From NCBI GenBank assembly GCA_051746725.1, contig JBNJFI010000016.1, positions 1 to 30,135 on the forward strand: a stretch of DNA of 30,135 bases, in the 5' to 3' direction. Numbering within the stretch: the stretch's first letter is position 1; every line of letters starts with the position of its first letter. Origin of the DNA: Fusobacteriota bacterium (GTDB taxonomy: Bacteria > Fusobacteriota > Fusobacteriia > Fusobacteriales > JBNJFI01). A program made the translations under genes and the position numbers. The notes beneath the pieces were generated by a model. That model was not told the DNA's origin. It worked only from the letters and a program-made list of their open reading frames with translations, and searched no databases. This document shows positions 1-30,135 of this stretch, in pieces.

Positions 1-58
1 AATTATTAGGTCTCATAAATCAAATAAAATAAGTAGATTAGAACTTTGCAACTAGCTA
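1..58 (+). mobile_element. Right end of a MITE-like element (truncated by window start)
   Basis: 1-58 aligns without gaps to 19876-19933 with 49/58 identities; ends in TTTGCAACTAGCTA (45-58), the terminal repeat of the copies ending at 19933 and 29562. Confidence 0.8.
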
Positions 59-86
59 AAAACATAAATAAAATGGAGGGTATATA

Positions 87-599
87 ATGACTAAAGTAGG
101 TATAATAATGGGGAGTGATTCTGATTTACCTGTTATGCAAGAGGCAGCAAAAATATTAGATGAATTAGAAGTTGAATATGAGTTAACTGTAGTTTCAGCA
201 CATAGAACTGTTAACAGAATGGTTGATTATGCAAAGAATGCTTCTGATAGAGGAATAGAAGTTATAATAGCAGGAGCTGGAGGAGCAGCTCATCTACCAG
301 GAATGGTGGCGGCTTTAACACATCTTCCAGTGATTGGTGTTCCTGTTAAAGGATCTAGTTTAAGTGGAATGGATTCTCTTTTATCAATAGTTCAAATGCC
401 AAATGGAGTTCCAGTGGCTACAGTTGCAATTAATAAATCAAAAAATGCAGGGATATTAGCTGCTAAAATTTTATCAAATAAATATGATAAAATAAAAGAG
501 AATGTAATTGATTATATGAACAATATGGAAAGTACAGTTGAAAAAACAGCTAAAAAAGTTGAAGATTTGGGATATTCAAAATATTTGGATCAAATGTAA
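87..599 (+). CDS. purE: N5-carboxyaminoimidazole ribonucleotide mutase
   Basis: [24 protein letters not shown] and [14 protein letters not shown] motifs; GGAGG RBS at 75-79. Confidence 0.97.
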
Positions 600-614
600 A
601 AATAGGAGAAATAA

Positions 615-1580
615 ATGAATTTATATAAACCAACAGAAAAAAATCTACAAAAAGCAGGAAAATACTTAAAAGAAGGAAAGTTAGTAGCTTTTCCAACAGA
701 AACAGTATATGGATTAGGTGGAGATCTATTTAATGAAAAATCCTTGGCTAAAATATTTAAAGCCAAGGATCGGCCTAGTTTTGATCCCTTAATAACTCAT
801 ATATCAGATTTAAAAATGTTGTATAAATTAGGTGATATCAAAAAAGGTGGATTAGTAGGAGATATTATAAATAAGTTTTGGCCAGGTCCTTTGACTTTAG
901 TTTTGCCTAAAAAAAAGATCGTTCCTAATTTAGCAACTTCGGGTTTAGACACATTTGCTGTAAGGATGCCTTCAAATGAAATTGCTTTGAAAATTATAGA
1001 AAATTCAAATGGAGCAGTGGCAGCACCAAGTGCCAATCCATTTGGTTATCTAAGTCCAACTACAGCTGAACATGTGAGAGAACAGCTAGAAGATAGAGTT
1101 GATATGATTATAGATGGAGATCAATGTGAAATGGGAGTTGAATCTACCGTTTTAGATCTTACAAAAAAAAATCCAATAGTACTAAGACCAGGAGCTATTT
1201 CTGTCGAGAAATTAGAAGAAGTTATTGGTAAAGTTGAGATATATAATAGAAAGACAAAAAATCCAACAGCTCCGGGACAACTTCCAAGTCATTATTCTCC
1301 AAGGACTCCTTTGAAAATATTTAAAGGGGAGATTTCAAAAGAAGATAAAAATAAAAAAATTGGTGTTCTATCTTTTAAAGGGAATGATTTAGGTATTAAT
1401 TATGATAAGATTGAGATTTTATCAAAAAAGGGTGACATGATTGAAGCTGCTTCTAGACTTTTTGAATTATTGCATGATTTAGATAAATCTAATATAGATA
1501 TTATCTATGCTGAACAGATCCCTGAAGTAGGAATTGGTAGAGCTATTATGGATAGAATATATAAGGCTTCTATAAAATAA
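615..1580 (+). CDS. sua5: L-threonylcarbamoyladenylate synthase (Sua5 type, YrdC + SUA5 domains)
   Basis: VAFPTETVYGL, KxRP, FWPGPLT, APSANP, PGQLPSHYSP linker and C-terminal SUA5 domain. Confidence 0.95.
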   Translation: MNLYKPTEKNLQKAGKYLKEGKLVAFPTETVYGLGGDLFNEKSLAKIFKAKDRPSFDPLITHISDLKMLYKLGDIKKGGLVGDIINKFWPGPLTLVLPKKKIVPNLATSGLDTFAVRMPSNEIALKIIENSNGAVAAPSANPFGYLSPTTAEHVREQLEDRVDMIIDGDQCEMGVESTVLDLTKKNPIVLRPGAISVEKLEEVIGKVEIYNRKTKNPTAPGQLPSHYSPRTPLKIFKGEISKEDKNKKIGVLSFKGNDLGINYDKIEILSKKGDMIEAASRLFELLHDLDKSNIDIIYAEQIPEVGIGRAIMDRIYKASIK

Positions 1581-1611
1581 ATTTTCAAAAAAGGTTAGAG
1601 AGGAGACATCA

Positions 1612-3450
1612 ATGAAAAACTTTCATTTGAGAAATAAAGTTTTAGTAGGATATGGAATAATGATTTTAATTTTAATTAGTGTCACTATATATTCCGTAAT
1701 GAATTTCATGTCATTAAATAAAGCTATAGATGAGATAATGTTGGAAAATTATAATAGTATTATAGCAGCTGAAAATATGATGGAAGCAATTGAAAGGCAA
1801 GATAGTGCTCAATTGATATACAGTTTCGGACAGACTGAAAAAGGACTAGAAATTTTTGGAAATAATGAGGTAAAATTTTTAAAATATCTTTCACGAGCCG
1901 AGGACAATATAACAATTGAAGATGAAAAAGGGATTATCAATAATATTAATAAAAAGTATAGGTTGTATTTAAAAAAACATTTGGGTTTAAAGGATTTAGA
2001 AAATGAGAAAAAAATGCAAAGTTATTATTTAAATGAATCTAATCCCCTTTTTAAAGAACTGAAAGAAAAAATCAGAGAATTACTTATTATAAATCAAGAA
2101 CACATGAAAAAATCACAACAAAATGCCAATGCGAATTCAAAACAGGCCACTATTTCTACAGTAATATTTTCTATGATAGCAATTATTATAGCTATAATTT
2201 TAGGTTTAAAAGTTTCTAAATTAATTTTAACTCCAATAAAAGAGTTGACACAAGTCACAAAAAAAATTGCATCAGGAGATTTAAATCAGGAGATAAAAGT
2301 AAATACCAAAGATGAAATAGGAGAGTTGGCCGAAGAATTTAATAAGATGACGGATAGGTTAAAAGAATATGAAGAGATGAATGTTAATACTTTGATTGCA
2401 GAAAAAAATAAATCAGAGGCTATAGTAAGAAGTATATCCAATCCATTAATTGTTACAGATAGTGAAAATAGAGTGTTGATAATGAACTCAAAGGCAGAAG
2501 AGATTTTTGGGTTAAAAGAAAAGTTAGCTAAAGGAAATCATTTTTTAGAAACGATAAAAAATGAAGAAATATTTAATTTAATAGATGAAACATTAAAAAC
2601 GGATAATATTGAAGATGGAATAAAATCAGAAGAATTAAAATTACATGAAGATAAGGATAAAGAGGCTTTTTTTAGAGTTACTACTAATCCAGTAACTAAT
2701 AAGAAAAAAGAAGTGAAAATGGTTGTTACTCTATTTGATGATATCACTCATTTAAAAGAGACTGATAACTTAAAAACTGAATTTGTATCTATAGTATCGC
2801 ATGAATTCAGGACTCCTTTGACTTCAATGAAGATGGGAATAAATATGCTATTAGAAAGAGAAGTAGGAGAATTAAATGAAACTCAGGAGGAGTTGTTAGA
2901 AGTAGCAGAAGAGGATTGTGAAAGATTAAATAATTTAGTAGATGATTTACTAGACTTATCTAAAATAGAATCAGGAGAGATTGATTTAGAGTTTGAAAAT
3001 GTCAAGATAAATGAAATATTGAAAATAGCAACTAAACCTTTTATTGAGCAGGCAAAAAATAAAGGTGTTGAGATCATAGCTAAAGAAGGGCAAAAAGATT
3101 TAAAAGTTCATGTTGACATTAATAAAGTAACATGGATAATAACAAATCTAATTGGAAATGCTTTGAGGTATACAAGCGAAGGGGATAAAATAAAAATTAT
3201 AGCAGAAAAGAAAGGACATAAAGCTCATATTTCTGTTGAAGATACTGGAAAGGGGATTCCACATCAGTATCAAGGTAAAATATTTGATAAATTTGTTAGA
3301 GTTGGAGAAGATAAAGATTCTGACACTGGTTCTGGTTTAGGTTTAGCTATTTCAAAAGAAATGGTTGAAGCACATGGAGGAAGAATCTGGGTAGAAAGTG
3401 AAGAAGGAAAAGGGACTACATTTACATTTACCGTAAAATTAGCAAAGTAG
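1612..3450 (+). CDS. Membrane sensor histidine kinase (2 TM, helical periplasmic sensor, HAMP, PAS-like, HisKA, HATPase)
   Basis: Two hydrophobic segments, HAMP (DEIGELAEEFNKM), H-box SHEFRTPL, N-box NLIGNALRY, G1 DTGKGI, G2 GSGLGL. Confidence 0.95.
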   Translation: MKNFHLRNKVLVGYGIMILILISVTIYSVMNFMSLNKAIDEIMLENYNSIIAAENMMEAIERQDSAQLIYSFGQTEKGLEIFGNNEVKFLKYLSRAEDNITIEDEKGIINNINKKYRLYLKKHLGLKDLENEKKMQSYYLNESNPLFKELKEKIRELLIINQEHMKKSQQNANANSKQATISTVIFSMIAIIIAIILGLKVSKLILTPIKELTQVTKKIASGDLNQEIKVNTKDEIGELAEEFNKMTDRLKEYEEMNVNTLIAEKNKSEAIVRSISNPLIVTDSENRVLIMNSKAEEIFGLKEKLAKGNHFLETIKNEEIFNLIDETLKTDNIEDGIKSEELKLHEDKDKEAFFRVTTNPVTNKKKEVKMVVTLFDDITHLKETDNLKTEFVSIVSHEFRTPLTSMKMGINMLLEREVGELNETQEELLEVAEEDCERLNNLVDDLLDLSKIESGEIDLEFENVKINEILKIATKPFIEQAKNKGVEIIAKEGQKDLKVHVDINKVTWIITNLIGNALRYTSEGDKIKIIAEKKGHKAHISVEDTGKGIPHQYQGKIFDKFVRVGEDKDSDTGSGLGLAISKEMVEAHGGRIWVESEEGKGTTFTFTVKLAK

Positions 3451-3458
3451 GTGATATC

Positions 3459-3845
3459 TTGAAAAAAGTTTTATTAGTAGAAGATAATAAAAATATTAGT
3501 CGCGTAATACAGATAATGTTAAAAACTAATGGATATGATTACAAAATAGCTTCAGATGGAATAACTGCCACTGAAATAGCATTTGATTGGAAGCCTGATA
3601 TAATATTATTGGATATAAAAATTCCTAAAATGAATGGTCTTTTAGTATGTGAAACATTAAAAAAAGATGAAGAAACTTCTGATATTCCAATTTTAATGTT
3701 AAGTGCTATAGCTGAAGAGGAAACAATGAAAAAAGCCGATGATTTAGGAGCCAGCGATTATATAATAAAACCAGTTGAACCTAAAAAATTATTAGAAAAA
3801 ATAAAAGAAAATTTGGAAGATAAAAAAAAGAATGGAGATGAGTAG
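3459..3845 (+). CDS. Single-domain response regulator (REC only)
   Basis: VLLVED, PDIILLD, DYIIKP; TTG start after AGGTG. Confidence 0.92.
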   Translation: MKKVLLVEDNKNISRVIQIMLKTNGYDYKIASDGITATEIAFDWKPDIILLDIKIPKMNGLLVCETLKKDEETSDIPILMLSAIAEEETMKKADDLGASDYIIKPVEPKKLLEKIKENLEDKKKNGDE

Positions 3846-3847
3846 TA

Positions 3848-4525
3848 ATGAGTGAAAAAATATTAATTATTGATGATGAAAAAAATATACGATTTATGTT
3901 AGACAAATCTTTGAGCAAGGATTATGACGTAACATCTGCAGTTAATGGGGAAGATGGATTAGAGAAGTTAAAAGAGGGTGAATATGATTTAATTTTATTG
4001 GACATGAAATTACCTGGAATGGATGGATTAGAAGTATTAAAAAAAATAAAAGAAAGTAATAAAGAGGTTACTGTTATTATGATAACTGGATTTGGAAATA
4101 TAGATACTGCTGTTGAGGCTATGAAATTAGGGGCAGTTGATTATTTAAGGAAACCTTTTTCTTCAAATGAAATTAGAAGTATAGTAAGTGAGGTGATCGA
4201 AAGAAATAATATAGATTTATCTAAAGAATCTTCTGAAGATTATGAAGATCATTTAAATCACGCCAAGGCTTATATAAATAAAAGAGAATTTGACAAAGCT
4301 GAAGATTCTCTAAACAAAGCGATTAATTTGAATTCTGATAAACCTGTTGTTTTTAATTTATTAGGAGTTATATTAGAATTACAAAATAAAAAAGAGGAAG
4401 CGCAAAAAAATTATAGAGCGGCTTTAGCTTTAGATCCAACTTATGAACCTGCAAAACAAAATTTAAGTAGGACAACAAAGTTTGACTATAGCAAAGAAAA
4501 CATAAATATGGGAGAAGATAAGTAA
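3848..4525 (+). CDS. Response regulator with C-terminal TPR repeats
   Basis: REC (ILIIDDE, DLILLD, DYLRKPF) followed by TPR-like helices (AEDSLNKAINLN, FNLLGVILELQ, AQKNYRAALALDP). Confidence 0.9.
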   Translation: MSEKILIIDDEKNIRFMLDKSLSKDYDVTSAVNGEDGLEKLKEGEYDLILLDMKLPGMDGLEVLKKIKESNKEVTVIMITGFGNIDTAVEAMKLGAVDYLRKPFSSNEIRSIVSEVIERNNIDLSKESSEDYEDHLNHAKAYINKREFDKAEDSLNKAINLNSDKPVVFNLLGVILELQNKKEEAQKNYRAALALDPTYEPAKQNLSRTTKFDYSKENINMGEDK

Positions 4526-4536
4526 AAGGAGGAAAT

Positions 4537-4947
4537 ATGTATATAGTTATTATTGGCTGTGGACGAAGTGGTTCATATTTAGCTAATAGATTATCTAAAT
4601 TAAGAAATGATGTTGTAATAATTGATAAATATGAAAAATCTTTTAGAAGACTATCCACAGAGTTTACTGGGTTTAAAATTTGTGGTGATGGAACTGAGGT
4701 TGAAATATTAAAACAGGCGAAATGTGATAAAGCAGATGTAGTTGTGGCAGCTACAGATAGTGATAACATAAACTCAATGATTTCGCAAATTTCTAAAACA
4801 ATATACAAAGTACCAAAGGTTTTAGTAGAAGTAATAGATCCAGATAAAGAATCTATCTATCAAGGGTTAGATATAATACCAATAAGTCCAACAGACTTAT
4901 TGGTAAAGGAATTAGAAGATAGTATTTTAGATGGGGAGGAAAAATAA
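4537..4947 (+). CDS. trkA: TrkA/KtrA-family RCK protein, RCK_N domain only
   Basis: IIGCGRSG Rossmann motif, GDGT, ADVVVAATDSDNIN; 136 aa with no RCK_C. Confidence 0.85.
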   Translation: MYIVIIGCGRSGSYLANRLSKLRNDVVIIDKYEKSFRRLSTEFTGFKICGDGTEVEILKQAKCDKADVVVAATDSDNINSMISQISKTIYKVPKVLVEVIDPDKESIYQGLDIIPISPTDLLVKELEDSILDGEEK

Positions 4948-5606
4948 TGGATATCATAATAGTAGGTGGAGGAAAGGTAATTTATTATCTTACTAAAAAT
5001 TTTATTGCCAAAGGATATAATGTAGTTGTTATAAATAAAGATAAAAAATATTGTAAAGTACTTGCAAGAGATTTAAATTGCATTGTTATAAATGGTGATG
5101 CTTCCAAAAAAGAATTTTTGAGACAAGCAGAAGCCTCTAAGGCAGATGCCATAATATCTCTTACAGGTGATGATCCGAGTAATTTATTTATATGTCAACT
5201 GGCATCTAAAGAATTTGGAGTTCCTTCAACTTTTTCCGTTGTAAATAATCCAGATAACGAAGAGATATTTAAGAAATTAGGAGTGGAAACTATATTTAAT
5301 ACTACTAAGTTGATTTCTTTATTAATAGAGCAAAGAGTAGAGGTCGCAGATGTTAACAACTTATTATCAATAGAAGAAGGAAAAATTAACGTTTCTCAAG
5401 TTATTTTAAAAGAAAAATCACCAGTTATAAATATGAAGTTATCAGAAATTGATTTACCACGTGACATTGTTTTTGGTTGTGTTATTAGAGGAGAAGAAGT
5501 TATAATACCCAGAGGAGACACAAAGTTATTAGAAAATGATAAGATCCTCATAATAACTCTTCCTGAAAAACAAGCAGAGGCATTTAGCGCGCTTACAGGA
5601 GATTAA
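4947..5606 (+). CDS. trkA: TrkA/KtrA-family RCK protein (RCK_N + RCK_C)
   Basis: IIVGGGKV, GDAS, and C-terminal IRGEEVIIPRGDTKLLENDKI; TAATG stop/start overlap with previous gene. Confidence 0.9.
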   Translation: MDIIIVGGGKVIYYLTKNFIAKGYNVVVINKDKKYCKVLARDLNCIVINGDASKKEFLRQAEASKADAIISLTGDDPSNLFICQLASKEFGVPSTFSVVNNPDNEEIFKKLGVETIFNTTKLISLLIEQRVEVADVNNLLSIEEGKINVSQVILKEKSPVINMKLSEIDLPRDIVFGCVIRGEEVIIPRGDTKLLENDKILIITLPEKQAEAFSALTGD

Positions 5607-5670
5607 TTACAAAAATAAAATCTAAGAAAGAGTCTGAAAATGACTCATTTATATAAGGTGGGGAGAAGGA

Positions 5671-7149
5671 ATGAGACATAAAAATATAATTAAAGATAGA
5701 TATAAACTTATGGCAAAATATATAGGGATTTTAATAATGTCAGTAGGAGGATTTTTATTACTTCCATTGCCAATTTTATTTTTTTATCCAGAAGATGTGA
5801 TTTATATAAAATCTTTCACAATACCCTCTGTGTTATGTGTAATATTAGGATTTATAATATGGAAATTAAGTAAAGGGAAGGGAGAAGGATCTCTTTCTTT
5901 AAAAGAAGGTGGAATTATAGTATTGGTTTCTTGGCTTGTAGCTATAATATCATCTGCATTTCCATTTATTATAAATGAACAATTAAATTTTACACAAGCT
6001 GTATTTGAAAGTACTAGTGGATGGACTACAACAGGATTATCAGTAGTAGATGTAACTGAAACACCAAAAATATTTTTATTATGGAGAAGTATAATGCAGT
6101 TTTTTGGTGGAGCAGGTCTAGTAGTAGTTATGCTTTCTTCTGTGCTACATCCCTATGGATTTGAATTATATAATGCCGAAGGAAGAAATGATCAACTTTT
6201 ACCACATATAAAGAAATCAACTAAAGCAATAATGTATATATATAGTGGTTATACTTTAGCTGGAATATTATTATATGTTGTAGCCGGTATGGGAGTATTT
6301 GATGCAATTAATCACTCAATAGCAGCTCTCTCAACAGGGGGGTTTTCAACAAGACCAGAAAGTATTGGATACTGGGATAGCTTACCAATTGAAATGATTA
6401 CATGGATTCTTATGATACTAGGTACTATTAATTTTGCAACACATTTTACTTTATTAAAAGGTAAATTTAAGATATTTTTTAAAAATGGGGAAATTAAATT
6501 AATGTTATTTATAATAGCCTTTTTTGCTCCATTTATTGGATATTTTACTCTAGGGACAGTATATACATCTGTTTCAGATAAACTTAGAAGATCATTATTT
6601 GAGGTGATATCTGCTATTTCAACAACTGGTTTTTCTCTAGATGTATTTAGTAATTGGAATCAAATAGGTGTTTTTGCAATGATACTCATGATGCTCATTG
6701 GTGGTGGAACTGGTTCTACAGCCGGGGGTATTAAATTATATAGAATATATTTAATGATTAAATCATTTTGGTGGGAATTAAAAATGTATTTTTTACCCAA
6801 AAATGCTGTGGTTGAAAATTATATCTGGCGAGGAGAAGAAAAAACATATATAAAAATTGAATATATTAGAGAAACTGCAAACTATATATTTATTTATATG
6901 ACTACCTTTTTTGCCGGTGTTTTAGTATATCTAGCCCATGGATATGATCTTTTAGAATCGATGTTTGAATTCGCATCTTCTTTGGGAACAGTTGGATTAT
7001 CAATTGGATTGACTAGTCCTGATGCTCCTGCAATGATATTGTGGACTCAAACATTAGGAATGATATTAGGTAGATTAGAATTTTTAGTTATAATATTTGC
7101 TGTGATGAAGATATTCAAAGATATTAAATATATGGCATTAAACAAATAA
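5671..7149 (+). CDS. trkH: Trk/Ktr potassium uptake membrane subunit
   Basis: Polytopic membrane protein with four pore motifs (SGWTTTG, ALSTGG, AISTTG, SLGTVG), GGGTGSTAGGIK and GRLE. Confidence 0.95.
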   Translation: MRHKNIIKDRYKLMAKYIGILIMSVGGFLLLPLPILFFYPEDVIYIKSFTIPSVLCVILGFIIWKLSKGKGEGSLSLKEGGIIVLVSWLVAIISSAFPFIINEQLNFTQAVFESTSGWTTTGLSVVDVTETPKIFLLWRSIMQFFGGAGLVVVMLSSVLHPYGFELYNAEGRNDQLLPHIKKSTKAIMYIYSGYTLAGILLYVVAGMGVFDAINHSIAALSTGGFSTRPESIGYWDSLPIEMITWILMILGTINFATHFTLLKGKFKIFFKNGEIKLMLFIIAFFAPFIGYFTLGTVYTSVSDKLRRSLFEVISAISTTGFSLDVFSNWNQIGVFAMILMMLIGGGTGSTAGGIKLYRIYLMIKSFWWELKMYFLPKNAVVENYIWRGEEKTYIKIEYIRETANYIFIYMTTFFAGVLVYLAHGYDLLESMFEFASSLGTVGLSIGLTSPDAPAMILWTQTLGMILGRLEFLVIIFAVMKIFKDIKYMALNK

Positions 7150-7164
7150 GTATAAAATTGGTGT

Positions 7165-7193
7165 TTGTATATAGATACCTGATATGTTATAAT
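7165..7193 (+). promoter_or_regulatory. Sigma70-type promoter upstream of pyrF
   Basis: TTGTAT (7165-7170), 17-bp spacer, TGn-TATAAT (TATAAT at 7188-7193). Confidence 0.7.
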
Positions 7194-7265
7194 TTAGAAT
7201 AGAGAACTTTGAATCCTATAAATTAATGGAAAATTAGATAATTAAAAAAATAGGGAGGAAACAAT

Positions 7266-7979
7266 TTGAGAGAAAAATTAGTATTAGCATTAGATGTACC
7301 TGATTTTCAAAAAGCCAAGGAATTAGTAGAAGAACTAAAGGATAGAGTAGGTGTTTTTAAAGTTGGAAAAGAACTTTTTACAGCGGAAGGACCTAGAATT
7401 TTTGATGTAATCCGAGAAAACCACGGGAAAATATTTGCTGATTTAAAATATCATGATATTCCAAATACCGTAGCATCAGCAGCAAGAGTATTAACTAGAC
7501 AGGGTGTTGATATGTTTAATGTTCATGCAACAGGTGGTTTTGAAATGATAAAAACTACTAGAGAAGCTATTGAAGATGAAGCTTCAAAAAAGGGGATTAA
7601 AAGACCAATATTATTAGCAGTAACTGTTTTAACAAGCTTAGATAAATCAGACTTAGACATGTTAAAAATATCAGCTTCTAATACCCAAGAGTATGTTTTA
7701 CATTTGGCTAAAATGGCAAAAAAGGCAGGGGCAGATGGTGTAGTATGTTCCCCTAAAGAGATAGGGATAATCAAAAAAGAGTTAGGAGAAGATTTTATAA
7801 CTTTGTCACCTGGTATTAGACCAAAATGGGCACAAGTAGGAGATCAAAAAAGGATTATGACTCCTAAACAGGCTGTTCAAGAAGGTGGAGATTATATAGT
7901 CATTGGAAGACCAATAAGAAATTCTGAAGATAGAAAAGAGGCAGCAGACAAGATACTAGAGGAGATGAATGAAGTATGA
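7266..7979 (+). CDS. pyrF: Orotidine-5'-phosphate decarboxylase
   Basis: LALD, FADLKYHDIPNT, PGIRP, DQKR, VIGRPI; TTG start after GGAGG. Confidence 0.97.
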   Translation: MREKLVLALDVPDFQKAKELVEELKDRVGVFKVGKELFTAEGPRIFDVIRENHGKIFADLKYHDIPNTVASAARVLTRQGVDMFNVHATGGFEMIKTTREAIEDEASKKGIKRPILLAVTVLTSLDKSDLDMLKISASNTQEYVLHLAKMAKKAGADGVVCSPKEIGIIKKELGEDFITLSPGIRPKWAQVGDQKRIMTPKQAVQEGGDYIVIGRPIRNSEDRKEAADKILEEMNEV

Positions 7980-8413
7980 AACAACAACGAATGAATCCAA
8001 ATCAAATGAGCCAAATAGATATGATGAAGAATAAATCTATGATGGGAATGGCTTCATATGTTCAAAAGTTAGGAAAAGGAAAAAGGAAGCATGTTTTAAA
8101 AATAGAAAAGCACAATAAAAAAATGCTTGGGAAGTTAGCAGGAGAATTAAAAAAACAGGCTTCTGCCTATGGAGAACAACAGGCAAAGGGAATGTTAAAT
8201 TTTCTCAGTTATTTAGAAAATGAAGCTAAAAAGAAAAAGAAAAAAGAATTAAAAGTAAGTTTTGCAGAATTGAATTTTTTAAAAAAGACTTTACGAGAAT
8301 CTTTAGCTAGAATGGATGAGATGGAATACAAATGGTATCAATTTTTTAGAAAATGGATGATGAAATTAATGGCAAAACAATATAGAGAATTATTAAAAGA
8401 TATAACAAAATAA
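7976..8413 (+). CDS. Hypothetical basic, helical protein
   Basis: 145-aa ORF overlapping the pyrF stop (ATGA), AGGAG upstream; Lys/Met rich; no recognised motif. Confidence 0.75.
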   Translation: MKQQRMNPNQMSQIDMMKNKSMMGMASYVQKLGKGKRKHVLKIEKHNKKMLGKLAGELKKQASAYGEQQAKGMLNFLSYLENEAKKKKKKELKVSFAELNFLKKTLRESLARMDEMEYKWYQFFRKWMMKLMAKQYRELLKDITK

Positions 8414-8451
8414 TATATAAATCTAATAAAAAAATATGAGGAGGACATTTA

Positions 8452-9450
8452 ATGCACAATATTACTTTAATACCTGGAGATGGAATAGGTCCAGAAATAA
8501 CAGAGGCAGTAAAAAAGATTATCAAAAAAGCAGGTGTAAAAATTAATTGGGAAGAGGTAAATGCTGGATTAGGAGCAATGGAAAGCGAAGGAACGCCTCT
8601 ACCGGATAGCGTAATTGAAAGTATCAAAAAAAATAAGGTAGCTCTAAAAGCTCCAATAACAACACCAGTAGGTGGAGGATTTAGAAGTGTTAATGTTGCT
8701 ATAAGAAAAAAATTAAATTTATATGCAAATATTAGACCATCTAAAACCTTTGATGGGGTTGAAAATAGATATGATGATATCGATTTAGTTACTGTAAGAG
8801 AAAATACCGAGGGATTATATTCAGGAGTAGAGCATTATATTGGAGATAAAATTGCAGCTGAAACAATTAAAATCATAACTAGAAAAGCATCAGAAAATAT
8901 CGTCAGATTTGCATTTGAATATGCAAAGGATAACAATCGAAAAAGAGTAACAGCATTACATAAAGCAAATATTCAAAAATTCACAGATGGATTATTTCTA
9001 GATGTAGCTAGAGAAATTGCTAAGGAGTATCCTGAAATTGAATTTGATGATAGAATAATAGATAATATGTGTATGCAATTAGTTCAATATCCAGAGCAAT
9101 ATGATGTTATGGTAGCCCCTAACTTTTATGGTGATATAATTTCAGATTTATGTTCAGGATTAGTAGGTGGATTGGGAATGGCTCCAGGAGCTAATATAGG
9201 AGAAAATTGTGCAGTATTTGAGGCAGTACATGGATCTGCTCCAGATATAGCTGGTAAAGACCTAGCAAACCCTTCTGCATTACTTCTTTCTGCAATAATG
9301 ATGTTAAATCATATAGGAGAAACAGAAAAAGCAGAAAAAATAGATAAAGCTTTAAAAACTGTATTAAAAGAGAAAAAAGTTGCAACTAAAGATCTTGGTG
9401 GAGATGCAACAACTACAGAATTTACAGATGCAATAATAGAAAAATTATAA
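8452..9450 (+). CDS. icd: Isocitrate dehydrogenase, probably NAD-dependent (beta-decarboxylating dehydrogenase family)
   Basis: [10 protein letters not shown]; isocitrate-type [31 protein letters not shown] (Asp-Ile, NAD-type). Confidence 0.85.
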
Positions 9451-9465
9451 ACTTGGATATTAAAT

Positions 9466-9501
9466 TATCAAAAAAGCCCTTTTAAAAGGGCTTTTTTGAT
9501 A
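9466..9501. terminator. Intrinsic terminator (bidirectional form) after icd
   Basis: Perfect 36-bp palindrome TATCAAAAAAGCCCTTTT/AAAAGGGCTTTTTTGATA with A and T tracts. Confidence 0.85.
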
Positions 9502-9533
9502 GATGATTTAATATTTTATTAAAAGGGGGAGCT

Positions 9534-10991
9534 ATGGAAAAATTTGAAAAATTTGATATTAAAACTACAGAAGTTGAAAGAGAAGCACTAGATTTAATAG
9601 AAGAGGATTTAGTCCATGAAGAACAGATATTTCCATATAAAACAACTAAAAATTCTGTATATCTTGCCATGACAAAACCTGGTAATACTAGATTAATTAT
9701 GAGATTAAAAGCTAAATTCAAAAAAAGAATAATTCCTATAAAAATTGAAGAAAAAGACTTATATCTTTTGATTAATAAATATTTTGGTGTTGGTTCTGGA
9801 ATGATAAGAGAGATGGAAAAAGAACTAAATGTCAATGATTCAGAATTTAATATAGAAGACAATAATGAAAATGCAGAAATAATAAGATTTGTAAATCGTA
9901 TTATTTTAGATGCATATAAAAGAGGGGCAACAGATATACACTTAGAACCTTTGCAAAAAGAGATAGTTTTAAGATACAGAATAGATGGAGTGTTGCACAC
10001 TATACAAACTCCTAAACAATTAAAATCAATATATCCAGCAATAGTATCGAGAATAAAAATAATGGCAGAACTAGATATAGCAGAAAAAAGGTTGCCACAA
10101 GATGGAAGAATAAAGATAAAAACCGAAGAAAAGGAACAAGACCTTAGAATATCTGTTTTACCTACAATAGATGGGGAAGCAATTGTTATAAGAATTTTGG
10201 CTAATCAAAAAAGTGAGTTGAATTTACAAAAAATTGGTATGACTCAAGAAAATTTAGATACTTTTGAAGAATTAATAAATAAGCCAAATGGAATTATTTT
10301 AGTAACTGGTCCTACTGGATCTGGGAAAACAACAACTTTGTTTTCAGCTATTAGTAATATAAATGATAGAACAAAAAAGATTATTACCATAGAGGACCCT
10401 GTAGAATACCAATTAGATGGTGTATCACAAATACAGGTAAAAACTGATATTGGATTTACTTTTGCAGAAGGATTAAGATCTATTTTAAGACAAGACCCAG
10501 ATATAATATTGGTAGGAGAGATTAGAGATAAAGAGACTGCAGAAATCGCCATAAGAGCTTCATTAACAGGTCACTTAGTATTTGCAACCCTTCATACAAA
10601 CGATGCTGTGTCAGCTGTAACAAGGCTTATTGATATGGGGATAGAATCATATTTAATAACTTCTTCATTAGTTGGAGTTTTGGCTCAAAGATTAGTGAGA
10701 AAGATCTGTCCATATTGCAAAACTGAAAAAATATTGGATGATGGAGAAAAAATATATTATGGAAAAGGATGCGACTTTTGTTTTAATACTGGATATAAAG
10801 GGAGAACAGGAATCCATGAATTATTTTTAATAAATCCAGAAACTAAAACGGAAATATTAAGTGGTAGAAGTAACCATGAGATACAGGAAAGATTAGAGAA
10901 AAAAGGATGGAAGACACTCAAAAAAGATGGTCTTGAGAAAGTCAAAAAAGGAGTTACAACTGAAGACGAAGTTCTTAGAGTTGCTTGGTAA
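9534..10991 (+). CDS. GspE/PilB-family secretion/pilus assembly ATPase
   Basis: ATDIHLEP, LDIAEKRLPQDGR, Walker A GPTGSGKTT, TIEDPVE, LRQDPDIILVGEIRD, TGHLVFATLH, CPYC...CDFC zinc motif. Confidence 0.95.
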   Translation: MEKFEKFDIKTTEVEREALDLIEEDLVHEEQIFPYKTTKNSVYLAMTKPGNTRLIMRLKAKFKKRIIPIKIEEKDLYLLINKYFGVGSGMIREMEKELNVNDSEFNIEDNNENAEIIRFVNRIILDAYKRGATDIHLEPLQKEIVLRYRIDGVLHTIQTPKQLKSIYPAIVSRIKIMAELDIAEKRLPQDGRIKIKTEEKEQDLRISVLPTIDGEAIVIRILANQKSELNLQKIGMTQENLDTFEELINKPNGIILVTGPTGSGKTTTLFSAISNINDRTKKIITIEDPVEYQLDGVSQIQVKTDIGFTFAEGLRSILRQDPDIILVGEIRDKETAEIAIRASLTGHLVFATLHTNDAVSAVTRLIDMGIESYLITSSLVGVLAQRLVRKICPYCKTEKILDDGEKIYYGKGCDFCFNTGYKGRTGIHELFLINPETKTEILSGRSNHEIQERLEKKGWKTLKKDGLEKVKKGVTTEDEVLRVAW

Positions 10992-11025
10992 AAATTTTAA
11001 TTAATAATAGAGAAAAGAGGATAAC

Positions 11026-11967
11026 ATGGCAGTATATACTAAATTAAAAAAAAATGAAATAGAAAAGATAATAAAAGATTATGATTTAGGAAAATTAGAG
11101 GAATATATAGGAATAAAAAAAGGAATAATGAATACTAATTATTTAATAAAAACTAATAAAGATAAATATATATTAAGAATATTAGAAGGAGATGTAGATG
11201 AAACCTATGAAAGAAAAGAGTTAGAATATTTATCTTTTTTGAATCAAAATGGAATACCTTGTCCTAATGTTTTAAATGATCTGTTTGGCAGAAATCACTT
11301 TTATATAAAGGATAAAATGGCTGCTGTTTTTTCGTTTTTAGAAGGATCAGAAGCTACCGATATAGATGAAAATTTGTTATATGAATTTGGAAAGTTACTA
11401 GCTAAAATGCATATTTTATCAGAAGACAAGATATTAAAAAGAACGGAAAAAATTGAAATGAATTATTTATATAATATAATCATAAAAGATAAAAATAAAT
11501 TAAAAAACATTTTAAATGAAAATTATGGACCAATTATGGAAAAGGTAAAAGAAGTAAAAAAATTAGAAGATTTAGACTTACCAAATGGAATAATTCATAA
11601 TGATATTTTTCCAGATAATATTTTTGTAGATGAAAATAATAATATTTCTGGAATTATAGATTTTAATGATGCCATGACTGAAAATTTTATACATGATATT
11701 GCAATAGTTTTTAATTTTTGGATATTTTCAAAGTATGGAGAGTACAAAAAAGAGTGTGTGGATTCTTTTTTAAAGGGGTATGAAAAAATTAGAAAACTAA
11801 AAGAAATCGAACGAAAAACTTTCCACTTAAGTTTAGATAGAGCAGCTTTAACTTTTTTGTTTTTAAGAATAGAAAAATTTCATTATAACAGTGAAAATAG
11901 TGATATGGAATTCAAAGATTATAGGGATTTATTGCCAGTTGTTTTCGCAAAAAAACTTTATTTTTAA
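11026..11967 (+). CDS. thrB: Homoserine kinase type II (APH/phosphotransferase fold)
   Basis: MAVYT start, GIxNTNY, IHNDIFPDN, GIIDF. Confidence 0.8.
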   Translation: MAVYTKLKKNEIEKIIKDYDLGKLEEYIGIKKGIMNTNYLIKTNKDKYILRILEGDVDETYERKELEYLSFLNQNGIPCPNVLNDLFGRNHFYIKDKMAAVFSFLEGSEATDIDENLLYEFGKLLAKMHILSEDKILKRTEKIEMNYLYNIIIKDKNKLKNILNENYGPIMEKVKEVKKLEDLDLPNGIIHNDIFPDNIFVDENNNISGIIDFNDAMTENFIHDIAIVFNFWIFSKYGEYKKECVDSFLKGYEKIRKLKEIERKTFHLSLDRAALTFLFLRIEKFHYNSENSDMEFKDYRDLLPVVFAKKLYF

Positions 11968-11976
11968 AAAAACTTA

Positions 11977-11985
11977 TGTTATAAT
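11977..11985 (+). promoter_or_regulatory. Extended -10 promoter element
   Basis: TGTTATAAT 27 nt upstream of the 12013 start; no good -35. Confidence 0.5.
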
Positions 11986-12012
11986 AAATAGAAACTACCC
12001 AGGAGGAATTAA

Positions 12013-13254
12013 ATGAATATAAAAAAAATTTGTATATTTTTTGTAATATCAACATATATATTTTCTGCTAATTTAGGAGAAAATATCATGCCCGATCAAT
12101 CTGAATTGTATTTCCATTCTGCCCAGGAAAATATCTATAATATAAAAAATGATGATTTAAATAAAGTTAAAAGGATTTTAAACAAGTATACTGATTTCAA
12201 AGGTATTAACTTAAAAGACTTTATAGAAAACAAAGAATATGCAATATCTCTAATCGATTATAATAAAATTTTCATGGTTATAAAAGCACCATCTCTTGAG
12301 TTTTTAGGCAGTGATTTTTATAATAATTCTCAGTTTGATAATAGATTTTTAAATGACATTAACACATATTATAATTTAGGTGATGATCCTTTTATATATA
12401 GCTATAACGATGAAAAATTATATATAAGTAATGATATATCTCTCTTTTTTGATCTATTTAATTATGTAGATGACGATGAAGATTTAAAACATGACGAAAT
12501 ATTTCAAAAATTAAATAACGAAAGAGAAGATTATAAATATAAATATTTTATAGATCCAGAAAACCCAATTAACATAGAATCTTATGAAGTTAAAGAGAGT
12601 TTGACTTTAGTTTATGAAGAAAAAGTGCAAAAATATTATAATATAATACAAGAAGGCGAAGAAAAGATAACAAAACGATTAGAGACATATAACTTTGCTG
12701 ATTATATACCAAGAGACAATATGGGCGTATCAATAAAATCAGATTTTTCAGAGCTAAAAGAAGAAATGAGATTAGATTTTAATATGTTAGAAAAAAAGGA
12801 TCGTGAATTTAAGATTATTAAAGACTGGAGTAAACTTTCAGGATTTGTTAGTATTAAAGTAAAAAATGGAAATATATATGAAAAAGATGATTCAGAATCT
12901 GATTATTATTTAATATATTCTAAAGAAATTATTGAGGAGATAAGAGATAATATAATAAATCTATATAATGAAAACTTCTTTTATATAGACGATTATAAAA
13001 TCAAAAAAGATGAAGACATTTTCATTCCTCTGTTTAATATTCAAAAGTATATTAGAATAATAGATGACAATTATCTAGTTATTACAGAAAATAAAGAGGT
13101 TTTAAGAGATATAGAAATAGGAAAATATTATAATTATAAATATAGTCATATAGGAAATGATGGGAATATATATGAAGAATCAAAATCAGAAGTAAAAACC
13201 AAAGAAAAGTATAAAGTGAATAATGGAGTTTTGTTAAAAGAGCAAAAAAGGTAA
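12013..13254 (+). CDS. Hypothetical exported protein
   Basis: 413-aa ORF with AGGAGG RBS and signal-peptide-like N-terminus (MNIKKICIFFVISTYIFSA); acidic, Tyr/Asn rich. Confidence 0.75.
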   Translation: MNIKKICIFFVISTYIFSANLGENIMPDQSELYFHSAQENIYNIKNDDLNKVKRILNKYTDFKGINLKDFIENKEYAISLIDYNKIFMVIKAPSLEFLGSDFYNNSQFDNRFLNDINTYYNLGDDPFIYSYNDEKLYISNDISLFFDLFNYVDDDEDLKHDEIFQKLNNEREDYKYKYFIDPENPINIESYEVKESLTLVYEEKVQKYYNIIQEGEEKITKRLETYNFADYIPRDNMGVSIKSDFSELKEEMRLDFNMLEKKDREFKIIKDWSKLSGFVSIKVKNGNIYEKDDSESDYYLIYSKEIIEEIRDNIINLYNENFFYIDDYKIKKDEDIFIPLFNIQKYIRIIDDNYLVITENKEVLRDIEIGKYYNYKYSHIGNDGNIYEESKSEVKTKEKYKVNNGVLLKEQKR

Positions 13255-13282
13255 TATAAAAACTTAAATAAGAAGGGGAATT

Positions 13283-14399
13283 ATGGATATATTAGAATTA
13301 AATAGAGAATTAGATAAACAAAAAGAAAAATTAGAAGAGATAAGGGGGCATCTTTGATTTAGAAAAAAAGAAAGAACAAATTGGAAAAATAGAGCAAAAA
13401 AGTACTGCCCCTGGATTTTGGGACGATAATAGAAAAGCTCAAAAATTAATGAAAGAGATGGATAGATTAAAGGCTAAAATAAAAAGATATAAGCAATTAA
13501 AAGAGGAAGAAGAAGATATTAAAACTTTAAAAGAATTTATCGATATGGGAGAAATAGAATTTCAAGAGGAATTTAAAGAAAGAATAGAAAAATGGAGTTC
13601 AAAGATTGATAAATTTGAAACCGAATTGCTTTTAAATGGAGAATTTGATGAAAACAATGCCATATTAACTCTTCACTCTGGAGCAGGTGGGACTGAGTCT
13701 TGTGACTGGGCAGCAATGTTATATAGAATGTATACAAGATGGGCAAAAAATAATGGATATACAATTGAAGTTTATGATAAATTAAATGGAGATGAAGCTG
13801 GGATTAAATCTGCAACTTTTTTGGTTAAAGGAGAAAATGCGTACGGATATTTACAAGGTGAAAAAGGCGTACATAGATTAGTGAGAATATCACCTTTTGA
13901 TTCTAATAGTAGAAGACATACTTCATTTGCATCTTTAGATGTGACTCCTGAAATTGATGATGAAATAGAGATAGAAATTAATGATAGTGATTTGAAAATT
14001 GATACATATCGTGCGAGTGGAGCAGGTGGACAACATGTAAATGTTACCGACTCTGCTGTTAGAATAACCCATCTACCCACTAAAACAGTTGTAACTTGTC
14101 AAAATGAGAGGTCTCAAATTCAAAACAAGGAAACAGCTTTAAAAATATTGAAATCTAGATTGTTTGAAATCGAAATGAAAAAAAAGGAAGATAGATTAAA
14201 TGAAATGCAAGGAGATATGGGAGAAATTGCATGGGGAAATCAGATTAGGTCATATGTATTGCATCCATATCAAAAGGTTAAAGATCATAGGACAGATGAA
14301 GAGACAGGAAATACGTCAGCAGTTTTAGATGGTGATATTGATATATTTATATCGGCTTATTTAAAATATAAGGGGAAATCTAATGAAGATTCTAAATAG
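13283..14399 (+). CDS. prfB: Peptide chain release factor 2 (+1 programmed ribosomal frameshift, about 371 aa)
   Basis: ATG 13283 opens 24 codons to CTT-TGA; +1 frame from 13356 is continuous with the 13449 ORF containing SPF and GGQ motifs. Confidence 0.97.
13343..13358 (+). promoter_or_regulatory. prfB +1 frameshift cassette
   Basis: AGGGGG (internal SD, 13343-13348), CAT, CTT TGA T (13352-13358). Confidence 0.95.
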
Positions 14400-15648
14400 A
14401 TGTTTATTATTTTTTATATTAATTAATATATCTTATTCTCAAGTAATTGATTTTTCTATTGTAACAATGGGAAATTTAAAGGGGGAATATAAAGAACTAA
14501 GTAATATCTATACAGCTTTGGAAAAAGCGAAAGTTTTAAGAGAAGATATTATAAAAATAAATACTGGGAATAATTTGGTTGGATTTAAAGAAATAGATGA
14601 CATCTATATATCTTTTTATCATGATATACAAGCTGATTTTAATTTTTATGCATTAGGGGAATATTTAGCAGATGCAAATAAAAAGTATGATTTTGAATTT
14701 AGTTCTTTGAATATAAAACAAGAAAATGTTTTGGATTATAAAATAATAGATAAATTAGAGTACAAAATAGCAGCAATTGGATTAACCGACATATATGATT
14801 ATGAAGATGGACTTGATTACGATAAGCAATTGGAAAAAGTAATATTTAACGTAGAGGAATATGTTGACTTTATATTTGTTGTTTCAGATTTAAGAAGAGC
14901 TGTAAATGTAAATATTTTAGAAAAATATAAAGAAGTCTCTATATTATTTGAGAGTGGAAGATGTGAGTTAGAACAGGATAAAATAGAAATCAATAATAAT
15001 TATTTAATTCCAAATGGAATGTTTAAGATAACAGATGTAAGTTACAACTCAAAAGAATCAAAAGAGGTAAATAAATATAATGACCAAAATCTTTTGAAAA
15101 GAGTGAAAATCGAAAATGTATATAATATAAAAAATATTAAAGAATATACTGCAAATCAAATGGTTGAAGATTATATTAGCAAAAAAGAAAAAGAGATAAT
15201 CAAAAGGAATAATGAAATTATAGGTTATAATGTTCAAACCTTTGATAAAGAAGAGACACTTTTTTCTAATGATATAGAGTATATTAAGGATTTGGGATTT
15301 AGATTAATTGATTATTATAAGGCTGATATAGCAATAATTCCTGCTTTTAACATCAAAACAGGATTGGAAAAGGGATTATATTCCATAGAAGATGTAAACA
15401 AATTATTTACAAATGATAAATTAATAGAAATATCTATAACTCAAGAAAAATTAGATGAATTAAATCAAAAAAGTCAAAATAATCAGGGAACTCAGGAGTT
15501 TTTACATATAATAAAAAATAGATATCAGTTTGAGTCAAAAAAGGAATATGATATAATAACAACTGAAGGTATATCAAAAGAATATGATATTAATTATGAT
15601 AAGATAAAAAAAATAAATTTAAAAGACTTTGAATTAATTAGAAGATAA
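14383..15648 (+). CDS. Exported protein with degenerate metallophosphoesterase/5'-nucleotidase architecture
   Basis: Signal-peptide-like N-terminus; KIAAIGLT, VDFIFVVS and ADIAIIP...IKTGLEKG...IEDV resemble 5'-nucleotidase blocks; metal-ligand motifs absent. Confidence 0.55.
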   Translation: MKILNRCLLFFILINISYSQVIDFSIVTMGNLKGEYKELSNIYTALEKAKVLREDIIKINTGNNLVGFKEIDDIYISFYHDIQADFNFYALGEYLADANKKYDFEFSSLNIKQENVLDYKIIDKLEYKIAAIGLTDIYDYEDGLDYDKQLEKVIFNVEEYVDFIFVVSDLRRAVNVNILEKYKEVSILFESGRCELEQDKIEINNNYLIPNGMFKITDVSYNSKESKEVNKYNDQNLLKRVKIENVYNIKNIKEYTANQMVEDYISKKEKEIIKRNNEIIGYNVQTFDKEETLFSNDIEYIKDLGFRLIDYYKADIAIIPAFNIKTGLEKGLYSIEDVNKLFTNDKLIEISITQEKLDELNQKSQNNQGTQEFLHIIKNRYQFESKKEYDIITTEGISKEYDINYDKIKKINLKDFELIRR

Positions 15649-15666
15649 AACCGTTAGGAGATAAAA

Positions 15667-16221
15667 ATGAAAAAGTTGATTTTAATAATTTTTATATTAA
15701 CAAACTTAATGATATATTCCCAAGATGAAATTTTAGAAATATCTGAGAATTCAAAAATAGATTCAATAGGGAAAAAAAAGATTTCAGGAAGTATAATGGT
15801 TTTAGAAGATGTTGTTATTGATGGCGTAATAATAAATCGCATCTATACTAATATTGCTACTAAAAGATCTGAAATCATTATAACTAAAGAAGATTTGAAA
15901 AAATCTTTTTTGGAAAACAATAAAGATATAAAAGAATTAGAAATTAACTTTGCTCAAGATAGAATAATATTAGATGGAAAAATAAAAGTTCTGGCAGTAG
16001 TTATGAGCATGCATTTAGAGGGTGTATTTTATGTAGAAAAAGAAGAAGAATTGTGGTATAATATTGATAAAGCTCGTGTTAATAGGTTCATGCCAGTGCC
16101 TGGATCCATCATTGGTGAATTTGAAACAAGATTAAATCCAATTTTTAAATTTAGTCAGCTGGGATTTCCAGTTTATATAAAGGGATTAAATATAGAAAAA
16201 GATAAATTGATTTTTAGATAA
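15667..16221 (+). CDS. Exported hypothetical protein, possibly DUF2993/LmeA-like lipid-binding fold
   Basis: Signal peptide; IIITKEDLKK and C-terminal LNPIFKFSQLGFPVYIKGLNIEKDKL pattern reminiscent of DUF2993. Confidence 0.5.
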   Translation: MKKLILIIFILTNLMIYSQDEILEISENSKIDSIGKKKISGSIMVLEDVVIDGVIINRIYTNIATKRSEIIITKEDLKKSFLENNKDIKELEINFAQDRIILDGKIKVLAVVMSMHLEGVFYVEKEEELWYNIDKARVNRFMPVPGSIIGEFETRLNPIFKFSQLGFPVYIKGLNIEKDKLIFR

Positions 16222-16272
16222 ACTTTATGATTAGAAGAGAAAGTATACAAAACTAGAGGAGGAATTTTACAA

Positions 16273-17787
16273 ATGAAAGATGTTAGAGTAAGAATAGCGC
16301 CATCTCCCACGGGAGATCCACATGTAGGAACAGCCTACATAGCTTTATTTAATTATGCATTTGCAAAAAAGAATGACGGTGAATTTTTATTACGAATAGA
16401 AGACACTGATCAAACTAGATCCACTAAAGAATCCGAACAACAGATTTTTGATTCTCTTAGATGGTTAGGGTTAGATTGGTCAGAGGGTCCTGATGTTGGA
16501 GGAGATTTTGGTCCATATAGACAATCAGAAAGATTTGATCTATACAGTAAATATGGAAAACAGTTAGTTGAAGAAGGAAAAGCATATTACTGTTTTTGTA
16601 CCAGAGAAAGATTAGATAAATTAAGAGCAAGACAAAAAGCAATGAAAAAAGCTCCTGGTTATGATGGACATTGTCGAAAATTATCAGAAAAAGAAATTCA
16701 AGAAAGATTGGATAATGGAGAAGATTATGTAATAAGATTAAAAATGCCATATGAAGGACAAACAATTGTAAAAGATAAATTAAGAGGAGATGTATCTTTT
16801 GATAATGACAAAATAGATGATCAAGTCTTATTAAAATCAGATGGATTTCCAACTTATCATCTTGCAAATGTAGTAGATGATCATTTAATGGGAATAAGCC
16901 ATGTTATAAGAGCTGAAGAGTGGATAGCTTCTACACCAAAACATATACAGCTGTATAAAGCTTTTGGATGGAAAGAACCAGAGTGGGTACATATGCCACT
17001 TCTTAGAAATAAAGATAAAACTAAAATATCTAAGAGAAAAAATCCAGTTTCTTTAAATTATTATAGAGAAAATGGTTATTTAAAAGAGGCGATGTTAAAC
17101 TTTTTAGGACTTTTAGGATGGAGTATTGGAGATAATAAAGAAATATTTACATTAGATGAAATGGTAGAAAACTTTACATTTGATAATATATCTCTAGGTG
17201 GTCCAGTATTTGACAGAAGAAAATTAAATTGGATTAATAATAAATATATAAAAGATTATGATTTAGATAAACTAACAAAATTATCTTTACCTTATTTTGA
17301 AAAATCAGGATATCTTAAATCAAATATATCAGATGAAAAATTTAATGAATTAAAAGAGATAATTGATCTTATAAGAGATTCTGCAAATACATTGGCAGAA
17401 TTACCAGAATTAGCAGCTGTCTTTTTTGAAGATGAATTTGAATTACCTAAAATTGAAGATGCTCAAAATAAAGGACATCGAAAAGCTATAAAAAGAATGT
17501 ATAGTAACATTGAAGGTGAAGTTCAAAAAAGGGCTATTAAAATGTTTATTGAAAGATTTGAGGCTTTAGAAAATGATCCTACATCTCAAGAGGCCAGAGA
17601 TCTTTTAAATCAGATGATTTCTGATATAGGAGAGGGAGTAGGAAAAGTTTTAATGCCTTTAAGGGTTGTTTTAACTGGTGATACAAGAGGTCCAGAGTTA
17701 TATTCTCTAATAGGAGTTATCGGAAAAGAGAGATCTTTAAAACGAGTAAATAATATTGCCAAAAAATATGAGATTTTTGAAAAATAA
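16273..17787 (+). CDS. gltX: Glutamate--tRNA ligase
   Basis: [12 protein letters not shown] (HIGH), [24 protein letters not shown] (KMSKS). Confidence 0.97.
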
Positions 17788-17829
17788 ATAATTATTTCAA
17801 TTTTAAATATAATATGGAGGTGCTTGTTA

Positions 17830-19545
17830 ATGGACAAAAGAGTGGAAGAAAAATATAATGAATGGTTAAATTCAGATTTTTTAAGTGAAGAAGATAAACA
17901 AGAATTAAAAGATATAAAAGGAAACGAAGAGGAAATAACAGAAAGATTTTATAAAGAATTAGAATTTGGAACTGGAGGAATAAGAGGAATAAGAGGAATT
18001 GGAACTAATAGATTAAGCACATATATGATTGGGAAAGCAGCTCAAGGATTAGCCAATTATATGCTAAAAACAGATAATAAAGCCAAGGAAAAAGGAATTG
18101 TAATTGCTTATGATTGTAGAATTAAATCATATGAATTTGCTTTAAAAACTGCTTTAGTAATGGCTGGAAATGGAATTAAAGCTTATTTGTTTGAAAGTCT
18201 AAGACCAACTCCGGAGCTATCTTTTGCCATTAGAGAACTAAATACGTTATCTGGAGTTGTAATAACTGCAAGTCATAATCCACCTGAATATAATGGGTTT
18301 AAAGCATATTGGGAAGACGGAGCTCAAATAGTATCTCCCCATGATAAAGCTATAATAAAAGAAGTTGATAGCATAACGGATTTATCTACAGTAAAAGAAA
18401 TGAAAGAAGATGAAGCCAAAAAAGAAGGACTTTTAGAAATAATAGGTAAAGAGATAGATGATAAATTTATCGAAGCAGTAAAAAAACAAGTTATCAATAA
18501 AAATATTCCTAAAGATTTAGACATAGTATACACTCCATTACATGGAACTGGGAATAAATCTGTACAGAGAATTTTAGATGAAGTTGGATTTAAAAATGTT
18601 CATATAGTTAAGGAACAGGAAAAACCAGATGGAAATTTTTCTACTGTTGGATATCCTAATCCAGAAGATCCTTCTGTATTTAAAATGGGAATAGAATTAG
18701 CAGAGATAACTGGTTCAAAACTTATTTTAGCCAATGATCCAGATGCAGATAGAATCGGAACTGCAGTGAAAAATCCCAAAGGAGAATGGATATATCCAAA
18801 TGGAAATCAAATAGGAATATTATTAGCCGAATATATATTACAAAATAAAGATAATATACCGGATAATGCAGTTATTATATCTACAATTGTATCTACGCCT
18901 ATGTTAGATGTAGTGGCTAAAGCTAATAATGTCGATATAATGAGAACTTTAACTGGATTTAAATATATAGGAGAAAAAATTAAAGAGTTTAAAGCAGGAA
19001 AAATTGATAAAACTTACTTATTAGGTTTTGAAGAAAGTTATGGTTATTTGGTAGGAACACATGCCAGAGACAAGGATGCCGTTGGAGCTACAATGCTAAT
19101 AGCTGAAATGGCAGCTTATTTTGAATCTAAGGGTTCTTCAATAGCGGAAGAGATAGATAAATTATATGAAAAATATGGTTATTACAGAGAAGATATAGAA
19201 GCAGTTAAAATGGCAGGTAAGTCTGGAGCTGAGAAGATTAAAAAGATTTTATCTGATTTAAGGGAAAATGCGCCAACTGAAATTTTAGGCAAAAAAGTTA
19301 AAGTTTTTAGAGATTATCTTAAAGGTATAGAGAAAAATTTAGAAGAAGGAACTAAAAAGGATCTTACACTTCCATCATCAAATGTATTACAATTTGTGTT
19401 AGAAGATGATACACATATTACAGCGAGACCTTCTGGAACTGAACCTAAAATTAAATTTTATTTTGGAATAAATGCTAAAACAGCTAAAGAAGCAGACGAA
19501 AAAATTGAAATAACTAAAAGAGAATTTTTAAAGACAGTTAAATAA
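17830..19545 (+). CDS. pgm: Phosphoglucomutase/phosphomannomutase
   Basis: FGTGGIRG, TASHNP, DPDADR, GFEESYG, RPSGTEPKIK; ATG 17830 chosen from GGAGG spacing (TTG 17824 is an alternative). Confidence 0.93.
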   Translation: MDKRVEEKYNEWLNSDFLSEEDKQELKDIKGNEEEITERFYKELEFGTGGIRGIRGIGTNRLSTYMIGKAAQGLANYMLKTDNKAKEKGIVIAYDCRIKSYEFALKTALVMAGNGIKAYLFESLRPTPELSFAIRELNTLSGVVITASHNPPEYNGFKAYWEDGAQIVSPHDKAIIKEVDSITDLSTVKEMKEDEAKKEGLLEIIGKEIDDKFIEAVKKQVINKNIPKDLDIVYTPLHGTGNKSVQRILDEVGFKNVHIVKEQEKPDGNFSTVGYPNPEDPSVFKMGIELAEITGSKLILANDPDADRIGTAVKNPKGEWIYPNGNQIGILLAEYILQNKDNIPDNAVIISTIVSTPMLDVVAKANNVDIMRTLTGFKYIGEKIKEFKAGKIDKTYLLGFEESYGYLVGTHARDKDAVGATMLIAEMAAYFESKGSSIAEEIDKLYEKYGYYREDIEAVKMAGKSGAEKIKKILSDLRENAPTEILGKKVKVFRDYLKGIEKNLEEGTKKDLTLPSSNVLQFVLEDDTHITARPSGTEPKIKFYFGINAKTAKEADEKIEITKREFLKTVK

Positions 19546-19600
19546 TATAAACTAATGGGTATTAGGATATTTGATATATTTATTAAAGATATGAGGATAT

Positions 19601-19635
19601 ACAGAAAAAAGGAGATAAAATCTCCTTTTTTCTGT
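19601..19635. terminator. Intrinsic terminator after pgm
   Basis: 16-bp perfect stem ACAGAAAAAAGGAGAT / ATCTCCTTTTTTCTGT with 3-nt loop. Confidence 0.85.
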
Positions 19636-19755
19636 TTTAAATATGTCAAAAGCAAATTTTATATGTCGTATTATATTTTAGAAAGTTGCAAAACTAAAAA
19701 GATAAGATATCAAGTTTTCTACAGATTTATTAACAGAATTAGTTTTGGGTGATGC

Positions 19756-19778
19756 GGGCGAAGGCCCTTCGCCCTTAC
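19756..19778 (-). repeat. REP-like palindrome
   Basis: Minus strand reads GTAA-GGGCGAAG-GGC-CTTCGCCC (tetranucleotide + 8-bp GC-rich stem). Confidence 0.75.
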
Positions 19779-19816
19779 GTTTCAGGTTACGTAGGGATAA
19801 GAATATAAGTTTTTCT

Positions 19817-19839
19817 GTAAGGGCAAATGGCGTTTGCCC
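19817..19839 (+). repeat. REP-like palindrome
   Basis: GTAA-GGGCAAAT-GGC-GTTTGCCC; same architecture as the 19756 unit, opposite orientation. Confidence 0.75.
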
Positions 19840-19902
19840 GGGTGTGAGCAGTATATAAAAATGGAGGGAAGCCTTAATTATCAGGTCTAATAAATTAAAT
19901 AA

Positions 19903-19915
19903 AATCAATGGGTTA
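19903..19915 (+). promoter_or_regulatory. Candidate IHF-binding site next to the right TIR
   Basis: AATCAATGGGTTA matches WATCAANNNNTTR, preceded by an A/T tract. Confidence 0.4.
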
Positions 19916-19961
19916 CAATTTTGCAACTAGCTAGTATTATATTTGAAAGGGAGTGAGTAGG

Positions 19962-21791
19962 ATGAGTTTAACAAAAAAGTTTATGCTTATTATTTCAAGT
20001 ATTTTATTTGTGGGAATAATAGTTATAATGGGATTGGAAATTAAAAGTGAATTTAAAAATGAAGAAATTTTATTAAAGAGAAGAAGAACTGAACTTATGA
20101 ACGAAAAAAAGCAAAAACTTGAAGAATTAATAGACATGGCTTCATCTAGTATTAATAATGGGAAAACAGGAAATGGTATACCTAGTGAAAAGGAAATGAT
20201 TAAAATAATAAAAAGGTTAAGATATGGGAATGATGGTTATTTTTGGATAAACGATGATACCCAACCTTATCCTAAAATGATAATGCATCCAATATCGCCT
20301 CAATTAAATGGAAAAATATTAAATGATTCTTCATATAATGTTGCAAAAGGAGAAGTTAAAAATCTTTTTTCGGCAGCAGTAAAAGTAGCTAAAGATGATG
20401 GAGCTGGATATGTAGAATATATGTGGCCTAAACCAGGTGAAGAGGAAAATCAACCGAAATTGAGTTATGTAAAATATTTTAAAGACAAAGGTTGGATACT
20501 TGGAACAGGGTTTTATATAGATGATATTGATAAAGCTATAGCTATTCAAAGAACAGAAATCAGAAAAAGAGTGATAGATAAGATAACTTCTACAGTAATT
20601 ACTTTAGTGGGATTAATTATTTTAATTGGACTTAGTATTTATTTTTTGATAATTAATTTAATAAGAGATCCCTTGGAAAATCTAAAAAATAAATTTTTAG
20701 AAGTATCAAGGGGAAATTTAGGTGTCAGATTAGAAGTTAAAAATAACGATGAAATTGGAGAATTATCACAAAATTTTAATGATTTAATGATGAAATTAGG
20801 AAAAACAATGGAAAATATTCAAAATTTAGCTAATACAGTTAAATCTGAAAATGAGTTTTTATCTAAAAATATGGATAATCTTGTTAAAGGAAAAAAGAGT
20901 CAATATTATTCTCAAATAAAAGACAAACTAGATAATGGAGTACTTCAATTGGAAGACTATATTGAAACAGTTTTAGATAATGTACGAAATCAAACTGCAA
21001 GTACTGAAGAATCTTTAGCTGGACTTGAAGAGATAGCCACAACTAGTAAGAAAATTGAAGATTCTGCAACAAACACTTTAGCTACTTCAGAAAATGCAAT
21101 TGAAAATGCCAAAATAAGTTTTAATAATGTAGAAGAGATGACAGAAGGAATGGAAGATATAAATAAAAGTGTAAGTCGAACCAATAAAAAAATTACAGAG
21201 TTAAGTGATTTATCAGATAATATCGGAGAGATAATAGTAGCAATAAATGGAATAGCAGAACAAACTAATTTACTGGCATTAAATGCAGCAATAGAAGCAG
21301 CAAGAGCTGGAGAGGCTGGAAAAGGATTTGCAGTAGTTGCAGATGAAATAAGAAAATTAGCTGAAAAAACAAATACCGAAACAGAAAAAATAGAAAATAT
21401 AATCAAAAATATTCAAAATGAAGTAACAGAAGTTAAAGTAGCAAATAAAGAAGTAGAAGAAAATGTTGAAAATGGAATCAAATTAACTGAAACAGTTAAA
21501 GAGAACATAAAAAACATAAGAATTATAACAGAAGAGAATAACAAAAAAGTTAAGGAAATTTCTGTTTCAACTAATGAGCAATCTACAGCTTCAGATGAAA
21601 TAACTAATGCAGTTAATAGTATAACTGAAAATTCAGCACAAATAGAAGAATTAGGAATGGAAACCAATGAAGTTGCCTCTGATATAGTTAAAGTTATAGA
21701 AAATAATCTAGAGAGAATAAAAAAAGTATCGAGTATCGCTTCAGATTTAAATAAAGATGTTCAGTCGTTTAATCTTCATGATAAAAATTAA
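19962..21791 (+). CDS. Methyl-accepting chemotaxis protein (sCache_2 sensor)
   Basis: TM-sCache_2 ([35 protein letters not shown])-TM-HAMP-MCPsignal ([37 protein letters not shown]); ATG 19962 chosen from AAAGGGAG spacing (GTG 19953 is an alternative). Confidence 0.95.
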
Positions 21792-21813
21792 AATTTAATA
21801 AAATATCATAATT

Positions 21814-21849
21814 AAAAAATCCCTGGAATTATTCAAAGGGATTTTTTTT
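21814..21849 (+). terminator. Intrinsic terminator after first MCP
   Basis: AAAAAATCCCT...AGGGATTTTTT inverted repeat with T tract. Confidence 0.75.
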
Positions 21850-22000
21850 ATAAAAAAGAAAAAGAAAAAAAAGGAAATAAAAAAATATTTAGAATATATG
21901 TTATACAAGAATATAAAAAAATAGAGCTGTATATTTTAAATGAGTTTTTAATTAGATTTATATATATAGTAATATTATCAAAAGGAAAGGAGTGGTGTAA

Positions 22001-23866
22001 ATGCAATTAAACACAAAATTAATGACAGCAATTCTTACAGTTATAATATTAGGAGTAGCTGTGGTTTCTGGATTAAGTATTAGAGAACAAAGAGAATCTA
22101 GAAATGAGTTCTTAGAGTCATATGAAGAGACTATTATAAAAGAAAAAAAGGCAAAATTAAGAAATTTAGTTGAAACAAAATTTTCTATTTTTGAATATTA
22201 TCTAGAAAAAGAAAAAACAGGTGAGATGTCAAAGAATGAAGCTCAGAAAAAGGCAAAAGAGATGATACGAGAAAGTAGATATGGAGATGGAGGATATTAT
22301 TGGATTGATAATGGTGATTATCAATTAGAAGTCTTAGCATCTGATCCATCTCAAGAGGGAATGGACCGAGAAAACATTGAAGATGTAAAAGGTAAAAAGA
22401 TGGTTAAAGAATTAGTAGATGGAGCGGTGGAAAATGGAGAAACTTTTGTCACTTATTATTTTCCAAAGCTTGGAGAAGAGGAAGCTTCTCCTAAATTAGG
22501 ATATACTAAACATTTTGAAGAGTGGGACTGGATATTGGGAACAGGATTTTATATAGATGACGTTCAAGATGTTATTAAAAATCAAAGAAAAATATTAGAA
22601 GCTGAAGGTAGATCTGAAATGATATCACTATTAGTTGTAGTATCAATTCTAATAGTTTTGATTGGATTGACTATTTATTTCTTTTCAAAAAAGATTATTA
22701 AAGAACCCATTCAAAATTTGCAAAGAAGATTCGAGGAAGTTTCCAAAGGGGATTTAAGTGTTCGTTTAGATATTGAATCTGAAGATGAAATAGGACAGTT
22801 ATCTAGAGACTTTAATCGGCTTATGGACCGTTTAGGAAATACAATGAAAAATATACAGAGTTTATCAACTACAGTTAAAGAAGATAATGAACTACTTTCA
22901 AAGGTTATGGATAACTTGGTTAAAGGAGATAAAAGTCAGTATTTTTCTGAGATTGAAAATAATATTGAAGAAGGAATAAAACAATTAAAAGAATATATCG
23001 AAAGTGTATTAGATAATGTAAGGAATCAAACAGCTAGTACAGAAGAATCTTTAGCAGGTTTAGAAGAAATAGCTTCAACAAGTGGAGATATTAAAGAAAT
23101 AGCACAAGATACTTCTGAGACCTCCAAAGAAGCTATAAATATAGCCAAAGAAAGTTCAGAAAATATTGTAGATATGACTGAAGGAATGAACTCAATAAAT
23201 GAAAGTGTTAAAAAGACAAATAGCCAAATTGGAAAATTAAGTGAATTATCAGATAGCATAGGTGAAATAATAGTAGCAATAAATGGAATAGCAGAACAAA
23301 CAAATTTATTAGCATTGAATGCAGCAATAGAAGCGGCAAGAGCAGGAGAAGCTGGAAAAGGATTTGCAGTTGTGGCTGATGAAATACGAAAATTAGCAGA
23401 AAAGACTAATGGAGAAACAGAAAAAATTGAAAGTATAATTAAAAATATACAAAATGAAGTAGAACAAGTAAAATCAGCCAATAAAGATGTTGAAGTAAAT
23501 GTGAAAAGTGGAATTGAATTAACAAATAAAGTTAAAGAAGATGTTCAAAATATAAAAGATATAACTGAAAAAAATAATCAAAAGATAAAGGATATATCAG
23601 TATCAACAAATGAACAGGCAACAGCTTCTGATGAAATTACCCATGCTGTAAATGGAATAACAGAAAATTCTGCTCAAATAGAAGAGTTAGGAATGCAAAC
23701 AGATCAAGTTGCGGAAAGTATAGTTAATGTGATAGAAAGCAACTTGGAAATGATTGGTCAAATGTCAAAACTTGCAAGTGACTTAAATAAAGATGTTCAA
23801 TTTTTTAAACTTAAAAAAGATGCAAATAAAAATGGAGAATCATTAACAGACATAAGAGAGAGGTAA
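22001..23866 (+). CDS. Methyl-accepting chemotaxis protein (sCache_2 sensor), paralog of 19962-21791
   Basis: Same architecture; [31 protein letters not shown]; identical signalling tip. Confidence 0.95.
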
Positions 23867-23896
23867 TATAAAAAAAGATAATAAAAAATAAATAAT

Positions 23897-23918
23897 AGGA
23901 CAGGGCAACCTGTCCTTT
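23897..23918 (+). terminator. Intrinsic terminator-like hairpin after second MCP
   Basis: AGGACAGG-GCAA-CCTGTCCT (GNRA loop) followed by a short T run. Confidence 0.65.
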
Positions 23919-23946
23919 AAATTTAATTTATTTAAAAGGAGATTAG

Positions 23947-24462
23947 ATGTCAAAAAAGTTAATACAAGTGTATTTTGGAGATGGAAAAGGAAAAACAACA
24001 GCAGCAATAGGGCAAGCTATACGAGGTGCAGGCGCTGGGATGCATGTAGCTTTTGTTCAGTTTTTAAAAAATGGATCTAGCTCTGAAATATCTATTTTAA
24101 AGAGTATAAAAAATATTGATGTTTATATAATAAATTCTAATAAGAAATTTTTATGGGAATTAGAAAATCTCGATAAAATAAAAGATGAAACTCGTAAAGG
24201 ATTAAAAAATATAAAAGAGATAATAAATAAGGATAATATAGATATGCTTATTTTAGATGAAGTTTTACATTTAATTGAAAACGAAATTATTTCGGAACAA
24301 GAACTTTTGGATTTAGTATATAATAAAGATATAGAAATAGTAATAACAGGAAAAAAAATTGGAAAGAAGATTAAAAAATATGGAGATATAATAACTAATA
24401 TGAAAAAAATAAAACATGTTTATGATAAAGGTGTTAAAGCAAAAAAGGGGATAGAATTTTAA
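23947..24462 (+). CDS. cobO: ATP:cob(I)alamin adenosyltransferase (CobA/CobO/BtuR family)
   Basis: IQVYFGDGKGKTTAAIG P-loop, VQFLK, LILDE, VITG, KHVYDKGVKAKKGIEF. Confidence 0.9.
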   Translation: MSKKLIQVYFGDGKGKTTAAIGQAIRGAGAGMHVAFVQFLKNGSSSEISILKSIKNIDVYIINSNKKFLWELENLDKIKDETRKGLKNIKEIINKDNIDMLILDEVLHLIENEIISEQELLDLVYNKDIEIVITGKKIGKKIKKYGDIITNMKKIKHVYDKGVKAKKGIEF

Positions 24463-24504
24463 AATAATATATTAATATTTATCCAAATTAAAAGGAGGTA
24501 TGTC

Positions 24505-27147
24505 ATGTCAAAAAAGGTATTTATGTTTGAAGAAGGAAACAAAGAATTAAAAAGATTATTGGGAGGAAAAGGTGCTAATCTAGCAGAGATGACACGTATA
24601 GGACTAAAAGTTCCCTATGGATTTATAATTACTTCTGAAGTTTGCGTTGATTATATGCATAATGGAAGTCAAGTATTAGAAGATTTAGAGGATAATATAC
24701 TGACTTCATTGGAAAAAGTAGAGAAAAAAACAGGGAAAAGTTTTGCAGCAGAAGATAATACTTTATTAGTTTCTGTTAGATCCGGAGCTAAAATATCTAT
24801 GCCTGGAATGATGGATACAATTTTGGATTTAGGATTAAATGATGAAAATGTAGAAGGATTTTCTAAACAATTTGATGATAAAAGATTTGCCTATGACTGC
24901 TATAGAAGATTAATTCAGATGTTTGGAAATGTAGTTATGGGAATAGATCACAGTAGATTTGAAAAAGTATTGACGAAAATTAAGGATAAAAAGGGAATAG
25001 AATATGATAATGAACTATCAATAGATGATTTATGGGAAATTATCAAAGAATATAAAAAACTTATTAAAGTTGTAACAGGAAATGAATTTCCTCAGGATCC
25101 ATTTGAACAATTATTTATGGCAATAGAAGCGGTGTTTTCTTCGTGGAATAATAAAAGAGCTATTAATTATAGAAGATATAACGATATCCCAGATGAATTG
25201 GGAACTGCTGTAAATGTTCAAATGATGGTTTATGGTAATAAAAATGAAAGCTCAGGAACAGGAGTTGGATTCACACGATCACCTTCCACAGGTGAAAATG
25301 AATTATACGGGGAATATTTGAAAAATGCTCAAGGAGAAGATGTTGTAGCAGGTATAAGAACTCCTAAATTTATTACAGAAATGAAAAATGATATGCCGGG
25401 AATTTACTCTCAATTAGAAGAAATTTCAAAAAAGCTTGAAAATCATTATAAAGATGTTCAGGATATGGAATTTACCATAGAAGATGGAAAACTTTATATG
25501 TTACAAACTAGAACAGCTAAAAGAACAGCAGATGCGGCAATAAAAATTGCTGTGGATATGGTCAAAGAAGAAATAATAGATAGAAAAGAGGCTATAAATC
25601 GTATCGAACCAAAATTATTAAAACAGATAATGCATAGACGAATAAATCCTGATATTAAAAAGGAGCATGAAGTATTAACTACTGGTTTAAATGCTTCGCC
25701 TGGAGCAGCTACAGGATTAGTAATATTTGATGTGGAAAAGGCCGAAAAGTTAGGAAAAGAAGGCAAAAAAGTTATACTTGTAAGAGAGGAAACAACTCCA
25801 GATGATATAAATGGATTGGTTAATTCAGAAGGAATTGTTACTGTAAAAGGGGGAATGACTTCTCATGCAGCTGTAGTTGCACGTGGGATGGGAAAACCAT
25901 GTGTTGCTGGTTGCGGTGATATAGAATTAGATTTAGAGAATAAACAGTTTAAAATAGGAAATAAAACAATAAAAGAAAACGAAAAAATCACAATAGATGG
26001 CGGAACAGGAGAATTATTTTTTGGTGGATTAGAAAAGATAGATCCAAATTTAAGTGAGGAAGCCAAAGAATTATTGGAGTGGAGTGATGAAATTAGGACT
26101 TTGGATGTATACGCCAATGCAGATACTCCTGAAGATGCAAAATTATCTAGAGAAAATGGTGCCAAGGGAATTGGGTTATGTAGAACAGAGCATATGTTTT
26201 TCAAAAAAGATAGAGTCAAAGTAGTTCAAGATATGATAATGGCATCTGATACTAATGAAAGGATTAAAGAATTAGATAAATTACAAGAATATCAGATGAA
26301 GGATTTTCAAAAGATTTTTGAAGAGATGGATGGATTATCCATAACAATAAGACTTCTAGATCCTCCTTTAAATGAATTTTTACCTAAAATTGAAAAATTA
26401 AAAGAAGATATCGAATATAATAAAAGTCAACATGAAATAAAAGAAGCTAAGCGATTAGAAAAAATTGTTAAAAAAGTTGAATCCTTAGAGGAATCTAATC
26501 CAATGTTAGGTCATCGTGGAGTGAGACTTGGAATAGTGTATAGAGAAATTTATGAGATGCAAGTTAGAGCTATATTCAGAGCTTTGATTAACAAAAAAGA
26601 TGTTAATGTTGATCTAAAAATAATGGTTCCGTTGGTTTCTATTCCTAAAGAATTTATTGAAATCAAAAAAGCTATTAAAAGAATATATTTAGAAGAAGTT
26701 CCTCACTCAGGTAGAACTATTAATTATGAAATAGGAACAATGATAGAGTTACCTAGAGCTTGTGTATTGGCAGATAAAATAGCTAAAGATGCTCAGTTTT
26801 TCTCATTTGGAACTAATGATTTGACTCAGACTACCTTTGGTTTTAGTAGAGATGATGTTGAAGCTAAATTTTTACATTATTATTTTGAAAATGATATATT
26901 AAAAGATGATCCTTTTCAAACTATAGATCAAGAAGGTGTTGGAGAATTAATAAAGATGGCTATCAAAAAAGGGAGAAGTATTAGGGAGAATATGAGTATT
27001 GGAATATGTGGAGAACATGGAGGAGATCCTGAATCGATTAATTTTTTTAATAAAACAGATTTAGATTATGTTAGTTGCTCACCATATAGAATTCCGATAG
27101 CGAGATTAGCTGCTGCAAGGGCAGAACTTTCAAGTCAAAAAAGCTAA
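24505..27147 (+). CDS. ppdK: Pyruvate, phosphate dikinase
   Basis: LLGGKGANL, SVRSGA, MPGMMDT, GEDVVAG, GGMTSHAAVVARG, GLCRTEHMF, FSFGTNDL, GICGEHGGDP. Confidence 0.97.
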   Translation: MSKKVFMFEEGNKELKRLLGGKGANLAEMTRIGLKVPYGFIITSEVCVDYMHNGSQVLEDLEDNILTSLEKVEKKTGKSFAAEDNTLLVSVRSGAKISMPGMMDTILDLGLNDENVEGFSKQFDDKRFAYDCYRRLIQMFGNVVMGIDHSRFEKVLTKIKDKKGIEYDNELSIDDLWEIIKEYKKLIKVVTGNEFPQDPFEQLFMAIEAVFSSWNNKRAINYRRYNDIPDELGTAVNVQMMVYGNKNESSGTGVGFTRSPSTGENELYGEYLKNAQGEDVVAGIRTPKFITEMKNDMPGIYSQLEEISKKLENHYKDVQDMEFTIEDGKLYMLQTRTAKRTADAAIKIAVDMVKEEIIDRKEAINRIEPKLLKQIMHRRINPDIKKEHEVLTTGLNASPGAATGLVIFDVEKAEKLGKEGKKVILVREETTPDDINGLVNSEGIVTVKGGMTSHAAVVARGMGKPCVAGCGDIELDLENKQFKIGNKTIKENEKITIDGGTGELFFGGLEKIDPNLSEEAKELLEWSDEIRTLDVYANADTPEDAKLSRENGAKGIGLCRTEHMFFKKDRVKVVQDMIMASDTNERIKELDKLQEYQMKDFQKIFEEMDGLSITIRLLDPPLNEFLPKIEKLKEDIEYNKSQHEIKEAKRLEKIVKKVESLEESNPMLGHRGVRLGIVYREIYEMQVRAIFRALINKKDVNVDLKIMVPLVSIPKEFIEIKKAIKRIYLEEVPHSGRTINYEIGTMIELPRACVLADKIAKDAQFFSFGTNDLTQTTFGFSRDDVEAKFLHYYFENDILKDDPFQTIDQEGVGELIKMAIKKGRSIRENMSIGICGEHGGDPESINFFNKTDLDYVSCSPYRIPIARLAAARAELSSQKS

Positions 27148-27161
27148 TAAAAGGAGTAGGA

Positions 27162-27893
27162 ATGATAGAAAAAATTGAATTAACAGAGACAGTAATAAAT
27201 AAATCAGAATTTACTTTTGAATATATAGAAGATCAAACTAAAGTTAAGATAACTGATTATGATGGAAATTCTAAAAATTTAATAATTCCTTCAAAATTAA
27301 AAAATACAGATGTTTTTTCGATATCCCCAAATGCATTTAGGGATAAAGAGATTAAATCTTTGATAATTTCTGAAGGAATAATCGATATTACTGATACATT
27401 TAAAAATTGTGAATTAGAAAAGGTCTTGCTTCCTAATTCATTAAAGGCTATACCTCGAAGTGCTTTTGAACAAAATAAATTAAAAGAGATAATAATTCCA
27501 AAATCTATAACTGAAATTGGATGGTATGCATTTCAAGAAAACAGATTGGAATCTGTATTAATATCAAGTGATGTAAGAGAGATTGGATGGTATGCATTTC
27601 AAGATAATAATATTAAAGAAATAAATTTTTCCAATTCATTGGAGTACATAGGGAGACAAGCTTTTTTGAAAAACAAACTAGAAAAAATAATAATTCCCAA
27701 GTCGGTAGTTGAAATTGGAAAAAATGCTTTTTTGGACAATAATCTAAAGGAAGTTAAAATATTAAACCCAGATATCAAAATTGGAGAAGGAGCATTTTGG
27801 GCAAATGCTGATAATATAAAGATTTTAGGGATAAAAAATTCTACTGTAGAAGACTGGGCAAAAAAGAATGGTATGATATTTGAAGCTATATAA
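27162..27893 (+). CDS. BspA/TpLRR-type leucine-rich repeat protein
   Basis: About 22-aa repeats of the form LxxIxIPxSxxxIGxxAFxxN; no obvious signal peptide. Confidence 0.9.
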   Translation: MIEKIELTETVINKSEFTFEYIEDQTKVKITDYDGNSKNLIIPSKLKNTDVFSISPNAFRDKEIKSLIISEGIIDITDTFKNCELEKVLLPNSLKAIPRSAFEQNKLKEIIIPKSITEIGWYAFQENRLESVLISSDVREIGWYAFQDNNIKEINFSNSLEYIGRQAFLKNKLEKIIIPKSVVEIGKNAFLDNNLKEVKILNPDIKIGEGAFWANADNIKILGIKNSTVEDWAKKNGMIFEAI

Positions 27894-27913
27894 AAATAAA
27901 TAGACATAACACT

Positions 27914-27942
27914 TTGACAATCCAGAAGAAAAGTAGTATAAT
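27914..27942 (+). promoter_or_regulatory. Consensus sigma70 promoter for leuC-leuD
   Basis: TTGACA (27914-27919), 17 bp, TATAAT (27937-27942). Confidence 0.88.
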
Positions 27943-27977
27943 GTACCACAACGATAACACAATAGGAGGCGGATTTG

Positions 27978-29276
27978 ATGAGTATGACAATTGTAGAAAA
28001 AATATTAGCAAAACATGCTAATAAAGAGAAAGTAAAACCTGGAGAGAACATTTGGATAGAAGTAGATACGTTAATGACACATGATGTTACTGGTCCAGGA
28101 ACTATGTCTATTTTTAAAGAAAAATTTGGTGAAGATGCTAAGGTATGGGATAATGAAGGAATTGTCTTAGTTCCAGATCACTATATATTTACTAAAGACA
28201 AGCACGCAATGAGAAATTTAGAATATGTAAAACAATTTGCAAAACAGCAAGATTTAAAATATTTTTATGAACCATTTACAGATACGTATAAAGGTGTTTG
28301 TCATGTTGCATTAGCTCAAGAAGGACATACAAAGCCAGGAGAAGTATTATTTGGGACAGATTCTCATACATGTACAGCAGGTGCATTTGGTCAATTTGCA
28401 AGTGGAATTGGAAATACAGATGCTGCTTTTGTTATGGGGACAGGAAAATTATGGGTAAAAGTTCCTGAAACAATGAGATTTGTATTTGAAGGAGATATGC
28501 CAGAATATATAATGGGTAAAGATATTGTTTTACAAGTTATAGGAGATATTGGTTTTGATGGTGCGACTTATAAATGTATGCAATTTGATGGAAAGGGAAT
28601 TCATCAATTAAGCATGGAAGAAAGAATGACTATTTGTAATATGGCTATAGAAGCAGGTGGAAAATGTGGGATAATTGAACCTGATGATATAACTATTGAA
28701 TATGTAACAGAAAGAACAGATAAGCCATTTGAAATTATAAAATCAGATAAAGATGCAGAGTATTCTTATACTAAAGTATATAAATCTGAAGAATTGGAAC
28801 CAGTAGTTGCTAAACCATATTCTCCTGGAAATGCTGAGTTAGCTAAAAATTTAGGAGATGTAAAATTAGATAGAGCTTATATAGGGTCTTGTACTGGTGG
28901 AAAAACTGCAGATTTTGTTGCTGCGGCTAAGATTTTAAAAGATCAAAAAGTTAGTATAGATACATTTATAGTACCAGCGACAGTTAAAGTTAAAGAGGCT
29001 TTAAATAAGATAAAAATTGGAGGTCAAACTTTAAATGAAATATTTAAAGAAGCTGGATGTAAAATAGGAAAACCTTCTTGTGCAGCTTGTCTAGGTGGAC
29101 CTGAAGATACATTTGGAAGAACTCATGGAGAGGAAGTAGTTATATCTACAACAAATAGAAACTTCCCAGGAAGAATGGGTTCTATGGATGCACCAATTTA
29201 TTTAGCTTCACCTTATACTGCAGCTGCTTCTGCTATAACGGGTCATATAACTGATCCAAGAGAATATTTGAAGTAA
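27978..29276 (+). CDS. leuC: 3-isopropylmalate dehydratase / aconitase-family large subunit
   Basis: TIVEKIL, THD, PDH, GVCH, TDSHT, IGSCTGG, CAACLG, TTNRNFPGRMG, ASP; ATG 27978 after AGGAGG (TTG 27975 is an alternative). Confidence 0.88.
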   Translation: MSMTIVEKILAKHANKEKVKPGENIWIEVDTLMTHDVTGPGTMSIFKEKFGEDAKVWDNEGIVLVPDHYIFTKDKHAMRNLEYVKQFAKQQDLKYFYEPFTDTYKGVCHVALAQEGHTKPGEVLFGTDSHTCTAGAFGQFASGIGNTDAAFVMGTGKLWVKVPETMRFVFEGDMPEYIMGKDIVLQVIGDIGFDGATYKCMQFDGKGIHQLSMEERMTICNMAIEAGGKCGIIEPDDITIEYVTERTDKPFEIIKSDKDAEYSYTKVYKSEELEPVVAKPYSPGNAELAKNLGDVKLDRAYIGSCTGGKTADFVAAAKILKDQKVSIDTFIVPATVKVKEALNKIKIGGQTLNEIFKEAGCKIGKPSCAACLGGPEDTFGRTHGEEVVISTTNRNFPGRMGSMDAPIYLASPYTAAASAITGHITDPREYLK

Positions 29277-29308
29277 AAGTTGAAAGATGAAAGATGAAAG
29301 TTAAAAAA
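29274..29308 (+). repeat. Short heptamer tandem repeat
   Basis: TAAAAGT-TGAAAGA-TGAAAGA-TGAAAGT-TAAAAAA, starting at the leuC stop codon. Confidence 0.65.
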
Positions 29309-29333
29309 ATTATAGTTAGTTAGGAATACATTA

Positions 29334-29562
29334 TAGGTGGTTGCAAACCCTAAAAGTAAAAAACACTCAGTTTTACACAAAAAATATTAAAAATAAAAGA
29401 TAGAGATTTATTTTAAGATAAGAATATTTCAATTTTTAAGACCTTGATTGGGCAGATATGGAATCTGCCCCTACCGTGGAACTAATGGAAAGAGTTTAAA
29501 ATAATGAGTTGGAATATTTTATTGGAGGGTAATAAAAATAATTATAATTTTGCAATTAGCTA
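29334..29562 (+). mobile_element. 229-bp MITE-like element with REP-like cargo between leuC and leuD
   Basis: TIRs TAGGTGGTTGCAAAC / TTTTGCAATTAGCTA (11/15); flanking direct repeat AGGAATACATTA (29322-29333) / AGGAATATATTA (29563-29574), 11/12; last 21 bp match the 19933 end at 19/21. Confidence 0.82.
29450..29474 (-). repeat. GTAG-family REP-like palindrome
   Basis: Minus strand reads GTAG-GGGCAGAT-TCCAT-ATCTGCCC (perfect 8-bp stem). Confidence 0.8.
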
Positions 29563-29589
29563 AGGAATATATTATACAAGGAGGAATCG

Positions 29590-30135
29590 ATGGAAAAAAT
29601 AATAAAAGGAAAAGCCTATGTATTAGGTGATAATATAGATACAGATCAGATAATACCTGCAAAACATCTTGTTTATAAAATGGATGACGAAGAAGAGTCT
29701 AAATTATACGGTAAATATGCAATGTCAGGTTTACCAGCTAAAATAACTGAAAATAATGAATTTATAGAAGAAGGGAAATTTAAATCAATATATACATTTA
29801 TGGTTGCTGGAAAAAACTTTGGGTGTGGATCTAGTAGAGAACATGCTCCATATGCTTTGGAAAAAGCAGGGATAAAAGCTGTTATAGCAGAGGACTATGC
29901 AAGAATATTTTATAGAAACTCTGTAGATGGCGGGTTTATAACACCTTTGGAAACTCCTGTTAGATTATGTGATGAAATCAAAACTGGAGACGAATTAGAA
30001 GTTAATACTGAAGAGTTTACATTGAAAAATTTAACATCTGGGAAAGAATATAATTTAAAAGATTTAGGAGATGTTAAGGATATAATTGAAGCTGGTGGGC
30101 TTTTTGATTATGCCAAACAAGAAGGTATAATATAA
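29590..30135 (+). CDS. leuD: 3-isopropylmalate dehydratase / aconitase-family small subunit
   Basis: DNIDTDQIIPA, NFGCGSSREHAP, YARIFYRN, IIEAGGLF. Confidence 0.88.
   Translation: MEKIIKGKAYVLGDNIDTDQIIPAKHLVYKMDDEEESKLYGKYAMSGLPAKITENNEFIEEGKFKSIYTFMVAGKNFGCGSSREHAPYALEKAGIKAVIAEDYARIFYRNSVDGGFITPLETPVRLCDEIKTGDELEVNTEEFTLKNLTSGKEYNLKDLGDVKDIIEAGGLFDYAKQEGII

Follow-up and report, generated by a model that had tools for sequence, protein, structure and literature searches.

Small mobile elements of a Fusobacteriota genome lie in one orientation, a fixed step upstream of Shine-Dalgarno motifs

A family of small, non-coding repeats in a Fusobacteriota genome lies in one orientation and, nearly always, exactly 5 nt short of a Shine-Dalgarno motif once its target-site duplication (TSD) is counted off, and full-length insertion sequences (ISs) in distant hosts show the same geometry. 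The reading that joins these observations, and that we consider very probable, is that the repeats are MITEs derived by deletion from an IS of ~1.74 kb, moved in trans and inserted by a process anchored to the Shine-Dalgarno motif. MITEs and IS1182-like transposases are known kinds, and the element itself is of an ordinary kind; the Shine-Dalgarno-anchored, orientation-specific insertion common to these MITEs and a widespread unnamed IS clade appears to be undescribed in the literature searched. This specificity of site and orientation was not seen in the original prediction, which was made from a single stretch of 30,135 nt (here, the window).

The window contains three copies, all on the + strand. 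The first is complete (255 bp, 19679..19933) and lies between a phosphoglucomutase gene (pgm) and a gene for a Cache-HAMP-MCP protein. Its left terminal inverted repeat, TAGAAAGTTGCAAAA (19679..19693), corresponds to the transposase-distal end of the parent IS described below and its right one, TTTTGCAACTAGCTA (19919..19933), to the transposase-proximal end; these 15-bp ends are complementary at 13/15 positions. They are flanked by an exact 11-bp repeat, GTATTATATTT, at 19668..19678 and 19934..19944, of which a single copy stands in the empty-site contig described below. Five nucleotides past this TSD comes GGAG (19950..19953), the Shine-Dalgarno core of the MCP gene, with the ATG at 19962. 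The GC-rich core of the copy (19756..19839) contains one hairpin at 19756-19774 and another at 19821-19839; it varies from one subfamily to the next and is not confined to MITEs. The sole ORF of the copy (82 aa, minus strand) spans these variable cores. A subterminal GGAGGG (19863..19868) lies at a distance of 71 nt from the right end; in alignment with the parent IS it falls on a G-run of the leader/promoter region of the transposase gene. Upstream, behind the phosphoglucomutase gene, is a terminator-like hairpin, AAAAAAGGAGATAAAATCTCCTTTTTT, at 19601-19635; before the insertion only ~45 nt would have separated it from the ribosome-binding site of the MCP gene.

The second copy is divergent (229 bp, 29334..29562), with ends related to those of the first. 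It separates an aconitase-family large-subunit gene from its small-subunit partner (isopropylmalate-isomerase-type, leuC/leuD-like) and is flanked by AGGAATACATTA (29322..29333) and AGGAATATATTA (29563..29574), which match at 11/12 positions; GGAGG, the Shine-Dalgarno sequence of the leuD-like gene, again follows 5 nt past the TSD (29580..29584), with the ATG at 29590. The third is a right-end fragment (1..58), identical to 19876-19933 at 49/58 positions (84.5% over 58 nt). Because the window is a whole contig (C16), this copy is truncated at the contig start; it has GGAGGG at +17, and the gene behind it is purE, with its ATG at 87. The original prediction had delimited these same three copies, and their inverted repeats, direct repeats and degree of identity came out as it had described them.

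The family extends well beyond the window. The assembly, from an uncultured member of the Fusobacteriales (2.18 Mb in 155 contigs, the smallest listed of ~2.5 kb; 28% GC; 97% complete), contains 27 exact matches to the right-end motif TTTGCAAYTAGCTA, and a 16-nt left-end motif matches 12, 33 and 55 times at 0, 1 and 2 mismatches, compared with 0, 0 and 0-4 matches for five shuffled 16-nt controls. Profiles of the two ends (nhmmer, E<1e-3) found 32 left and 32 right ends, which pair into 22 complete copies of 176-273 bp; 9 left ends and 12 right ends remain without a partner, most of them at the edge of a contig. The copy number is thus 34-43, that is, at least 34, and with so many ends left at contig edges the family is therefore one cause of the fragmented assembly. 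Conservation is confined to the ends, TAGnnAGTTGCAAAAC and its complement, where it spans ~55 nt (left) and ~75 nt (right); the cores are unrelated GC-rich hairpin types, wholly different between subfamilies. A GGRGG lies 70-71 nt from the right end in 18/22 copies. Copies at separate loci are up to 98% identical, a value reached by copy 1 and its counterpart at C33:137-390. The earlier suggestion of a non-autonomous element abundant in the whole genome is thereby borne out: the copies, at least 34 of them, are non-coding and carry no transposase.

Two sequences found inside family members also have a wider distribution. The core hairpin pair of copy 1 (19756-19774 / 19821-19839) occurs away from MITE ends on eight contigs (C5, C119, C118, C3, C47, C34, C17 and C135), and in its copies on C12 and C75 the hairpins stand ~150 bases further apart; the pair may represent another small repeat family that sits within the MITE or was captured by it. 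A perfect TTATCCACA, the DnaA-box consensus, lies ~35-45 nt inside many MITE left ends (for example at C25:21556-21610). Ten of the 44 9-mers of this type in the genome fall within family elements, and the full-length parent IS has no TTATCCACA.

Most copies carry the signature of transposition. Among the 21 with both flanks, 18 have a TSD of 10-14 bp: four of 10 bp, four of 11, seven of 12, two of 13 and one of 14. The three copies that gave no call (C26, C85 and C115) have degraded or offset repeats, and in other material no TSD was called in 8/16 elements of a second genome of the order (G119) and 9/27 elements from metagenomes. An empty site was sought by aligning the contigs of four public metagenome runs (X1-X4) to window positions 18800-20800. 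One 244-nt contig (depth 2, run X2 only) follows 19495-19667, apart from 3 differences and 1 gap, and then runs straight on into 19934-20001 without any difference. Its joint skips 266 nt, the 255 of the element plus the 11 of the TSD, and 11 letters at the joint fit both sides; this is exactly the empty site, with a single TSD copy, predicted for 19668-19944. The other three runs gave no contig bridging this site, and where they do not cover it they speak neither way; further contigs in X1-X4 join the element to other flanks. In a search with a 2-kb query, the element part matched only this genome among 31; in the set of 187 Fusobacteriales genomes searched, no other belongs to the same taxonomic family. 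The family has been recently mobile, as shown by the empty site together with copies up to 98% identical at different loci. By every test run (inverted repeats, lack of coding sequence, TSDs, an empty site and an autonomous element) it is a MITE. Of the checks proposed with the original prediction, the motif scan with a TSD tabulation and the search for an empty allele each gave the expected result, the latter in a single contig of low depth.

We looked for the source of the transposase in the same assembly and in metagenomes. No copy with family ends exceeds 273 bp in this genome (two weak end-like matches that span 5,988 bp on C2 do not belong to the family), and in this 97% complete assembly we found no match to PF01609, PF00665, PF01548 or PF07282 and none to the candidate transposase P0001 by tblastn. 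The original prediction held that the transposase is not in the window, and this extends to the whole assembly for an enzyme of the candidate kind; a multi-copy IS of 1.7 kb could have dropped out of an assembly whose smallest listed contigs are ~2.5 kb. Scanning a metagenome collection for the left end gave at least 121 stretches, of which 80 loci were fetched; among the matches listed are many MITE copies in AT-rich contigs. Three contigs (L056, L059 and L126) contain a 1743-1744-bp element with family ends and one long ORF, L056 and L126 being 97.7% identical, and a fourth (L064) holds a full-length homologue, 89% identical, whose proximal end was not recovered. The long copy with a transposase between the same ends, which the original prediction had proposed to look for, thus exists in metagenome contigs and was not found in this genome.

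The candidate transposase, 474 aa long in its database relatives, contains the Pfam domains DUF772 (4e-15) and DDE_Tnp_1 (2.8e-6). Its best NCBIfam model is IS1182 (NF033551), whose cut-off is 270 bits and which it matches at 77; none of the NCBIfam hits at E<=0.1 is an IS4-family model. Across an alignment of 13 transposases the pattern Y-(2)-R-(3)-E-(6)-K (Y407, R410, E414, K421) is invariant or nearly so. Of the IS4- or IS1182-like enzymes named beforehand as candidates, the one found is of the DDE_Tnp_1/IS1182-like kind, below the IS1182 model cut-off. Its ORF runs from the end that corresponds to the MITE right end towards the left, and MITE right ends align with the transposase-proximal IS end over ~75 nt, a stretch that takes in the G-run at ~70 nt from the tip; the candidate parent and the MITEs have only these ends and subterminal sequence in common. 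No clean TSD is present at the three long metagenome copies (L056, L059 and L126), which may reflect chimeric short-read assembly across the repeat. We infer that this transposase would mobilise the MITEs of the present genome.

In the wider clade of these ISs (L191-L198 and other loci), the transposase leader has TGATTTTTCTCCG 60-72 nt from the IS end. This sequence is the exact complement of the stretch from Shine-Dalgarno to ATG of the transposase gene, CGGAGAAAAAATCA, with a TGGTATAAT box in between. Judged by sequence, the arrangement looks like a classical block on translation of read-through transcripts: such transcripts would hide the ribosome-binding site of the transposase gene, and those from the element's own promoter would not. 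The conserved G-run of the MITEs would be a relic, because the parent clade has this complementary device in its leader.

The same ends occur in other genomes. Within the order, they are frequent in only one other genome, G119, of another family, with 36 exact matches and 106 at <=1 mismatch; the remaining genomes have at most 4, and a reversed pattern gives 0-2. Despite its 106 end matches, G119 gave no match to the candidate transposase, and its own DDE_Tnp_1 ORFs (429 aa on C138; an IS982-like one, PF13612, on C129; a broken one on C231) were rejected as partners, as no family ends lie beside them. Two loci there are unusual in arrangement: at L026 (172-534) two elements stand in tandem, one of 143 bp abutting one of 207 bp, and at L031 (~1949) a solo end immediately precedes a secreted-esterase-like ORF. 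In a closed genome from a third family of the order (G002, L036 611-806) we found a 196-bp copy with a 13-bp TSD, TTAAAACTAAATA, and the Shine-Dalgarno sequence TAAAAGGAG behind it; this implies that the repeats are ancient or have passed from one lineage to another. Among other Fusobacteriales, single TAGATAGTTGCAAAA sites (14 regions) were considered as IS ends and set aside, being mostly promoter-like and at orthologous loci. Single TAGATAGTTGCAAAAAT sites that are conserved at orthologous loci (L038, L041, L042; L037, L040, L043) look like a -35 TTGCAA followed 16-17 nt on by a -10 box; in its letters the IS end is similar to a local promoter motif of other Fusobacteriales.

Full-length ISs were also found outside metagenomes. 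A closed Fusobacterium genome (G012) contains five intact, nearly identical ISs of 1.72 kb whose transposase is 42% identical to P0001 and scores 47 bits with NF033551 (cut-off 270). All five have a TSD, and in all five CTCC or CCTCC follows a few nucleotides past it on the transposase-proximal side, where it forms the ribosome-binding site of a divergent gene. Scanning one genome per species gave 500 relatives, mostly Clostridia, from which we kept 80 loci; 61 of these have the end motif TAGnnn(n)TTGyrAAA, 54 of them with >=35 nt of flank. In 44/54, mostly Clostridia, the opposite strand carries GGRG within +12 to +26, and several of the remainder have weaker purine runs at the same place; clean TSDs of 11-13 bp are visible at several loci. 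A DNA search of a plasmid collection with the element gave no match, and plasmid-borne homologues of the transposase (in Roseburia, Butyrivibrio and Clostridium) are annotated 'hypothetical protein', 'transposase' or not at all.

In the genome of the window itself the targeting rule has no exception among the right ends that could be scored: GGRG lies at +12 to +21 in 33/33, most often at 18. Chance would put GGRG in that range for 4.2% of positions overall and for 4.6% of those outside ORFs, and among the 17 copies that the scan also caught in reverse none had it in range. The copies in G119 follow the rule too. When the gap is counted from the TSD, it is exactly 5 nt in 17/18 elements of this genome, 6/7 of G119 and 15/17 from metagenomes (38/42 together), with TSD lengths from 9 to 14 over the same 42 elements. 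Since the gap is constant while the TSD varies in length, one cut keeps a set distance from the motif and the position of the other varies.

Could such a pattern arise without any targeting by the enzyme? Elements might insert anywhere in AT-rich intergenic DNA and survive only in one orientation just upstream of genes, for example through an outward promoter in the element or through transcription termination in the other orientation. The targets are indeed mostly real gene starts: behind GGRG, 27/33 right ends have a start codon with an ORF of >=50 aa. In addition, the right end contains a promoter-like TTATCA-16-TAAAAT on the + strand, and the GC-rich hairpin at 19756-19774 scores as terminator-like. 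Against this, promoter-like matches in the element are at chance level (2, with a shuffle mean of 2.5), and a hybrid outward promoter, in which right-end TTGCAA would pair with a -10 box in the TSD, was rejected because positional base counts do not fit it and the scanner matches are likewise those of chance. The six right ends without such an ORF include two too near the contig end, one with a long frame from ATT and one, on C38, whose target is a terminator-like hairpin, AAAAAAGGGGGCTAGCCCCC, that is merely Shine-Dalgarno-like and has no ORF start behind it; this last case speaks for sequence recognition over selection on gene function. Selection on genes, moreover, cannot yield an exact 5-nt gap in 38 of 42 elements whose TSDs range from 9 to 14; survival of favourable insertions alone is ruled out by the combination of a fixed gap with a variable duplication. 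The autonomous 1.7-kb ISs in distant hosts have an identical geometry. We therefore regard unguided insertion followed by differential survival as improbable.

A transposase of IS1182/IS1272 type might instead seek hairpins, in which case the target would be a stem-loop, its 3' arm a Shine-Dalgarno sequence by chance and the TSD the duplicated loop. IS1182 is the best family model of the transposase, and IS1272, of that family, targets inverted repeats (PMC5678879). Reconstruction of 18 empty sites argues against this: the CTCC or CCCC arm that such a stem would need occurs in the 30 nt upstream of the TSD in 0/18, and the sites fold about as well as their shuffles (mean z -0.72). IS1272 is also described as removing its target hairpin and leaving no TSD (PMC5678879), whereas TSDs are the rule here. 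Hairpin hunting is thus very unlikely. Unlikelier still, by a little, is that the repeats are not mobile at all and form a family of structured leader RNAs with a regulatory role, or of REP-like palindromic units, that recombination has spread in front of genes. They do always lie in 5' leaders in sense orientation and, in a genome of 28% GC, carry strong GC-rich hairpins. Against this reading, they are bounded by terminal inverted repeats, have flanking duplications of variable length and an empty site with one duplication copy, and a full-length IS has the same ends; the cores differ wholly between subfamilies with the ends alone conserved, and 0 Rfam families reach the gathering score anywhere in the window.

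For motif-anchored insertion we propose the following mechanism. The MITEs would be internally deleted, non-coding offspring of the ~1.74-kb IS with its 474-aa DDE transposase (DUF772 and DDE_Tnp_1), which, acting in trans, would bind the common ends, TAGnnAGTTGCAAAAC. Target DNA would be captured by way of GGRG, or of some protein-DNA feature linked to this motif, always with the transposase-proximal end towards the motif. Staggered cuts 10-14 bp apart, about one helical turn, would then give rise to the TSD; of the two cuts, the one nearer the motif would fall exactly 5 bp before GGRG, and the farther one would vary in position, 10-14 bp upstream of the first. Insertion anchored in this way places the element between the promoter or upstream gene and the ribosome-binding site and leaves coding sequence untouched. 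The genes behind the inserts would be expressed by read-through or from a promoter within the element; read-through is the simplest idea, and the promoter-like matches stand at chance level.

Probably GGRG is read by the transposase itself. The more far-reaching version of this idea is one we hold only tentatively, as something that may or may not prove correct: that a widespread, unnamed clade of single-ORF DDE ISs in Bacillota and Fusobacteriota has an intrinsic ability to home to Shine-Dalgarno sequences, reading GGAGG in double-stranded DNA and integrating 5 bp upstream of it, always in the same orientation. The reader of the motif could be a domain of the transposase or, more speculatively, an element transcript with the conserved complement (CCYCC/CTCC) found 60-72 nt in from the proximal end.

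If the enzyme does read the motif, this would account for the presence of at least 34 copies here and ~106 end matches in G119 with genes unbroken, for the fragmented short-read assemblies of these lineages, and for the tolerance of a 229-bp insert by operons such as leuC/leuD. These elements would also be a simple system in which DDE transposition that is specific for site and orientation, and needs no accessory proteins, can be tested. If the homing is intrinsic, the MITEs would be mobile 5'-leader modules placed before dozens of genes, and the enzyme would be a compact natural tool for gene-proximal insertion in a defined orientation. At present, the NCBI annotation pipeline labels the plasmid-borne homologues of this transposase 'hypothetical protein' or 'transposase'. 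In a full-text literature that lacks most subscription journals and ISfinder/TnPedia, we found no description of Shine-Dalgarno homing by an IS or a MITE, and likewise no paper on MITEs in Fusobacterium.

Comparison with known systems shows which features are familiar. Known bacterial MITEs of IS origin include Correia/CREE of Neisseria, RUP of pneumococcus and MIC231, from IS231. Like them, the present elements are small, non-coding, intergenic and numerous, with TSDs and with terminal inverted repeats common to an autonomous IS. They differ in their long and variable TSD (10-14 bp), fixed orientation and 5-nt Shine-Dalgarno offset, and in having a parent transposase from an unnamed IS1182-like clade. 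Elements of the IS4/IS231 subgroups make TSDs of 10-13 bp and encode transposases with the Y-(2)-R-(3)-E-(6)-K (YREK) signature. The parent clade resembles them in a TSD of about one helical turn, in DDE_Tnp_1 and in the spacing of these residues; unlike the IS4 family, it matches no IS4 NCBIfam model at E<=0.1, has an N-terminal DUF772 of the IS5/IS1182 type and has ends that begin with TAG.

The IS1182 family is closer. Its members and the parent IS have in common DUF772 with DDE_Tnp_1, the best NCBIfam model, a length of ~1.7 kb and a protein of ~470 aa, as well as structure- or site-selective insertion into intergenic DNA (PMC5678879). IS1272 targets palindromes or hairpins, a trait of some IS1182 members, in contrast to the 0/18 hairpin targets here, and the present elements make TSDs rather than replace their target (PMC5678879). 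In a genome survey, IS1182 members are reported to be over-represented between convergent genes (PMC9208149); the present clade, at gene starts, occupies the opposite setting to that of the surveyed members. The parent transposase also stays far below the IS1182 model cut-off, at 77 bits (47 for the G012 copy) against 270.

Site selection as such has precedents. ISs that target REP sequences are reportedly site-selective (PMC1525189). Members of the IS1202 subgroup reportedly abut XerCD sites (bioRxiv 10.1101/2022.12.17.520857). Tn7 inserts site-selectively at attTn7. The present elements resemble all of these in having a fixed place and orientation beside a short conserved non-coding host sequence, and insertion at such a place acts as a safe haven. 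Unlike other site-selective elements, they have as their landmark a ribosome-binding motif, which stands at most genes and thus offers thousands of targets per genome, and their parent is a single-ORF IS without an evident accessory targeting protein.

Follow-up and report, generated by a model that had tools for sequence, protein, structure and literature searches.

Oriented placement of short inverted-end elements with interchangeable GC-rich hairpin cores upstream of SD-like motifs in a Fusobacteriota genome

Introduction

The bacterial MITEs listed in the available parts of PMC3733652, namely Correia/NEMIS, RUP, BOX and ERIC, are short, non-coding, multi-copy and gene-adjacent, can fold back, and have inverted ends of 15-30 bp and duplicated target sites; a transposase supplied in trans moves them by recognising their ends (PMC3733652). 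The units described here resemble them in these traits, probably including mobilisation in trans, but differ from the elements as portrayed there by a duplication of ~12 bp, by a strict orientation in front of a Shine-Dalgarno (SD)-like motif, at a distance of 10-18 nt, and by a single set of arms combined with interchangeable GC-rich palindromic cores. For neither this strictly oriented placement nor the interchangeable cores did our literature search find a description.

Among insertion sequences, the IS1182 family as presented in the accessible sections of two sources has a DUF772 plus DDE_Tnp_1-type domain, a length of ~1.7 kb and inverted ends (PMC4923244, PMC5678879), all of which are shared by the candidate partner of our units, the metagenomic element L097. 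The L097 transposase nevertheless scores only 71.7 bits against NF033551 (IS1182), its best curated match, below the family cut-off of 270. Moreover, IS1272 of this family is reported in the same sections to insert into hairpin stems without target duplication (PMC4923244, PMC5678879), while our elements duplicate 8-13 bp beside SD-like motifs.

A second group for comparison consists of the REP/REPIN-RAYT systems, in which tagged GC-rich hairpins are likewise paired in inverted orientation across a spacer (PMC3733652, PMC3337134, PMC2817692, PMC3333891, as far as the available text of these sources goes), REPs being defined there by a GTAG tetranucleotide at one palindrome end (PMC3733652). 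In TIRtrons, as outlined in that same text, a Y1 (RAYT-like) gene lies between long inverted repeats (PMC3733652); the initial annotation had taken REP-like hairpins within DDE-style ends to be an undescribed arrangement, a claim that these published elements weaken. Unlike REP/REPIN-RAYT and TIRtrons as they are depicted in these sources, the present assembly has yielded no Y1 gene, the tag is mostly GTAA, the hairpins do not spread independently, the scars are inverted ends with duplications, and the cassette with matching ends encodes a DDE enzyme.

The target site invites a third comparison. Insertion at a fixed distance and in a fixed orientation from a motif outside the duplicated bases is known for Tn7 (attTn7) and for IS30 (its own inverted repeats), and the IS30 target resembles the element's own end. 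Unlike for Tn7, the motif in our case is a generic SD-like stretch of purines that most genes have in front of them, not one chromosomal site.

Results

The window, i.e., the whole stretch of 30,135 nucleotides that was analysed, contains two complete inverted-end units, elements 1 and 2, and a partial copy (Table 1). Element 1 is overlapped by a single ORF that reaches 80 aa, on the minus strand (19678-19926). Element 2 separates the large- and small-subunit genes of an aconitase-family dehydratase (subunit pair at 27975-30135), and the partial copy is followed by the SD and ATG of a purE-like gene (87-599; Pfam AIRC). In autonomous elements the counterpart of the right-arm motif TATATAAAAATGGAGGGAAGCC has the start of the transposase gene on one side and the right end on the other, so this motif may be read as a putative relic of a transposase promoter region.

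Table 1. Coordinates of the two complete elements, the partial copy and adjoining features in the window.
Feature	Position	Strand	Remarks
Partial copy: right arm with right inverted end	1..58	+	remainder cut by contig edge
Left target duplication, element 1, GTATTATATTT	19668..19678	.	11 bp
Element 1, 255-bp family-A MITE	19679..19933	+	between phosphoglucomutase-family gene and chemotaxis-receptor gene
Left inverted end, element 1, TAGAAAGTTGCAAAAC	19679..19694	+	
Hairpin H1 + TTAC	19756..19778	+	8-bp stem, GCC loop; GGGCGAAG-GCC-CTTCGCCC at 19756-19774, TTAC at 19775-19778; minus strand reads GTAA tag
GTAA tag + hairpin H2	19817..19839	+	8-bp stem, GGC loop; GTAA at 19817-19820, GGGCAAAT-GGC-GTTTGCCC at 19821-19839; inverted relative to H1
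Right-arm motif, element 1, TATATAAAAATGGAGGGAAGCC	19852..19873	+	
Right inverted end, element 1, ATTTTGCAACTAGCTA	19918..19933	+	
Right target duplication, element 1, GTATTATATTT	19934..19944	.	
SD-like GGGAG + ATG (19962)	19949..19964	+	methyl-accepting chemotaxis protein gene
Left target duplication, element 2, AGGAATACATTA	29322..29333	.	11/12 positions match right copy
Element 2, 229-bp MITE	29334..29562	+	ends as in element 1, core different
Hairpin E + CTAC	29450..29474	+	8-bp stem, 5-nt loop; GGGCAGAT-ATGGA-ATCTGCCC at 29450-29470, CTAC at 29471-29474; minus strand reads GTAG tag
Right target duplication, element 2, AGGAATATATTA	29563..29574	.	
SD AAGGAGG + ATG (29590)	29578..29592	+	Aconitase_C small-subunit gene

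Genome-wide, 41 family matches were found, including 22 complete units of 176-273 bp with paired ends. The inverted ends (TAGGNAGTTGCAAAAC) measure 15-16 bp, and terminal pairing was seen in 97.5% of cells (13 end pairs counted, 17 distinct copies). Direct repeats of 8-13 bp, differing in sequence between copies, flank all 21 evaluable units, and 13 of these duplications match perfectly over 10 nt or more; the ends thus behave as transposon ends, as the initial annotation had supposed. When the copy at C33:136-390 and one 12-nt repeat were removed, its flanks aligned unbroken to uninterrupted paralogous sites on C11, C47, C39, C36, C73 and C26. The copies at C13 and C20 occupy different sites and are 100% identical, and the window copy and the C33 copy share 97.6% identity, which indicates recent activity. 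Small multi-copy units with inverted ends and copy-specific duplications, whose ends match those of a transposase-encoding element (in another organism), have the features by which MITEs are identified.

Sequence reading and a hairpin scan identified three hairpins of the form GGGC...GCCC in the window, tagged GTAA or GTAG (H1, H2 and E), and the genome-wide scan detected no further hairpin of this kind there, which confirms their confinement to the two units. H1 and H2 differ at two stem positions with local pairing preserved in each stem, and they are inverted relative to each other in every complete family-A copy. On the + strand, H1 is in addition scored as a terminator-like structure. The interiors of elements 1 and 2 share the word GATAAGAATAT (at 19796 and 29417) and are otherwise poorly alignable, BLAST alignment being restricted to the ends. 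One set of arms encloses differing GC-rich hairpin cores, and this part of the initial annotation is supported. Scanning the whole genome returned 104 strand-wise hairpin records, all except six of the types seen in the window, the remaining six representing four terminator-like sites flanked by AAAA...TTTTTT. For a genome with a GC content of 28%, this abundance is far above chance. The tag was GTAA in 46 strand-wise records and GTAG in one, while a pattern scan for E-type hairpins gave a GTAG tag in three of six matches. Hairpins H1, H2 and E and a fourth repeat (GTAGGGG core) have a common GTAR tag and GGG[CT] stem base, with differing upper stems. When hairpins inside and outside the units were counted, 26 of 32 sites had an element end within 450 bp (15 inside complete units and 11 more near one end), contrary to the idea of an independently dispersed layer.

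L097, which comes from another organism, is 1732 bp long, has both family ends (the left one by construction, as the element was found using that end pattern) and carries a 474-aa ORF; its right flank reads AAGGAGG and then ATG. Pfam assigns the encoded transposase to DUF772 (PF05598, 3.2e-14) and DDE_Tnp_1 (PF01609, 1.7e-5; 25.1 bits, cut-off 23). A protein search, which is independent of the end pattern, recovered homologous insertion sequences in three genomes of the same order, with five identical copies in G012 and one each in G094 and G030. Their ends read TAGC..ATTGTAAA, their duplications are 10-13 bp long, and the transposase-proximal end faces the SD of a divergent gene. Of three copies examined on clostridial plasmids, two face an SD and start codon, and two are without a clear duplication. 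In the related MITEs L061, L065 and L105, the duplications measure 10-11 bp, an SD follows 4-5 nt after the duplication, and the palindromic cores are different ones without a tag. The units are well explained as deletion derivatives of a larger cassette bounded by inverted ends, an origin that the initial annotation had offered as one option, with a RAYT gene in the cassette; the larger cassette found is of the L097 type. Searches of the genome itself with P0001, PF01609 and PF00665 found no transposase of the partner family, and the autonomous partner of the MITEs is one we infer from other organisms; an autonomous copy would likely be lost where contigs shorter than 2.5 kb are discarded.

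In this genome an SD-like 4-mer starts 10-18 nt past all 31 true right ends, with a mode of 16 and 30 of the 31 at 13-18 nt, and a start codon follows at 28 of them. Looking outward from the left ends, the figure was 2/31, and at random genome positions (n=200,000) it was ~15%. The geometry is kept where no gene start lies downstream, namely at a terminator (C38) and inside another repeat (C33), and the autonomous copies share this SD-proximal, one-orientation pattern, the end-to-SD distance in G012 being wider (~16-22 nt).

Discussion

We consider it probable, with good confidence, that the units are non-coding MITEs of a DDE insertion sequence whose target choice is oriented upstream of SDs and whose hairpin cores are passively carried. 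Direct evidence comes from the ends and duplications, the number of copies, the 100% identical pair, the SD-proximal placement in one orientation and the existence of autonomous relatives. A DUF772 plus DDE_Tnp_1 transposase, distantly IS1182-like, would recognise the 15-16 bp ends TAGGNAGTTGCAAAAC and GTTTTGCAAYTAGCTA, work in trans and make cuts staggered by ~12 bp, giving rise to the flanking duplications. Target choice would be oriented, setting the right (transposase-proximal) end 10-18 nt upstream of a purine/G-rich SD-like motif, so that the element would land between promoter and ribosome-binding site and leave the coding sequence untouched. The transposase itself presumably does this targeting, possibly because SDs resemble its own left-end tip TAGGNAG. 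The GTAA/GTAG-tagged hairpins would then be an internal MITE core, copied passively instead of forming a layer of their own moved by an HUH enzyme. Subfamilies, both in this genome and in those of other organisms, hold different GC-rich palindromic cores at the same position, and any function of these cores would be that of an RNA structure within the 5' UTR. The shared GTAR tag and GGG[CT] base are also what would be expected of a protein-recognised hairpin, and passive carriage does not account for them.

The idea of a DDE/HUH hybrid is unsupported and gives way to a testable one, oriented insertion upstream of ribosome-binding sites. Such insertion provides this insertion-sequence lineage and its MITEs with a non-disruptive landing zone before most genes, and dozens of genes could have their 5' UTR altered at once. 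Should the transposase read the SD-like motif, this would be a simple natural system for oriented gene-upstream insertion and a new case of target choice evolving from own-end recognition.

A bolder version, possible although we would sooner bet against it, makes the SD a landing beacon that mimics the left-end tip, with the right end 16-17 nt away and the GTAR cores as selected 5'-UTR RNA modules. The transposase would place its right end at this fixed distance from any such pseudo-end, and head-to-tail copies one duplication-length spacer apart would arise likewise. The MITEs would be mobile 5'-UTR cassettes, their cores serving as stabiliser, insulator or processing site, and would stand before dozens of genes and also inside operons, as between the dehydratase subunit genes of the window.

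Selection could instead have produced the SD-proximal, one-orientation pattern from random insertion, by retaining the copies that maintain or drive downstream expression. We think this improbable. In a compact genome most other positions would be harmful, gene-adjacent MITEs are common according to the available part of PMC3733652, and a weak outward promoter-like match (19912-19940) spans the right end and duplication of element 1; such matches, however, numbered two against 2.2 and 2.4 expected from shuffled sequence. The narrow spacing speaks against selection, as do the same geometry beside a terminator and inside a repeat with several uninterrupted paralogues, and the recurrence of the pattern for autonomous copies of 1.7 kb in three further genomes.

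It had also been proposed that the hairpins are REP/REPIN substrates of an HUH Y1 nuclease (RAYT), riding in or inherited from an inverted-end cassette, so that two chemistries would be nested. H1 and H2 do form a REPIN-like inverted tagged pair around a short spacer, their two stem differences keep local pairing, and several hairpin types have a common GTAR tag and GGG[CT] stem base. Y1_Tnp genes are also frequent in the order, PF01797 being present in 73/120 relatives. The same profile gave no match in the 97%-complete assembly (G000), while control genomes matched, and no RAYT gene flanked by hairpins and inverted ends was recovered in this search; since the assembly has no contig below 2.5 kb, from which a short repeated gene such as RAYT could be missing, we leave a small residual probability for RAYT. 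Against it, the larger cassette with matching ends encodes a DDE transposase and not a RAYT, and the inverted ends and duplications are scars that HUH elements do not make. REPs are dispersed extragenically in high copy, independently of other mobile elements, whereas hairpin number and location here track the inverted-end element (26 of only 32 sites). The tags are mostly GTAA, with GTAG in one strand-wise record but in three of six E-type matches, and the related MITEs elsewhere have untagged palindromes. The exact H1 word occurs in one other genome, where no such hairpins lie in the 1.8-3.3 kb of sequence covered around each of its three Y1 genes. Taken together, we judge nested chemistries very unlikely.

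Scarcely any weight attaches to the reading of the units as structured cis-regulatory 5'-UTR leader RNAs spread by duplication or conversion, which would fit their constant sense orientation directly upstream of the SD and predicted folds more stable than shuffles (z -2.2 and -2.9), but is opposed by site-specific flanking duplications with inverted ends that indicate transposition, by transposase-bearing autonomous relatives, by the lack of Rfam matches even at E up to 1, and by absent covariation. Two-sided covariation within family A was seen at 0 of 29 pairs, and selection on family-A structure is therefore without support. As for the assembly itself, at least 10 copies lie at contig ends, and repeats of this family break draft assemblies.

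Hairpin-bearing units in the window and the genome

The GTAR-tagged GGGC hairpins described in the initial annotation are real: a hairpin scan located GGGC...GCCC hairpins at exactly three positions within the window, each lying in a stretch bounded by inverted ends (see table). The units to which these stretches belong are unusual in combining oriented insertion upstream of Shine-Dalgarno (SD) sequences with exchangeable hairpin cores.

Hairpins and the inverted-end-bounded elements of the window
Feature	Position	Description	Method
Hairpin H1	19756-19774	followed by TTAC (GTAA on the minus strand)	hairpin scan and sequence reading
Hairpin H2	19821-19839	preceded by GTAA	hairpin scan and sequence reading
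Hairpin E	29450-29470	followed by CTAC (GTAG on the minus strand)	hairpin scan and sequence reading
Element 1	19679-19933	bounded by inverted ends, hairpin-bearing	
Element 2	29334-29562	bounded by inverted ends, hairpin-bearing	

Contig C16, the window, belongs to a genome of 2.18 Mb (155 contigs, 28% GC), in which the element 1 repeat gave 41 matches by BLAST and 79 matches by profile search, reverse self-matches counted in. Pairing of end motifs genome-wide yielded 22 complete units of 176-273 bp, while no end pairs with good ends were found at a spacing of 0.7-3 kb. A direct repeat of 8-13 nt flanks all 21 evaluable units (the 22nd is at a contig edge), and in 13 of them it is perfect over at least 10 nt; since its sequence varies between copies, we interpret it as a target duplication. 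Inverted ends and flanking repeats together bear out the proposal of DDE-style ends. One copy (C33:136-390) sits within another repeat, and its flanks, after removal of the element and one 12-nt repeat, match uninterrupted paralogues on contigs C11, C47, C39, C36, C73, and C26 unbroken across the junction. The copies on C13 and C20, at different sites, are 100% identical, and the window copy shares 97.6% identity with the C33 copy, indicating that the family moved recently. The window itself opens inside the right arm of a truncated third copy (1-58), followed by the SD and ATG of a purE-like (AIRC) gene, and contig ends carry at least 10 other copies in the genome; thus, the repeat breaks the assembly. 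No head-to-tail element junctions were found in this assembly, and a run of N, standing for withheld or masked bases, lies within a family-B copy on C53 (~6360-6460).

Exchangeable cores

The interiors of elements 1 and 2 align by BLAST at their ends only, and across the units common arms (left ~65 nt, right ~45-90 nt) surround differing cores. Among the 22 units, 15 have the H1/H2 pair as their core and 6 an inverted CCCCCTGGCAGGGG pair, and the core of element 2 is the E hairpin; layered composites with nested H1/H2, CCCCCTGGCAGGGG, and E modules also occur. Hence, the idea of variable cargo holds insofar as shared arms enclose different GC-rich palindromic cores, but these cores are not independent of the units. 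A census tolerating three mismatches counted 57 hairpin positions at 32 sites, of which 15 are held by complete units and a further 11 lie no more than 450 bp from one end, several of them truncated by contig ends, a distribution that speaks against hairpins travelling on their own. The remaining 6 sites have no end inside 450 bp, and three of these show an arm-like motif. The genome-wide hairpin scan returned 104 strand-wise records, all of the types seen in the window except 6, which fall at 4 terminator-like sites.

Another repeat family combines a CTGTGTCGTAATACAG module with a long GTAGGGG...CCCCTAC palindrome and is present in at least 7 copies (C11:24510-24630, C47:4653-4738, C39:7163-7275, and on C36, C73, and C26); it can occupy the MITE arms and is also a target of MITE insertion.

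Transposase lineage of the units

No match to PF01797 (Y1_Tnp, the RAYT/IS200 fold) was found in the genome, though this family is present in 73 of 120 same-order relatives, and the HUH/RAYT layer suggested by the initial annotation is unsupported. Searches of the genome with PF01609, PF00665, and a TnpB zinc-ribbon model likewise gave 0 matches; because the shortest contig of the assembly is 2,509 bp, the removal of shorter contigs could have taken a collapsed insertion sequence with it. Among 40 same-order genomes, core matches reached 19-30 nt, which is chance level, and the GTDB family of the host consists of this genome alone.

When metagenomes were scanned for the left-end pattern, 55 loci were returned, mostly GC-richer chance matches. 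Related elements occur on several AT-rich metagenome contigs; the profile of the element detected L105 and L061 alone at E<1e-3, and the other related elements were recognised by reading. One match to the end pattern on viral contigs lacked arm similarity and was taken as chance. One locus, L097, comprises a full element of 1732 bp that has both ends and contains a 474-aa ORF matching DUF772 (3.2e-14) and DDE_Tnp_1 (1.7e-5) in Pfam. Its best curated family is IS1182, which it resembles distantly (71.7 bits, where the cut-off is 270). Homologues of L097 in public data are mostly on contigs of 1.4-2.5 kb and thus have the look of a collapsed repeat. A protein search, independent of the end pattern, recovered homologues in 7 of 120 same-order genomes, including G012 with five identical 1721-bp copies (ends TAGCTGATTGTAAA..., duplications of 10-13 bp) and G094 and G030 with a single copy each (duplications of 10-11 bp), and relatives on clostridial plasmids show 35-39% identity. 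We conclude that the elements are MITEs belonging to a lineage of insertion sequences that distantly resembles IS1182.

Role of the hairpins

H1 and H2 are the best-conserved part of family A in an alignment of 18 copies, and the two stem positions at which they differ keep local pairing in each stem. H1, H2, E, and the GTAGGGG-cored repeat have in common a GTAR tag and a stem base of GGG[CT]. Two unrelated MITEs of the same superfamily, L065 and L090, likewise have paired GC hairpins at the centre; L090, a ~148-bp metagenomic MITE with the same end motif, is by reading a near-perfect palindrome throughout, with a GC-rich local hairpin in either half. The kept pairing, the common tag and stem base, and the hairpins of L065 and L090 speak against the hairpins being mere filler.

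They may act as RNA structure in a 5' UTR, a possibility to which we give serious but less than even weight. RNAalifold favours a single long helix between H1 and H2 that contains no compensatory pairs, two-sided changes within family A were seen in 0 of 29 pairs, and the structure with local hairpins plus ends pairs in 97.7% of cells, no better than shuffles; covariation and pairing thus weigh neither for nor against RNA structure. Rfam showed no family in the window at gathering score and none on either element with E up to 1. Promoter-like matches were at shuffled expectation, and H1 scored terminator-like with a weak T-tract. Four public runs labelled metatranscriptomic were compared as contigs only: the depth of the element, far above that of its flanks, reflects summed copies and is no measure of expression, the stretch 19572-19673 is without cover in all four but carries no weight as evidence, and none of the contigs spans the upstream gene through the element. 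We regard it as rather unlikely that the hairpins are DNA structure used in or made by transposition, and as equally unlikely that they are a neutral relic. That they serve as RAYT substrate is very improbable indeed.

The exact 23-nt word of H1 plus TTAC occurs once in an unrelated MAG titled Candidatus Mcinerneyibacteriota (L040, 401-423), adjoining other GC-rich hairpins, one with a GTAG tag. This MAG was set aside; it has three Y1_Tnp genes, and the 1.8-3.3 kb covered around each contains no such GC hairpins.

Oriented insertion upstream of SD sequences

After C3:8218 and C14 ('- 17160') were dropped as non-elements from 33 candidates admitted by the filter, all 31 right ends in the genome had an SD-like 4-mer 10-18 nt beyond them, most commonly at 16 nt, followed in 28 by a start codon. 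As controls, the outward flanks of left ends showed such a 4-mer in 2 of 31 cases, and 200,000 random positions in 15%, or 6.5% when a start codon was also demanded. The spacing is kept next to a terminator on C38 and inside another repeat on C33, where no gene start follows. The same rule is obeyed by the right flank of L097, three metagenomic MITEs, 2 of 3 clostridial plasmid copies, and 5 of 6 further right flanks among loose ends in public runs, and in all five G012 copies as well as G094 and G030 the transposase-proximal end faces the SD of a divergent gene. We attribute this pattern to oriented target choice and not to selection alone; a literature search that covered PMC4923244, PMC3733652, PMC3049150, and PMC5678879, with ISfinder outside its scope, found no description of oriented SD-proximal insertion.

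The data show cuts staggered by ~12 bp, a single fixed orientation, and little variation in the distance to a G-run. We infer that the left-end tip TAGG[A/T]AG resembles the SD (TAAGGAGG). The transposase would then set the right end beside anything resembling its own left end, and it is conceivable, if somewhat doubtful, that left-end lookalikes, SDs included, are chosen in this way. On the Butyrivibrio plasmid pCY360 (L128, ~400-470), a partial and a full copy stand head to tail with a 14-nt spacer that is exactly one duplication, and one contig of public run X4 joins a right end to a left end over ~10 letters. These arrangements may represent tandem insertions or forms resembling circle junctions, and both junctions fit the pseudo-end idea, as the left-end tip stands in the place of the SD. 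At ~70 nt from the end lies a right-arm motif, AAAAATGGAGGG, that is found again in L097, G012, and L061. Its position in the autonomous elements, between transposase start and end, leads us to read it as a promoter-region relic.

In the window, element 2 separates the genes for the large and small subunits of an aconitase-family dehydratase, and element 1 precedes a chemotaxis-receptor gene. Two paralogous genes in tandem for methyl-accepting chemotaxis proteins (19953-21791 and 22001-23866) are 71% identical across a 300-nt stretch, and the MITE precedes the first only. Elsewhere, at C4:1-352, the left end of a second copy interrupts the right arm of an adjoining first, at approximately the position upstream of an internal GGAGGG motif predicted by the target rule, which suggests a nested insertion. 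Degenerate solo right-end-like sequences at C25:16861, C34:17354, and C53:4939, 9-15 nt upstream of an SD and ATG, may be old decayed insertions.
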